Translations under genes and position numbers: made by a program
In this document: piece after piece, positions 1 through 32,000 of the stretch
Position numbering within the stretch: position 1 is the stretch's first letter
Layout: each line of letters starts with the position of its first letter
The notes under the pieces: generated by a model
Database searches by the model: none
Told to the model about the DNA's origin: nothing
What the model saw: the letters and a program-made list of their open reading frames with translations, nothing else
DNA from: Gemmata obscuriglobus
GTDB lineage: Bacteria > Planctomycetota > Planctomycetia > Gemmatales > Gemmataceae
Direction: 5' to 3'
Assembly: GCF_008065095.1 (NCBI RefSeq)
Contig: NZ_CP042911.1
Coordinates: 3,330,001-3,362,000, forward strand
DNA length: 32,000 bases

Positions 1-1526
1 GGCTGTTCAAGTTCGCCGACACCACCGGCGATGACGCCGTGATGGCCCGGTTCCTGACTGGGTTCGATCGCACCATCCGCCGGCGTCGCGTCACGAAGGT
101 GCGTTACAACCACCGCCGCCGCGAGAACGAGCAGTACGAAGCGGTCGTGACCCCGAGCGACACCGTACTCGCACGCGACGACCGCTCGTACAGCGGGCCG
201 TGGTTTACCGCCGACCGGGAACAGTTCACTGCCGGGAAGTTCCTGTTCTCCGTTGCGACGCGGAACTACCTGCGTCGCCGGGCGTGGCGGTACTTTCGGA
301 AACTCGGACGCCAGCACCCCGAGCGGTACATCTCAGCCGTTTGCACGGCGCTCAAACTCTACACCGACGCCGACGCCCCGGACGGCCTCGCGCTGCTCGA
401 CAACTGGGGGCTCGTTCACGTCCTGTTCCACCACTCGCCCGTTCTCGACGCGAAGCCGACCGGCTGGCGCGTCGCGGACGGCGGGTCACTGTCGCGTTTG
501 CAACCCGAGCCCATGTTCCGCAAACTGTGGTTGCGGAGCGCCGAGCCGATCTTCGACCTCTTGGTGCGTGCGAGGTGCCGGCCCGTCGCGATGTGGGCGG
601 TGCAGATGCTCCGGAAGCACTTCCCGGAGCGACTGACACAACTCACGCTCGACGAGCTTCTGGAGTGGCTGGTCTCGCCGAGCAGCGTTCTGAACGAACT
701 CGCGCTGGAGGTGCTCGAAAAGCGCGGCGGGCTGGAACAGGTCACGATCGAGCAGTGGTTGCGCATCACCGACGAAGCCCGGACGGACCTGCTCGACCGC
801 ATCTGCGAACTGGTGGCGCGGAGTGTTAAACCGGAACAGGTGACGTTCGCCGACGCCGTGGCGCTCGCGATGCAGCGCCCGGTTCCGCTCGCCCGGCTCG
901 GCTTGACGTTCCTTCAAGGGAAGAAGGTCAACACCGCCGAGGAAATCACTGCGGTGTTCGGGCTGCGGAACGCCGAGTGCGAACCCTTGCGCGTCGATCT
1001 GGTGAAGTGGGCGTGCGAGGTGCTGAGTTCGCGGACGGACTTCGACCCCGTATGGGTGCTCGAGTTCCTCGACTCGCGCTTTGAAGAGGTGCGTGAGGTG
1101 GGCTGGGAGTGGTTCCAGATCGAGCCGCGTGCCCGCGACGCGGTACTGGTGTGGCAGCGCCTCCTGGAATCCCCTTACGACAACATCCGCTTCCGACTGG
1201 TCGGTATGCTGGAGGAGCGGATCAAGTCGCGCGACGGTTTTGGGCAGCTTCCGCCGGACCGCGTGCGGTTCCTCTGGGCCACGGTGCTGCTGAACGTCCA
1301 GCGCGGCAGCCGGGCAAAGCCGTTCGTGGTGCGCCAGGTCATCGACCGGCTCAGTGCGAGCCCGGACGAGGCCGGCGACCTGCTGCCGATGATCGCGGTC
1401 TCGCTGCGGTCGGTGCGCGGGCCGGAGTTCCGCGCCGGGCTGGCGGGGGTGGCGCGATTCGTTGCGAAGAACCCGACGCGCAAGCCTCTGGTGGAGGCGG
1501 TATTTCCCGAACTGCAGTGGGGTTGA
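1..1526 (+). CDS. Hypothetical Leu-rich alpha-helical repeat protein (HEAT/ARM-like by eye), C-terminal part; probably truncated by the window edge
   Basis: The reading frame is open from the window edge through the first GTG/ATG at 39-44, with stop TGA at 1524-1526. Helical segments recur, e.g. LDELLEWLVSPSSVLNELALEVLEKRG and VLVWQRLLESPYDNIRFRLVGMLEERI. No catalytic motif recognised. Confidence 0.6.
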   Translation, partial: LFKFADTTGDDAVMARFLTGFDRTIRRRRVTKVRYNHRRRENEQYEAVVTPSDTVLARDDRSYSGPWFTADREQFTAGKFLFSVATRNYLRRRAWRYFRKLGRQHPERYISAVCTALKLYTDADAPDGLALLDNWGLVHVLFHHSPVLDAKPTGWRVADGGSLSRLQPEPMFRKLWLRSAEPIFDLLVRARCRPVAMWAVQMLRKHFPERLTQLTLDELLEWLVSPSSVLNELALEVLEKRGGLEQVTIEQWLRITDEARTDLLDRICELVARSVKPEQVTFADAVALAMQRPVPLARLGLTFLQGKKVNTAEEITAVFGLRNAECEPLRVDLVKWACEVLSSRTDFDPVWVLEFLDSRFEEVREVGWEWFQIEPRARDAVLVWQRLLESPYDNIRFRLVGMLEERIKSRDGFGQLPPDRVRFLWATVLLNVQRGSRAKPFVVRQVIDRLSASPDEAGDLLPMIAVSLRSVRGPEFRAGLAGVARFVAKNPTRKPLVEAVFPELQWG

Positions 1527-1558
1527 GTTGTCGATGTTAAATGTGTGCGAGTCGGACA

Positions 1559-1691
1559 CACAGGGCTCCCGCCCTGTGCTACGCTCGGCAACCCCTACGG
1601 GGTGCAAAGACTGAGTACACGAACAACAACCGCCGTTGGATTTTCCGCCCCGGAGGGGCCGGTGGACGTAGCACAGGGCGGGAGCCCTGTG
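1559..1691. repeat. MITE-like element: perfect 25-bp terminal inverted repeats flanking an 83-nt core
   Basis: cacagggctcccgccctgtgctacg (1559-1583) is the exact reverse complement of cgtagcacagggcgggagccctgtg (1667-1691). Each arm is also internally palindromic (cacaggg...ccctgtg). Confidence 0.7.
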
Positions 1692-1702
1692 CCAACAACT
1701 AA

Positions 1703-1910
1703 GGTGTCCGTCGCGATCCGAGACCTTCTCTGCGGCGTTCCGCCGCGGGTGCAGTTGCTCGCGATTGCGTTCCCCGAGCCGTTGGTCTTTTCGCCGCCCG
1801 GGGTACTCCCAGGACGGACTGAATCGACCTGCATCTCCGTCCCGGGAGTACCCCGGGCGGCGTTCGTGAACGACTCGGGTCCACGATTGAAGTCGGTCGC
1901 GGCGGACACC
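1703..1910 (+). ncRNA. Retron-like msr-msd ncRNA, copy A (distal from the RT gene)
   Basis: Same 208-nt length and architecture as copy B. The terminal stem a1 1703-1721 / a2 1893-1910 has 17 Watson-Crick pairs, 1 G-U pair and 1 bulge. It carries the conserved block ctgcggcgttccgccgcgggtgc, a 27-position hairpin 1792-1818/1836-1862 (26 pairs, 1 mismatch) with the conserved loop ctgaatcgacctgcatc, and the conserved 3' block ggtccacgattgaagtcgg. Confidence 0.6.
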
Positions 1911-1926
1911 GCAATACACGAAGACC

Positions 1927-2030
1927 GAAGAGCTTTTGACAGGATCAACAGGATTTAACGGGATCGAAAACAAGCGATGCTCTTCGCCTTTTCAATCCCG
2001 TTGATCTTGTTAATCCTGTTAAAACTCTTC
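1927..2030. repeat. Imperfect palindromic intergenic element of the gacaggatcaacaggat family, copy 1; possible terminator
   Basis: gaagagcttttgacaggatcaacaggatttaacgggatcgaaaa (1927-1970) pairs imperfectly with ttttcaatcccgttgatcttgttaatcctgttaaaactcttc (1989-2030). Its 5' 28 nt match 6131-6158 at 27/28 positions. Confidence 0.7.
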
Positions 2031-2061
2031 AACGCCCAGCGCAGTTCGGGAGAGGCTCCGA

Positions 2062-3756
2062 ATGCAACTGAACACGGCGTATCGCGGGCGCAGTGCCGTC
2101 GCCCAGACCCCCGTCGGTCTGGCGGTGTCGCTCGCGCCGAACCTGCGCCGCGACCGCGTCAGCTACACGGGCGTGTTGCGCCAGCCGCTTCGGTTCCGCG
2201 AAGCCATGTCGGCGCTTCACGACGTGGTCATTTCGGACCTGCGGTTCAAGCCGAAGGACAAGACCGCATACGAGGAGTGGAAGAAGGAAGAGGCCGCGAA
2301 AGAAGCCCACATCCGCACCGAGGCCGTGAAGCTCAAACGCGCGGAACTCGAAAAGGAACGTGGCCGCCCCATGCCGCCCGGCCTGGAGCGCAAGTTCCAG
2401 CGGTGCCGGCAGCGCTACTGGGACGCGCGGACGCGGTACAGCAACCTGCTGTCGCGCGAAGACCCGGAACTGTGGCGGATGCTGATGCCGTGCGACCCGG
2501 TCATCACTGTCAGCCCGGACGTGATGTTCTTCGAGTGTTTCAGCGCGGACGAGAGCAGCTACGGGTGCCTGACTGTCGAGCGGGACGCCTTCGAGGCCGA
2601 GCGCGACGTTGCCCTCGGTACCACCAACGTCGATTACTCCTGGCGCCTGTACGAGCACTTCCAGACCATCCGCAGTTACCGCGAGACGCGCTTCACCATC
2701 GACCCGCTCGGCTTCGAGGTGCAGACCAGCACCGACGACCCGGCATACCGCGAAGAGAAGATCGACCTGCCGCAGTCGTGGCTCCGCGGGTTCTCGTCGC
2801 TTCAAAGCGCAATGAGCCTGCCGATGCGGCGCGTGCCGCTCAGCCGCGAGGCGGTCTATTCGGTGATCGCGTTTCTGACCCGCAACAAGTCCAAGCGGTC
2901 GCCCCGGGCCGTGCGCTTCGAGCTGACGCCCGGCCGGCCGGTGAAATTGGTTCTCGAGCCGTGGGACAAGGAGATCGTGGTCCACGACCTGCCGTCTTCT
3001 GGGGCGCGGAAAGAGGTGATTCGCACCTGGGGGCGGGACCGGCTCCGCGTGCTCGGGCGACTGCTGCCGCTGCTCGACGGCGTGGACGTGTACCTGCTGG
3101 GAACGGGGCTGCCGAGCTTCTGGGTCGCGAAGATGGGGGAAATGAAGCTCACGCTCGGGCTCTCCGGGTGGACCGCCAACGACTGGACGAGTGGCGGCAG
3201 TGCCATCGACCAAATCGCACCGCCGGTGGCGCCGTCCAACGACGTGATGCAGGCGATGGCCGCCGCGTTCAGAGACTCCCCGACGTGGACGCTACCGGCG
3301 CTGGCCACGAAGACCCGCGGGTCCGAGGCCGCGGTGTCGGCCGGGTTAAACAAGCTCGCCCTGCTGGGGCAAGTGATTCACGACCTCCCGCACGGCGTGT
3401 ACCGGTGGCGCCAGGTGATGCCGGTGACCCTTTCGGCCGAGGTGATCGGCCCCGAGAACGAGGAGACGGTCGCCGCCCGCGAACTCACGCGCTGGCGGTG
3501 CAAGATCAACTCCGACAAGACGGACGCGAAAGGGCAGCGGCAGGTTGTGGGGACGGTCGACGGCCGCTCCACGTCCGAGGTGACGCTGGACGCGGACGAC
3601 CGCATCGTGGCGGGCAAGTGCGGCTGTTCGTACTTCTACACGGGCGGGCTGCGGAAGGGGCCGTGTCGGCACCTTCAAGCGCTGCGCAACAAGGCGCTGG
3701 GCGTCGGCGGGGACGGCGGGACGCTCGACAACTGGTTCCGGCGGTTCACGAACTGA
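2062..3756 (+). CDS. SWIM zinc-finger domain protein (564 aa)
   Basis: C-terminal CxC-x12-CxH motif (GKCGCSYFYTGGLRKGPCRHLQAL). ATG is preceded by gggagagg. A Lys/Glu-rich coiled segment lies near the N-terminus. Confidence 0.85.
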   Translation: MQLNTAYRGRSAVAQTPVGLAVSLAPNLRRDRVSYTGVLRQPLRFREAMSALHDVVISDLRFKPKDKTAYEEWKKEEAAKEAHIRTEAVKLKRAELEKERGRPMPPGLERKFQRCRQRYWDARTRYSNLLSREDPELWRMLMPCDPVITVSPDVMFFECFSADESSYGCLTVERDAFEAERDVALGTTNVDYSWRLYEHFQTIRSYRETRFTIDPLGFEVQTSTDDPAYREEKIDLPQSWLRGFSSLQSAMSLPMRRVPLSREAVYSVIAFLTRNKSKRSPRAVRFELTPGRPVKLVLEPWDKEIVVHDLPSSGARKEVIRTWGRDRLRVLGRLLPLLDGVDVYLLGTGLPSFWVAKMGEMKLTLGLSGWTANDWTSGGSAIDQIAPPVAPSNDVMQAMAAAFRDSPTWTLPALATKTRGSEAAVSAGLNKLALLGQVIHDLPHGVYRWRQVMPVTLSAEVIGPENEETVAARELTRWRCKINSDKTDAKGQRQVVGTVDGRSTSEVTLDADDRIVAGKCGCSYFYTGGLRKGPCRHLQALRNKALGVGGDGGTLDNWFRRFTN

Positions 3757-3792
3757 CGGCGCCCGGGGCGTAACGGCAAAGGTAAGGGCACC

Positions 3793-4257
3793 GTGACGAA
3801 GCCGGTTCTGCTCGCGGGGGTGCTCGGCGGGGTACTCGGGGGCGCCGGAGCGTTTGTGCTGGGGCGGGCGTTCCCGGCGGCGCCGGCGGTGGTGGTCGAG
3901 AAACCGCACGAGGCCCGGCCGTTCGCCGACGACCTGTTCATGAAGCTTCAGAAGGGGCAGGCGGATGAGTTCCTGGCGGCGGTGCGTGTGGGGGACCCCG
4001 AATACGACGATGCGGAGTTCGACAAGCTGATCCGCCAGCCGATGCTGCGGGTGCGCGAGGGGGCGGTTCGAGGGTACGGCGGCGCGGGCTCGTTCGAGTT
4101 CTTTCGCGAAACGGTCACCGCGCCGGACCTCGTCCGCTTCACGTACCTGGAACGCTACCCGCGCGGGTGCCTCGTGTGGCTGCTGTACTGCTACCGCGGG
4201 GCCGGCGGCTGGCACCCGATCGGGCTCAAGTTCCTCAAACCGGATGTCGTGTTGTAA
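3793..4257 (+). CDS. Small membrane-anchored or secreted hypothetical protein (154 aa)
   Basis: GTG start preceded by aaggtaaggg. N-terminal hydrophobic helix KPVLLAGVLGGVLGGAGAFVLG. The gene lies 36 nt after the SWIM gene and 30 nt before ncRNA copy B. Confidence 0.6.
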   Translation: MTKPVLLAGVLGGVLGGAGAFVLGRAFPAAPAVVVEKPHEARPFADDLFMKLQKGQADEFLAAVRVGDPEYDDAEFDKLIRQPMLRVREGAVRGYGGAGSFEFFRETVTAPDLVRFTYLERYPRGCLVWLLYCYRGAGGWHPIGLKFLKPDVVL

Positions 4258-4286
4258 GTGATGAAGTAACAGAGACTACTGAAGCC

Positions 4287-4494
4287 AAGCGGCCGGCTCC
4301 GAGACCTAAACATCCTGCGGCGTTCCGCCGCGGGTGCGGCTGCTTGCGATTGCGTTCCCGGGAGTGTTGTTCGTTTCGCCGGTCGAATTCGTGGCGCTTC
4401 CGGCCTGAATCGACCTGCGTCTCCGGAAGGCCACGAATTCGACCGGCGTGGTGAACGCTCTCGGTCCACGATTGAAGTCGGAGCCGGCCGCCTT
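4287..4494 (+). ncRNA. Retron msr-msd ncRNA, copy B (immediately upstream of the RT)
   Basis: a1 4289-4302 pairs with a2 4478-4491 as 14 perfect bp, plus 2 more after a bulge. It has the GC hairpin gcggcg-ttc-cgccgc and a 26-bp hairpin 4377-4403/4423-4448 with one bulge and loop cctgaatcgacctgcgtct. It ends 20 nt before the RT start codon, the canonical msr-msd-ret order. Confidence 0.75.
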
Positions 4495-4514
4495 GTTACC
4501 CGCGAGCATCGCTC

Positions 4515-6125
4515 ATGAGCCTCTTCGACTGGGTGTTCCGCCGGAAGCGCGACGCGGACACCCCTCCGGCGCCACCCCCAGCCGCGCCGACTGCTCCCGC
4601 TTCTTCGGACAAAGCACCGTCGGGTAACACCACCTCGGGGACTCCGGGGGCGAATGCTCCTCGCTCGTCCGAGGGGAGCGAAGACCAGTACGCCGCGAAC
4701 GACTTCCTGCCCATTTCGCGTCAGGAGATCGTCGACGCTGCCAAGAAGCACGGGCGCCTGCTCGCCACCGCGTTCCAGTTCGGGCGCCAGAGCATCATCC
4801 CGCCCGTCAGCGACCCGCGGACCGAGATCATCGACCGCGCGCTCGTTACGCACGGACTGCTCACGCCCGAAGAACTGAACGAGATCCACCGCGTCGGCGA
4901 GGAGTACGAGAAGGTCCGCCCGACCGAGCAGGGCATTGCGGCTGCAGCCGGACTGGCCGGCACCGCCGCCGTGCAAGCGTACCGGGCGGCCAAGGAGGCG
5001 GAGAAGGAGCGCAAGAAAAGAGAAGCGGAGCTGCGCAAGAAGGTGCGCGCCGAAGCCGTCTGGCGGCGCCGCACCACCGATATCATTTTTTTGGGGCGTG
5101 GTGTGTCGGGGCGGCTCCACCTGCGCTTGAGCGACGAGGGGCGCCTCACGGAACTCGGGTTGCCGGTGATGCACACGCCCGCTGATGTCGCGAACGCCCT
5201 CGGCCTCACCGTTCCGCGGCTCCGCTGGCTGGCGTTCCACACCGATGTGGCCACCCGCACGCACTACGTGAAGTTCTCGGTCCCGAAGAAGTCCGGCGGG
5301 ACGCGCCAGCTCGCCGCGCCGCACAAGAGTTTGAAGGCCGCGCAGCACTGGATTCTGGCGAACGTCGTGAACAAGCTGCCGGTGACCGAGGCCGCGCACG
5401 GGTTCGTTGCCGATCGCGGGATCGTGACCAACGCAAACCCGCACGTTTGCAAGGCGTTCGTGGTGAACTTGGACCTGTCGGACTTCTTCCCCTCGATCGC
5501 GTTCCCGCGGGTGCGGAGCGCGTTCGAGCGGTACGGCTACTCGGGTTGTGTTGCCACCATTCTTGCGCTGCTCTGCACCGAGTGCCCGCGCGCCGCGGTA
5601 ACCTATGCCGGAACCAAGTACGAGGCCGCGACCGGCCCGCGCGGGCTACCGCAGGGCGCGCCCACCAGCCCCGGGCTGTCGAACCAAGTCGCGCGCAAGC
5701 TCGACAAGCGGCTGCTCGGGGTCGCGACGAAGCTCGGCCTCACCTACACCCGCTACGCCGACGACCTCACCTTCTCCGGTGATGCGGACGCCGCTGCCAA
5801 GATCGGCTGGCTGCTTACGAAGGTGCGCCACATCGCCAGCGAGGAAGGGTTCGCCGTCAACGAGAAGAAGACCCGTGTGATGCGCCGCAGCGCGGCCCAG
5901 ATGGTCACGGGTGTGGTGGTGAACGACAAGCCGTCCGTGTGCCGCGACGAGCTGCGCCGGTTGAGGGCGATTCTGCACCGCGCGAAGTCCGAAGGGCTGG
6001 ACGCTCAGAACCGCGAAAAGCTGCCGAACTTCCGCGAGTGGCTGCGCGGGAAGATCGCGTTCGTGAGTATGGTCCGCCCGGACGCCGGCGCGAAGCTCAA
6101 GGCTCAACTCGACGCCGTGTCGTAA
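4515..6125 (+). CDS. Retron-type reverse transcriptase with a roughly 200-aa N-terminal extension (536 aa)
   Basis: RT motifs VVNLDLSDFFPSI, RGLPQGAPTSPGLSN and YTRYADDLTFSG (YADD). Retron-typical NAxxH (TNANPHV) and VTG (QMVTGVVVND) motifs are present. The N-terminus is a Pro/Ala/Ser-rich low-complexity stretch followed by a Lys/Glu coiled segment (AKEAEKERKKREAELRKK). Confidence 0.9.
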   Translation: MSLFDWVFRRKRDADTPPAPPPAAPTAPASSDKAPSGNTTSGTPGANAPRSSEGSEDQYAANDFLPISRQEIVDAAKKHGRLLATAFQFGRQSIIPPVSDPRTEIIDRALVTHGLLTPEELNEIHRVGEEYEKVRPTEQGIAAAAGLAGTAAVQAYRAAKEAEKERKKREAELRKKVRAEAVWRRRTTDIIFLGRGVSGRLHLRLSDEGRLTELGLPVMHTPADVANALGLTVPRLRWLAFHTDVATRTHYVKFSVPKKSGGTRQLAAPHKSLKAAQHWILANVVNKLPVTEAAHGFVADRGIVTNANPHVCKAFVVNLDLSDFFPSIAFPRVRSAFERYGYSGCVATILALLCTECPRAAVTYAGTKYEAATGPRGLPQGAPTSPGLSNQVARKLDKRLLGVATKLGLTYTRYADDLTFSGDADAAAKIGWLLTKVRHIASEEGFAVNEKKTRVMRRSAAQMVTGVVVNDKPSVCRDELRRLRAILHRAKSEGLDAQNREKLPNFREWLRGKIAFVSMVRPDAGAKLKAQLDAVS

Positions 6126-6130
6126 TTCAT

Positions 6131-6235
6131 GAAGAGCGTTTGACAGGATCAACAGGATGGACAGGATGTCAAAGGCAATAACTACAGCGTCCTGTCATTG
6201 AAATCCTGTCCTTCCTGTTGATCCTGTCAAAAATC
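6131..6235. repeat. Palindromic intergenic element of the gacaggatcaacaggat family, copy 2; possible terminator after the RT gene
   Basis: tttgacaggatcaacaggatggacaggat (6139-6167) pairs with atcctgtccttcctgttgatcctgtcaaa (6204-6232) at 28/29 positions. It has the same orientation and the same 5' block as copy 1. Confidence 0.7.
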
Positions 6236-6272
6236 AACACGCATTCGCCGCACTGCCACCATTTGAGGTTGT

Positions 6273-7973
6273 ATGCGTTACCTCTCGCTGTTGGTTCTTC
6301 TCGTGTGCGCGCCGGCGGCGCGAGCGACCGAGAAACCGAACATCGTCATCGTCCTCACCGACGACATGGGGTTCTCGGATCTCGGTTGCTACGGCGGCGA
6401 GATCAGCACTCCGAATCTCGACGCGCTGGCTGCGAACGGGTTGAGGTTCACGCAGTTCTACAACACCGCGCGGTGCTGCCCGACGCGGGCGTCACTGCTC
6501 ACCGGGCTGTACCCGCACCAGGCGGGCGTCGGTCACATGGTCAACGACAAGGGTGAGAAGTTCCCCGGCTATCGTGGAGACCTGAACAAGAACTGCGTCA
6601 CGCTTGCGGAAGCGGTGAAGCCGGCCGGATACCGCGCGTACGCGGTCGGCAAGTGGCACGTCACGCCCCACACCGGTCCGAAGGCGCCGAACCACAACTG
6701 GCCGCTTCAGCGCGGGTTCGACCGGTACTACGGCACCATCCAGGGCGCCGGGAGCTTCTTCGATCCGGCCTCGCTCACCCGCGACAACACACAGATTTCG
6801 GCGTTCGCGGATCCGGAGTATCAGCCGAAGACCTACTACTACACCGACGCCATCTCCGACCACGCGGTGCGCTTCGTCGCCGATCACGATAAGGAGCACA
6901 AGGACAAACCGCTGCTACTGTACGTCGCCTACACCGCGGCGCACTGGCCGATGCACGCGCTCCCGGAAGACATCGCGAAGTACAAGGGGAAGTACGGGAA
7001 CGGGTACGATCCCGTGCGAAAGGCTCGGTTCGAGAAAGCCGCGAAGCTGGGCCTCATCGACCCCAAGCAGGGGATGGCGCCCGGCGCCGGCGACTGGAAC
7101 GCAGTCGCGGATAAGAACTGGGAGGCCGCCGGGATGGAGGTGTACGCGGCGATGGTGGACCGGATGGACGCGGGCGTTGGGAAGATCGTCGCCGAACTGA
7201 AACGCACCGGGCGGTTCGACAACACGCTGATCCTGTACATGCAGGACAACGGCGGGTGCGCCGAACTTCAGGGGCGCACGGGGAACAAAAACCACCCGAA
7301 CATCGACCGCCCGGAGAAGCCGACCCTCCCGCCGCTGAAGGCCGACGCCCTCTTGCCATCGGGGAGCGTGCCGCCGCAGACCCGTGACGGGTTTCCGGTG
7401 CGCATGGGGCCGAAGGTGATGCCCGGGGCCGCGGACACGTACCTCGCCTACGGCCGCGGGTGGGCCAACGTGTCGAATACCCCGTTCCGCGAATACAAGC
7501 ACTGGGTCCACGAGGGCGGCATCAGCACCCCGCTCATCGCGTCGTGGCCGAAGGGCATTGCCGCGAGGGGCGAGTTGCGCACCCAGCCCGGGCACCTCGT
7601 GGACGTGATGGCGACCTGCATCGAACTGAGCGGCGCGCCGTACCCGGCTGCGGTCGGCGCGCAGGCGATTACACCGCTCGAGGGCAAGAGCCTCGTTCCG
7701 GCGTTCGCGAACAAACCGCTCGCGCGCGAGGCGATCTACTGGGAACACGAGGGCAACCGGGCGGTGCGCGCCGGGGACTGGAAGCTGGTCGCGAAGGGGC
7801 CGGGCGGGAAATGGGAACTGTACAACATCAAGGACGACCGCACCGAGTCGAGCGACCTCGCCGCAAAGCAACCCGACAAGTTAAAGGAACTCGTCGCGAA
7901 GTGGGAGGCGTGGGCCGTTCGCGCGAAGGTCGTCCCGTGGATCTCGACGCCAGAATACAAACTGAGCAAGTGA
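6273..7973 (+). CDS. Secreted arylsulfatase (Cys-type sulfatase family)
   Basis: Signal peptide MRYLSLLVLLVCAPAARA. Metal-binding start IVIVLTDDMGFSDLG. Formylglycine motif CCPTRASLLTG. Shine-Dalgarno gagg precedes the ATG. Confidence 0.9.
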   Translation: MRYLSLLVLLVCAPAARATEKPNIVIVLTDDMGFSDLGCYGGEISTPNLDALAANGLRFTQFYNTARCCPTRASLLTGLYPHQAGVGHMVNDKGEKFPGYRGDLNKNCVTLAEAVKPAGYRAYAVGKWHVTPHTGPKAPNHNWPLQRGFDRYYGTIQGAGSFFDPASLTRDNTQISAFADPEYQPKTYYYTDAISDHAVRFVADHDKEHKDKPLLLYVAYTAAHWPMHALPEDIAKYKGKYGNGYDPVRKARFEKAAKLGLIDPKQGMAPGAGDWNAVADKNWEAAGMEVYAAMVDRMDAGVGKIVAELKRTGRFDNTLILYMQDNGGCAELQGRTGNKNHPNIDRPEKPTLPPLKADALLPSGSVPPQTRDGFPVRMGPKVMPGAADTYLAYGRGWANVSNTPFREYKHWVHEGGISTPLIASWPKGIAARGELRTQPGHLVDVMATCIELSGAPYPAAVGAQAITPLEGKSLVPAFANKPLAREAIYWEHEGNRAVRAGDWKLVAKGPGGKWELYNIKDDRTESSDLAAKQPDKLKELVAKWEAWAVRAKVVPWISTPEYKLSK

Positions 7974-7992
7974 TTCCTTTCTGAGGTTTGCT

Positions 7993-8940
7993 ATGCGACT
8001 TCTCCTCGCCTTAACAGCCCTGGCCGTTGCGGCGGTGCCAGTGGCTTCCGCCGCCGATTCCAAACACCCCGGCTACCGCATCCTCGCGCAGGACAAGGGG
8101 CACGTTGCGATCGTCGGCGCCGACGGCAAAGTGGAATGGGAGATCGAGTGCAAGCACAACTCCCACGACGCTCACCTGCTCCCGAACGGCAACCTGCTGC
8201 TCCACACCGCGCCGACCGTGGTGACCGAGTACACGCCCAAGAAGGAAGTGGTTTGGAAGTACGACGCGAAGCAGAAGGAGGGTTACAAGGGGCGCGTGGA
8301 GGTTCACGCCTTCCAGCGCCTCGCCGACGGTAACACGCTGGTCGCCGAGAGCGGCAACCGGCGCATCGTTGAGGTGAACAAGGACGGCAAGATCGTGAAG
8401 GAGATCGCCCTCCAGGTGAACCGCCCGGACCCGCACCGCGACACCCGCATGGTCCGCAAGCTCGACACCGGTAACTACCTCGTGTGCCACGAGGGCGATG
8501 GCGCGGTGCGCGAGTACGACACGGCCGGGAAAATCGTGTGGGAGTACAAGCTCGACCTGGGCGGGCGCAAGGAGTCGCCCGGCCACGGCCCCGAGGGGCA
8601 CGGAACCGCGGTGTACGGCGCCATCCGACTTGCGAACGGCAACACGCTGATTTCCGGCGGTAACAACAACCGCGTGCTCGAAGTCGATAAGGACGGGAAG
8701 ATCGTGTGGAGCATCGACCAGAAGGAGCTGGACGGGATCACGCTGGCGTGGGTGACGACGCTGCACGTCCTGCCGAACGGGAACGTGATCGTCGGCAACT
8801 GCCACGCCGGCGACGGGAACCCGCAACTGTTCGAGGTGACGCGCGACAAGAAGGTGGTCTGGCGGTTCAAGGACTTCCGTACCTTCGGTAACAGCTTGGC
8901 CGCCGCGCACGTGCTCGACATCAAGGACGTGCGCCGCTGA
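7993..8940 (+). CDS. Secreted beta-propeller repeat protein (PQQ-like/BamB-like repeats by eye)
   Basis: Signal peptide MRLLLALTALAVAAVPVASA. Six recurring blades have the core DGK(I/V)VWE: DGKVEWE, KKEVVWKY, DGKIVKEI, AGKIVWEY, DGKIVWSI, DKKVVWRF. Confidence 0.75.
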   Translation: MRLLLALTALAVAAVPVASAADSKHPGYRILAQDKGHVAIVGADGKVEWEIECKHNSHDAHLLPNGNLLLHTAPTVVTEYTPKKEVVWKYDAKQKEGYKGRVEVHAFQRLADGNTLVAESGNRRIVEVNKDGKIVKEIALQVNRPDPHRDTRMVRKLDTGNYLVCHEGDGAVREYDTAGKIVWEYKLDLGGRKESPGHGPEGHGTAVYGAIRLANGNTLISGGNNNRVLEVDKDGKIVWSIDQKELDGITLAWVTTLHVLPNGNVIVGNCHAGDGNPQLFEVTRDKKVVWRFKDFRTFGNSLAAAHVLDIKDVRR

Positions 8941-9095
8941 GCGACAGCAAAGAACTCGTCGGCGAGGAGGACGGTCCGAACGGGCGACCCTCGCTCGCCG
9001 TGGGCCAAAGGTCGACGCGCTCCCGCAACCATAGAAAAACAACTGCCGCAGGGCAGGGTGTAAGTTAACCAGGAGTCGCCCCGGGAACGCCTCTC

Positions 9096-9584
9096 ATGGC
9101 CGAAGACCTTCGCGCCGCACTGAACCGCGCCCTCTGCGATGAACTCGACGCAGCATTGTCGCGAATTAATCACTGCGTCGGTCAGCTCACCGACGCCCAG
9201 GTGTGGTGGCGCCCGCCCGAAGGCACGAACGCCATCGGGAACTTGGTCCTGCACCTCGCAGGCAACATCCGGCAAATGATCCATGCCAACCTCACCGGCG
9301 CGGAAGACACCCGCAACCGGCCGGCCGAGTTTGAGGCCCGCGATGCGGCCCCGAAAGACGTGCTCCTGGCAACGATAACCTCGGCCGTCGCCCTTGCTCG
9401 CGACGCCGTCACCGGCGCGACCGACGAGCGGCTGACCGAACGGCGGCGGGTAAACAACTTCGACTGGACCGGCATTGAGGCCGTGGTCCGCAGCGTCGCC
9501 CACTTCCGCGGGCACACGCAGGAAATCATCCACATCACCCGGACCGTCCTCGGCGACGCGTACCAGTTCGCCGGGGCACGCTGA
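9096..9584 (+). CDS. DinB-family (DUF1572-like) four-helix-bundle protein
   Basis: Pattern typical of the DinB superfamily: GNLVLHLAGNIRQMI ... VAHFRGHTQEIIHI (His triad positions). Confidence 0.75.
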   Translation: MAEDLRAALNRALCDELDAALSRINHCVGQLTDAQVWWRPPEGTNAIGNLVLHLAGNIRQMIHANLTGAEDTRNRPAEFEARDAAPKDVLLATITSAVALARDAVTGATDERLTERRRVNNFDWTGIEAVVRSVAHFRGHTQEIIHITRTVLGDAYQFAGAR

Positions 9585-9597
9585 AAGGATTCCGCCA

Positions 9598-10164
9598 ATG
9601 GGTGAGACACGGGAAGGGCCGCAACCGGCCACCCCCGACGAGGTGAACCGGCTCTGGGCGCACGGGATGCACGAGGAGCGGCTGTTCCACGACCGTCTCA
9701 ACTACTTCTCCTTCCTGGAAATGGGGCTGCTGACCATTTGCGGGATCATGTACAACAAGGAGTCGGCGATCGGGTTCTTCCTGCCCATCACCGTCGTCGG
9801 GATGCTGTTCACGTTCTTGTGGTTCGTGATCCAGCGGCGGCACTGGGCCTACTGCGTCCACGTCAACGAGCGCATCAAGCACCTTGTGCCCGAGTACAAA
9901 GCCACACTGGAAGCCTGTGCCGGGAAGCGCGGCGGGCTGTCCATCTCGGCGCCGCTCGCGCTGTCGGTCCCGGCTCTGTTCGCTCTGACATGGGTCGCGT
10001 TCCTCACGTGGATTCTGTTCCGCGACCGTCCGGCCCCGACCGCGGACGGCCTGACCGTCGAGCGGGTTATACTGGTGCTGATCGCCGGCGCGATCGGGTG
10101 GCTCGTTTACCGCATGCGGCACTTGGAGCGCGCGGTCCGGTCCCATTGGCAGATGCGGAAGTGA
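9598..10164 (+). CDS. Hypothetical integral membrane protein (about 4 TM)
   Basis: ATG at 9598 lies 14 nt after the DinB stop. Hydrophobic helices include LLTICGIMY, FFLPITVVGMLFTFLWFVI, APLALSVPALFALTWVAFLTWILF and VILVLIAGAIGWLVY. The longer ORF from 9475 overlaps the DinB gene and was not used. Confidence 0.6.
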   Translation: MGETREGPQPATPDEVNRLWAHGMHEERLFHDRLNYFSFLEMGLLTICGIMYNKESAIGFFLPITVVGMLFTFLWFVIQRRHWAYCVHVNERIKHLVPEYKATLEACAGKRGGLSISAPLALSVPALFALTWVAFLTWILFRDRPAPTADGLTVERVILVLIAGAIGWLVYRMRHLERAVRSHWQMRK

Positions 10165-10215
10165 GAGCCGCGCATGGCACACCCTGACGGACCCGCATGA
10201 CGATGACGATTACGT

Positions 10216-11220
10216 TCACCACCCGTCGGGGAATGTGGCGTTGGGGAAGATCGCCTGCGCGTCGCGCAACAACTCGCGCCGGCCCGCCGCGTCGTAGCGG
10301 TCCGAGAAGTGGAACAGGATCAGCCGACCGATCTCGGCGCGCGCCGCCATCGTCGCAACCTCTTCGCTCGTCGAGTGCTTCACCGCATCGGCGAGGTCCG
10401 TGTCAGTCGCCCGGTACTGGCTCTCACACACCACCGTCGTCACGCCGCGGAGCCACGCCGCGAGTACATTGGCGGTGGCCGGCGTGAGCCGGAAATCCGT
10501 CAAATACGCGATCGACGCCCCGCGCGTCGTTACCAGCACTTCCCGTTGCAGCGCGGCGAGGTCGTGGGCGGTGCCGTTCACCTCAATGGTCTCGCCCGGT
10601 CGGGCCGGCGCCCCTCGCAGCCGTTTCAGCCAGGGACCGGGCGCGAACCCTTTCGCGGCGAGCACCGCGGTATCGACGTTCACCCGATCGTGTTCGCGCA
10701 CCAAGTACCCCACCGATGGTGTCCCGTGGTCGAGGAGCGTGGCTTCGAGCGTGAAGCCGTCTCCTTCGAGGATTTCACGGCCGTACCGTGTCAGTTCCGA
10801 CCGAGGGTGCGCTGTGCGAAACGCCTCTTTGGTGAGGTAACGAGTGGTGCGAACCGTCTCCGGCGCCACCTCCGACACGAGCCACTCGCCCTGTTGCTTC
10901 TCGTCCACGAGGTTCCACATGAACCCGCGGAACCGGTTCTGAATGATCTCCGCGCTGCCGTGCGGCACCCAGATGCGGTTCTCCTTGGCCGTGCGGTCGA
11001 AGTTGATGCGGAAGAACAGGTCGAACCCGGCCACATGATCCATGTGCAGGTGCGAGAAGCAGAGGTGGTCGACCTCGCGCAACTCGGACGGGCCGAGCTG
11101 GTGCGGGCACCCGTCGCCGCAGTCGAACAGCAGCCGGGTCTGGGACTGGCCGGTGTCGACCTTCACGAACAGCGCGTTGTCCCGCTGCGGCCCGCCCAGC
11201 ACTTCAAACGTCAGGGGCAT
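10216..11220 (-). CDS. MBL-fold metallo-hydrolase (RNase Z-like)
   Basis: HxHxDH motif in CFSHLHMDHVAGFD; typical beta-lactamase-fold N-terminus LLFDCGDGC. Confidence 0.85.
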   Translation of the reverse strand: MPLTFEVLGGPQRDNALFVKVDTGQSQTRLLFDCGDGCPHQLGPSELREVDHLCFSHLHMDHVAGFDLFFRINFDRTAKENRIWVPHGSAEIIQNRFRGFMWNLVDEKQQGEWLVSEVAPETVRTTRYLTKEAFRTAHPRSELTRYGREILEGDGFTLEATLLDHGTPSVGYLVREHDRVNVDTAVLAAKGFAPGPWLKRLRGAPARPGETIEVNGTAHDLAALQREVLVTTRGASIAYLTDFRLTPATANVLAAWLRGVTTVVCESQYRATDTDLADAVKHSTSEEVATMAARAEIGRLILFHFSDRYDAAGRRELLRDAQAIFPNATFPDGW

Positions 11221-11268
11221 GACCTTTACTCAATGCTCAAGAGAAAGAGCTATTTCCCAAATAAGGCC

Positions 11269-11380
11269 GTGTTCACCGCAGAGGGCGGAGAGAAAACAGG
11301 AGATGCTTGGGAAAACAAAGCCGTTCACTCGCTCTTCTGTTTTCATCTCTGCGCCCTCTCGTGCCCTCTGCGGTGAACAC
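11269..11380. repeat. REP-like intergenic palindrome
   Basis: Perfect 18-bp inverted repeat gtgttcaccgcagagggc (11269-11286) / gccctctgcggtgaacac (11363-11380), with a nested imperfect repeat (gagagaaaacag / ctgttttcatctc). It sits between two same-strand genes. Confidence 0.65.
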
Positions 11381-11399
11381 CTCTTAAATTGGCGTCTCG

Positions 11400-12182
11400 T
11401 CAGCCCGGGCGTTCCTCGAACCGCAGGTGGCGGACCGACGTGCCGAAGTCGCGCAGCTCCATCAGGGCCGTGATCCCGAGATCCAGGTGCTTGCGAACGT
11501 ACATCTCGGTCACGGTAGCGTCGCTCTTGGAGGTCTTCACGCCCTCCGGCGTCATCGGGTTGTCGGACACCAGCAGGAGGGCGCCTTTCGGAATCCGGTT
11601 CACGAACCCGACCACGTAAATCGTGGCGGTCTCCATGTCGATGGCGCTGGCCCGGATGTCGCGCAGGTACTGTTTGAACCGCTCGTCGTGCTCCCACACC
11701 CGGCGGTTGGTGGTGTACACGGTGCCGGACCAGTAATCGACGTCGTGCTTGCTGCTGGCCGCCGCCACCGCCGCCTGGAGGCGGAACGACGGCAGCGCGG
11801 GCACTTCCGCCGGCAGATAGTCGTGGCTCGTGCCCTCGCCGCGGATCGCCGCGATGGGGAGGATGAAGTCGCCGACCTTGATGCTTTTGAGCCCGCCGCA
11901 TTTGCCGAGAAACAGCACCCCCTTGGGTTCGATCGCGGAAAGCAGGTCCATGACCGTTGCGGCCATTGCGCTGCCCATGCCGAAGTTGAGAATGGTGATG
12001 TTCTCGGCGGTCGCAGAGGTCATCGGCCGGTCGCGGCCCATGACCTCGACGCCGTAGCGTTCGGCGAACAGGTCGACGTAGTGGGCGAAGTTGGTCAGCA
12101 GGATGTACTTCCCGAACTGCTCGATCGGCCGCCCGGTGTACCGCGGCAACCAGTCCAGCACGATCTCCGCTTTGGTCTTCAA
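11400..12182 (-). CDS. Nucleoside phosphorylase superfamily protein, short AMP-nucleosidase-like
   Basis: TTG start. N-terminus MKTKAEIVLDWLPRYTG and core NFGMGSAMAATVMDLL ... FLGKCGGL ... DMETATI resemble the PNP_UDP_1/AMP nucleosidase family. Confidence 0.75.
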   Translation of the reverse strand: MKTKAEIVLDWLPRYTGRPIEQFGKYILLTNFAHYVDLFAERYGVEVMGRDRPMTSATAENITILNFGMGSAMAATVMDLLSAIEPKGVLFLGKCGGLKSIKVGDFILPIAAIRGEGTSHDYLPAEVPALPSFRLQAAVAAASSKHDVDYWSGTVYTTNRRVWEHDERFKQYLRDIRASAIDMETATIYVVGFVNRIPKGALLLVSDNPMTPEGVKTSKSDATVTEMYVRKHLDLGITALMELRDFGTSVRHLRFEERPG

Positions 12183-12836
12183 GACGCGGGCCTCCGGGGA
12201 TCGAGTTCCGCACGCCGGGCGTTCCGCCGTGCATCGTCATCAGGTCGACTTCAGTCGTTTAAACGGCTCTACGTTCGGGGCAATGCTGCGGGCGGCGGGA
12301 ACCGATCGTAAGGGTGAATGCCGCAAGTTATTCAAAATTCAAGCTTTGTAGCTGCCTGTCCCGGTGACGGGTGTCGCCACCACCCGGTCGCGCGTACCAC
12401 CTTTGAGGATTGCACACGCGATTCCCGGGTAGCAACCTGGCATCGAACGGGTAGCGAACGGCCAGCGTTCCGCCCGCGAGTGTCCCGTCCGCGCCCCACC
12501 GGCGGGGCTGCAGAAGGCGCTTTACACCACGACTCCATGAACCCTGGTGTCGGCGCGTCCGGGCGCGCATCGGACCGGCACGGGCGACTCGCCCGACCAT
12601 CGCTCGTACACGCCACCACCACGCCGGCCCGGTAACCGCGCTCTCCCAATAGTACCGATGGCAGGAGCGGGTGTCGGCGGCGAATCGCGCCTCCTGATCG
12701 CATCGATTCGCCGACCGGACTACTTCGGTCGTACAGGGGACCGGGACCGTGATTACTCCTCCATTCAATGCGGTTGGAGCTGTTGTGTCGTGTGCCGTGG
12801 GTTGGTACGATTGGCGAGGGGTGGGGAGCCGAGCCG

Positions 12837-13409
12837 ATGCCGAATACGCCGAACGTCAAGTACTTCAAGCGACACCGGATGGAGCTGGCGTTGCGGCACC
12901 CGGTGCCTCCGTGGACCTTGCCGGCGGGCTTCTCGTGGGTCCCCTGGAGCGACGCGCTGCTGGCCATGCACGCCGAGGTGAAGTACCAGAGCTTCCACAG
13001 CGAGACGGACGCGTTCGTGTTTCCCTCGCTCGGCACCCGTACCGGCTGCCACGACCTGATGGCCGCGATCCGGTACCGCCCCGATTTTTGCCCGCAGGCG
13101 ACGTGGCTGCTCGCCGCGCCCAACGGCTACGCGGGCACCGTCCAGGGGCTGTTCGACGAGAACCGCCACGGCGGGATTCAGAACCTCGGCGTGGTGCCCG
13201 AGTACCGCGGGCGCGGGCTCGGTCGCGCGCTGCTGTTGCGGGCGCTCGAGGGGTTTCACTCGGTTGGTGTGCGGCACGCGTTCCTGGAGGTGACCGCGAC
13301 CAACGCCTCCGCGGTCCACACGTACCGCTCCGTCGGCTTCCGGTCGGTGAAGACACTCTACCGGGCGGTCGAACTGCCGGACCCGGACACCGCGGGCGTT
13401 GGGTTGTGA
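12837..13409 (+). CDS. GNAT-family N-acetyltransferase
   Basis: Acetyl-CoA binding motif LGVVPEYRGRGLGRALL. ATG at 12837 is preceded by ggggag. The 12768 start is possible but less likely. Confidence 0.8.
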   Translation: MPNTPNVKYFKRHRMELALRHPVPPWTLPAGFSWVPWSDALLAMHAEVKYQSFHSETDAFVFPSLGTRTGCHDLMAAIRYRPDFCPQATWLLAAPNGYAGTVQGLFDENRHGGIQNLGVVPEYRGRGLGRALLLRALEGFHSVGVRHAFLEVTATNASAVHTYRSVGFRSVKTLYRAVELPDPDTAGVGL

Positions 13410-13471
13410 CGCGTCGGTTCGTAGAATGCCGAACGCACCGATCCGCCGCGCATGGAACAGGATGGCCCGTC

Positions 13472-14707
13472 GTGGGACAACAGGTCTACCAGCACACGCT
13501 TTCGAACGGCCTGGTGTTGTTGGCGGAACGCATGGATCACGTGCGTTCGGTCGCCGTCAACTTCCTCATTCCCGCGGGCGCGGCGTTCGATCCCGACGGT
13601 CAGTTCGGGATCGCGAGCGTGCTCGCCGAGATGCTGACCCGCGGCGCCGGTGAGCGCGACAGCCGCCAACTGTCCCTCGCGCTCGACAACCTCGGCGTGG
13701 ACCGCAGTGAGAGCGCCGGGGTGGTGAACCTGCGGCTCGGCGGTTCGGCGCTGGCCCGCAACGTTCTCCCGCTGCTCGACATCTACGCCGACATCCTGCT
13801 CCGCCCGCGGCTTCCGGAGGAGGAGCTTGAGCCGGTCCAGTCGCTCGCCCTGCAGGAGATCGAGAGCCTAGAGGACTCGCCGCAGGGTAAGGTGATGGTG
13901 GAGCTGCACCGCCGGCACTACCCGGCGCCGCTGAACAAGGACCGCCGCGGCCGCGCCGAGGACCTCGAGTCGCTCACCATCCAGGCGGTCCGGGCGCAGT
14001 ACGAGAAGTTCATCCGCCCGAACCGCGCGATCCTGTCGGTGGCCGGTAACATCGAGTGGGAGCCGCTGAAGGCGCGCGTGGAGCAACTGTTCGGCGGCTG
14101 GTCGCCCGGCGACATTCCCGACGTGGTGCCGCAACCGCACCAGCCGACATCGGCGCACCTGAACAAGGACTCGGCACAAACGCAGATCGCGTTCGCGTAC
14201 CCGAGCGTGCCGATGGGCCACCCGGACTACTTCGCGGCCCGTGCGGCCGAGGGCGTGTTGTCCGGCGGCATGAGCGCCCGGCTGTTCACGGAGGTGCGTG
14301 AGAAGCGCGGGCTGTGCTACTCGGTCGGGGTGCGGCACGAGACGTTCCGCGACCGCGGCACGATGATCGGTTACGCCGGCACGGGCCCCGACCGTGCGCA
14401 GCAGACGCTCGACGTGACCCTCGCCGAGCTGCGGAAGCTGAAGGACGGCGTGACCGCCGACGAGATCGATCGCGTGAAGGCCGGGCTGAAGTCGTCGCTC
14501 ATCATGGCGGAAGAGTCCACCGGGGCGCGGGCCAGCAGCATCGCCAGCGACTGGTACTTCCTTGGCCGGGTGCGCTCGTTCGACGAGATCCAAGCGGGCA
14601 TCAACGCCCTGACCCCGGCCGCGGTGATGGCCCACCTGGAACGCTACCCGGTGCGCGACGTGACGCTGGTCACGCTCGGGCGCCACCCGCTCACGATCCC
14701 CGCTTGA
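13472..14707 (+). CDS. M16 (pitrilysin) family peptidase subunit lacking the HxxEH zinc motif (likely non-catalytic partner)
   Basis: N-terminus VYQHTLSNGLVLLAERMDHVRSVAVNFLIPAGA is typical of M16. The position of HxxEH reads VLAEML. GTG start chosen at 13472 because the upstream part of the ORF overlaps the GNAT gene in another frame. Confidence 0.8.
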   Translation: MGQQVYQHTLSNGLVLLAERMDHVRSVAVNFLIPAGAAFDPDGQFGIASVLAEMLTRGAGERDSRQLSLALDNLGVDRSESAGVVNLRLGGSALARNVLPLLDIYADILLRPRLPEEELEPVQSLALQEIESLEDSPQGKVMVELHRRHYPAPLNKDRRGRAEDLESLTIQAVRAQYEKFIRPNRAILSVAGNIEWEPLKARVEQLFGGWSPGDIPDVVPQPHQPTSAHLNKDSAQTQIAFAYPSVPMGHPDYFAARAAEGVLSGGMSARLFTEVREKRGLCYSVGVRHETFRDRGTMIGYAGTGPDRAQQTLDVTLAELRKLKDGVTADEIDRVKAGLKSSLIMAEESTGARASSIASDWYFLGRVRSFDEIQAGINALTPAAVMAHLERYPVRDVTLVTLGRHPLTIPA

Positions 14708-14715
14708 GGTTGAGC

Positions 14716-14853
14716 ATGTCGGACCGCACCCGCTCAGTTGTGCACGAGCCGGACGAGATCGCCGCGCCCCTCGTCTTTGTCTACCTGTGTGGCGTGCTCG
14801 TCTGTCTGAGCGCCGCCCTCGCATGGGTGTACCACTTCCGCGGGTACGCCTAG
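14716..14853 (+). CDS. Possible small single-pass membrane protein (45 aa)
   Basis: ATG preceded by gagg. Hydrophobic helix APLVFVYLCGVLVCLSAALAWVY. It fills the gap between the two M16 genes. Support is weak. Confidence 0.3.
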   Translation: MSDRTRSVVHEPDEIAAPLVFVYLCGVLVCLSAALAWVYHFRGYA

Positions 14854-14939
14854 CCAACAAGGGGCCGGGCGCCCCGCACGTGCCACCCGTAACATACCGC
14901 ACCCCCGGTCCGCGCGGCGGGGCTCGCAGAGAGGTTGTC

Positions 14940-16205
14940 ATGCCGTTTCACTCGTACCGCCTTCCGAACGGGCTCCAGATCATCGGCGAAACGAGCCCCG
15001 CCGCGCGGTCCGTCGCGGTCGGGTTCTTCGTGAAGACCGGCGCCCGCGACGAGACCGCCGTTGAAGCCGGGGTGTCGCACTTCCTCGAACACATGATGTT
15101 CAAGGGGACCGCGCGGCGCACCGCCGAGCAGGTGAACCTCGATTTCGACCGCATCGGGGCCAGCAACAACGCCTCCACCAGCGAGGAGAACACCGTCTAC
15201 TACGCCGCGGTGCTGCCCGAGTACCTGCCGCAGGTGGTGGACGTGCTGGCCGACATGCTGCGGCCCAGCTTGCGCCAGGACGACTTCGACACCGAGAAGA
15301 AGGTGATTCTCGAAGAGATCAAGTTGTACGACGACCAACCGGATTCCGTGATGGCGGACCACGCCCGGCGGCTGTACTACAAGTCGCACCCGCTCGGGAA
15401 CTCGGTCCTGGGCACGCTCGAAAGCGTCGGCGCGCTGACCCGCGACCAGATGTACGCCTACTTCTCGCGCCGCTACGCCGCCAACAACATCGTCGTTTCC
15501 GCCGCCGGCAACTTCGACTGGCAGCAGTTCGTCGACCTTGTCACCAAAGCGTGTTCCGAGTGGAACACGGATGTCGTGGGGCGCGACAACCGGACCGAGT
15601 GGGCCGGTGAGCCGGGGTTCCACCTGCTGACGCGGGAGACCGTTCAGCAGCAGTACGCGCTGTTCGTGGGCGGCGGGCCGCCCGCGGACTCGAACATGCG
15701 GTACGCAGCCGACGTGCTGGCGCTGGCCGTCGGCGATTACACCGGCAGCCGGCTGTACTGGGAACTGGTGGACCCGGGGCACGCGGAGTCCGCCGACTTC
15801 GGGTACGCGGAGAACGACGGGAGCGGGGCCATCTTCGTGTCCCTCACGTGCGAGCCCGAGGGCACCGCGGAGAACCTCGAGCGGGTCGAGAAGATCCTGA
15901 AAGAGGTTCAGCGGAACGGGATCACGGACGAAGAGTTCCAGCAGGCGAAGAACAAGATCCTGTCGCGGATCGTGCGCCGGAGCGAGCGCCCGATGGGACG
16001 GATGATGGCGCTGGCGTCGATGTGGACGTACACCGGCGAGTACCGCGATGTGGACACCGAGGTCGCGCGCTTCGACGCGGTTACGCAGGCGGACATTCGG
16101 GCATACCTGGACGCCTACCCGATCGACCGGAACATGGTGGTATCACTCGGGCCGCTGAAGGAGTTGAACGGCGTCACTGGCACCGCCGTTCCAAGTCTCG
16201 GCTGA
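14940..16205 (+). CDS. M16 family zinc metallopeptidase (catalytic subunit)
   Basis: HxxEH motif in GVSHFLEHMMFKG; N-terminus YRLPNGLQIIGE. Confidence 0.9.
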   Translation: MPFHSYRLPNGLQIIGETSPAARSVAVGFFVKTGARDETAVEAGVSHFLEHMMFKGTARRTAEQVNLDFDRIGASNNASTSEENTVYYAAVLPEYLPQVVDVLADMLRPSLRQDDFDTEKKVILEEIKLYDDQPDSVMADHARRLYYKSHPLGNSVLGTLESVGALTRDQMYAYFSRRYAANNIVVSAAGNFDWQQFVDLVTKACSEWNTDVVGRDNRTEWAGEPGFHLLTRETVQQQYALFVGGGPPADSNMRYAADVLALAVGDYTGSRLYWELVDPGHAESADFGYAENDGSGAIFVSLTCEPEGTAENLERVEKILKEVQRNGITDEEFQQAKNKILSRIVRRSERPMGRMMALASMWTYTGEYRDVDTEVARFDAVTQADIRAYLDAYPIDRNMVVSLGPLKELNGVTGTAVPSLG

Positions 16206-16234
16206 TCGCCGCATCCGGCGAGATCAATGCCGTC

Positions 16235-16270
16235 GCGCGCTGGATCAGGTTCGTCCCTGATCCAGCGCGC
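16235..16270 (+). terminator. Hairpin downstream of the M16 operon (15-bp perfect stem, 6-nt loop)
   Basis: gcgcgctggatcagg-ttcgtc-cctgatccagcgcgc, 30 nt after the stop at 16205. No U-tract follows, so terminator function is not established. Confidence 0.4.
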
Positions 16271-16384
16271 CGGATTCCAGTTCCCCAAGTCACACACGCT
16301 GATCCCAGCCGCTTGCGGCTCCTGCGGACCCATCCTTCGCTCCGAGCGAGATGCCAAGAGATGGCAGATGCAGATACGAGGATA

Positions 16385-16437
16385 AAGCACCAAGGCCACT
16401 CATCCAACGTCGCGTTGGATGAGTGGCCTTGGTGCTT
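16385..16437. terminator. Very long perfect hairpin (about 25-bp stem) between the M16 operon and the tRNA 3' end; possible bidirectional terminator
   Basis: aagcaccaaggccactcatccaacg-tcg-cgttggatgagtggccttggtgctt. It is followed by gcctttt on the + strand and lies 20 nt downstream of the minus-strand tRNA. Confidence 0.5.
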
Positions 16438-16457
16438 GCCTTTTCAGGCTTCAGAAG

Positions 16458-16532
16458 TTGCGGCGGTTGGATTTGAACCAACGACCTCCAGGTTATGAGC
16501 CTGGCGAGCTGACCGGGCTGCTCCACGCCGCG
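16458..16532 (-). tRNA. Initiator tRNA-fMet (anticodon CAU), CCA not encoded
   Basis: The reverse complement reads CGCGGCG-TG-GAGC-AGCCCGGTCA-GCTC-G-CCAGG-CTCATAA-CCTGG-AGGTC-GTTGG-TTCAAAT-CCAAC-CGCCGCA-A. The cloverleaf folds, with the C1-A72 mismatch and A11:U24 pair typical of bacterial initiators. Confidence 0.9.
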
Positions 16533-16536
16533 TCTT

Positions 16537-17421
16537 GTGAAGATATCTTACTCTCCTCATGGACGATCGGAAAGGGGCACTCGTTGGTCCGTTCGGAATC
16601 TTTCAGACGCCTTGCGCAACCTCGACCGAGAAATTGACCCGGCGGGCGGTGCAACCTATGATGAGACGGACACTTTCGTCGCGTACCCGCAAAGACGAAC
16701 CTCCAAAACGGGAACATGTCCCTTGACCGTTCCGTTTATCCTCGTGATCTGTTTCGCGGGTATCGTGTGCCTGATCCCGCTGGCGTTTTACCTCTTTTGG
16801 CTGGCACAAATCACACGCCGTGAGCACCCCGTTGCCGTAGCCGGTACGTGGGACTTCACCGCGCTTGTGCTCGGACTTTCGGGTTTCATCGTCTTTGGCG
16901 CCGGGGTCGTCCTCACGCTGCTCCAGTCCAACTTTCGCTTCTGGATGCGCGGCAACTTCGAAGCGTTCCGTGCGGTGTGGATCAAGGAATGGGTGACATG
17001 GTCCGTGCTCGTTTCGTTCTACCTGATCGCGGTGGTGGGAGGAATCGGCCTGACGCTCTTGGCCCGGCGGCGTTCCCTGGTCGTCTACAACGTCGAGCCC
17101 GAAACGTTCGAGTCCCTGTTGAACGAGATGTTCGCACAGCTCGGCCGGCCCCTGGAGCGGACCGGGAACTTGTGGGTGTCCGGAGTGCCGTTGTTCGAAC
17201 TGGACACCTTTGAAGACGGTCGCACCGTCACTCTCCGCTGGGTGTCAGATGACGGCCGGTTGTTCGAGGACGTGACGCGGTTGCTGCGCACGGCACTCAC
17301 GACCCACTTGGCGGACGAGAACCAAGTGACCCGGTGGCTCCACTCGGCGGCGGTTGCGACTGTTGCGGTAGCCGGTTGCTCGTTCGCCCTGCTGATTTAC
17401 TACTTCACCCTCACGCGCTGA
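16537..17421 (+). CDS. Hypothetical integral membrane protein; start uncertain
   Basis: Several hydrophobic helices (VPFILVICFAGIVCLIPLAFYLFWL, FTALVLGLSGFIVFGAGVVLTLL, WSVLVSFYLIAVVGGIGLTLL, AAVATVAVAGCSFALLIYYF). The GTG at 16537 abuts the tRNA 5' end, so a downstream in-frame TTG/GTG start is plausible. Confidence 0.55.
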   Translation: MKISYSPHGRSERGTRWSVRNLSDALRNLDREIDPAGGATYDETDTFVAYPQRRTSKTGTCPLTVPFILVICFAGIVCLIPLAFYLFWLAQITRREHPVAVAGTWDFTALVLGLSGFIVFGAGVVLTLLQSNFRFWMRGNFEAFRAVWIKEWVTWSVLVSFYLIAVVGGIGLTLLARRRSLVVYNVEPETFESLLNEMFAQLGRPLERTGNLWVSGVPLFELDTFEDGRTVTLRWVSDDGRLFEDVTRLLRTALTTHLADENQVTRWLHSAAVATVAVAGCSFALLIYYFTLTR

Positions 17422-17541
17422 GTTCGACGCGCGGCGATTCGCAGCCGCCGGCTACAAGTCCCCGGCGGCCCTTTTACCATTTCTGCGTCCGAAGCGAGAC
17501 GTTTGCCCCCAGAGGGCGCACGTCTCGCTCCGCCACGCTTC

Positions 17542-17930
17542 TCACCGGGTTCCGTCCTTAAGTGGGGCCGCTTCATCGACGACCAGTGCCGCTTCGGCGG
17601 TGACGTACGCGGCGCCGGTGGCGCCGGGCACCACGGCGCCCGGCTCGACCGTACCCTCGAACACGCTCCCGGTGATGCTCTCTTTGCGCCACACCTCGCC
17701 CGGTTGGAGCGCACCGTCGACGTAAAGGCACGCGAGCTCCGCGCTGGTCCCGGTGCCGCACGGCGAGCGGGCGTAGGCCGTTCCGGGGCACAGCACGAAG
17801 TTCCGCGCGTGGTTCGCGGGATCGACCGGCGGCCCGAGCAGTCGGGACCGCCCGCGACCACGACCCGCGTCGGCTCCCCGTCGGTGTGCGAAGCGACGAC
17901 CTGAATGCGCTGGATGAGATTCTCGTCTGA
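17542..17930 (-). pseudogene. Proline racemase / 4-hydroxyproline 2-epimerase family pseudogene (internal deletion plus frameshift)
   Basis: The N-terminal signature IQVVASHTDGEPTRVVVAGGP is in one frame. The C-terminal part DPANHARNFVLCPGTAYARSPCGTGTSAELA...ESITGSVFEGTVEPGAVVPG...VVDEAAPLKDG is in another. The whole is about 390 nt, against roughly 1 kb expected for the family. Confidence 0.7.
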
Positions 17931-17940
17931 AGCCCACGTA

Positions 17941-18423
17941 CTACATGTCCGCGAAACAATTGCGCGACGGCGCGCCGATCGTCGCGAGATGCGCGGTGGC
18001 GACGACTTGCCACGCCTGTTCGACCTCACACCGGCTCTGATAGTCGCGAGGGAAGAGGGCTCTCAAGACATTCGGTACTGTGTGCCGAAGCACCCCAGCG
18101 TATCGAACATTTATGGGGTTGATAACAACGCCGAGAATAAACGTTGCCGCGTTCGCTATCTCGTAAAGTTCCAATCGTCCGCCACGGTTGGGGGCATTTC
18201 TTTTCCCCAACCGCTCGCATTCTCTGTGCAACGCGGTGCGTGCGTCCCCATCAACGGGCGCCCCTTCAACCCAGTCCCAAGCCATTACAAGAACACGATC
18301 AAAACACGACGCAGCCGCCTCGGAAAGAGTCGGGCGGCACAGTGCTACCGCCCGATTGAGGCATTCCGTCATGAACGCGAGTTCACGCTGGGCGAAAGGT
18401 TCACCCGGGGGCACTGACGGCAT
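17941..18423 (-). CDS. Hypothetical protein (160 aa) with atypically low GC3
   Basis: ATG lies 5 nt after the stop of the upstream DapA-like gene. The central part (about 18030-18330) is visibly more AT-rich than the neighbours. No motif recognised. Only the last 160 codons of the 527-aa ORF were used. Confidence 0.5.
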   Translation of the reverse strand: MPSVPPGEPFAQRELAFMTECLNRAVALCRPTLSEAAASCFDRVLVMAWDWVEGAPVDGDARTALHRECERLGKRNAPNRGGRLELYEIANAATFILGVVINPINVRYAGVLRHTVPNVLRALFPRDYQSRCEVEQAWQVVATAHLATIGAPSRNCFADM

Positions 18424-18428
18424 TGGCT

Positions 18429-19325
18429 TCACCGTGTTGGGCGAGTGGCGATCGCGGTGCGGATCAGTTTCAGCACGTGCTCGCGCTCCGGGCCGACCAG
18501 TGGCAGGCGCGGGGAGCGGCACAGTTCCGTACCGTACCCGCACTCGGCCGCCGCGAGCTTGATGTACTGCACCAGCTTCACGTGCGTGTCGAGGTGCAGG
18601 AGCGGCGTGTACCAGCGGTACACGTCCAGTGCTTCCTTCCACTTGCCGGCCTGGGCCAGGTCCCACAGCAGCCGGTTCTCGGCGGGGAAGGCGTTCACCA
18701 GCCCGCTCACCCACCCGACCGCGCCGAGAATCATGCACTCCACCACGAGGTCGTCGACCCCGGCGAAGATCACGTAGCGGTCCTTGGTGAGGTTGATGAT
18801 GTCGGTGATGCGCCGCGGGTTGTCGCTCGACTCCTTGATGCACGCGAACTTCGGCTCGTCGGCCATCTCGACGAACATCGCGGGCGTGATGTCCACCTTG
18901 TAGGCCGGCGGGTTGTTGTAAACCATGATCGGCAGGTCGCTGGCGCCCGCGACCGTCCGGAAGTGCGCGACCGTCTCGCGGTCGTCGCTCTTGTACACCA
19001 TCGGCGGCAGCACCATCAGCCCGTCGGCGCCGAGCTTGGCCGCTTCGCTCGCCCACCGGCACGCGCCCGCGGTGGTGTACTCCGCCACGCCCGTCAGCAC
19101 CGGCACCCGCTTCCCGACGTGCTCGACGGCCGCTTTCAGCAGCTCTTTTTTCTCGGCCAGTTCGAGCGTGGTGTTCTCGCCCACGCTGCCCATCATCACA
19201 ACGCCGTGAACGCCCGCATCGAGCATCGCGTCGAGGTGCTTGAGCGTGCCGGGGATGTTCAGCGATTGATCGGGATGGAACTGCGTACACAGGGCCGGGA
19301 AAACGCCTTGCCAGTTCACTTTCAT
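18429..19325 (-). CDS. Dihydrodipicolinate synthase (DapA/NAL) family class I aldolase-like protein
   Basis: MMGSVGENTTL (GxxGE), MVYNNPPAY (YNxP) and the Schiff-base lysine context FACIKESS. ATG at 19325 gives 298 aa, typical of the family. Confidence 0.85.
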   Translation of the reverse strand: MKVNWQGVFPALCTQFHPDQSLNIPGTLKHLDAMLDAGVHGVVMMGSVGENTTLELAEKKELLKAAVEHVGKRVPVLTGVAEYTTAGACRWASEAAKLGADGLMVLPPMVYKSDDRETVAHFRTVAGASDLPIMVYNNPPAYKVDITPAMFVEMADEPKFACIKESSDNPRRITDIINLTKDRYVIFAGVDDLVVECMILGAVGWVSGLVNAFPAENRLLWDLAQAGKWKEALDVYRWYTPLLHLDTHVKLVQYIKLAAAECGYGTELCRSPRLPLVGPEREHVLKLIRTAIATRPTR

Positions 19326-19423
19326 CGCGGGCCTCGAGGACAGGGTGGAAGGAGCGAAACGGACAGACAAAGAGCGGGACAGCGGCCGGGGGCGCGCGTC
19401 GCGCCCCGGGAGGCGGTCCGCCT

Positions 19424-21556
19424 TCATTTTTGCAGGGGTGCGTACACGACCCGGAAGCCGACGTAGTCGAGCCGGTCGGTGGGGCGCTTGCCGTCGCGCG
19501 CCGCGGAGCGGACGCCGGACGCACGGTCGCGGAACGAGCCGCCGCGGATCACGCGCATGTCGCCGTCGGCCGGTCCGGTCGGGTCGGCCCCTTCCTTGTA
19601 GGCGTCGATGCGGAACCAGTCGCTGCACCACTCTGCAACGTTCCCGTGCATGTCGTACAGCCCGAAGTCGTTCGGCTTGGTCTTACCGACCTCCGTTCCG
19701 AACCGCAGCGGCTTGCCGGGCACGTCGCCCGCGCGTTCGAGTGGGTCTTCGCCGGTGGCGAGAAACACCGCTTGCGTCGGGAACGCGATCGCGTCGCCGC
19801 ACGAGAACGGCGTGGTCGTGTTGGCGCGGCACGCGTACTCCCACTCGGCCTCCGTCGGCAGGCGGTACGCCCACCCGTTGCGCGCCCACGCCTGCCCGCG
19901 GTCCTTCTCCAGCAGCTTGCGGCAGAACTCGTTCGCCTCGTCCCAGGTGACCGAATCGACCGGCAGCGACGTGCCCCGGGCCGCCAGCGCCGCGCCCCGT
20001 GACGGCGCCCCGCCCATCATTCGGACGTACTGCCCGTGCGTCACCTCGGTGGAACTCATGAAGAACGGCCCGCGGACCGTCACCTCGCGCACCGGTCCCT
20101 CGCGCCCGTCGTCGGCGCGCCCCGGCTCCTCCTCCGGCGAGCCCATCTTGAAGGTGCCCCCCTCCAGCCGGACCATCTTCAGACCGGCGGTGTTGGTGAA
20201 CGGTTTCGGCACCGTCGGGCCAGTGTTGATAAAGGCCAGAAACACCGCCACCCCGAGCGCTGCGAATACGAACAGGCCGCCGAGCACTGCGAGCACCGTG
20301 CCGGTGGGAAACGCGCCACGGGGGCGCCGCCGGACCGAGACGCCGTGTTCGTGCGGCGCCAGCTTGAACACCTGGCTGCCCGGCCCCGCGATCGAGGGTT
20401 GCGTTACCGGCGCGGGCGCCGGTAACGGACTCGGGGCCGCACCCGGGTGAGCCTCGGGCGGTACCATCGGGACCCGCTGTCCGGACGCGGGCGCCAGGAG
20501 CGCCTCGCTTCCGGGGGCCTCGGTCGGGCAGAACGGCTGCAGCGCGGCCGCCAGTTGGAGTGGCGTCTGGGGGCGGTGATCCGGTTCCTTCGCCATGCAC
20601 CAGTGGACGATCTGTTCGAGCAGCGGGGGCGCGTCGGCCCGCCGCGACAGGAGGTCCGGCGGCGGGTCGGTGCAGTGTTTGAGGAGCTTTTCGGTCGGGG
20701 TCGCGCCCTCATACGGGACCAGGCCCGTGAGTGCAAAATAGAGCGTGCCGCCGAGCGCGTAGATGTCGGCCCGGATGTCCACGGCCGTCGGGTTCCGCGC
20801 CTGCTCCGGGGCCACGAAGTCGGGCGTCCCGATCACGAACCCCTCCTGGGTGATCCGGAGCGCGTCCGCGCCGCCGGGCGGCTCCATCAGCCGGGCGAGC
20901 CCCAGGTCCACGAGCTTCACGGCCCCGCCGTGCCGCGGGGCGATGATGTTGGACGGCTTGATGTCGCGGTGCACCAGCCCGCGCTCGTGCGCGTGCTGCA
21001 GCCCCAGTGCCGCCTGCCGGATCACGTCGCACGCCTGGAAAACCGGCAGCGGGCCGACCTCGCGAACGATTTTCGTGAGGTCGGTGCCGTCGATCAGCTC
21101 CATGACGTAGAAGTGGTACCCGTCGACCTCCTCCGCGTCGTACACCTTGACCACGTTCGGGTGGTCCATCGCCGACAGCGCGAGCACCTCCTGCTCGAAC
21201 CGCACGACCGCAACGGAGTGGGTGAGCCGCTCCCGGCGAATGACCTTCAGCGCGACATCCCGACCCATGCGGGTGTCGTGGGCCTTATATACGCGGCCCA
21301 TGCCCCCCTCGCCGAGCACCGTGAGCAGCACGTACCGGCTGGCCACCTTGAGCGCGGCCCCGCGGCCCCGCGCGACCTCGCGGATCTGGTACGGGGTGAG
21401 CCACCCGCGGCGGCTCACCTCCCGCGCCGCGGCGGGCAGGTCGGGCCGCGCGTGCGCGATCCAGCCCCACAGGTCGCGCAACTGCGCGTCGGTCAACAGC
21501 CGACTGGCCTGCAAGTTCTGGTAGAACATGGCCGTCGCGTCGGCGGCGCTGCTCAT
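19424..21556 (-). CDS. Transmembrane Ser/Thr protein kinase with a C-terminal FGE-sulfatase (SUMF1-like) domain
   Basis: Kinase motifs GEGGMGRVYKA, VALKVIR, HRDIKPSNI, DLGLA and VAPEQ. TM helix GTVLAVLGGLFVFAALGVAVFLAFI. FGE-like motifs YRLPTEAEWEYACR, GLYDMHGNVAEWCSDW and RVIRGGSF. Confidence 0.9.
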   Translation of the reverse strand: MSSAADATAMFYQNLQASRLLTDAQLRDLWGWIAHARPDLPAAAREVSRRGWLTPYQIREVARGRGAALKVASRYVLLTVLGEGGMGRVYKAHDTRMGRDVALKVIRRERLTHSVAVVRFEQEVLALSAMDHPNVVKVYDAEEVDGYHFYVMELIDGTDLTKIVREVGPLPVFQACDVIRQAALGLQHAHERGLVHRDIKPSNIIAPRHGGAVKLVDLGLARLMEPPGGADALRITQEGFVIGTPDFVAPEQARNPTAVDIRADIYALGGTLYFALTGLVPYEGATPTEKLLKHCTDPPPDLLSRRADAPPLLEQIVHWCMAKEPDHRPQTPLQLAAALQPFCPTEAPGSEALLAPASGQRVPMVPPEAHPGAAPSPLPAPAPVTQPSIAGPGSQVFKLAPHEHGVSVRRRPRGAFPTGTVLAVLGGLFVFAALGVAVFLAFINTGPTVPKPFTNTAGLKMVRLEGGTFKMGSPEEEPGRADDGREGPVREVTVRGPFFMSSTEVTHGQYVRMMGGAPSRGAALAARGTSLPVDSVTWDEANEFCRKLLEKDRGQAWARNGWAYRLPTEAEWEYACRANTTTPFSCGDAIAFPTQAVFLATGEDPLERAGDVPGKPLRFGTEVGKTKPNDFGLYDMHGNVAEWCSDWFRIDAYKEGADPTGPADGDMRVIRGGSFRDRASGVRSAARDGKRPTDRLDYVGFRVVYAPLQK

Positions 21557-21670
21557 CGATCGGTCACCGGTGGTGCGAGTGGCGGCCCTTGCCTTTGTAC
21601 CAAGGCGGGCCGGAGGCGTAAGCCCCGCGCCCGCCTATATGCTAACGAGTAACGAGAACGGAGCACCACC

Positions 21671-22717
21671 ATGCCGAGCATCACCGTCAACGAGCAGCCG
21701 CACACCTTCCCCGACCCCTTCACCGTAGCCGACCTGATCCGCCACCTGGGCAAGGACGCGAAAACGCTCGCGGTGGAGGTGAACCGCGCCGTGGTGCCCC
21801 GGGCCGACCACCCGGCCCGCCGGCTCACCGACGGGGACGCGGTCGAGGTGGTGACGCTCGTGGGCGGCGGCGCCGCCGCCACCCACGAGGCGCCCGCCGA
21901 CAAGCCGCTGAAGGTCGGGAAGTTCACCTTCCGCAGCCGGCTGTTCACGGGCACCGGCAAGTACCCGTCTTACGAGCTGATGCAGCAGTGCATGGATGCC
22001 AGCGGGTGCGAGGTGACCACCGTGGCCGTGCGCCGCGAGCGGCTGATCGATAAAGACGGCAAGAACATCCTCGACCACCTCGATTTGAAGCGGCTCACGA
22101 TCCTCCCCAACACCGCCGGGTGCTTCAGCGCCGAGGACGCGGTCCGGCACGCCCGGCTCGCGCGCGAGCTGCTCTCGGGTCTGGAGAACCCGGGGGCGGA
22201 CTGGGTCAAACTCGAGTGCCTGGCAGACAAGCGGACGCTCCTGCCCGACCCGATCGACACCCTGAAGGCGACGGAACAGCTCGTGAAGGACGGGTTCACG
22301 GTGCTGGTCTACACGAGCGACGATCCCGTTCTCGCCAAACGGATCAAAGAGGCCGGCGCGGCCAGCGTGATGCCGGCGGGCAGCCCGATCGGCAGCGGGC
22401 AGGGCATTTTAAACCCGAACAACATCCGCATTTGCCTGGAATACTTGAAGGAGAACGACCCCGATTACCCGGTGATCGTCGATGCCGGGGTGGGCACCGC
22501 GAGCGACGTTTCTGCGGCGATGGAGCTGGGCTGCGACGGGGTGCTCCTCAACACCGCCGTCGCGAGTGCCAAGGACCCGCTGCGGATGGCGTGGGCGATG
22601 CGGTACGCGACCGACGCCGGGCGGCTCGCGTACCTCGCGGGACGCATCCCGAAGCGCCTCTACGCCAACGCCAGCAGCCCGACCGAGGGCATCATCGCAT
22701 CGAGCGGCGGCAAGTAA
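21671..22717 (+). CDS. thiG: ThiS-ThiG fusion (sulfur carrier fused to thiazole synthase)
   Basis: The N-terminal ~67 aa end in [10 protein letters not shown] (ThiS-like C-terminal GG). A short linker follows, then the ThiG core [18 protein letters not shown] ... ILPNTAGC ... VKLE ... [13 protein letters not shown] ... [10 protein letters not shown]. Confidence 0.9.
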
Positions 22718-22870
22718 TACCGTTTGAAGGGCTTCAGCCTTCCGCGTGGTCCGTCCGCTCCAAGAGCAGACACGAAACGCATCGGTGATAATCCGCGTGG
22801 CCGGGCGATGGCGCGAAGCCGGCACGCGGAAGTGACGTGAGCAAGTCAGCTCTGGCCCGTGCTACCGCGC

Positions 22871-22963
22871 ATACTGGGTACGGGCGAGCCGGGCGTTGTG
22901 GTGCCCGGCACCGCCGACTCGACGCTGGTCGTCGATGAATCGGAACCAATCAAGTGCGGTATT
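22871..22963 (+). pseudogene. Short remnant of a proline racemase-family 3' end, inverted relative to the 17.5-kb pseudogene
   Basis: Translates to ILGTGEPGVVVPGTADSTLVVDESEPIKCG, versus FEGTVEPGAVVPGATGAAYVTAEAALVVDEAAPLKDG at 17.55 kb. Nucleotide blocks ggtacgg.cgagccgggcg..gtggtgcccggc and ctggtcgtcgatgaa are shared. Confidence 0.45.
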
Positions 22964-23069
22964 AAAGGACAAAAAAGTCCGAAATTCCCGAATCACGTTT
23001 CGGAAAGCGGCTATCAAAAGTGTGCCGAAGAGCTTTTGCTCTCGGGTGTTCACAATTGGAGCCGCCCCG

Positions 23070-23558
23070 ATGATTCACGAAGTGTCCGGTGACATCACGC
23101 TCACAAAAGCTCAGGCGATCGCACACGGGGTTGCTCCCGACGATCACTTCGACCACGACCTCGCGCTGGCCCTGCGGGAAAAATGGCCGGTGATGGTGAA
23201 GGACTTCCGGCACTACTGCCGGCAGTGTCACCCGCAGCCCGGCGAACTGTGGGAGTGGGGCGGCGTGGGTGGCGTGCGTGTGTTCAACCTGCTCACCCAG
23301 ACCGAGCACGGGCACGGCGGGCACCCGGGGCCGGCGACCGAGGCGACTGTGAACCACTGCCTGCGCCGGTTGCGCCACGAGTTGGAGAAGCACGCGGTCA
23401 AGAGCCTCGCCATTCCGAAGATCGGAACCGGCGTGGGCGGGCTCACGTGGGAGCATGTGAAGCCCCTCGTGGAGCAACACCTTGGGGATCTGAAAATCCC
23501 GATTTTCGTCTACACGACCTACCACAAGGGGCAGCAGGCAGAAGAAACCGGCGCGTGA
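23070..23558 (+). CDS. Macro domain protein (ADP-ribose binding/hydrolase-like), 162 aa
   Basis: ATG preceded by ggag. The motifs VSGDITLTKAQAIAHGV and SLAIPKIGTGVGGL resemble macro-domain signatures. Confidence 0.7.
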   Translation: MIHEVSGDITLTKAQAIAHGVAPDDHFDHDLALALREKWPVMVKDFRHYCRQCHPQPGELWEWGGVGGVRVFNLLTQTEHGHGGHPGPATEATVNHCLRRLRHELEKHAVKSLAIPKIGTGVGGLTWEHVKPLVEQHLGDLKIPIFVYTTYHKGQQAEETGA

Positions 23559-23591
23559 CGCACGCGAGACGACCGGCGACGGATGTGGCAC

Positions 23592-24533
23592 TCAGCCCGA
23601 GTGTGAGGTGCTTCCCGTTGCGGAGGTGTCTCGCCCATCCGGTCCGAGGAACATGCCGCAGGATGCGGCCACGTCGAACCCCACGCGCGCGATGACCACG
23701 ACGCGGGCGCCGGGTAGCCGCTCGCGGTAGATGGCCGCGTTCCGCTCGACGACCGCTTCGGGCGGTTCCGTGCCATGTCGCGCGGGGTCGAACGGGTTGT
23801 ATCGCACCACGTTGATGTGAGCCATCAGCTTGCGCTCCTCAAGGGCGTCGCAGATGGCGTGAACGTCCCCCTCCGTGTCGTTCTCGCCGGCGATGTACGC
23901 GTGGTGCAGCACCACCAACTTCAGGCTGTGCCGCTGCCACGCCGCCAGCCGGTCGAGGGCGACCTCGGCGGGGTGCGCTTTGGGCAACCACCGGCGGCGG
24001 AACCGCTCACTCACGCTGTAAATCGAGTAGTGGATTTCGGGCTGGTGAACCACGAACACGTCTTCCAGTGCCCGGTCGCCAAACGCTTTCGGGTAGATGG
24101 TTGAGATCAGGTGCCGGGGGCGCAGGCCCGATCCGACGGCGAGCCGGGACAGTTCGCCGAGCAGTTCGTCGCCCCGCGTCGCGATCACCTTGCTGGCGAG
24201 CGGTTCCCCACGGGCCATGAGGTTGAAGTGAACGGCACGCGCCGGCTTTCCTTCGCGGCGGTAGTGGGCCAGCACCGTTTCGGCCTGTTCGAGGAACTCG
24301 TTGAAGGTCGTGTCGCGAAGGTGCGTCTGCCCGGTGGCGGTCAGGTGGCACATGCGGCACGCTTGCGCGCACCCGGTTTGCGACGACAGGTAGGCGACGA
24401 AGTAGTCCTCGCAGCGGCGGACGTACCGCGCTTCCAACCGGCCGACCTCCGCGGGCCGGTCCCAGTTCACGGACGCGTCCAGTGCGCTCTTGTGCGCGGT
24501 GAACCCGGCCCCGGGCAACAGCGGCAGTTGCAT
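23592..24533 (-). CDS. Radical SAM enzyme, RlmN/Cfr-like core without the N-terminal domain (313 aa)
   Basis: CxxxCxxC in SSQTGCAQACRMC, followed by LMARGEPL (compare MGMGEPL), ISTIY, IAGENDTEGD, INVVRYNP and C-terminal GFDVAASCGMF (compare DIDAACGQL). This is the same motif order as RlmN. Confidence 0.75.
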   Translation of the reverse strand: MQLPLLPGAGFTAHKSALDASVNWDRPAEVGRLEARYVRRCEDYFVAYLSSQTGCAQACRMCHLTATGQTHLRDTTFNEFLEQAETVLAHYRREGKPARAVHFNLMARGEPLASKVIATRGDELLGELSRLAVGSGLRPRHLISTIYPKAFGDRALEDVFVVHQPEIHYSIYSVSERFRRRWLPKAHPAEVALDRLAAWQRHSLKLVVLHHAYIAGENDTEGDVHAICDALEERKLMAHINVVRYNPFDPARHGTEPPEAVVERNAAIYRERLPGARVVVIARVGFDVAASCGMFLGPDGRDTSATGSTSHSG

Positions 24534-24660
24534 CCCGACCTCCGCGACGGCGTCGGGGCCATTCTCGCACCGGCCCGATCAATTGCAAGCGCGGGAGCGG
24601 TGGGGGCCGAACCCGTTACGGTGGTGGTGGCCGGTCCGGCCGCCGGTTACACTCAGCCGC

Positions 24661-25467
24661 ATGAGCACAAGAACCGCCGCGCCCGATCCCGACGACGCCC
24701 GCCACCGGGTGCTCGAAGCGGTCCTGCTGCGCCTGGCCCGGCGGCCCGACGCGGGCGCGTTCGTGCTGCGCGGCGGTATGCTGATGCGGCACTGGTTCCG
24801 CCCGGTCCCGCGCCCGGCCGCCGATCTGGACCTCGTGGCGACGATTCCCTTCGCGGTTGAAGCGGCGGCGGGCCGCATCCTCCCGGCCCTTTCGAACGAC
24901 ATCGGTGACGGGGTGGGGTTCGACCTTGAGGAGACGCGCGCCGAAGGGATGTTTCTGGACACCGGCAGTCCCGGCGTGCGCGTGCGGTCGGTCGGCGTGT
25001 GTGACGGGGGCGAGGTCGATTTTCACATTGATGTCACCTTCGGCCCCTTCCCACGGCCCGCGCCGGTGCTGGGCGACATTCCGGCCGCGTCCGGTGCCGT
25101 CGCGCGGGTGTGGCACTGCCGGCCCGAGGCGGTCGTCGGGCAGAAGGTGCAGGCGCTGCGGCACCTGGGCATGCGGGGCTGGCGGCAAAAGGACCTCAAC
25201 GACCTCCGCCTCCTCCTCGCCCGCGGCGGCATGGACGAGGGGGACCTGCGCGACGCGGTTGCGGCATACCTCGGGGACCTCGGCGCGACCGGGGCCGACG
25301 CGCGGGCGCTGTTCGGCCCCTCGTCGTGGTGGGGCATGAAACTGTCCGCCGCCCGCTGGCTGGATTTCGTGCGAGAGGAGCGGGGGCAGCGCGTGCCGAA
25401 AGACCTCGCGGGCGTCGTCGCCGGGGTCGCGGCCCGCCTGACCCCGGTACTGGAGGGCTTGACATGA
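24661..25467 (+). CDS. AbiEii/AbiGii-like nucleotidyltransferase (DUF1814-type toxin family)
   Basis: NTase motif FVLRGGMLMRHWFRPVPRPAADLDLV (GG-x(n)-DLD) and downstream E..VGQKVQAL......KDLNDLRLL. ATG at 24661. Confidence 0.7.
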   Translation: MSTRTAAPDPDDARHRVLEAVLLRLARRPDAGAFVLRGGMLMRHWFRPVPRPAADLDLVATIPFAVEAAAGRILPALSNDIGDGVGFDLEETRAEGMFLDTGSPGVRVRSVGVCDGGEVDFHIDVTFGPFPRPAPVLGDIPAASGAVARVWHCRPEAVVGQKVQALRHLGMRGWRQKDLNDLRLLLARGGMDEGDLRDAVAAYLGDLGATGADARALFGPSSWWGMKLSAARWLDFVREERGQRVPKDLAGVVAGVAARLTPVLEGLT

Positions 25468-26981
25468 GCGGTGCGCTGGCCGGCGACTTTCGCGACTACA
25501 TTGTCGCGCACATCGACGAGGACACGCCGCGCCTCGCCTACGCCGACTGGCTCCAGGAGCAAGGGCGGGACGAGCGGGCCGAGTTCATCCGGGTGCAGGT
25601 CGAGCGGGCGCAACTTCCCACCTGGCACCCGGCGCAGGTGCGCCTGGCCCTGCGCGAGCGCACGCTGATCGAGCGGTACGGCGAGGAGTGGCTCGCGGAG
25701 CTGCCGGTCATTGAGGGCGCGCGGTGGGAGGGGTTCCGCCGGGGCATCGTCGCCGAGGTGTCGTTCGCCAGCTTCGAGGCGATGCGGAAGAACGCCCACG
25801 CGTGTCGGGCCGCGGCCCCGGTCGAGGCGGTCACCGTCCGCTGGCCGCGCCGCCGCGAGGGCGGCCGGACCGTGAATCCGATCGCCGAGCTGCGCGAACT
25901 CACCCTCACCGGGAACCCCGATTACGACGCGTTCGAGTGGGTGGCCGGGTCCCCGCAACTGGCCACCCTTCGCGGGCTGACGGCCCGCAGCCTGTGGGGC
26001 GCTTCGCTCGGGGTGCTGGCCGGCTCGCCCCACCTGGCGAACCTGAAATCGCTTTGCCTGCCGTCGAACAATCTCGGCAACGAGGGGATCTTCGGTCTGG
26101 CGAAAGCGGTCACCTTGTCCGCTCTCGAGGAGCTGGACTTTTCCTCGCAGAGCCGGCACGAGCGGTACATTCACGACCCGGTCATCCGGGCGGCCGGGAT
26201 GGGGGCGCTCATCGGCTGGTCCGGCCTGGCTACCGTGCGGGCGCTGACCCTGAACGGGAACGACGTGAGCCGGGACGGCCTGAGGGCCTTGCTGCGCTCG
26301 CCGCACGTCGCGGGGTTGAAGCACCTGTCTTTACGCGACGGGCAACTGGACGGTCAGGCGATGGCGGAGTTCGATTCCGCGCGTCCGGACCTTCGACTGG
26401 AAACGCTGGACCTCGGCCAGAACGTGCTTCAAAACGTCGGCGCGGAGTACGTCGCGCTGGCCCCGTGTTTGTGCGAACTGAAGGCCCTTCGGCTCGACCG
26501 GTGCGAGGTTCGGCTCACCGGCGCCCGCGTGCTCGCGAAGAAGGCCGCGTTCCTCGACGGGCTGCGGCTGCTGGACATCGGTCACAACCACTTTGGCCCG
26601 GCCGGGCTCGGCGCGCTCTTGGAGCGCCCGCCGGCGGCGCTCCACACCCTCCGGGTGCGCGACAACGACCTCACGGCCGAGGGGGCCGAGCTGCTGGCCG
26701 CGGCACCGGCGTCGGACACCCTGCTGGAACTAGACCTGTGTCGGAACCGGCTGGGCGCACGTGCGGTGCGGGCGCTGGGGGAGGCCGAGCACTTGCGGGG
26801 TTTGTTGGTGTTACGCCTCGCCGACAATCCGATCCGGGCGCGGGACGCCGAGGCGCTGGCCGCGTCCCCACTCGGCCGGCGTTTGGCCGTACTGGAATTG
26901 GAAGCTCCGGAGCCGGACGGGCCGGGCGCCGACCAACTGGAGCCGGACGAGCCGGATACGGACGAGCCGATTCCGTTCTGA
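25464..26981 (+). CDS. TIGR02996-type repeat-companion domain plus RNI-like leucine-rich repeat protein (505 aa)
   Basis: N-terminus DTPRLAYADWLQEQGRDERAEFIRVQ. It is followed by about 28-aa repeats of type L..L.L..N.LG..G...LA.SP.L..L. The tail is acidic (EPDEPDTDEPIPF). The ATG overlaps the upstream stop (ATGA at 25464-25467). Confidence 0.85.
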   Translation: MSGALAGDFRDYIVAHIDEDTPRLAYADWLQEQGRDERAEFIRVQVERAQLPTWHPAQVRLALRERTLIERYGEEWLAELPVIEGARWEGFRRGIVAEVSFASFEAMRKNAHACRAAAPVEAVTVRWPRRREGGRTVNPIAELRELTLTGNPDYDAFEWVAGSPQLATLRGLTARSLWGASLGVLAGSPHLANLKSLCLPSNNLGNEGIFGLAKAVTLSALEELDFSSQSRHERYIHDPVIRAAGMGALIGWSGLATVRALTLNGNDVSRDGLRALLRSPHVAGLKHLSLRDGQLDGQAMAEFDSARPDLRLETLDLGQNVLQNVGAEYVALAPCLCELKALRLDRCEVRLTGARVLAKKAAFLDGLRLLDIGHNHFGPAGLGALLERPPAALHTLRVRDNDLTAEGAELLAAAPASDTLLELDLCRNRLGARAVRALGEAEHLRGLLVLRLADNPIRARDAEALAASPLGRRLAVLELEAPEPDGPGADQLEPDEPDTDEPIPF

Positions 26982-27718
26982 TGGCCGCTCTGGCGCGCAC
27001 TGTGAGTGTCCGGGTGCGAATGCACACCCGACATCCGGCCGCCGCGGCAAAATCCCCTACTGACATCTGCCGGGTATATCCGCTGTGCCGGCATTCTCCG
27101 CGCGAGGCGGGCCGTTAACACGTACCGCCCGCACCGCACCTGTCGCGGTCCCAGCGCTTCGGGTGCCCGTGAGGCGCGTTGTGCGACGGAAAACCGGCGC
27201 CGCACTGGTGAACCCGGCTCACCGACGACCCGGGCGAGCCGGTTCCGCCAGTTGCTGGCCTCGCGGCGATCGAGGTCCATCCGGGCGCACACCGCGTTCT
27301 CAGCTCGCGAGACGGTGTGACGGGAGCCGCCGCCGCATGGGCTACACCCACGGGGCGCCGACTGGACATCCGCTGGCGTTCGACTGGTCTACGGAGTGGC
27401 GATTCACTGGGTGGTCGCTACCACCGAATCGCGCGTCTCAACCCCCAGACGTAGCTCCCGGCGCCGGGACCGGTGAGATGATGGTTTTTGGATGTAAAGT
27501 GTTTTAGGGATGTAACTTGTGGAAATTTTTTGCGTCGAGAGGCTGCGCTGCTCGCATGGGGACCGGACGCTTGCGGCCCGAAATTGGTGGAGGTACGGCT
27601 CGGCGCGAACTTCCGGAACGACCCCGAGGGAGAAATGAGGTGGGATAAGACCCGATGTGCCGACCGCACGGCTCACAGAGGGCCAGCGAACGAGACGGGA
27701 TTTGTTACCGTTCCGGCC

Positions 27719-30619
27719 TCATTCCCCGCCAACCAACATTTCGAGCGGGTGCCGTGCGATCCGCCCGGTGAGGTCGCGGATCTGGTGGCGGCACGATGTG
27801 CCCGTCGCAACGACGACCGCGTCGGGGTTCGCGTCGAGCGCGGGCACCAGTTCGAGGTTCGCGATTTTCACGCTGATGTCGTAGTGCTGTTTCTCGTACC
27901 CGAAGGCGCCGGCCATTCCGCAGCATCCCGCGTCGAGAGTGGTGAGGTTAAGCCCGTGAATCAAACGCAGAGCGTCCTGAGTGCCCTTGGAACCGACGAG
28001 CGCCTTTTGGTGGCAGTGCGGGTGCAGCAGCGCCTTGCCCGCGAAGGTCGGGGCGGCGAGTTCGAGCCCGTTGTCGCGGGCCTGTCGGGCGAGCCACGCG
28101 TCGGCCATTTCGGCGGCTCCCGCGACACGTTTGGCCGCGGCGCCGGGCACCAGCTCCGGCCACTCGTCGGCGAGGGACAGGAGGCAACTCGGTTCCAGTC
28201 CGAGAATCGGTATCCCCTTGGACGCGAAGTGGTCGAGTTTGGCGATGCCGTCGCGAGCCAAGGCGCGGGCCTCGGTGAGGAACCCCTTCGAGATCATCGC
28301 CCGGCCGCAGCAGATGCCCGCCAGTTCGACCGTGTACCCGGCGCGCTCCAGAACCGTGACCGCGGCACGCCCGATGTGAGGCTCCTGGTACGTGGTGAAA
28401 CAGTCGTCGAGCAGGACGACCCGGCGAGCGTCCCGCGTACCGCTCTCGCGTTTGCCGTATTCCGTTCGCCGGGTGAACCACTTCCGGAAGTGGTGGTTGT
28501 GCCACTCGGGGAGGCTACGCCGGCGGTCGATGCCGGCGAGATCTTCGATCGCGCGCCGAACGAGCGGTCGCCGCGCGAGCCAGTTGTTCAGCCCCGCGAA
28601 GCGGGCCGCGAGCGGGCTCAACCGGTGAACGTGCTTCACCAGCAGGTGCCCCAGCGGGCGCGGGCGCCGCGCGTAGTACGCCTGAAGGAATTCGGCCTTC
28701 AGCTTCGCCAGGTCGACGTTGCTCGGGCACTCGGACTTACACGCCTTGCACGAGAGGCACAGGTCCATTACGTCCAGAATCCACCGCTGTCCGATCGGGG
28801 CGTGCCGGCTGCGGGGCGGGTCGTTGGTGAGTGCCAGGCGCAGGGCGTTGGCGCGGGCGCGGGTGGTGTCCTGTTCGTCCTTGGTGGCGCGGTAGCTCGG
28901 GCACATCGCGCCGCCCTGCGTCTTGCGACACACGCCGGCCCCGTTACACAACTCCACACTGCGGAAGAACCCGCCCTGTCTGGAGAAATCGAGCACCGTG
29001 GGCGGGTCGGTTGCGGGCACCTTTCCGGGCGGGACGCGCATGTCCGCTTCCATCGCCGGCGCGTCCACGATCTTGCCGGGGTTGAGCACGTTGCCGGGGT
29101 CGAACCCGCGCTTGATGTGACGGAACGCATCATACACCACCGGCCCGAACATCTTGCGGTTCCACTCGCTCCGCACCAGCCCGTCGCCGTGCTCGCCGCT
29201 CAGGCTGCCGCCGAACTCGAGCACGAGGTCGGTCACGTCCTCCATGATCTTCCGCATGGCGGCGAGCCCGCTCGCCTCGTGGATGTTGAGCACCGGGCGG
29301 ATGTGCAGGCACCCGACGCTCGCGTGGCCGTAGAACGCGCCGTCGGTGCCGTGCCGGTGGAAGATCTCGCGGAACCGCGCCGCGAACTCCGGGAGGCGCT
29401 CGGGGCGCACCGCCGTGTCCTCGCAGAACGTGACCGGTTTGGCGTCGCTCGGCATCCCGTAGAGCAGAGGGACGGCCGAACTCCGGAGCGCCCAAAGGGG
29501 ATCGCGGACCCCCGGGTCCAGTGCCGGGACGACCGCGGTGAGGCCGGCGCAGGCGCCCAGCCGGCGCTGGAGTTCGTGGACGCGGTACGACACGTCGGAG
29601 GCGTCGTCGGCGCTGAACTCGACCATCAGGAGCGCTTCCGGGCGGCCCCGGACCGCGGCCATCGTGTCCTTGAGGGAACGCTGTTCGCGGGCGAGGTCGA
29701 TCAGCATCCGGTCCATCAACTCGACGGCGGACGGGCCGAGTTCCAGGCACGCCTGAAGCGCGTCGAGGGCCGCGCCGAGCGACGCGAACTGCGGCACCAG
29801 CAGCCCGCGGTGCTTGGGGCGCGGGACCAGCGCGAGTTCAGCCTCCGCGGTGACCGCCAGCGTGCCCTCGCTGCCTACCAACAGAGGGACCAGCGAGCGC
29901 GGCTCTTTAACAAGGGCCGCGAGGTTGTACCCGGACACCTTCCGCACGATGTCCGGCGTGCGGGCACGGATCTCGTTCGCGCACCCGCGGACGACACGGT
30001 CCGCGGTGCGGTAAGCTTCGCCTTCAAGCGTGCGCAACTCCATCTTGCGCTCGTGCTCGAGTTCGGACAGCGGGCCGAACTCGGCCCGGGTGCCGTCGGC
30101 GAGCACCGCCGTGAGCGACCGCACGTGATCGACGGTCTGGCGGTACACCACCGACCGGGCGCCGGCGGAGTTGTTCCCAATCATCCCGCCGAGGGTGGCG
30201 CGGCTGGCGGTCGCGACATCGGGACCGAACATCAGCCCGTGCGGCGCCAGCGCCCGGTTCAGGTGGTCCAGCACCACCCCCGGCTGAACGCGGACGCGGC
30301 GGCCGGAAACGTCGAGCTCGCCGATCGCGTTGAGGTGCTTCGAGCAGTCGATGACGATGCCCGGCCCGATGCTCTGGCCCGACAGGCTGGTCCCGCCGCC
30401 GCGGGCGGTGATCGGGACGTTCAGCTCCGCGGCGATCTGCACCGTCACCGTCAGATCGTCGATGGTCCGCGGCAGCACGACCCCGAGCGGGCGCACCTGG
30501 TAGTGGCTGGCGTCGGTGGAGTAGAGGTGGCGGGAGGTGTCGTCGAACCGCACCTCGCCGCTGACGTGCCGGCGGAGGTAGCGGACCAGCGAGTCCCGGC
30601 GTGCGGTCGCGAAGTCCAT
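27719..30619 (-). CDS. Fused FAD-linked oxidase / Fe-S / CCG-domain oxidoreductase (GlcD-GlcF-like, D-2-hydroxyacid or glycolate dehydrogenase type)
   Basis: FAD-binding PCMH-type N-terminus (ITARGGGTSLSGQS). Ferredoxin-like clusters CNGAGVCRKTQGGAMCP and CLSCKACKSECP. Cys-rich CCG motifs ICCGRAM, DAGCCGMAGAFG and TGTSCRHQI. Confidence 0.9.
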   Translation of the reverse strand: MDFATARRDSLVRYLRRHVSGEVRFDDTSRHLYSTDASHYQVRPLGVVLPRTIDDLTVTVQIAAELNVPITARGGGTSLSGQSIGPGIVIDCSKHLNAIGELDVSGRRVRVQPGVVLDHLNRALAPHGLMFGPDVATASRATLGGMIGNNSAGARSVVYRQTVDHVRSLTAVLADGTRAEFGPLSELEHERKMELRTLEGEAYRTADRVVRGCANEIRARTPDIVRKVSGYNLAALVKEPRSLVPLLVGSEGTLAVTAEAELALVPRPKHRGLLVPQFASLGAALDALQACLELGPSAVELMDRMLIDLAREQRSLKDTMAAVRGRPEALLMVEFSADDASDVSYRVHELQRRLGACAGLTAVVPALDPGVRDPLWALRSSAVPLLYGMPSDAKPVTFCEDTAVRPERLPEFAARFREIFHRHGTDGAFYGHASVGCLHIRPVLNIHEASGLAAMRKIMEDVTDLVLEFGGSLSGEHGDGLVRSEWNRKMFGPVVYDAFRHIKRGFDPGNVLNPGKIVDAPAMEADMRVPPGKVPATDPPTVLDFSRQGGFFRSVELCNGAGVCRKTQGGAMCPSYRATKDEQDTTRARANALRLALTNDPPRSRHAPIGQRWILDVMDLCLSCKACKSECPSNVDLAKLKAEFLQAYYARRPRPLGHLLVKHVHRLSPLAARFAGLNNWLARRPLVRRAIEDLAGIDRRRSLPEWHNHHFRKWFTRRTEYGKRESGTRDARRVVLLDDCFTTYQEPHIGRAAVTVLERAGYTVELAGICCGRAMISKGFLTEARALARDGIAKLDHFASKGIPILGLEPSCLLSLADEWPELVPGAAAKRVAGAAEMADAWLARQARDNGLELAAPTFAGKALLHPHCHQKALVGSKGTQDALRLIHGLNLTTLDAGCCGMAGAFGYEKQHYDISVKIANLELVPALDANPDAVVVATGTSCRHQIRDLTGRIARHPLEMLVGGE

Positions 30620-30674
30620 ACGCTCAGGGTATGCGCCCGGGGGAGGGGAGGGCAGGAACCGCGGGGCGCGAAAA

Positions 30675-31988
30675 TCAGATCGGGTTCAGGAGGCCGATCA
30701 GTCGCAACGCGATCACAACAACGATGCCGGCGAGCAGCGGCCCGGCGACCCGCTTCACGAGCGTGAACGGGTTCGTGTTGGTCAGCGTGCCGCACATCAG
30801 CACCACCGCCGCCACCGGCGACATGGTCCGGCCCGCGGCGCTGCCCAGCGAGACCAGGGCGCCGATGGCCACGGGGTCGAGCCCGAGCCGCTCAGCCGGC
30901 CCGTGAAAGAACTCGTAGAGGCTCTGCGTGCTCGCCATCCCGGACCCGCAGATGGCGGCGAACGCGAGCGGCACAAGTGCGGCCAGCGGGAGCATCAGGT
31001 GGGGCGCGTCCGCGATGAGGACGCCGAGCGTGTCCGCCAACCCCGCGGCCTTGATCGCCTTGCCGAAGCAGTTCGCGGTGACGATGAGGCTGATGATGTT
31101 CGTGAACCCGTACCCGGCCCCCGCGAAGAACTCCTTCACGCAGTCGCGGGACCGCCCCGGCGCAGCCGCCGCGGCGCACAGCACCCCGACCAGCATCGCG
31201 AGCCCGATGAGCCGGCTGCCATAGGCCGGGTTGCGGGCACCGCCGGGAGCGTCGCCGACTACCCACACCGCGGGGACCTCGACCGCGCTGAACGGCGGCG
31301 CCGCGGCGAACAGCAGCACCAGCGGGACCAGTGGTACGGACGCCTTCAACAGGCTGATGCGCTCGGGGGACGGAGACGGGGGGGCGGCCGGTTCGGCGGC
31401 CGCCGGCCCCTCACTCCGGCGCTCCCACCACACGCTCATGGCCCACAGCACGCCGGCTGAGACTGCCAACTGTGTGAACACCAGCGGCGGCAGATAACTC
31501 CCGGCCTGAACGGTGGTGCGGACCTTGGTCACGGACTCAACGGTCAGCAGCTCCGGGGCGCCGGGGTTCAGCAACTCCCCGCCCACGGAAGCGCCGAGCA
31601 GCAGGCACGCGCCGACGGTGGCCATCGAGTACCCGGCGGCCCGCATCAGCGGCACGACCACCGCGCCCAGGCACACCGCGGTGCTGGTCTGGCTCACGAG
31701 CGGGATGTTGACGACGAAACCGACGGCGATCACGCCGGGGACGAGGAGCCCGCGCACGTATCGGAGCGGGTTGACGAGCAGCAAGATGAGGTGCCGTTCG
31801 CACCCGGTATGCTTGAGGACGTAAGCGAACCCCATCGCGGTGCAGATCGGGACGACGAACTTTTCATTGGAGAATGTCGCCAGGAATTCGCTGACCACCA
31901 CCCACGGGGCGCCCGCAGCGCTTGCGATGATTAGAGCCGCAGCGAGCAGCACCAGCCGCACGTCCCAGCCCCGAACGACCAGCGTCAC
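30675..31988 (-). CDS. DcuC-like C4-dicarboxylate/organic acid carrier (multi-pass membrane protein)
   Basis: About 12 hydrophobic segments. The region CTAMGFAYVLKHTGCERHLILLLVNPL...VSQTSTAVCLGAVVVPLM resembles the DcuC family. The frame stays open upstream of the GTG at 31988 to the window edge, so the start is uncertain. Confidence 0.7.
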   Translation of the reverse strand: MTLVVRGWDVRLVLLAAALIIASAAGAPWVVVSEFLATFSNEKFVVPICTAMGFAYVLKHTGCERHLILLLVNPLRYVRGLLVPGVIAVGFVVNIPLVSQTSTAVCLGAVVVPLMRAAGYSMATVGACLLLGASVGGELLNPGAPELLTVESVTKVRTTVQAGSYLPPLVFTQLAVSAGVLWAMSVWWERRSEGPAAAEPAAPPSPSPERISLLKASVPLVPLVLLFAAAPPFSAVEVPAVWVVGDAPGGARNPAYGSRLIGLAMLVGVLCAAAAAPGRSRDCVKEFFAGAGYGFTNIISLIVTANCFGKAIKAAGLADTLGVLIADAPHLMLPLAALVPLAFAAICGSGMASTQSLYEFFHGPAERLGLDPVAIGALVSLGSAAGRTMSPVAAVVLMCGTLTNTNPFTLVKRVAGPLLAGIVVVIALRLIGLLNPI

Positions 31989-32000
31989 GGCCGCAACGAC

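Follow-up and report, generated by a model that had tools for sequence, protein, structure and literature searches.

A type XIII retron locus of Gemmata obscuriglobus with two msr-msd RNAs and a hypervariable msd stem

A small part of the window (the whole stretch of Gemmata obscuriglobus DNA analysed here, 32,000 nucleotides of contig NZ_CP042911.1) combines one reverse transcriptase (RT) with two structured RNAs and three further genes. This raises the question to which class of retrons the locus belongs and what a second RNA could contribute. The probable explanation, in our view, is a vertically inherited retron of type XIII on the chromosome, with one RT and two msr-msd genes, in which the RT-msDNA would hold an effector inactive and the variable stems would sense invaders.

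Gene content and class of the locus

The four ORFs and both structured RNAs lie on one strand at the positions given in the first-pass annotation (Table 1), and the gaps noted there also hold. The SWIM gene and the small ORF are 36 nt apart, ncRNA B follows the small ORF after about 25-30 nt, and the RT start lies about 12-20 nt beyond ncRNA B. The HEAT/ARM frame has no upstream stop inside the window and is 5'-truncated by its edge, with about 84 codons missing; it covers profile positions 87-557 of 564 in the PADLOC HEAT-ARM_XIII alignment. Its complete orthologue in L001, a 98% identical locus, has 591 aa (5238-7013), and a full-length orthologue in L030 matches HEAT-ARM_XIII at 1.6e-184. 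As the frame is open and the orthologue has 591 aa, the system should begin about 250 nt before the window.

Table 1. Coordinates of the predicted retron components within the window
Feature	Position	Strand	Evidence or detail
HEAT/ARM-repeat protein gene	3..1526 (ORF 39-1526, open to base 3)	+	PADLOC HEAT-ARM_XIII, E=2.4e-151
ncRNA A (msr-msd, A site, between HEAT-ARM and SWIM)	1701..1917	+	CM 224.7 bits, E=2.4e-58
ncRNA A, a2 arm; a1 arm	~1702-1721; 1893-1912	+	
ncRNA A, predicted branching G; opposing G	1722; 1892	+	
ncRNA A, msr hairpins	1729-1749, 1756-1769	+	
ncRNA A, msd; long stem	~1773-1891; 1793-1817/1837-1861	+	
SWIM gene (primary accessory of type XIII, putative effector)	2062..3756	+	PADLOC SWIM_XIII, E=1.8e-180
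Small accessory gene	3793..4257	+	100% identical to G. obscuriglobus GobsT_28210
ncRNA B (msr-msd, RT-proximal B site)	4282..4502	+	CM 204.4 bits, E=6.6e-53
ncRNA B, a2 arm; a1 arm	~4286-4302; 4478-4494	+	
ncRNA B, predicted branching G; opposing G	4303; 4477	+	
ncRNA B, msr hairpins	4314-4334, 4341-4354	+	
ncRNA B, msd	~4358-4476	+	
ncRNA B, long stem	4378-4403/4423-4447	+	contains CGAATTCG
Retron RT, N-terminal extension ~200 aa	4515..6125	+	PADLOC RT_XIII, E=8.6e-155, 514 bits

The RT, of which each locus has a single one, carries the motifs NAxxH (NANPH, aa 306-310), YADD (aa 414-417) and VTG (aa 464-466), matches Pfam RVT_1 at 1.3e-20 and has the Ec86 RT as its nearest solved relative (1.3e-43). 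Its next-best PADLOC models are RT_other (358 bits) and RT_outgroup (340 bits). Type XIII, the class named in the first-pass annotation, proved to be right: the HEAT-ARM_XIII, SWIM_XIII and RT_XIII models match far above those of other retron types. Type XIII is defined by a clade-10 RT, a DEDE/winged-helix/SWIM protein and a HEAT/ARM protein, includes Retron-Mxa1/Mx162, Mxa2/Mx65, Sau1/Sa163 and Nex2/Ne144, follows 16S in its distribution and has a long history in myxobacteria (Mestre et al. 2020, PMC7736814). It was already known from Planctomycetota, with 26/143 in the SPIRE survey. By model matches and gene content, the G. obscuriglobus locus is thus a type XIII retron and belongs to a known class of unstudied mechanism. 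To call this class poorly characterised is inaccurate for its origin, given that the classic Mx162, Mx65, Sa163 and Ne144 belong to it, and is apt for its accessory proteins: a literature search returned no experiment that defines what the SWIM and HEAT-ARM partners do or how they act, and no msDNA, transcript, toxicity or phage report for the G. obscuriglobus retron or for any type XIII accessory protein. A diversity-generating retroelement was rejected because the RT matches retron models only in PADLOC and because the RNA copies differ by replacement of whole stems, in both arms and with pairing kept, and not by adenine-specific substitutions.

Chance adjacency of the HEAT/SWIM pair to an RT, raised earlier as a point to check, finds no example among the sufficiently flanked Gemmataceae loci, in all of which HEAT-ARM, SWIM and RT are co-linear; HEAT-ARM is kept upstream of SWIM in all complete loci. 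The SWIM protein has an acidic motif (D145-x7-D153-x4-E158-x32-D191, nt 2494-2634) and a CxCx12CxH zinc finger (CGCSYFYTGGLRKGPCRH) at aa 520-537 (nt 3619-3672), both invariant in a 36-sequence alignment; the last acidic residue lies at x39-40 and not at the published x37. Comparison with structure databases found no solved relative. With a pLDDT of 57.5 the AF2 model is poor; Foldseek matches it to sliding clamps only, at low TM, which points, with low confidence, to a clamp-like fold and not to a nuclease.

The product of the small gene had been described as a small membrane protein. An N-terminal hydrophobic anchor (aa 5-23, Kyte-Doolittle mean 2.19) agrees with this description; it is followed by a probable NTF2-like alpha+beta domain (aa 41-150) that is modelled with pLDDT >90 across residues 41-150 and an alpha3+beta4 topology. 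The top PDB matches in Foldseek have NTF2-like folds, though with weak scores (E 1.8e-3 to 0.1, TM 0.3-0.5), and UniRef labels the family DUF4864 (NTF2-like superfamily). No Pfam family was found at E up to 10, none of note among nine relatives, and no PADLOC family. As a fixed component of the system the gene did not hold up: it occupies the same slot in L001, L002, L003, L004, L006, L012, L021 and L030 and is missing from L007, L009, L011, L013, L016 and L020. On this distribution it is an accessory restricted to some lineages. Because it is missing from many loci and has paralogues outside retrons, it may even be a passenger that came to lie between SWIM and ncRNA B and has no part in the retron, which we consider a serious possibility, if somewhat short of an even chance. 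About half of the loci lack it, including L009 with a 79% identical RT; a 38% identical paralogue adjoins an oxidoreductase gene in the retron-free L028; and the wider family has 700 representatives. Against a mere passenger, the gene never changes place or direction where it occurs (at least eight loci at 34-97% identity), and the intervals around it are short (36 nt here).

Upstream of ncRNA A, an inverted repeat (1559-1691) was considered as an Acido-Lenti-1 RNA and rejected, since its scores of 31.8 and 30.9 bits are below the Rfam gathering threshold of 37; the Rfam scan at gathering threshold reported no Acido-Lenti-1 there.

Paralogous msr-msd RNAs across Gemmataceae

In their predicted folds, both RNAs show the complete canonical retron architecture. 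NcRNA A folds with a dG of -136 kcal/mol (z=-9.7 against dinucleotide shuffles) and an a1/a2 duplex of -35.8 kcal/mol that ends in the geometry CCGA/G...G/TCGG; the values for ncRNA B are -128.6 (z=-9.3) and -35.2 kcal/mol. The two are paralogous and lie in exact register at a distance of 2585 nt, with 82% column identity, and because their msr halves are near-identical, one RT should recognise both. NcRNA B is contiguous with the RT, and ncRNA A is parted from it by two genes and ncRNA B.

The second ncRNA, treated in the first-pass annotation as an extra element of this locus, is real, but it represents a conserved feature of Gemmataceae, and copy A is the more universally kept of the two. 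Between one and three paralogous msr-msd genes accompany each RT in this family, with at least two in 12 of the 15 complete loci. Wherever a locus includes the HEAT/SWIM spacer, the A-site copy is present, and in L007, L013 and L016 the RT-adjacent copy is lost, so that only the non-contiguous A copy remains. All 60 distinct copies have an a1/a2 helix of 13-20 bp ending CCGA/G opposite G/TCGG, a G-to-G distance of 169-176 nt, the msr hairpins and the long msd stem. Covariation across these copies is very strong: 96.8% of the cells are paired, compared with 34-43% in slid controls, and double changes occur at 35 of 51 pairs, including all 25 long-stem pairs. G·U pairs account for 22% in msr helices but for only 0.8% in msd helices (Fisher P=7e-79), as expected if msd helices must also pair as DNA. 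The msd helices thus follow a DNA-type, Watson-Crick-only pairing, which provides indirect support for reverse transcription.

It could be argued that the additional copies are neutral or redundant, that their stems drift under the pairing constraint alone, and that GC-rich hairpins together with gene conversion yield palindromes and mosaicism as a side effect. We consider this improbable. The a1/a2 sequence classes are position-specific across many species, which indicates an old and maintained duplication, and the A copy is retained despite the loss of its RT-adjacent counterpart in the three loci named above. On the other hand, msd sequences vary among retrons in general (PMC7736814), and further points on both sides come from the stems themselves.

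The msd stem and possible roles of the msDNA

Alignment of the copies indicates that the msd stem is hypervariable and exchanged as a block. Its 25 bp are unrelated between strains with 98-100% identical scaffolds: ncRNA B of the window and its counterpart in L001 have a scaffold-column identity of 0.983 and a stem identity of 0.31, all mismatches in their pairwise alignment falling inside the stem-loop block, and the same window stem equals that of the distant L006. Stem identity is at most 0.64 in 8 of 12 copy pairs whose scaffolds are at least 94% identical. Within loci, the stems differ in all 21 copy pairs, and no locus has two equal stems. Unrelated stems in identical flanks and the near-absence of G·U intermediates argue for the replacement of cassettes and not for gradual drift. 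Both speak against neutral copies, as does the lack of equal stems within any locus, because gene conversion would homogenise them; sub-segments common to some stems are nevertheless suggestive of ordinary recombination.

The stems are also enriched in palindromes of 8-12 nt. Palindromes of at least 8 nt occur in 21 of 58 stems (10.7±2.9 expected from composition-matched shuffles) and those of at least 10 nt in 11 of 58 (3.4±1.7 expected); this excess is just 2-3 fold and some stems are related by descent, and its moderate size would also suit neutral by-products. The two-fold-symmetric sites include ACCGGT, GGTACC, GAATTC, GATATC and CCCGGG, among others.

The mechanism that we favour would combine these features as follows. 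The single RT would prime from the 2'-OH of G1722 and of G4303 and copy about 110-120 nt of each msd, resulting in two msDNAs that have scaffold and loop in common and differ in their duplex stems. By analogy to Ec86 and other retrons, the RT-msDNA complexes may keep SWIM and HEAT-ARM in an inactive assembly, while the palindrome-rich variable DNA stems would offer a surface for DNA-binding or DNA-modifying enzymes of the invader; alteration of the msDNA would then release the effector. On the same analogy, two or three different stems would broaden the sensing range, and stem exchange between copies and strains would mirror an arms race.

A different role within the cell has to be weighed against this. 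The retron could be a domesticated, vertically inherited module that serves, for instance, DNA metabolism or regulation, with the msDNAs as structural or regulatory cofactors and not as an anti-phage sensor. The conserved chromosomal site in Gemmataceae, where the same downstream beta-propeller and sulfatase genes adjoin the retron in 11 and 6 loci, fits such a housekeeping role and defence equally well. The correlation of type XIII with 16S and its age in myxobacteria (PMC7736814) favour domestication, as does a literature search that gave no defence phenotype for type XIII, and the low-confidence SWIM model resembles a sliding clamp and not a toxin. A fixed housekeeping cofactor is, however, difficult to reconcile with stems replaced as blocks between genomes whose RTs are 98% identical, with the obligatory difference between copies of one genome and with the sharing of one stem by distant species. 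These are signatures of diversifying selection or conflict, and we judge domestication to be rather unlikely.

Beyond the favoured sensing mechanism, a bolder version sees the type XIII retrons of Gemmataceae as a natural form of multiplexing, in which a single RT would make a small repertoire of msDNAs. Their stems would serve as interchangeable "bait" cassettes for methyltransferases, nucleases or other dimeric DNA binders of invaders and would be swapped between copies and strains by recombination through the conserved scaffold, possibly with msDNA as donor. This version is unlikely as it stands. If true, specificity in type XIII immunity would be set by the msd stem, and this would give a first functional handle on Mx162-type retrons. 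A sharply bounded, hypervariable, Watson-Crick-only stem exchanged between strains suggests that conflict-driven selection acts on the msDNA duplex, and offers a first target for mutation.

Comparison with known systems

Mx162 and Mx65 were the first retrons found, 40 years ago, and the Gemmata system resembles their type in many respects. RT, SWIM (DEDE and CxCx12CxH) and HEAT/ARM match the type-specific models, and the genes stand in the order HEAT-SWIM-RT. Also common to both are an N-terminal extension of the RT, vertical inheritance and an ncRNA with a1/a2 arms, two Gs that face each other, hairpins in the msr and a long stem in the msd. Different from type XIII otherwise, with one msr-msd gene per RT, Gemmataceae have one to three, and their universal copy, which occupies the spacer of HEAT-ARM and SWIM, is non-contiguous with the RT, whose start follows about 2.6 kb downstream. 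In the Polyangiaceae relative L022, the HEAT and SWIM ORFs overlap and leave no room for such a copy, and the ncRNA keeps its canonical RT-adjacent position. Further differences are the small, probably NTF2-like gene added in some Gemmataceae loci and the exchange of msd stems as cassettes. Retron pipelines that inspect only the neighbourhood of the RT would miss or miscount the conserved, non-adjacent ncRNA.

Ec86 (Retron-Eco1, type II-A) provides the closest solved RT, and its msDNA stem-loop bears a short symmetric site. Modification by a phage methyltransferase, Dcm, that acts on CCWGG of this stem triggers the system (bioRxiv 10.1101/2023.08.16.553469), and we propose sensing through a stem site as a model of how the palindromic stems of Gemmataceae would work. 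Unlike the Gemmata retron, Ec86 has a nucleoside deoxyribosyltransferase-like effector, a single ncRNA and no HEAT/SWIM partners, and resides on a mobile island and not at a conserved site.

The closest parallel to several templates per RT is synthetic. Engineered multiplexed retron arrays, used for genome editing, supply several msd templates to one RT, and as in Gemmataceae the msr-msd units have a common msr recognition module and differ in their msd. A literature search returned no natural retron with several msr-msd units per RT. A natural RT that serves two or three template RNAs would be of direct interest for multiplexed retron editing.

Gene content and classification of the locus

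The locus is a type XIII retron and thus belongs to an already-known class. Within positions 1-6235, four plus-strand ORFs were called at exactly the positions given in the first-pass annotation. No upstream in-frame stop precedes the first ORF within the window, the PADLOC HEAT-ARM_XIII profile alignment begins only at position 87, and the orthologue in L001, a related locus near-identical to that of the window, has 591 aa; about 84 codons have therefore been lost to the window edge. The type-specific PADLOC models matched all three core proteins (HEAT-ARM_XIII, 2.4e-151; SWIM_XIII, 1.8e-180; RT_XIII, 8.6e-155). RVT_1 in the RT was the sole Pfam match among the locus proteins, and the Pfam search of the HEAT-ARM, SWIM and small proteins returned no family. 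Direct reading revealed the RT motifs NAxxH (as NANPH, 306-310), YADD (414-417) and VTG (464-466), with some 200 aa of N-terminal extension ahead of them, and, in the SWIM protein, the acidic set D145-x7-D153-x4-E158-x32-D191 and a CxCx12CxH finger at aa 520-537; none of these SWIM residues varies across 36 homologues. These features correspond to type XIII as defined by Mestre et al. 2020 (PMC7736814), a class that includes Mx162, Mx65, Sa163 and Ne144. The type-specific matches and the defining motifs thus bear out the class that the first-pass annotation had named. A 2026 survey already recorded 26 type XIII retrons from Planctomycetota.

Features of the window (z scores of ncRNA folds are against shuffled sequences)
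Feature	Position	Strand	Remarks
HEAT-ARM ORF	39-1526	+	ORF call; start side cut by window edge
Inverted repeat	1559-1691		133 nt, near-perfect; 50-nt arms; dG ~-89 kcal/mol; between HEAT-ARM stop and ncRNA A
ncRNA A	1701-1917	+	paralogue of ncRNA B; fold dG -136 kcal/mol, z -9.7
Predicted branching G, copy A	1722
Predicted msr/msd boundary, copy A	near 1770-1773		between helix 3 and helix 4
msd stem, copy A	1793-1861		helix 6 of alignment A5
Hairpin repeat	1927-2030		~100 nt; dG -56.5; after ncRNA A
SWIM ORF	2062-3756	+	ORF call
Small accessory ORF	3793-4257	+	ORF call
ncRNA B	4282-4502	+	paralogue of ncRNA A; fold dG -128.6 kcal/mol, z -9.3
Predicted branching G, copy B	4303
Predicted msr/msd boundary, copy B	near 4355-4358		between helix 3 and helix 4
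msd stem, copy B	4378-4447		helix 6 of alignment A5
RT ORF	4515-6125	+	ORF call
Hairpin repeat	6134-6235		~100 nt; dG -58.7; after RT stop
Sulfatase gene	6273-7973
Beta-propeller/PQQ-like gene	7993-8940
tRNA gene	16458-16532	-	sole Rfam match above gathering threshold in the 32-kb window

In the N-terminal region of the RT (aa 1-210, nt 4515-5140), residues 15-55 are of low complexity and rich in Pro, Ala and Thr, and residues 168-195 form a highly charged KEAEKERKKREAELRKKVRAEAVWRRR helix. The first 50-60 residues of the region are poorly conserved in relatives, and tblastn matches often begin at residue 41-62.

Sequence and profile searches of the PDB with the SWIM and HEAT-ARM proteins found no relatives. 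An AF2 model of the SWIM protein, built from 36 sequences of at least 61% identity, was poor (pLDDT 57.5). Foldseek with this model returned 132 PDB matches at E <= 1e-3, and the best 50 of the 132 were all sliding clamps (PCNA, beta-clamp, 9-1-1), with a TM of ~0.45 and an rmsd of 11-12 Å. A DNA-clamp-like fold is thus possible for roughly aa 150-400, where a DEDE transposase-like motif has been described; we regard this as a lead and not as a finding. For a deeper alignment, 5739 SWIM homologues are available.

The small protein is 100% identical to Gemmata obscuriglobus GobsT_28210 and carries an N-terminal hydrophobic segment (aa 5-23, Kyte-Doolittle 2.19). Its AF2 model shows an alpha3+beta4 domain with pLDDT >90 over residues 41-150, and the best PDB matches of this domain are weak and all NTF2-like. 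The small gene holds the same slot in at least eight loci (34-97% identity) and is missing from about as many. L028, a locus retrieved for comparison, encodes a 38%-identical paralogue (1564-2046) adjoining a GFO/IDH/MocA oxidoreductase, and neither a SWIM gene nor a retron ncRNA lies close by; the family thus also occurs outside retrons. The wider family comprises 700 representatives, only 22 of them at E <= 1e-30. The gene is real, a lineage-specific recruit and a putative retron partner. The gene spacing points to an operon. A scan for sigma-70 promoters detected none, and a terminator scan stayed at background level; both scans are uninformative for Planctomycetes.

Paralogous ncRNAs and their distribution

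Both RNAs of the window are paralogous retron ncRNAs. They align in exact register, 2585 nt apart, with the 5' part, the 3' part and the loop conserved and the central stem different. Relatives were gathered from 27 loci via the RT and from further loci via the small protein, and about 30 extra ncRNA copies were identified in metagenomes by their invariant 3' scaffold motif. A covariance model from 25 copies served to align 61 copies (60 distinct); in this alignment, standard pairs occupy 96.8% of the pair cells, as compared to 34-43% when the partners are slid by 1-3 columns. Double changes occur in 35 of 51 pairs, and in the long central helix covariation extends to 25 of 25 pairs. Every copy examined has a terminal helix of 13-20 bp (-27 to -43 kcal/mol), bounded by CCGA then G on the 5' side and by G then TCGG on the 3' side, with a G-to-G distance of 169-176 nt. 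This matches the canonical retron geometry of a2/branching-G versus opposing-G/a1 (PMC7736814). Rfam at permissive thresholds contained no retron family for the window and gave only sub-threshold Acido-Lenti-1 and a spurious miRNA match to hairpin repeats.

Copy number was tallied in 15 loci with both intergenic regions present, each of which contains one RT. Two copies were found in the window, L001, L003, L009, L011, L012, L020, L021, L030 and L041, three in L002 and L006, and a single copy, between HEAT-ARM and SWIM, in L007, L013 and L016. In L007, only 39 nt separate the SWIM end from the RT, too few to accommodate a B copy. Partial metagenome contigs contain tandem pairs (L094, L101) and a triple (L052). 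Multiple ncRNA copies are a trait of the family, and copy A is the constant member. The a1/a2 sequences fall into position-specific classes kept across species, GGTGTCCGTCGCG at the A-site and CCAAGCGGCCGGC or CGGGTGGYCGGTG at the B-site, which argues that the duplication is old and maintained.

In some relatives, tandem pairs occupy the HEAT/SWIM spacer, resulting in three ncRNAs per RT. Tandem copies are located at 6725-6943 and 7102-7318 in L002, at 2140-2356 and 2436-2653 in L006, at 1965-2182 and 2247-2464 in L094, and at 1115-1329 and 1514-1711 in L101. The L094 scaffolds are 97% identical and the stems only 64%, suggesting a recent duplication in which the stem is already diverging.

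In L022 (Polyangiaceae), the sole myxobacterial-type relative retrieved, the HEAT/WGR and SWIM ORFs overlap, and one candidate ncRNA only is present, in the 300-nt gap ahead of the RT. From this arrangement, the HEAT/SWIM-intergenic copy appears to be a Gemmataceae innovation.

Pairing constraint, palindromes and exchange of the msd stems

In the two 5' (msr) hairpins, 22% of the cells are G·U pairs, against just 0.8% in the three 3' helices (154/693 versus 16/2068; odds ratio 37; Fisher P=7e-79). G·U turns into C·A in the cDNA and is therefore not tolerated in a helix that has to pair in the RNA as well as in its DNA complement. The contrast is indirect evidence that the 3' half of the ncRNA is copied into DNA, and it puts helix 3 on the msr side and helix 4 on the msd side of the predicted boundary. 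We infer an msDNA of approximately 110-120 nt.

The msd stems contain perfect palindromes of 8-12 nt. In the 5' arms of 58 distinct stems, palindromes of at least 8 nt occurred in 21 (10.7±2.9 in composition-matched shuffles) and those of at least 10 nt in 11 (3.4±1.7), both with P <0.001. For the first 25 copies, compared with random genomic 25-mers, the corresponding numbers were 11 versus 1.7 expected and 7 versus 0.5 expected. Stems that are otherwise unlike each other repeatedly carry the cores ACCGGT, GGTACC, CCCGGG, GAATTC (window B: CGAATTCG) and GATATC. The enrichment, though real, is moderate in size, and part of the stems share ancestry. Further restriction-site-like cores that recur among unrelated stems are AGTACT, ACTAGT, AACGTT and GTGCAC.

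Orthologous copies are 78-98% identical in their flanks, but just 16-50% in their stems. In the window and L001, whose RTs are 98% identical, the A copies disagree at 3 of 217 positions, while the B copies have unrelated stem-loops, with no mismatch beyond the stem-loop block and a scaffold-column identity of 0.983. Conversely, the window B stem and that of L006 agree at 96% identity, although the RTs share only 75%. Stem identity is at most 0.64 in 8 of 12 copy pairs with scaffolds at least 94% identical, and is at background (~0.3) for scaffolds less than ~0.97 identical. In none of the 21 within-locus pairs do the two stems agree, and some stems are mosaics with only the lower or upper part in common. 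This pattern and the almost complete lack of G·U intermediates indicate that the stems are replaced as blocks by recombination through the conserved scaffold, and disfavour gradual compensatory drift. A DGR-like mechanism for the hypervariable stem was also rejected. To see whether the stem arms could have been captured from foreign DNA, other parts of the loci were searched for them; none was found besides a duplicate contig.

Chromosomal setting and proposed function

Three further elements, an inverted repeat and two hairpin repeats, are not core retron parts. The inverted repeat at 1559-1691 is found elsewhere only in L001 (7045-7180) and thus resembles a species-specific inserted element, perhaps MITE- or REP-like. 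Acido-Lenti-1 scores 31.8 and 30.9 bits against its two arms, below the threshold of 37. The hairpin repeats are built on TTGACAGGATCAACAGGAT, a motif with six matches in the window against 0.02 expected, and may be terminators or small mobile repeats. They occur only in this species and in L001, whose second copy is degenerate, and were for this reason dismissed as boundaries of a mobile SWIM-to-RT unit and attributed to local insertion.

Downstream of the RT, the beta-propeller/PQQ-like gene is present in 11 loci and the sulfatase gene in 6; upstream, L001 and the window have no common flank. The shared downstream genes place the retron at a conserved chromosomal site rather than in a variable defence island, which agrees with the report that this class is vertically inherited (Mestre et al. 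2020, PMC7736814). Such inheritance, and the lack of a type XIII phenotype in the literature searched, favour a domesticated role other than defence, the main rival explanation, but the conflict-like turnover of the stems speaks against it.

In the literature searched, which covers few subscription journals, we found no description of natural multi-ncRNA retrons and nothing relevant on Gemmata retrons. New relative to that literature are a natural retron with one RT and multiple ncRNAs, a conserved ncRNA that is not adjacent to the RT, and exchangeable stem cassettes with Watson-Crick pairing only. This variant opens the long-unexplained Mx162-type retrons to experiment.

Alongside the directly supported parts and architecture, their conservation and covariation, the DNA-type pairing constraint, the copy number and the cassette exchange, we propose a defensive mechanism. 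Following established retron biochemistry, the single RT would recognise the msr module common to both RNAs and produce two branched msDNAs. By analogy with characterised retrons, notably Ec86, the RT-msDNA complexes would hold the SWIM/HEAT-ARM module in check for as long as no invader has altered the msDNA, and the variable palindromic stems could be the surface that is sensed. In Ec86, CCWGG in the msDNA stem-loop is methylated by phage Dcm and defence is triggered, which provides a model for sensing in this retron.

What the first reader, a model, noticed from the sequence alone, without database searches (positions are those of the whole stretch)
1703..1910. Second, distal copy of the retron ncRNA with compensatory (covarying) stems: two ncRNAs for one RT
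A 208-nt element 2.6 kb upstream of the RT-proximal ncRNA has the same length and layout. These blocks are nearly identical between the copies: tccgagacc, ctgcggcgttccgccgcgggtgc, gcgattgcgttccc, the hairpin loop ctgaatcgacctgc(a/g)tc, and the 3' block ggtccacgattgaagtcgg. The a1/a2 stem and the long hairpin arms differ at most positions, yet pairing is preserved: copy A pairs 26 of 27 positions at 1792-1818/1836-1862, and copy B forms 26 bp at 4377-4403/4423-4448. Even the single irregularity sits at the same place, after 19 bp from the base (a mismatch in A, a bulge in B). That pattern points to selection on structure in both copies rather than a decaying duplicate. Because the RT-recognition-like msr part is conserved, one RT could produce two different msDNAs. 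I do not know of this being described as a retron feature.
Basis: seen in the sequence. Interest (0 to 1): 0.85.

Follow-up and report, generated by a model that had tools for sequence, protein, structure and literature searches.

The report
One retron, two template RNA genes
A bacterial retron (a reverse transcriptase that copies a small RNA into DNA) in Gemmata obscuriglobus carries two, and in relatives up to three, intact template-RNA genes for one enzyme, an arrangement I found described only in engineered retrons.

Summary
Window 1703-1910 and 4286-4495 (+) are two full copies of one structured RNA. A covariance model scores them 197 and 185 bits, and nothing else in the 32 kb matches.

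The locus is a type XIII retron of Gemmata obscuriglobus. Gene order is HEAT/ARM, ncRNA-A, SWIM, a small membrane protein, ncRNA-B, then a single RT.

I compared 52 related loci in which the model finds an ncRNA:
- Other phyla have one ncRNA next to the RT.
- Sixteen Gemmataceae-clade loci (RT identity 57-97%) keep a distal plus a proximal copy. Three of these have three copies.
- The distal site is always occupied. The RT-proximal copy is the one sometimes missing.

Each copy has its own self-complementary a1/a2 ends, which pair poorly with the other copy's ends. Each also has the paired G residues at the priming site, the same msr hairpin, and a 26-27 bp msd hairpin. In that hairpin 26 of 27 pairs covary and G·U pairs are almost absent.

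The hairpin arms turn over as cassettes. G. obscuriglobus and G. algarum (RT 97-98%) have unrelated copy-B arms.

The best reading is a natural multi-template retron making two msDNAs. Expression and msDNA synthesis are untested. I found no prior report of this arrangement.

The parts
3..1526 (+). HEAT/ARM-repeat accessory gene of the type XIII retron. Its 5' end is cut off by the window edge.
   Evidence: It matches PADLOC HEAT-ARM_XIII at E 2.4e-151. The reading frame stays open back to base 3. Orthologues are 587-589 aa.
1703..1910 (+). ncRNA copy A (distal msr-msd gene).
- a1: 1703-1716, plus inner CCGA at 1718-1721
- Candidate branching G: 1722
- msr hairpin: 1730-1748
- Basal msd stem: 1772-1783 with 1870-1880
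- Long msd hairpin: 1792-1818 with 1836-1862, loop 1819-1835
- Opposing G: 1892
- Inner UCGG: 1893-1896
- a2: 1897-1910
   Evidence: The covariance model R1 scores it 197.4 bits, E about 1e-50. Fold z-score is -10.1. The a1/a2 duplex is -36 kcal/mol. Orthologues sit in the HEAT|SWIM gap of all 22 loci where that gap is visible.
2062..3756 (+). SWIM zinc-finger protein, the primary associated protein of type XIII retrons.
   Evidence: It matches PADLOC SWIM_XIII at E 1.8e-180. The C-terminal sequence CGCSYFYTGGLRKGPCRH fits the CxCx12CxH motif, as described in PMC7736814.
3793..4257 (+). Small conserved protein (154 aa) with an N-terminal hydrophobic helix, function unknown. It is present only in the sub-lineage that carries the AAGCCAAGCGGCCGGC-type (B1) or CTTCGGGTGG-type proximal ncRNA.
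   Evidence: It has no Pfam, PADLOC or NCBIfam hit. Syntenic homologues are 33-44% identical and share conserved FEFxRET and PRGCVVW motifs.
4286..4495 (+). ncRNA copy B (RT-proximal msr-msd gene).
- a1: 4286-4302
- Candidate branching G: 4303
- msr hairpin: 4315-4333
- Long msd hairpin: 4377-4403 with 4423-4448, loop 4404-4422
- Opposing G: 4477
- a2: 4478-4495
   Evidence: R1 scores it 185.2 bits. Fold z-score is -8.7. Inverted repeats are confirmed. The a1/a2 duplex is -35.4 kcal/mol.
4515..6125 (+). Retron reverse transcriptase, identical to WP_010038241.1 of Gemmata obscuriglobus. It is the only retron RT found in the window.
   Evidence: It matches PADLOC RT_XIII at E 8.6e-155 and Pfam RVT_1. 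The NAXXH (NANPH), VTG and YADD motifs are visible in the translation. The exact-sequence look-up is. tblastn finds no second RT in the window.

Best explanation
**What it is**
- The locus is a vertically inherited type XIII retron of Gemmata obscuriglobus.
- It carries two functional msr-msd (ncRNA) genes for one reverse transcriptase.
- Gene order is HEAT/ARM, ncRNA-A, SWIM, a small membrane protein, ncRNA-B, then the RT, all on one strand.

**Proposed mechanism (all steps inferred)**
1. The genes are probably co-transcribed as one or two long transcripts.
2. Within the transcript, each ncRNA folds on its own because its a1 end pairs only with its own a2 end.
3. The RT recognises the msr part, which the two copies share.
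4. The RT primes from the 2'-OH of the G just inside the a1/a2 stem (G1722 in copy A, G4303 in copy B).
5. The RT copies each msd back from about 1891 or 4476. This gives two msDNAs of roughly 105-120 nt.
6. The two msDNAs share a basal stem and a 17-19 nt loop but have completely different 26-27 bp stems.
7. The two RNA-DNA hybrids then presumably assemble with the same SWIM and HEAT/ARM partner proteins.

**What is shown and what is not**
- Shown here: the anatomy, the conservation, the covariation, the orthogonality of the ends, and the Watson-Crick bias of the msd stems.
- Not shown: transcription, priming, msDNA production, and protein binding.
For: **Both copies have every ncRNA feature**
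- Both score full-length on one covariance model (197 and 185 bits). The same model finds the ncRNA next to type XIII RTs in myxobacteria, Verrucomicrobiota, Pirellulales and others at 60-140 bits.
- On the 42-copy alignment, 95.4% of cells are paired, against 36-46% when partners are slid.
- In that alignment 36 of 49 pairs show compensatory change, including 26 of 27 in the long hairpin, and 0 of 500 shuffles reach the observed score. A smaller 15-copy set gives the same picture.
- The CGA-G-AC and GAA-G-UCGG contexts, which hold the two opposing G residues at the inner end of a1/a2, are kept in all 42 copies apart from an A-to-C change (GACGTCGG) in three and a final G-to-T in one.

**The multi-copy layout is conserved**
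- Sixteen loci have a distal plus a proximal copy, and three of these have three copies. RT identity to the window ranges from 57% to 97%.
- The distal site is filled in all 22 loci where it is visible.

**The ends are copy-specific**
- The distal a1/a2 shows compensatory substitutions between species, and in L087 a compensated insertion.
- Cognate a1/a2 duplexes average -27.9 kcal/mol. Non-cognate pairs within the same locus average -12.2 kcal/mol.

**The msd stems look selected at the DNA level**
- G·U pairs make up 0.4-0.5% of long-hairpin cells in both distal and proximal copies.
- The comparison values are 7.3% in a1/a2 and 16-26% in the msr hairpin.
- This fits stems that must also pair as DNA.

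**One RT, and distance is tolerated**
- Only one RT is found per locus.
- Lineages with only the distal copy (L086, L002, L005, L101, L104) show that an ncRNA separated from the RT by the SWIM gene is enough in this family.

**Engineering precedent**
- Arrays of ncRNAs on one transcript are reverse-transcribed independently by one retron RT (PMC10370050).
Against: - There are no expression or msDNA data for either copy.
- No sigma-70-like promoter was found near either copy, and the regions upstream are not conserved. The transcription units are therefore unknown.
- A long palindromic element at 1927-2032 lies between copy A and the SWIM gene. It could terminate or process transcripts.
- The strict Watson-Crick bias of the msd stem could also come from a DNA-level copying process that regenerates palindromes, without reverse transcription.
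- I could not scan the whole genome for a second type XIII RT or for orphan ncRNA copies.
- Sequences in the covariation counts are related to one another, so cell counts overstate the number of independent events.
Confidence: 0.7

Rival explanations
1. Only one copy is a true reverse-transcription template. The other is kept as a structured RNA with a different job, for example as a scaffold or decoy that binds the RT or the SWIM and HEAT proteins, or as a cis-regulator of the downstream gene.
For: Copy A sits 150 nt upstream of the SWIM start and copy B sits 19 nt upstream of the RT start, so each could affect expression of the gene downstream of it. No msDNA data exist. The proximal copy is dispensable in some lineages.
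Against: The priming context with the two opposing G residues is kept in both positional classes across all 42 copies, with only minor variants in four. So are the a1/a2 ends specific to each copy and the near absence of G·U pairs in the msd stem. An RNA-only role would not require any of these three features.
Confidence: 0.15
2. Copy A is the template of a different reverse transcriptase encoded elsewhere in the genome. On this view it is a remnant of a second retron whose RT has moved away.
For: Myxococcus xanthus makes two msDNAs, Mx162 and Mx65, each from a retron with its own RT (my own knowledge). The rest of the 9 Mb genome could not be searched.
Against: The distal copy lies inside the HEAT-SWIM-RT gene cluster in 22 of 22 loci. 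In five or six lineages it is the only ncRNA near the only RT. Its msr hairpin is identical to that of copy B. No second RT lies within the 32 kb window, or within up to ±10 kb of the RT in any related locus.
Confidence: 0.05
3. Copy A is a recent, neutral or decaying duplicate with no function.
For: Tandem and dispersed duplication of the ncRNA clearly happens in this family. L082, L083 and L103 have three copies, and L061 and L105 have tandem pairs.
Against: The distal copy is conserved across loci down to 55-63% RT identity, while the flanking intergenic DNA cannot be aligned. Compensatory changes preserve both a1/a2 and the hairpin. All Gemmataceae copies form one clade on the non-arm columns, which points to old duplications that have been retained.
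Confidence: 0.03
4. The elements are generic palindromic repeats (REP- or MITE-like) and are unrelated to the retron.
For: The locus does contain other palindromic repeats, at 1559-1691, 1927-2032 and 6136-6232.
Against: With filters off, the model finds only two copies in 32 kb, both on the gene strand. Homologues occur specifically beside type XIII RTs across phyla. The layout (a1/a2, paired Gs, msr hairpin, long msd hairpin) is the retron ncRNA layout described in PMC7736814.
Confidence: 0.01

Closest known systems
Type XIII retrons (Mestre et al. 2020, PMC7736814): Retron-Mxa1/Mx162, Mxa2/Mx65, Sau1/Sa163, Nex2/Ne144
   Same: The protein set is the same: a clade-10 RT, a SWIM/DEDE protein and a HEAT/ARM protein (PADLOC E-values from 1e-151 to 1e-180). 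The ncRNA family is the same, since the model built here hits the ncRNA beside myxobacterial RTs. Those myxobacterial ncRNAs have a1/a2 duplexes of about 34 bp. Inheritance looks vertical and syntenic, as that paper noted for type XIII.
   Different: The canonical order is HEAT-SWIM-ncRNA-RT with one ncRNA next to the RT. That order appears in about 20 loci from other phyla that show all four components. Here there are two ncRNA genes, and up to three in relatives. One of them lies between the HEAT and SWIM genes, 2.6 kb from the RT. The paper does not mention more than one ncRNA.
Engineered retron ncRNA arrays ('multitrons', González-Delgado et al., PMC10370050)
   Same: Several msr-msd units can lie on one transcript. 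Each is used independently by a single RT to make a different reverse-transcribed DNA.
   Different: Those arrays are synthetic. They are built on Retron-Eco1 and repeat the same msr and the same ends. The natural locus spaces its copies between genes and gives each copy different, mutually non-pairing a1/a2 ends.
Two msDNAs in one cell in Myxococcus xanthus (Mx162 and Mx65; my own knowledge, Inouye and colleagues around 1990)
   Same: There is more than one msDNA species per genome, within the same retron family.
   Different: In M. xanthus these come from two separate retrons at different loci, each with its own diverged RT. Here the copies share one locus, one RT and one msr hairpin sequence.

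Membership tests
Retron msr-msd ncRNA | Terminal inverted repeats (a1/a2) that pair and enclose the msr and msd parts | tested here: met
   Copy A pairs 1703-1721 with 1893-1910 (-36 kcal/mol). Copy B pairs 4286-4302 with 4478-4495 (-35.4 kcal/mol). All 46 copies examined have such a duplex.
Retron msr-msd ncRNA | A conserved branching G at the inner end of a1/a2, facing a second G (the 'two opposing G residues' of PMC7736814) | tested here: met
   The pairs are G1722 with G1892 and G4303 with G4477. The contexts CGA-G-AC and GAA-G-UCGG are kept in all 42 Gemmataceae-clade copies, apart from an A-to-C change in three and a final G-to-T in one. The 2'-5' branch itself cannot be tested here.
Retron msr-msd ncRNA | An msr region with one to three hairpins | tested here: met
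   An 8-9 bp hairpin lies at 1730-1748 and at 4315-4333. It is 99% paired across copies, and 3 of its 9 pairs show compensatory change. A second local hairpin (GCAGUUGC...GCGAUUGC) is predicted only in copy A; copy B folds this region differently, and covariation is lacking.
Retron msr-msd ncRNA | An msd region forming a long stable stem-loop | tested here: met
   A 26-27 bp hairpin sits on an 11 bp basal stem. Twenty-six of 27 pairs covary. The complementary DNA strands also fold stably, with z-scores of -8.3 and -5.5.
Retron msr-msd ncRNA | Location contiguous with, and upstream of, the retron RT on the same strand | tested here: inconclusive
   Copy B meets this, ending 19 nt before the RT start codon. 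Copy A is on the same strand but 2.6 kb upstream, with two genes in between. Relatives in which the distal copy is the only ncRNA (L086, L002, L005, L101, L104) suggest that distance is tolerated.
Retron msr-msd ncRNA | Production of a branched RNA-linked msDNA by the RT | not testable with these tools
   No expression or msDNA data are available. The only indirect hint is G·U depletion in the msd stems of both copies (0.4-0.5%, against 7.3% in a1/a2).
Type XIII retron system (Mestre 2020 / PADLOC) | An RT of the type XIII clade with the retron motifs NAXXH and VTG | tested here: met
   RT_XIII matches at E 8.6e-155. NANPH, VTG and YADD are present in the translation.
Type XIII retron system (Mestre 2020 / PADLOC) | An associated SWIM zinc-finger protein (cluster 114) and a HEAT/ARM-repeat protein | tested here: met
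   SWIM_XIII matches at E 1.8e-180 and the CxCx12CxH motif is present. HEAT-ARM_XIII matches at E 2.4e-151.
Type XIII retron system (Mestre 2020 / PADLOC) | A single ncRNA gene adjacent to the RT (canonical order HEAT-SWIM-ncRNA-RT) | tested here: not met
   There are two ncRNA genes, one of them between HEAT and SWIM. This is the feature that makes the locus a variant and not a standard member.
Diversity-generating retroelement (considered because the msd arms are hypervariable) | A template-repeat and variable-repeat pair differing at adenines, a DGR-type RT, and a variable region inside a target gene | tested here: not met
   The RT matches retron models, not DGR models. The variable arms are non-coding. 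They differ at all four bases, and both arms change together.
REP/MITE-type palindromic repeats | Many dispersed copies unrelated to neighbouring gene content | tested here: not met
   Only two copies occur in 32 kb, with the search filters off. Homologues are tied to type XIII RT loci.

The most novel reading that the evidence does not exclude
**The reading**
Gemmataceae retrons may be natural multi-template systems. The cell would keep a small repertoire of 2-3 msDNAs with different stems, and the stem cassette would be actively exchanged between ncRNA copies and lineages.

**Evidence for cassette exchange**
- G. obscuriglobus and G. algarum are about 96-97% identical in DNA across the locus. 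Even so, the arm-loop-arm block of copy B (about 4385-4441) is completely different, while the rest of the ncRNA is 98% identical.
- The G. obscuriglobus copy-B arm recurs almost exactly (96%) in a distal copy of a genome whose RT is only 79% identical.
- Copies within one genome never share arms (22 pairs).

**Possible mechanism and meaning**
- One possible mechanism is that msDNA acts as a natural recombineering donor. It would anneal through the conserved stem base and loop and convert a paralogous msd. In that case the retron would rewrite its own templates.
- Alternatively, the variable stems could be diversified baits for phage or host factors.
Probability: 0.3. Interest if true: 0.9.

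Novelty: new variant of a known kind. Interest (0 to 1): 0.75.

Why it matters
Retrons are defined and annotated as one RT plus one adjacent ncRNA. Structural and functional models assume a single msDNA species per system.

**What this locus changes**
- A conserved natural locus with two or three orthogonal templates per RT shows that retron RTs serve several substrates in nature, not only in engineered arrays.
- It supplies natural design rules for multiplexed retron editors: distinct a1/a2 ends, a shared msr, and swappable stems.
- It shows that annotation pipelines looking only next to the RT will miss templates.

**Questions it opens**
- What is the variable msDNA stem for in type XIII retrons, whose function is still unknown?
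- Why do stem cassettes turn over so fast between near-identical species?

**How testable it is**
G. obscuriglobus is a cultivable model planctomycete, so msDNA sequencing can test the prediction directly.

Tried and rejected
1. **Wrong reading frame.** The longest ORF between the copies (1977-3773) gave a low-complexity R/A/G/P-rich translation and no family hits. The real gene is 2062-3756 in another frame.
2. **Rfam.** No family covers either copy at gathering or E-value thresholds. Only chance miRNA-type hits appear on the hairpins.
3. **Are the hairpin arms copied from phage DNA?** Cores of 14-15 nt from both arms each gave about 70 IMG/VR matches. None extends beyond 19 nt, which I judge to be chance level for a collection of this size. 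Rejected.
4. **Promoters.** No sigma-70-like promoter was found in 1400-4600. The regions upstream of the copies are not conserved between species. Transcription units are left open.
5. **Palindromes inside the arms.** Restriction-site-like palindromes of 8 bp occur in 17 of 40 arms, against 8.0 ± 2.5 in shuffles. Related arms share the same palindrome, so independent events are few. I kept this only as a side note.
6. **The shared irregularity after 19 bp.** It is not conserved in orthologues.
7. **Broad RT scan of genome contigs.** I obtained close relatives through the look-up of encoding contigs and a metagenome scan instead.
8. **Supplementary tables of Mestre 2020.** They are not held, so I could not check which ncRNA that study annotated for Gemmata.
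9. **Literature.** Nine searches found no natural retron with more than one ncRNA per RT. Absence from this library is not proof that no report exists.

Full report
**1. Observation**

Reading the sequence confirms two elements on the + strand, at 1703-1910 and about 4286-4495.
- They differ at most positions of the outer ends and of the long hairpin arms.
- Each folds far better than shuffled controls, with z-scores of -10.1 and -8.7.
- Copy A arms 1792-1818 and 1836-1862 pair at 26 of 27 positions.
- Copy B has 19 perfect pairs (4377-4395 with 4430-4448), then a bulge, then 7 more pairs. Its ends 4289-4302 and 4478-4491 are a perfect 14-mer inverted repeat.
- A covariance model built from relatives scores the two copies 197 and 185 bits. 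With filters off it finds no third copy in the 32 kb.

**2. What the locus is**

The RT at 4515-6125 matches PADLOC RT_XIII at E 8.6e-155. It carries the NAXXH, VTG and YADD motifs. Its sequence is exactly WP_010038241.1 of Gemmata obscuriglobus.
- The gene at 3-1526 is HEAT-ARM_XIII (E 2.4e-151). It is cut off by the window edge.
- The long ORF first tried between the copies was the wrong frame.
- The real gene is 2062-3756. It matches SWIM_XIII at E 1.8e-180 and has the CxCx12CxH motif.
- These three proteins define type XIII retrons, the family of Mx162, Mx65, Sa163 and Ne144 (PMC7736814).
- A conserved 154-aa protein with an N-terminal hydrophobic helix lies at 3793-4257. It has no family match.

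The order is therefore HEAT, ncRNA-A, SWIM, O154, ncRNA-B, RT, all on the + strand.

**3. Anatomy of each copy**

Both copies have the retron ncRNA layout described in PMC7736814.
- The a1/a2 ends pair with each other.
- Just inside that stem are two opposing G residues: G1722 with G1892, and G4303 with G4477.
- An msr hairpin follows, CUGCGGCG-UUC-CGCCGCGG, and is identical in the two copies.
- An 11 bp basal msd stem comes next, then a 26-27 bp hairpin capped by a conserved 17-19 nt loop.

Rfam has no model for this RNA.

**4. Comparative evidence**

I collected 80 loci around type XIII RTs from genomes, 10 Gemmataceae loci by exact protein look-up, and 25 metagenome loci. I mapped genes by tblastn and ncRNAs with the model.

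| Arrangement | Where found |
|---|---|
| HEAT-SWIM-ncRNA-RT, one ncRNA beside the RT | Other phyla; about 20 loci show all four components |
| HEAT-ncRNA-SWIM-RT, one distal ncRNA | L002, L005, L086, L101, L104, L021 |
| Distal plus proximal copy | 16 Gemmataceae-clade loci, RT identity 57-97% |
| Three copies | L082, L083, L103 (among the 16) |
| Tandem pair upstream of the RT | L061 (Planctomicrobium) and L105 |

- The model finds an ncRNA in 52 loci in all.
- The distal site is occupied in all 22 loci where it can be seen.
- The proximal copy is missing from six of those loci and from L091.

On the alignment of 42 copies:
- 95.4% of cells are paired, against 36-46% when partners are slid.
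- Thirty-six of 49 pairs show compensatory change, including 26 of 27 in the long hairpin.
- No shuffle out of 500 reaches the observed score.

The sequences are related, so these are counts of cells and not of independent events. The contrast with the slid controls is nevertheless large.

**5. The ends are copy-specific and orthogonal**

- The distal a1 (ACGGTGTCCGTCGCG) and its a2 are conserved across the family. Compensatory substitutions occur, and L087 has a compensated insertion.
- Proximal copies use other sequences that differ between sub-clades.
- Within a locus, cognate a1/a2 duplexes average -27.9 kcal/mol and non-cognate ones average -12.2 kcal/mol.
- This is what is needed if several ncRNAs lie on one transcript and each must fold on its own.
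- In L087, L096 and L115 the distal copy begins about 20 nt after the HEAT stop codon. That leaves little room for a promoter and favours co-transcription.

**6. A DNA-level signature in both copies**

- G·U pairs make up 0.5% (distal) and 0.4% (proximal) of long-hairpin cells.
- The comparison values are 7.3% in a1/a2 and 16-26% in the msr hairpin.
- Selection on an RNA alone would tolerate G·U. A stem that must also pair as the complementary DNA would not.
- This fits reverse transcription of both copies. A DNA-level process that regenerates palindromes could give the same pattern.

**7. Which copy is the 'extra' one**

- On non-arm columns, all Gemmataceae copies form one clade, so the duplications happened within the family (neighbour joining, no bootstrap).
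- A subset of distal copies (the first copy in L082 and L083, and L086) branches first in that tree, and these share the A(C/T)CATG linker with outgroup ncRNAs.
- Proximal copies have longer, derived linkers.
- Together with the occupancy data, this makes the distal lineage the constant one and the RT-proximal copy the variable addition.
- The window's copy A is a mosaic. Its ends are of the basal distal type. Its core groups with the second distal copy of the three-copy genomes.

**8. Cassette turnover of the msd stem**

- Non-arm parts of the ncRNA have a median identity of 81% across copies. The arms have a median of 56.5%, which I take to be close to random.
- G. obscuriglobus and G. algarum differ at about 3-4 positions per 100 nt across the locus. 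They differ at 36 positions within the 200-nt stretch 4300-4499, which holds the copy-B hairpin (4377-4448), while the rest of copy B is 98% identical.
- The replaced block includes the loop variant.
- The window's copy-B arm recurs at 96% identity in a distal copy of L083, where RT identity is 79% and the a1/a2 type is different.
- Other arm families (GGACCGGTC, GGGGTACCCC) also appear in both distal and proximal positions in different genomes.
- Copies within one genome never share arms (22 pairs, maximum 71% identity).
- The arms do not match viral contigs beyond chance.

I infer exchange of arm-loop-arm cassettes by gene conversion or a related process. The mechanism is unknown.

**9. Proposed mechanism**

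- One RT recognises the shared msr.
- It primes at the G inside each copy's own a1/a2 stem.
- It makes two msDNAs of roughly 105-120 nt. They share a basal stem and a loop but have different stems.
- Both predicted DNA strands fold stably.
- Engineered ncRNA arrays show that a single retron RT can use several ncRNAs on one transcript independently (PMC10370050).
- Transcription, priming, msDNA length and partner binding are all inferred.

**10. Comparison with what is known, and novelty**

- The locus is a member of type XIII by its proteins and its ncRNA family.
- It departs from the defining organisation of one ncRNA contiguous with the RT.
- Mestre et al. do not mention multiple ncRNAs. A 2026 metagenome survey does not either. 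Nor does the experimental census preprint.
- Nine literature searches found no natural case.
- M. xanthus makes two msDNAs, but from two retrons with two RTs (my own knowledge).
- I rate this a new variant of a known kind.

**11. Rivals**

- **One copy is RNA-only.** This is disfavoured by the conserved priming context and the G·U depletion in both copies.
- **An RT elsewhere uses copy A.** This is disfavoured by the fixed position of the distal copy inside the gene cluster, and by lineages in which it is the sole ncRNA.
- **A decaying duplicate.** The conservation and compensatory changes refute this.
- **A generic palindromic repeat.** This is refuted by copy number and by the association with the RT.

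**12. Limits**

- There are no expression data.
- Covariation statistics are not phylogeny-corrected.
- The model is biased towards Planctomycetota. Type XIII loci in which it finds no ncRNA at all (Bacteroidota, Cyanobacteria and others) say nothing about copy number.

Noticed in passing
window 4377-4448, compared with L081 9864-9935: The arm-loop-arm block of ncRNA copy B is completely replaced between G. obscuriglobus and G. algarum. There are 36 differences within 4300-4499, the stretch that holds the hairpin, against a locus background of 3-4 per 100 nt. The same arm as in the window recurs in a distal copy of L083 (7163-7342), where RT identity is 79%.
   Followed up: partly
window 1559-1608 and 1642-1691: A 50-nt inverted repeat lies just upstream of copy A. 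Each arm is a sub-threshold match to Rfam Acido-Lenti-1 RNA (RF01687), at 31.8 and 30.9 bits against a gathering score of 37, in opposite orientations. It is present in G. algarum but not in other relatives. Those carry different palindromic inserts at the same spot.
   Followed up: partly
window 1927-2032 and 6136-6232: Two copies of a long AT-rich palindromic element share the core TTGACAGGATCAACAGGAT. Fold z-scores are -8.7 and -10.5. One sits between ncRNA-A and the SWIM start. The other sits right after the RT stop, so together they bracket SWIM-O154-ncRNA-B-RT. The exact 19-nt core recurs only at the first site in G. algarum; the second site lies in a stretch that is much more diverged there. 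They could be terminators, processing sites or a mobile repeat.
   Followed up: partly
window 3793-4257: A small conserved gene (154-185 aa in relatives) has an N-terminal hydrophobic helix and conserved FEFxRET and PRGCVVW motifs, with no family match. It was inserted between SWIM and the proximal ncRNA in only part of the clade.
   Followed up: partly
5' arms of the msd hairpins, for example window 4383-4390 (CGAATTCG) and L085 7221-7399 (GACCGGTC): Many hairpin arms contain 8-bp palindromes that look like restriction sites (GGGTACCC, GACCGGTC, CGAATTCG, GCCTAGGC). They occur in 17 of 40 arms, against 8.0 ± 2.5 in shuffles. Related arms share the same palindrome, so the enrichment is weak.
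   Followed up: partly
L061 5077-5265 and 5344-5533; L105 1-137 and 215-397: Tandem pairs of ncRNA copies lie directly upstream of the RT in a Planctomicrobium MAG and in a metagenome contig. This suggests the ncRNA gene has been duplicated more than once, independently.
   Followed up: no
L091 1568-2148: This locus has SWIM-O154-RT with only a 146-nt gap before the RT and no ncRNA hit. It appears to have lost the proximal copy even though the O154 gene is present.
   Followed up: no
window 7993-8940: A beta-propeller gene (PQQ_2 / Mal s 1-like) lies downstream of the RT in most Gemmataceae loci that extend past it, though not in L092. A sulfatase gene (6273-7973) is inserted in between in some of them. 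This synteny argues for vertical inheritance of the retron.
   Followed up: no
window 16457-16532 (-) and 26301-26391 (+): tRNA-Met (CAT) and tRNA-Val (TAC) genes. A short hairpin at 16388-16438 next to the tRNA-Met gene gave weak hairpin-only hits to the ncRNA model.
   Followed up: no

What the first reader, a model, noticed from the sequence alone, without database searches (positions are those of the whole stretch)
4287..6125. Retron: msr-msd-like ncRNA directly upstream of a retron-type reverse transcriptase
The RT carries the YADD catalytic box plus the NAxxH (TNANPH) and VTG (QMVTGVVVND) motifs that, from established knowledge, distinguish retron RTs from group II intron, DGR and Abi RTs. 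A 208-nt element ends 20 nt upstream and has every architectural hallmark of a retron ncRNA. It has terminal inverted repeats (a1 4289-4302 / a2 4478-4491, 14 perfect bp), a short GC hairpin in the 5' (msr) half, and one long 26-bp hairpin in the 3' (msd) half. A G at 4303 immediately follows the a1 stem (context ccgaGacc) and is a candidate 2'-OH branching guanosine. As far as I know, retrons have hardly been examined in Planctomycetota.
Basis: partly seen in the sequence, partly recalled or inferred. Interest (0 to 1): 0.75.

Follow-up and report, generated by a model that had tools for sequence, protein, structure and literature searches.

The report
Type XIII retron with two ncRNAs
The reverse transcriptase and the folded RNA next to it are a genuine retron of the long-known Myxococcus Mx162 kind (type XIII), but the Gemmata obscuriglobus locus is larger than reported and carries a second, differently addressed template RNA gene 2.6 kb upstream.

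Summary

**Classification.** The reverse transcriptase (RT, 4515-6125) scores best against PADLOC's RT_XIII model (8.6e-155). Its closest solved relatives are retron RTs.

**The RNA.** The 4289-4491 element folds far better than shuffled sequence (z = -8.4). It has homologues next to related RTs in 65 of 80 fetched loci, almost all from Planctomycetota. Its helices covary strongly. G4303 is invariant in all 80 aligned copies.

**The locus is bigger than reported.** This is the complete Mestre 2020 type XIII system, the class of Mx162, Mx65 and Sa163. The source is Gemmata obscuriglobus.

**What looks new.**
- There are two ncRNA genes with non-cross-pairing a1/a2 ends and different msd stems.
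- Among 50 collinear loci, 27 carry the ncRNA only between the HEAT/ARM and SWIM genes, detached from the RT.
- 14 of the 50 carry two or three copies.
- I found no paper describing this arrangement.

msDNA production, and any defence role of type XIII, remain untested. This is a known kind with a modest architectural variant.

The parts
1..1526 (+). HEAT/ARM-repeat accessory gene of the type XIII retron. Its 5' end is cut by the window edge; the full gene encodes 588-591 aa.
   Evidence: PADLOC HEAT-ARM_XIII 2.4e-151, matching profile positions 87-557 of 564. There is no stop codon in frame across window 3-38. The full-length G. algarum orthologue (591 aa) covers profile 13-557 at 2.7e-179. 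The G. obscuriglobus genome carries a 588-aa gene call at this position.
1703..1910 (+). ncRNA-1, a second msr-msd gene. a1 is 1703-1721 (T1717 bulged). The candidate priming G is 1722. The msr hairpin is 1729-1749 and a second small hairpin is 1751-1768. The msd hairpin is 1773-1879, with its core at 1792-1862. The opposing G is 1892 and a2 is 1893-1910.
   Evidence: It shares 80% of scaffold columns with ncRNA-2, but only 40% of a1/a2 columns and 42% of msd-stem columns. The MFE fold has the same architecture. Copies at this position are conserved across the Gemmata clade, with a1/a2 identity of 78-90%. This is the only ncRNA position in 27 of 50 collinear loci.
2062..3756 (+). SWIM zinc-finger accessory gene (564 aa), the 'primary' associated protein of type XIII.
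   Evidence: PADLOC SWIM_XIII 1.8e-180 over residues 1-543. A CxCx12CxH motif lies at residues 520-537, and a Dx7Dx4Ex32D...E motif lies within residues 145-232. The overlapping ORF 1977-3773 is a spurious frame. The G. obscuriglobus gene call is 564 aa.
3793..4257 (+). 154-aa gene with a hydrophobic N-terminus (GobsT_28210). It is a Gemmata-clade-specific insert between the SWIM gene and ncRNA-2. Whether it belongs to the system is uncertain.
   Evidence: It is 100% identical to a G. obscuriglobus protein. Only 10 homologues were found, and those with a source name are Gemmata. It sits at the same position in L001-L004, L006, L007 and L017, at 38-97% identity. It has no Pfam, PADLOC or NCBIfam hit.
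a1 is 4289-4302. The candidate priming G is 4303. The msr hairpin is 4314-4334. The msd hairpin is 4358-4464, with its core at 4377-4448. The opposing G is 4477 and a2 is 4478-4491.
   Evidence: Sequence and fold. 80-sequence alignment and covariation.
4515..6125 (+). Retron reverse transcriptase, 536 aa. The conserved N-terminal extension spans roughly residues 60-210, and the RT domain spans roughly 245-535.
   Evidence: PADLOC RT_XIII 8.6e-155. Pfam RVT_1 over residues 256-459. NAxxH, YADD and VTG are invariant. The nearest solved structure is the Ec86 retron RT at 1.3e-43.
6139..6231 (.). Long AT-richer palindrome directly after the RT stop codon, with 39-nt arms that are 90% complementary. 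It may be a transcript end or processing signal. A 28-nt piece of it also follows ncRNA-1 at 1927-1954.
   Evidence: (family D19). No classical terminator was called here on the + strand.

Best explanation
Window 1-6231 holds a complete type XIII retron system (Mestre et al. 2020 classification, the class of Myxococcus Mx162/Mx65) from Gemmata obscuriglobus. The gene order is HEAT/ARM, ncRNA-1, SWIM protein, 154-aa protein, ncRNA-2, RT, all on one strand.

**Shown by the sequence and comparisons**
- All three protein families are the type XIII ones.
- Both RNAs have the retron architecture: an a1/a2 closing stem, a nearly invariant msr hairpin, a long msd hairpin, and an invariant G at the inner end of a1 opposite a conserved G.
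- The helices covary across 80 copies.

**Inferred mechanism, by analogy with characterised retrons**
1. The RT binds the conserved msr hairpin of each folded RNA.
2. It uses the 2'-OH of G4303 (ncRNA-2) or G1722 (ncRNA-1) as primer.
3. It copies the RNA leftwards, starting next to a2, through the msd hairpin.
4. It stops near the base of that hairpin. The product is a branched RNA-DNA molecule (msDNA) with a DNA hairpin of roughly 110-125 nt.
5. Host RNase H removes the copied template.

The two RNAs have different, non-cross-pairing a1/a2 stems and different msd stems. One RT would therefore make two distinct msDNAs.

**More speculative**
- The RT-msDNA complex associates with the SWIM and HEAT/ARM proteins and controls them.
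- The system responds to phage infection, as other retron types do.
For: **Protein families**
- RT_XIII 8.6e-155 and HEAT-ARM_XIII 2.4e-151.
- SWIM_XIII 1.8e-180.
- The SWIM protein carries CxCx12CxH and a close match to the D/E motif that Mestre describes for cluster 114.
- The RT has an N-terminal extension, as the myxobacterial retron RTs do.
- The retron motifs are invariant, and the nearest solved structures are retron RTs.

**RNA**
- z = -8.4.
- Homologues were found in 65 of 80 related loci, always on the RT strand.
- 34 of 45 RNAalifold pairs show compensatory changes.
- 79.9% of cells pair against 39-48% when slid, and 0 of 500 shuffles reach the observed value.
- The context CGA-G-AC is invariant. 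Some loci have GAGC, as Mx65 does.

**Second copy**
- Alignment and region identities.
- Copies are orthologous by position across the Gemmata clade.
- Cognate a1:a2 duplexes are -35.2 and -35.8 kcal/mol. Cross-pairings are -18.5 and -19.9, which equals the random background of -18.6.

**Synteny**
- HEAT-SWIM-RT is collinear in 50 loci including the window.
- Independent gene calls in the G. obscuriglobus genome match mine.
Against: - No msDNA, transcript or phenotype data exist for this locus.
- No Rfam family matches the RNA.
- I could not compare it directly with the Mx162, Mx65 or type XIII reference RNAs.
- No sigma-70-like promoter or + strand intrinsic terminator was detected, so the transcription units are unknown.
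- No paper found in these searches reports a defence function for a type XIII retron. Mestre et al. note a moderate correlation with host 16S trees, which suggests vertical inheritance and a possible non-defence role.
- The second small msr hairpin is weakly supported, in either of two alternative pairings (58.9% and 67.0% of cells paired).
- The role of the 154-aa gene is unknown.
Confidence: 0.85

Rival explanations
1. Only one of the two ncRNA genes is functional. The other is a decaying duplicate, left for example by a retron duplication in which the RT was lost.
For: The same 28-nt sequence, GAAGAGC(T/G)TTTGACAGGATCAACAGGAT, follows both ncRNA-1 (1927-1954) and the RT stop codon (6131-6158). 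This pattern would be expected if an ncRNA-RT-terminator unit had been duplicated and its RT then deleted. The second msr hairpin of ncRNA-2 contains a C-A mismatch that ncRNA-1 lacks (read from the sequences; the MFE fold of ncRNA-2 does not form this hairpin).
Against: Both copies keep every invariant block, the priming-G context and fully compensated stems. Both positions are conserved as orthologues across species whose RTs are only 75-81% identical. The upstream position is the sole ncRNA in 27 of 50 loci and the RT-proximal position is the sole one in 9, so each position is sufficient somewhere. In G. algarum the 28-nt motif is found only after ncRNA-1, so it is a local repeat rather than a duplication scar shared by the clade.
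Confidence: 0.15
2. The locus is a retron in its biochemistry but not a phage-defence system. It would be a vertically inherited, domesticated element with a cellular role, such as DNA metabolism or regulation through the SWIM and HEAT/ARM proteins.
For: Mestre et al. report that type XIII trees correlate with host 16S (0.78) and suggest domestication. RT relatives occur in 257 species-representative genomes with rigid HEAT-SWIM-RT synteny. The SWIM protein is more conserved than the RT: 87% against 81% identity to Gemmata sp. IIL30. Low-confidence structure models of the SWIM protein resemble only PCNA and 9-1-1 sliding clamps, not a toxin or nuclease.
Against: Every retron type tested so far acts in anti-phage defence (my own knowledge; also stated in the abstracts listed). 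The msd stems are hypervariable between close relatives (27-57% identity), and ncRNA copy number varies. Both patterns fit an arms race better than housekeeping. An IS3 transposase sits just upstream in the genome.
Confidence: 0.3
3. The RT is not a retron RT but belongs to another class (group II intron, DGR, Abi or DRT). On this reading the two similar about 200-nt elements are a DGR template/variable repeat pair or intron RNA.
For: Two about 200-nt direct repeats lie near an RT and differ in a central block, which superficially resembles a TR/VR pair.
Against: The group II intron model TIGR04416 scores 57.8 bits against a cut-off of 300. Drt2 and Drt3a score 36 and 31 bits. No group II intron RNA family was found in 3500-7000. 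Neither repeat lies inside a target gene. The differences between the copies are paired, compensatory stem changes rather than adenine-specific substitutions. All 25 listed PADLOC hits (the best of 65) are retron RT models.
Confidence: 0.02

Closest known systems
Type XIII retron systems (Mestre et al. 2020, RT clade 10): Retron-Mxa1 (Mx162), Retron-Mxa2 (Mx65), Retron-Sau1 (Sa163), Retron-Nex2 (Ne144)
   Same: The three protein families are the same: an RT with an N-terminal extension, a SWIM zinc-finger protein with CxCx12CxH and a D/E motif, and a HEAT/ARM protein encoded before the SWIM gene. The RNA has the same plan: an a1/a2 stem, msr hairpin(s) and one long msd hairpin. The priming G sits in an xAGx context (GAGA here, GAGC in some relatives and in Mx65).
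   Different: The host phylum is Planctomycetota, not Myxococcota. The predicted msd is shorter: about 110-125 nt inferred, against 162, 163, 144 or 65 nt. The locus has two ncRNA genes, one of them separated from the RT by the SWIM gene. An extra 154-aa gene is present.
Retron-Eco1 (Ec86), type II-A, the best-characterised retron
   Same: It is the closest RT with a solved structure (1.3e-43 over residues 210-490). The overall msr-msd logic and the NAxxH, YADD and VTG motifs are shared.
   Different: The accessory proteins differ (a nucleoside deoxyribosyltransferase-like effector in Ec86). Ec86 has no N-terminal RT extension and has a single ncRNA directly upstream of the RT.
Engineered retron arrays ('multitrons', Gonzalez-Delgado et al. 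2023 preprint)
   Same: One RT serves several ncRNA or msd units that carry different msd content.
   Different: Those arrays are synthetic, and that preprint's text has no occurrence of 'natural', 'naturally' or 'in nature'. Here the multiple units are natural and conserved. Units at different positions have mutually non-complementary a1/a2 stems, while tandem units share theirs.

Membership tests
Retron (msr-msd ncRNA plus retron RT) | The RT belongs to the retron RT clade | tested here: met
   All 25 listed PADLOC hits (the best of 65) are retron RT models, and the best is RT_XIII at 514 bits. The nearest PDB chains are retron RTs: Ec86 at 1.3e-43, then Ec67, Kva2, Ec78, Ec83 and Eco8. Group II intron RTs reach only 6.5e-8. 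No formal tree was built.
Retron (msr-msd ncRNA plus retron RT) | Retron-specific motifs NAxxH (region X) and VTG (region Y), plus the YADD catalytic box | tested here: met
   TNANPH at 305-310, YADD at 414-417 and VTG at 464-466. These residues are invariant in 17 homologues.
Retron (msr-msd ncRNA plus retron RT) | An adjacent same-strand ncRNA with terminal inverted repeats a1/a2, msr hairpin(s) and a long msd hairpin, conserved with covariation | tested here: met
   (fold, z = -8.4). (34 of 45 pairs compensatory). (79.9% paired against 39-48% slid; 0 of 500 shuffles).
Retron (msr-msd ncRNA plus retron RT) | A conserved priming guanosine at the inner end of a1, opposite a G before a2 | tested here: met
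   G4303 is invariant in 80 of 80 copies and G4477 is at least 90% conserved. ncRNA-1 has the same geometry, with G1722 and G1892. The priming chemistry itself was not tested.
Retron (msr-msd ncRNA plus retron RT) | Production of branched msDNA with a 2'-5' linkage | not testable with these tools
   This needs msDNA extraction with RNase A and debranching assays.
Type XIII retron system (Mestre 2020) | An RT of clade 10 with an extended N-terminus | tested here: met
   RT_XIII scores 514 bits against 358 bits for the next model. The N-terminal region of about 210 aa is conserved from about residue 60. Myxobacterial RTs are described as having the same extension.
Type XIII retron system (Mestre 2020) | [quoted passage not shown] | tested here: met
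   SWIM_XIII 1.8e-180. CGCx12CRH lies at 520-537 and D145x7Dx4Ex32D follows. The last spacing to E is 39-40 residues rather than 37. Pfam SWIM alone is below threshold.
Type XIII retron system (Mestre 2020) | A preceding HEAT/ARM-repeat gene (cluster 216 and relatives) | tested here: met
   HEAT-ARM_XIII at 2.4e-151 for the truncated window copy and 2.7e-179 for the full-length orthologue.
Type XIII retron system (Mestre 2020) | An ncRNA matching the type XIII consensus structure | not tested
   No reference type XIII RNA or covariance model was available. Rfam has no match. The paper's supplements are not held.
Type XIII retron system (Mestre 2020) | Anti-phage (or any) biological function | not testable with these tools
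   No paper reporting a tested function for type XIII was found.
Group II intron | A maturase-type RT inside a group II intron RNA | tested here: not met
   TIGR04416 scores 57.8 bits against a cut-off of 300. No group II intron RNA family was found in 3500-7000 at E up to 10.
Diversity-generating retroelement | A TR/VR repeat pair with adenine-specific differences, with the VR inside a target gene | tested here: not met
   The only repeat pair near the RT is the two ncRNAs. Both are intergenic, and their differences are compensatory stem changes.

The most novel reading that the evidence does not exclude
Planctomycetota type XIII retrons may be natural multi-template retrons. One RT would serve two or three ncRNA genes.

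- Copies at different positions in a locus carry private, non-cross-pairing a1/a2 'addresses'.
- Tandem copies share their addresses.
- The msd stems are hypervariable around a conserved tip loop, so a single locus would produce a small repertoire of different msDNAs.
- The ncRNA is often uncoupled from the RT gene: it lies between the HEAT/ARM and SWIM genes in 27 of 50 loci.
- The partner SWIM protein may contain a PCNA-like two-domain clamp module that reads the msDNA hairpin, rather than a transposase-derived nuclease.
Probability: 0.4. Interest if true: 0.65.

Novelty: new variant of a known kind. Interest (0 to 1): 0.45.

Why it matters
Type XIII is the class of the first retrons ever found (Mx162, 1984). 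I found no paper that reports a tested function, a mechanism or a solved structure for it.

This locus comes from a cultivable organism, Gemmata obscuriglobus. It shows that in one large clade:

- the template RNA gene can sit away from the RT gene;
- it can be present in two or three copies;
- the closing stems of the copies are orthogonal;
- the msd stems turn over rapidly.

If both RNAs are used, this is a natural counterpart of engineered retron arrays. It would offer ready-made orthogonal a1/a2 pairs for multiplexed DNA production. It would also suggest that msd sequence diversity matters to what the system senses.

Tried and rejected
**Searches that led nowhere**
- Rfam at E up to 10 over 3500-7000 returned only chance-level hits. 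The palindrome after the RT matched microRNA models far below their thresholds, and nothing matched the ncRNA.
- The promoter and terminator scan of 1-6400 found no promoter-like site and no + strand terminator, so transcription units could not be assigned.
- Pfam and NCBIfam gave nothing above threshold for the HEAT/ARM, SWIM or 154-aa proteins.
- A sequence search of the PDB found no homologue of the SWIM or HEAT/ARM proteins.
- Literature searches for natural multi-ncRNA retrons, for retrons with SWIM or HEAT proteins, and for retrons with PCNA found nothing relevant beyond Mestre 2020 and the 2026 SPIRE survey. Absence from this library is not proof of absence.

**Structure prediction of the SWIM protein**
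- Two AlphaFold2 runs gave low-confidence models: pLDDT 55.9 for the whole protein and 57.6 for residues 131-390.
- The uniform sliding-clamp matches have E about 1e-5, TM-scores of 0.37-0.47 and rmsd of 11-12 A. I keep them as a lead, not a result.

**Comparisons I could not make**
- The Mx162 and Mx65 RNAs.
- The Mestre supplement is not held.

**Interpretations rejected**
- ORF 1977-3773 (598 aa) and ORF 1545-1958 (137 aa) are spurious frames. The first overlaps the real SWIM gene. The second covers the palindrome and ncRNA-1.
- A helix pairing C4305-T4307 with the GAAG before a2 is not supported (48.7% of cells paired).
Full report
**1. Observation**

- a1 (4289-4302) and a2 (4478-4491) are exact reverse complements of 14 nt.
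- The minimum-free-energy fold of 4287-4494 contains four elements:
  - the a1/a2 closing stem;
  - a 9-bp GC-rich hairpin at 4314-4334;
  - a long hairpin whose core is 19 + 7 = 26 bp (4377-4403 / 4423-4448);
  - G4303 directly after a1.
- The fold energy is -127.7 kcal/mol, 8.4 standard deviations below dinucleotide shuffles.
- Perfect inverted 14-mers within 250 nt are expected 0.25 times per shuffled window. They are found at only eight places in the real window.
- The ORF 4515-6125 encodes 536 aa with TNANPH (305-310), YADD (414-417) and QMVTGVVVND (462-471).

**2. What the RT is**

- Pfam finds only RVT_1.
- In PADLOC-DB the best model is RT_XIII (8.6e-155, 514 bits). The next models are RT_other (358 bits) and other retron RT models.
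- NCBIfam finds retron RT families well above group II intron maturase (57.8 bits against a cut-off of 300) and above Drt2/Drt3a. No NCBIfam model reaches its own cut-off, because none is built for this type.
- Against the PDB the nearest sequences are retron RTs, led by Ec86 at 1.3e-43. Group II intron RTs reach 6.5e-8.
- In an alignment with 16 homologues down to 58% identity, the NAxxH, YADD and VTG residues are invariant.
- The N-terminal extension is conserved from about residue 60 to 210 (FLPISR..., FGR..IPP..DPRT.LIDR..., a coiled-coil stretch, then FLGRGVSGRL).
- Myxobacterial retron RTs are known for the same kind of N-terminal extension (Simon et al. 2019, PMC6868368).

**3. The rest of the system**

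The upstream genes lie on the same strand and are tightly packed.

- ORF 2062-3756 (564 aa) matches PADLOC SWIM_XIII at 1.8e-180.
  - It contains CGCx12CRH at residues 520-537.
  - It contains D145x7Dx4Ex32D...E.
  - These are the CxCx12CxH motif and a close match to the D/E motif that Mestre et al. 2020 (PMC7736814) describe for cluster 114, the primary protein of type XIII. The last spacing is 39-40 residues rather than 37.
- The first ORF matches HEAT-ARM_XIII at 2.4e-151, but only from profile position 87.
  - There is no stop codon before position 39.
  - The full-length orthologue in Gemmata algarum covers the whole profile.
  - The gene therefore runs off the 5' edge of the window.
  - It is 100% identical to GobsT_28210 of Gemmata obscuriglobus.
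  - It has only ten homologues; the ones that carry a source name are Gemmata.
- The exact-match look-up places the window in G. obscuriglobus CP025958.1. The independent gene calls there (588, 564, 154 and 536 aa) agree with mine. An IS3-family transposase lies just upstream.

The locus is thus a complete type XIII retron in the sense of Mestre et al. This is the class that contains Mx162, Mx65, Sa163 and Ne144.

**4. A second ncRNA**

While reading the 535-nt gap between the HEAT/ARM and SWIM genes I found a second copy of the RNA, at 1703-1910.

  - CCGAGACC;
  - CTGCGGCGTTCCGCCGCGGGTGC;
  - GCGATTGCGTTCCC;
  - CTGAATCGACCTGC.TCTCC;
  - GTGAACG;
  - GGTCCACGATTGAAGTCGG.
- Its a1/a2 stem (18 bp with one bulge) and its msd stem have different sequences but remain fully paired.
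- Identity between the two copies is 80% in the scaffold, 40% in a1/a2 and 42% in the msd stem.

**5. Comparative evidence**

*Distribution.* A scan of one genome per species with an RT alignment found relatives in 257 genomes. The best 80 loci are almost all Planctomycetota: Gemmataceae, Isosphaeraceae and Pirellulaceae. A profile of the two window RNAs found 84 copies in 65 of these loci, all on the RT strand.

*Covariation.*
- In an 80-sequence alignment, A4302, G4303 and C4305 are invariant. So are the core of the msr hairpin, AAC (4454-4456) of the GTGAACG block, and G4474 and T4478 of the GAAGTCG block. The remaining bases of those two blocks, including the opposing G4477, are at least 90% conserved.
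- RNAalifold predicts 45 pairs, and 34 of them show compensatory changes.
- With the structure of ncRNA-1 projected on the alignment, 79.9% of cells pair, against 39-48% for slid partners. The covariation score is 0.418 against at most 0.154. None of 500 shuffles reaches the observed value.
- The a1/a2 stem, the msr hairpin and the msd helices are well supported.
- The second small msr hairpin is weakly supported in both alternative pairings I tested (58.9% and 67.0%).
- The tip loop of the msd hairpin (GGCTGA.TC.AC...GT.CCC) is conserved, while the stem below it is hypervariable.

*Priming G.* The context CGA-G-AC (GAGA, or GAGC in some loci) resembles the CAGC of Mx162 and the GAGC of Mx65. 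The G opposite it recalls the 'two opposing G residues' drawn by Mestre et al..

**6. Architecture census**

Fifty loci, including the window, have collinear HEAT/ARM, SWIM and RT genes.

| ncRNA arrangement | Loci |
|---|---|
| One ncRNA, between HEAT/ARM and SWIM only | 27 |
| One ncRNA, between SWIM and RT only (the canonical place) | 9 |
| One at each position (includes the window and G. algarum) | 10 |
| Tandem arrays: 2+1, 2+1, 2+0 and 3+0 | 4 |

- In some single-copy loci the SWIM-RT gap is only 27-40 nt. The absence of an RT-proximal copy there is real.
- In the Gemmata clade the copies are orthologous by position, with a1/a2 identity of 78-90% between species. Their msd stems are only 27-57% identical. 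The one exception is window ncRNA-2 against L007, at 96%.
- Cognate a1:a2 duplexes have a median of -36.9 kcal/mol.
- In the window the cognate values are -35.2 and -35.8, and the cross-pairings are -18.5 and -19.9. The cross values equal the random background of -18.6.
- Tandem copies (L042, L072, L074) share interchangeable a1/a2 stems.
- In L019 and L035 the two copies have the same msd stem but different a1/a2 stems. This fits a need to keep co-expressed RNAs from mispairing. That is an inference.

**7. Mechanism**

*Shown:* the family membership of the three proteins and the conserved retron-type RNA architecture of both copies.

*Inferred from the established retron mechanism* (Simon et al. 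2019; Mestre et al. 2020):
1. The RT recognises the conserved msr hairpin.
2. It primes from the 2'-OH of G4303 or G1722.
3. It copies from the base next to a2 through the msd hairpin.
4. It stops near the base of the hairpin.
5. RNase H removes the template, leaving a branched msDNA of roughly 110-125 nt.

*Speculative:* the RT-msDNA complex controls the SWIM and HEAT/ARM proteins, and phage infection releases them.

*A lead on the SWIM protein.* Two AlphaFold2 models are of low confidence (pLDDT 55.9 and 57.6). Foldseek against the PDB nevertheless returns only sliding clamps at the top: PCNA, 9-1-1, DnaN and gp45. For the model of residues 131-390 the matches run over about 250 columns with E about 1e-5, TM-scores of 0.37-0.47 and rmsd of 11-12 A. 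The full-length model gives the same families at lower scores. The region holding the 'DEDE' motif may therefore be half of a PCNA-like module rather than a transposase core. The models are too weak to claim this.

**8. Comparison and novelty**

The PADLOC type XIII HMMs recognise all three genes.
- A 2026 survey preprint counts 26 type XIII retrons in Planctomycetota.
- I did not find the following described anywhere:
  - an ncRNA gene detached from the RT gene;
  - two or three ncRNA genes per locus;
  - position-specific a1/a2 stems together with hypervariable msd stems.
- Engineered 'multitrons' do the same thing artificially.
- I therefore rate this a new variant of a known kind, of moderate interest. 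The retron call itself is ordinary. The multi-template architecture is worth an experiment in a cultivable host.

Noticed in passing
window 1559-1691: A 133-nt palindromic element (50-nt arms, 82% complementary; its outer 25 nt form a perfect inverted repeat, and each outer arm is itself a small hairpin, CACAGGGC/GCCCTGTG). It lies between the HEAT/ARM stop codon and ncRNA-1. It accounts for part of the unusually long HEAT-SWIM gap in this species: 539 nt against about 250-350 nt elsewhere.
   Followed up: partly
window 6139-6231 and 1927-2025: A 93-nt AT-richer palindrome directly follows the RT stop codon. Its first 28 nt (GAAGAGCGTTTGACAGGATCAACAGGAT) recur at 96% identity right after ncRNA-1. 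The core GACAGGATCAACAGGA occurs only at 1938, 6142 and 6213(-) in the window. In G. algarum it occurs only after ncRNA-1. It matched microRNA models in Rfam far below their thresholds, which is a chance effect of long hairpins.
   Followed up: partly
window 3793-4257: A 154-aa protein with a hydrophobic N-terminal segment (GobsT_28210; UniRef label 'DUF4864 domain-containing'). It is found only in Gemmata-like genomes. In the eight loci that have it, including the window, it always sits between the SWIM gene and the RT. It could be a clade-specific extra retron component or a passenger gene.
   Followed up: partly
window 2452-3231 (SWIM protein residues 131-390): Low-confidence AlphaFold2 models of this region match only PCNA, 9-1-1 and beta-clamp structures in the PDB (E about 1e-5, TM 0.37-0.47). 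Published descriptions call this region a transposase-like DEDE motif.
   Followed up: partly
L074 4081-4902; L042 362-832; L072 6284-6757; L002 3725-4310; L007 2140-2642: Tandem arrays of two or three ncRNA genes. In L074 and L042 the copies share a1/a2 stems but have different msd stems. In L072 the two copies are identical in the msd stem and scaffold and 95% identical in a1/a2. In L074 two copies have msd stems about 20 nt longer.
   Followed up: partly
L081 610-1738 (G. obscuriglobus genome, upstream of the window start): An IS3-family transposase (HTH_Tnp_1 plus rve) lies about 730 nt upstream of the HEAT/ARM gene. In the older draft assembly it is split into two ORFs.
   Followed up: no
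window 11269-11380, 14910-15008, 16385-16437: Three further perfect inverted repeats of at least 14 nt within 250 nt, outside the retron. They were not examined.
   Followed up: no
L066, L072, L076, L078, L080: Close RT relatives with the same synteny sit in metagenome bins labelled Chitinophaga, Alcaligenaceae or Verrucomicrobiota. This could reflect binning errors or real transfer outside Planctomycetota.
   Followed up: no
L014 4226-4422: The upstream ncRNA copy in this MAG is interrupted by Ns and lacks the msd tip. This looks like an assembly gap at a long hairpin, not a biological deletion.
   Followed up: no

Follow-up and report, generated by a model that had tools for sequence, protein, structure and literature searches.

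Structure of the locus

Four adjacent genes and their surroundings were examined in a 32,000-nucleotide stretch of Gemmata obscuriglobus DNA (contig NZ_CP042911.1, positions 3,330,001 to 3,362,000 of the forward strand). This whole stretch is referred to as the window, and positions are counted from its first letter. The features are the following.

23070-23558, + strand: macro-domain gene, 162 aa, TARG1/DarG-like, stand-alone
23592-24533, - strand: radical SAM (rSAM) gene, 313 aa, short RlmN/Cfr-like, phrog_27142
24534-24660, no strand: rSAM/NTase intergenic region, 127 bp, divergent
24661-25467, + strand: nucleotidyltransferase (NTase) gene, 268 aa, AbiEii/AbiGii family (DUF1814)
25464-25467, + strand: NTase stop overlapping the LRR start, ATGA
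25464-26981, + strand: LRR gene, 505 aa, with a TIGR02996 domain, a conserved stretch of about 100 aa and an RI-type LRR horseshoe
26982-27718, no strand: gene-less right edge of the insertion, 737 bp, reaching the FAD-oxidase stop

The strands and families assigned to the four genes in the first-pass annotation were borne out by matches to Pfam, NCBIfam and PADLOC models. The same is true of the described geometry: the rSAM gene is convergent with the macro gene (33 bp between the stops) and divergent from the NTase-LRR pair (127 bp apart). The NTase gene starts at 24661, the start of the longest ORF (24490) being wrong, and the LRR gene starts at 25464, the start at 25110 likewise being wrong. 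The ATGA overlap is predicted to couple the translation of the NTase and the LRR protein; a 4-nt overlap or a close abutment of the two genes was found in most Planctomycetota loci. The promoters of both the rSAM and the NTase genes presumably lie within 24534-24660, in which the sigma-70 consensus was not found and which is kept only partly in close relatives.

Conservation and mobility of the three-gene module

Comparison with the relatives shows that the region 23592-26981 constitutes an accessory module of three genes that is complete in itself: the rSAM, NTase and LRR genes (hereafter, the trio) form a 4.2-kb insertion between the macro and FAD-oxidase genes. The trio occurs in four relatives, with unrelated flanks in every one, and the rSAM and NTase orthologues share the same 5 of 60 relatives. 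Among the genome loci found with the rSAM as the seed, the NTase was present at 36 of 73, in Planctomycetota and Myxococcota, with the same divergent layout and unrelated flanks; 20 of these 36 trio loci have a sulfotransferase-like fourth gene after the LRR gene, and no tblastn match to this fourth gene was found in the window. In the NTase-seeded metagenome scan, the readable loci of the close clade contained the rSAM gene in 21 of 24 cases and the LRR gene in all 24. The NTase-linked rSAMs all fall in one clade (support 100/99). The rSAM evolves much more slowly than the NTase and the LRR protein, as seen at a Myxococcales locus (L075), where the identities are 38% (NTase), 33% (LRR) and 65% (rSAM). 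We regard the three genes as a functional module because they co-localise across two phyla at about 30-40% NTase/LRR identity, with flanks that are always different.

The association is not absolute. Intact NTase-LRR pairs with no rSAM gene within 4-5 kb were found at three loci (L136, L141 and L145), and the rSAM gene alone was found at four (L055, L058, L069 and L093); an rSAM gene in cis is thus no strict requirement. In a sister clade of the NTase, another partner, of about 210 aa, is encoded upstream. Decay was also observed: the closest relative (G004; 93-95% nucleotide identity) has nothing left of the trio but a remnant of the rSAM and LRR genes that was produced by deletion and contains stop codons, and the NTase gene is frameshifted in G032 and L062. 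Most flanks of the trio are ordinary metabolic genes, and only one or two are clearly of the defence type (RT, HEAT-ARM proteins). Among the 49 genes that flank or interrupt the module, no family occurs in more than two and there is no defence-island enrichment; no conserved transporter, regulator or further biosynthetic gene was found near the module. In populations, the trio behaves as an accessory or conflict element, being patchy, decaying and moving.

The macro gene as a neighbour

The macro protein scores 30 bits against Pfam Macro and 4.4e-21 against PADLOC DarG, the latter over the macro half only. Measured against full-length DarG, it reaches 66 bits with a cut-off of 250 and covers only model positions 2-154 of 338. 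The position of the catalytic Lys appears substituted, and no ORF able to be DarT was found within 350 bp upstream of the gene.

The first-pass annotation had proposed all four genes as a possible conflict cluster and suggested a gene-neighbourhood check. When this was run, the rSAM, NTase and LRR genes were found to co-localise far above chance, as the trio loci described above indicate, but the macro gene did not pass this check. Of the 12 relatives with an orthologue of it (69-99% identity), 10 do not carry the trio; in G017 and G018 it directly adjoins the FAD-oxidase gene, with 30 bp between them, and in G025 it lies 2.2 Mb from the trio. Elsewhere, none of about 110 loci of the trio or the NTase-LRR pair has a macro gene nearby. 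Since the orthologues abut the FAD-oxidase gene, mostly in relatives without the trio, the macro gene is a neighbour that marks the left edge of the insertion and lies outside the module. As a candidate member of the system, it was ruled out by synteny in the relatives. A single conflict system of all four genes, with the macro domain undoing, for example, a step of ADP-ribosylation, is therefore very improbable, even though the genes are adjacent here with only a short gap between the macro and rSAM stops and the macro domain resembles that of the DarG antitoxin. Single-genome adjacency can mislead: the macro gene adjoins the module and yet is unrelated to it.

Properties of the three proteins

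The NTase matches Pfam AbiEii PF08843 (62 bits; cut-off 22.5) and PADLOC AbiEii PDLC02319 (2.8e-41). Its motifs RGG37-39, D55xD57, D124, K162 and R175xKDLxD181 are invariant in 27 orthologues, and all of its catalytic motifs are intact. The structural model (pLDDT 93) has JHP933 as its nearest fold. The best sequence match to a solved structure, obtained with the profile of the NTase family, is AbiGII 9hlo_B (7.7e-23; positions 17-259 on 29-272). MenT3 was absent among the sequence and fold matches of the NTase, and the AbiEi models of PADLOC and Pfam gave no match to any of the four proteins.

The LRR protein begins with a 45-aa TIGR02996 domain (residues 8-49; 70.1 bits, cut-off 29.05), which is followed by LRR_6 repeats. 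Its model (pLDDT 90) matches ribonuclease inhibitor and NLRP LRRs with TM values of 0.57-0.67, and the protein is predicted to be a ribonuclease-inhibitor-type horseshoe of RI-type repeats of about 28 residues. Two or three LRR genes are present at some loci. The genome holds about 67 TIGR02996 domains.

RlmN and Cfr are radical SAM methyltransferases that act on adenine C2/C8. The best NCBIfam match of the rSAM is RlmN, at 46.4 bits against a cut-off of 290, and it begins at about position 92 of the 355 in the model. The first-pass annotation had called the protein truncated, a description that was not upheld: it matches phrog_27142 with 6e-106 and 355.7 bits (residues 11-296 on profile positions 6-299 of 300) and, judging from this alignment, spans the full length of this family, whose proteins have roughly 300 aa. 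None of 33 family members deviates at the CX3CX2C cluster (C55/C59/C62) or at C292. C292 occupies the position of the methyl-carrying Cys (E. coli C355), and Tyr48, which is nearly invariant in the family, aligns with the resolving Cys (E. coli C118/Cfr C105). The genome encodes a separate canonical RlmN (5051080-5052123; 366 bits). Should the trio be a conflict system, the rSAM would provide a natural RlmN variant without the resolving Cys, of mechanistic interest for radical SAM enzymology.

The label of phrog_27142 is 'Fe-S-cluster redox domain-containing', with 201phi2-1 gp434 and CcrColossus gp283 as examples; no description of a function for this family was found in the searches made. 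Jumbo phages and megaplasmids carry many members of the family, which, outside the trio, is mostly jumbo-phage-borne. Matches to the rSAM were found in 27 phage records (tblastn) and 113 IMG/VR contigs, and matches to the NTase in no IMG/VR contig. The rSAM occurs alone, without its partners, in phages, megaplasmids and CPR bacteria. The neighbours of its distant homologues include a P-loop kinase, MazG, GrpB/CoaE, IMPDH or a DHH phosphoesterase.

Possible function of the module

Characterised members of the AbiEii/AbiGii/MenT (DUF1814) superfamily extend tRNA 3' ends with nucleotides, which leads to translation arrest (PMC7450476, PMC10435456). MenT1 and MenT3 are NTases of the tRNA acceptor stem, and the model of tRNA 3'-end extension involves the DxD motif and a catalytic Lys (PMC7450476, PMC10435456, PMC11375011). 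The toxicity of the present clade is assumed from these distant relatives. To our knowledge, no DUF1814 (AbiEii/MenT) toxin is known with an antitoxin other than the small ones of the AbiEi/MenA type.

We give a probability of about one half to the reading that the trio is a conflict module centred on the NTase, directed at RNA and so far undescribed, and a relative of abortive-infection and toxin-antitoxin systems. In its favour count the linkage of the three genes, the patchy occurrence with decayed copies, the invariant catalytic motifs and the AbiEii and AbiGII matches of the NTase, the exchange of NTase partners between clades, and the fast evolution of the NTase and the LRR protein relative to the rSAM. 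The NTase would be the effector, of the toxin type of the DUF1814 superfamily. The LRR protein would be its protein partner, which holds it inactive and/or frees it on sensing a trigger, and would fill the role of the missing AbiEi/AbiGi/MenA antitoxin; we infer this logic from the ATGA overlap, the RI fold match and the multiple LRR genes at some loci. The rSAM would be an adenine-carbon methylating enzyme of the RlmN/Cfr type without the RNA-docking N-domain and the resolving cysteine. With low confidence, it may share its RNA or nucleotide substrate with the NTase, and, at a similarly low level, it might protect self molecules or inflict a second lesion. As a whole, the trio would work in the manner of toxin-antitoxin or abortive-infection modules, with partners that are new. 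That the rSAM family is mostly found on jumbo phages fits a phage-host arms race, and we infer that the trio may serve in defence.

Some observations count against a conflict function. The sulfotransferase-like fourth gene and the kinase, MazG, GrpB and IMPDH beside the distant rSAM homologues suggest nucleotide or small-molecule chemistry. The rSAM-less NTase-LRR pairs, the rSAM-only loci and the scarcity of defence-type flanks are also of this kind, as are the lack of a MenT3 match and the roughly 67 TIGR02996 domains of the genome.

The NTase and the rSAM, together with the sulfotransferase-like enzyme where present, may instead act serially on a nucleotide, an RNA or a protein-linked nucleotide in a modification pathway unrelated to conflict, the product being a modified molecule for niche-specific physiology and the LRR protein a scaffold or a substrate. 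Nucleotide-handling enzymes make up three of the four proteins of the extended module, the rSAM is strongly conserved like a metabolic enzyme, and both the mostly metabolic flanks and the neighbours of the distant rSAM homologues are in line with such a pathway. We nevertheless consider it, in all these parts jointly, unlikely: the NTase family is known only as toxins (PMC3985639, PMC7450476), the trio is scattered among genomes and quickly decays and relocates, LRR genes have been duplicated at some loci, the partner of the NTase changes from clade to clade, the rSAM family occurs chiefly in huge phages, and a conserved transporter, regulator or extra biosynthetic gene is missing nearby. Decidedly unlikely is the reading that only the NTase-LRR pair is a functional, toxin-antitoxin-like unit and that the rSAM is an independent, originally phage-derived accessory travelling alongside. 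The divergent rSAM/NTase layout is kept across two phyla despite 30-40% NTase/LRR identity and the change of every flank, the presence and absence of the rSAM and the NTase are identical among 61 genomes, and the trio-linked rSAMs are one clade; hitch-hiking alone should not last so long. This has to be set against the three intact NTase-LRR loci that lack the rSAM, the several rSAM-only loci, the solitary rSAMs of phages, megaplasmids and CPR bacteria, and the rSAM gene's own divergent promoter side.

More doubtful still is a specific role in which the rSAM serves as enzymatic counterpart to the NTase toxin, both having one RNA target, for instance a tRNA, either by placing a protective adenine C-methyl mark or by a single-turnover self-cross-link to RNA. 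In the protective form, the rSAM would be a cell antidote that jumbo phages captured as an anti-defence gene. If this role were true, the trio would constitute a new RNA-directed immune module with three components, and a first function would be provided for phrog_27142, a widespread gene family of huge phages. If the trio is a conflict system in the broader sense, it would add LRR-regulated, NLR-like logic to NTase toxins and offer a testable function for an unannotated radical SAM family common in jumbo phages and megaplasmids. Environmental sequences of Planctomycetota and Myxococcota in which the NTase is tied to the LRR protein and the rSAM number in the hundreds.

Comparison with known systems

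The first-pass annotation had recognised no named system in the pairings of these genes, and the PADLOC models yield none that is complete: AbiEii is matched without AbiEi, and the macro half of DarG without DarT. The macro protein aligns with the DarG/TARG1 macro domain. Unlike in DarTG, however, the C-terminal half of DarG (the DarT-binding domain) and a DarT gene are absent, and the macro gene here is stable, syntenic and chromosomal. AbiE, a type IV toxin-antitoxin and abortive-infection system, resembles the trio in that the NTase is a DUF1814 protein with conserved motifs that matches the AbiEii models of both Pfam and PADLOC, and in that the locus is small, mobile and dispensable (PMC3985639). 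The two differ in that no gene for a wHTH AbiEi antitoxin lies upstream, where the divergent rSAM gene is located, and in that the co-translated partner, the TIGR02996-LRR protein, is encoded downstream. The NTase matches AbiGii of AbiG (9hlo) over nearly its full length and shares the Gly-Gly in motif I, although the identity is low. An AbiGi-like partner appears to be absent, the rSAM and LRR genes being the only neighbours of the NTase gene. MenAT of M. tuberculosis belongs to the same DUF1814 superfamily; however, no MenA-type antitoxin gene is present here, MenT is not among the NTase matches, and the phospho-acceptor Ser/Thr of MenT3 (S78) and MenT1 appears, by motif position only, as Gly39 (PMC11375011).

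The rSAM shares with RlmN/Cfr the CX3CX2C and GEP motifs and the C-terminal methyl-carrying Cys in a conserved ...SCG... motif, and the alignment covers the entire catalytic core. It differs from them in the absence of the RNA-binding N-terminal domain (about 90 aa), in the Tyr that replaces the resolving Cys, and in a score far under the family cut-off (46 vs 290 bits). As a full-length member of phrog_27142, it is 40-54% identical to jumbo-phage proteins, but the phage copies stand alone, without an NTase, LRR or sulfotransferase-like neighbour. Finally, the LRR protein has the RI-type horseshoe, a protein-binding architecture, of ribonuclease inhibitor and NLR-type sensors (e.g., Avs-like logic), whereas it has TIGR02996 at the N-terminus, lacks an NTPase (STAND) module, and is a separate polypeptide coupled to the NTase. 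The putative NTase effector is tied here to two quite dissimilar partners, an LRR protein of the RNase-inhibitor type and a relative of the radical SAM adenine methylases.

Genes and their arrangement

Genes were chosen by codon-position G+C and family matches in the window, which has a G+C content of about 67% and belongs to a genome consisting of a single 9.0-Mb contig. The four adjacent genes considered here are as follows.

23070–23558, plus strand: macro gene, 162 aa; Pfam Macro
23592–24533, minus strand: radical SAM (rSAM) gene, 313 aa; best matches RlmN and Cfr
24661–25467, plus strand: AbiEii/AbiGii-type (DUF1814) nucleotidyltransferase (NTase) gene, 268 aa; Pfam AbiEii; PADLOC AbiEii 2.8e-41
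25464–26981, plus strand: LRR gene, 505 aa; TIGR02996 70 bits; RI-type LRR_6 repeats

The strands and geometry described in the first-pass annotation agree with these gene calls. The stop codon of the NTase gene overlaps the start codon of the LRR gene (ATGA), and no promoter consensus was found in the spacer between the divergent rSAM and NTase genes. The other genes near them encode a FAD-oxidase/CCG protein, a ThiS-ThiG fusion protein (21671–22717) and a Ser/Thr kinase with a fused FGE-sulfatase domain (19424–21556). The region of about 17800–22450, with its DapA-like, kinase-FGE and ThiS-ThiG genes, has the opposite orientation in the related genomes G004 and G017.

The macro gene and the insertion beside it

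The four genes had been proposed to form a possible conflict-system cluster. Gene-neighbourhood comparison bore out the co-occurrence for the rSAM, NTase and LRR genes (the trio) and did not for the macro gene, which proved to be a bystander. Synteny rules out the latter as a system member: the macro and FAD-oxidase genes are convergent and only 30 bp apart in the related genomes G017 and G018, and in the related genome G025 the macro gene and the trio are both present, 2.2 Mb apart. A single conflict system comprising all four genes is thus highly improbable. Orthologues of the macro gene with 69–99% identity were found in 12 of the 60 related genomes. Its product matches DarG (PADLOC, 4.4e-21; NCBIfam, 66 bits against a cut-off of 250) in the macro half alone; in the PDB it is related to TARG1 and to the macro domain of DarG. 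Where TARG1 (K84) and DarG (K80) have their catalytic Lys, this protein seemingly has Gln or Thr (within LLTQTEHGH); judging from these residues, it may be a binder of ADP-ribose and not a hydrolase, or may work by another mechanism.

In the window, the macro and FAD-oxidase genes are separated by 4,160 bp, and this gap is filled by the trio, which is an insertion between them. No convincing terminal repeats or mobile-element ends were found around the insertion. G004, the closest relative, is 93–95% identical at the nucleotide level (99% for the macro protein), and its macro and FAD-oxidase genes are only about 1 kb apart. This interval (G004:C88, L047:12854–13859) holds a remnant: rSAM codons 220–258, with an in-frame stop, are joined to the C-terminus of the LRR protein (aa 428–505), also with stops. 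The remnant is a natural deletion allele of the module. It follows that the last shared ancestor of G004 and the genome of the window had the module and that G004 lost it by deletion. The module is dispensable.

Conservation of the trio

Presence among the 60 relatives was defined as E ≤ 1e-20 for the rSAM and about 60% identity or more for an NTase orthologue. Both were found in the same five relatives (G006, G011, G025, G032 and, as fragments, G019). The loci examined in four of the five show the identical divergent layout, with the rSAM gene on one side and the NTase-LRR pair on the other; identities to the window are 72–79% (rSAM), 60–65% (NTase) and 53–69% (LRR), and the flanks are wholly different in each. 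The same arrangement was found on two long metagenomic or MAG contigs.

When genomes, one for each species, were scanned with the rSAM-family alignment, 73 loci were obtained. The NTase gene adjoins the rSAM gene in 36 of them, and the LRR gene is also visible in 33. The NTase-bearing loci belong to Gemmataceae, Pirellulaceae and several Myxococcota families, and identity falls to 32% for the NTase and 30% for the LRR protein, while that for the rSAM is at least 56%. In the maximum-likelihood tree, every trio-linked rSAM falls in one clade (43 rows; support 100/99), in which the Planctomycetota are nested next to a grade of Myxococcota. The three genes make up a conserved unit.

A fourth gene was also seen 3′ of the LRR gene in 20 genome loci (for example, L060:1246–2250, L075:3760–4641 and L129:7264–8094), which include many Planctomycetota loci and nearly all the Myxococcota loci; its product, about 290 aa long, is a P-loop protein that matches Sulfotransfer_3 weakly. 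There is no trace of it in the window.

Exchange of partners around the NTase

A metagenome scan with the NTase profile, which is less biased than the rSAM-seeded sample, provided 74 loci. They were divided into a close clade (45% identity or more) and a distant, sister clade (28–39%). In the close clade, the LRR gene lies 3′ of the NTase gene in all 24 loci with readable downstream sequence, and the rSAM gene lies upstream in 21 of the 24 with readable upstream sequence. Three intact NTase-LRR pairs (L136, L141 and L145) have no rSAM gene within 4–5 kb. The tightest pair in the module is NTase-LRR.

In 18 loci of the distant clade, a co-directional gene of about 210 aa, upX, lies upstream instead of the rSAM gene, and in one of them (L159:4288–4971) it overlaps the NTase start. 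Such an order is the classical one of antitoxin and toxin. Of the upX loci, 8 have the LRR gene and 9 lack it. The invariant motifs of upX, FExHxT and YxExHxK, resemble the pair of HxT motifs in 2H phosphoesterases, a likeness of motifs alone; a PDB sequence search with upX returned no match. The LRR copy number varies as well, some loci having two or three LRR genes. On the P0292 contig, the NTase gene is followed by three LRR paralogues in tandem, and a 655-aa LRR gene was found between the rSAM and NTase genes at L127:3039–5006. The picture is that of an NTase-centred module with exchangeable partners.

The idea that the NTase always requires the rSAM as its antidote was also considered. 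The rSAM-seeded sample initially agreed with it: rSAM-only loci and broken NTases beside intact rSAMs were found, and the reverse was never seen. However, because this sample is biased and three rSAM-less intact NTase-LRR pairs exist, this idea was downgraded to a low-probability reading.

The rSAM protein and its family

The RlmN and Cfr matches of the window rSAM are far under their cut-offs, and a canonical RlmN (366 bits) is encoded elsewhere in the genome. The protein was aligned with the solved RlmN and Cfr structures and with 32 family representatives. Both alignments place the CX3CX2C cluster at C55/C59/C62; C292, the equivalent of E. coli C355, is the methyl-carrying Cys and is invariant in the family. 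Two differences were found: the RlmN N-terminal domain (about 90 aa) is missing, and the nearly invariant Tyr48 stands in place of the resolving Cys (RlmN C118, Cfr C105), with no further conserved Cys in the family. The absence of a resolving Cys implies either that another general base (Tyr48) serves or that the covalent intermediate stalls, the latter being what the established work on the RlmN C118 mutant would predict.

The family comprises 309 clusters at 50% identity (E ≤ 1e-30) and corresponds to phrog_27142 (6e-106). Jumbo phages carry it (201phi2-1 gp434, Phabio, Psa21, CcrColossus gp283 and Brevundimonas phages), as do 113 IMG/VR contigs, often 200–465 kb in size, Pseudomonas megaplasmids of about 1 Mb, Saccharibacteria and other bacteria. 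No conserved partner was found in phages; a RecA/UvsX gene adjoins the rSAM gene in one phage lineage and is uninformative. Distant homologues adjoin nucleotide-handling genes in L116:6190–9514 (Wenjunlia), L096 (Nocardia), L108 (Saccharibacteria) and L124 (CcrColossus): the actinomycete order is P-loop kinase, rSAM, MazG and GrpB/CoaE, the Saccharibacteria neighbour is IMPDH, and CcrColossus has a tRNA nucleotidyltransferase 1.7 kb from its rSAM gene.

The NTase and LRR proteins

The NTase is the sole AbiEii-like gene product of the genome, and no relatives were found in IMG/VR. Across 27 orthologues, RGG37-39, D55xD57, D124, K162 and R175xKDLxD181 do not vary, and the closest solved fold to the NTase model (pLDDT 93) is the DUF1814 protein JHP933. 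In the model of the LRR protein (pLDDT 90), about 12 RI-type repeats follow a helical TIGR02996 domain and a small alpha/beta region; the top structural matches are ribonuclease inhibitor and NLRP LRRs. About 67 TIGR02996 domains occur genome-wide, several in tandem gene arrays (for example, G000:C1:1416387–1424764 in this genome). This is a very large lineage-specific expansion, within which the LRR gene is thus one orthologous line.

Possible function

The data show linked genes that behave as an accessory element, catalytic sites that are intact, an NTase and an LRR gene coupled in translation, and an rSAM family with an affinity for phages. We put the probability that the trio is a conflict module at about 50%. 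AbiEii/MenT toxins transfer nucleotides to tRNA 3′ ends and arrest translation (PMC7450476, PMC10435456, PMC3985639). The NTase would act in the same manner, the LRR protein would be its inhibitor and/or sensor in place of AbiEi, AbiGi or MenA, and the rSAM would modify the same RNA or nucleotide as the NTase.

The existence of both rSAM-less NTase-LRR pairs and rSAM-only loci counts against this reading. A two-gene NTase-LRR pair with a hitch-hiking rSAM is unlikely. Somewhat less doubtful is a nucleotide or RNA modification pathway, with which the sulfotransferase-like fourth gene in relatives and the nucleotide-metabolism neighbours of the distant rSAM homologues are in keeping. The gene surroundings also count against the conflict reading: of 49 genes that border the module or lie within it, none belongs to a family seen more than twice, and no defence enrichment was found. 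The window also carries a reverse-transcriptase gene (4476–6125), preceded by three proteins without family match; since only one other trio locus (L074) has such a gene nearby, the two are not systematically linked.

Comparison with known systems

PADLOC and NCBIfam searches with the four proteins returned no complete named system, and the literature searches found no description of the trio gene combination, TIGR02996 or the phage rSAM family. The NTase profile matches AbiGII (9hlo) at 7.7e-23. In MenT, a Ser/Thr is auto-phosphorylated under antitoxin control (PMC11375011), whereas the NTase has Gly there, by motif position only; AbiGII has Gly-Gly at this motif position. The Gly is consistent with a different mode of NTase control in this module. 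We class it with the toxin modules built on a DUF1814 NTase, its partners being new.
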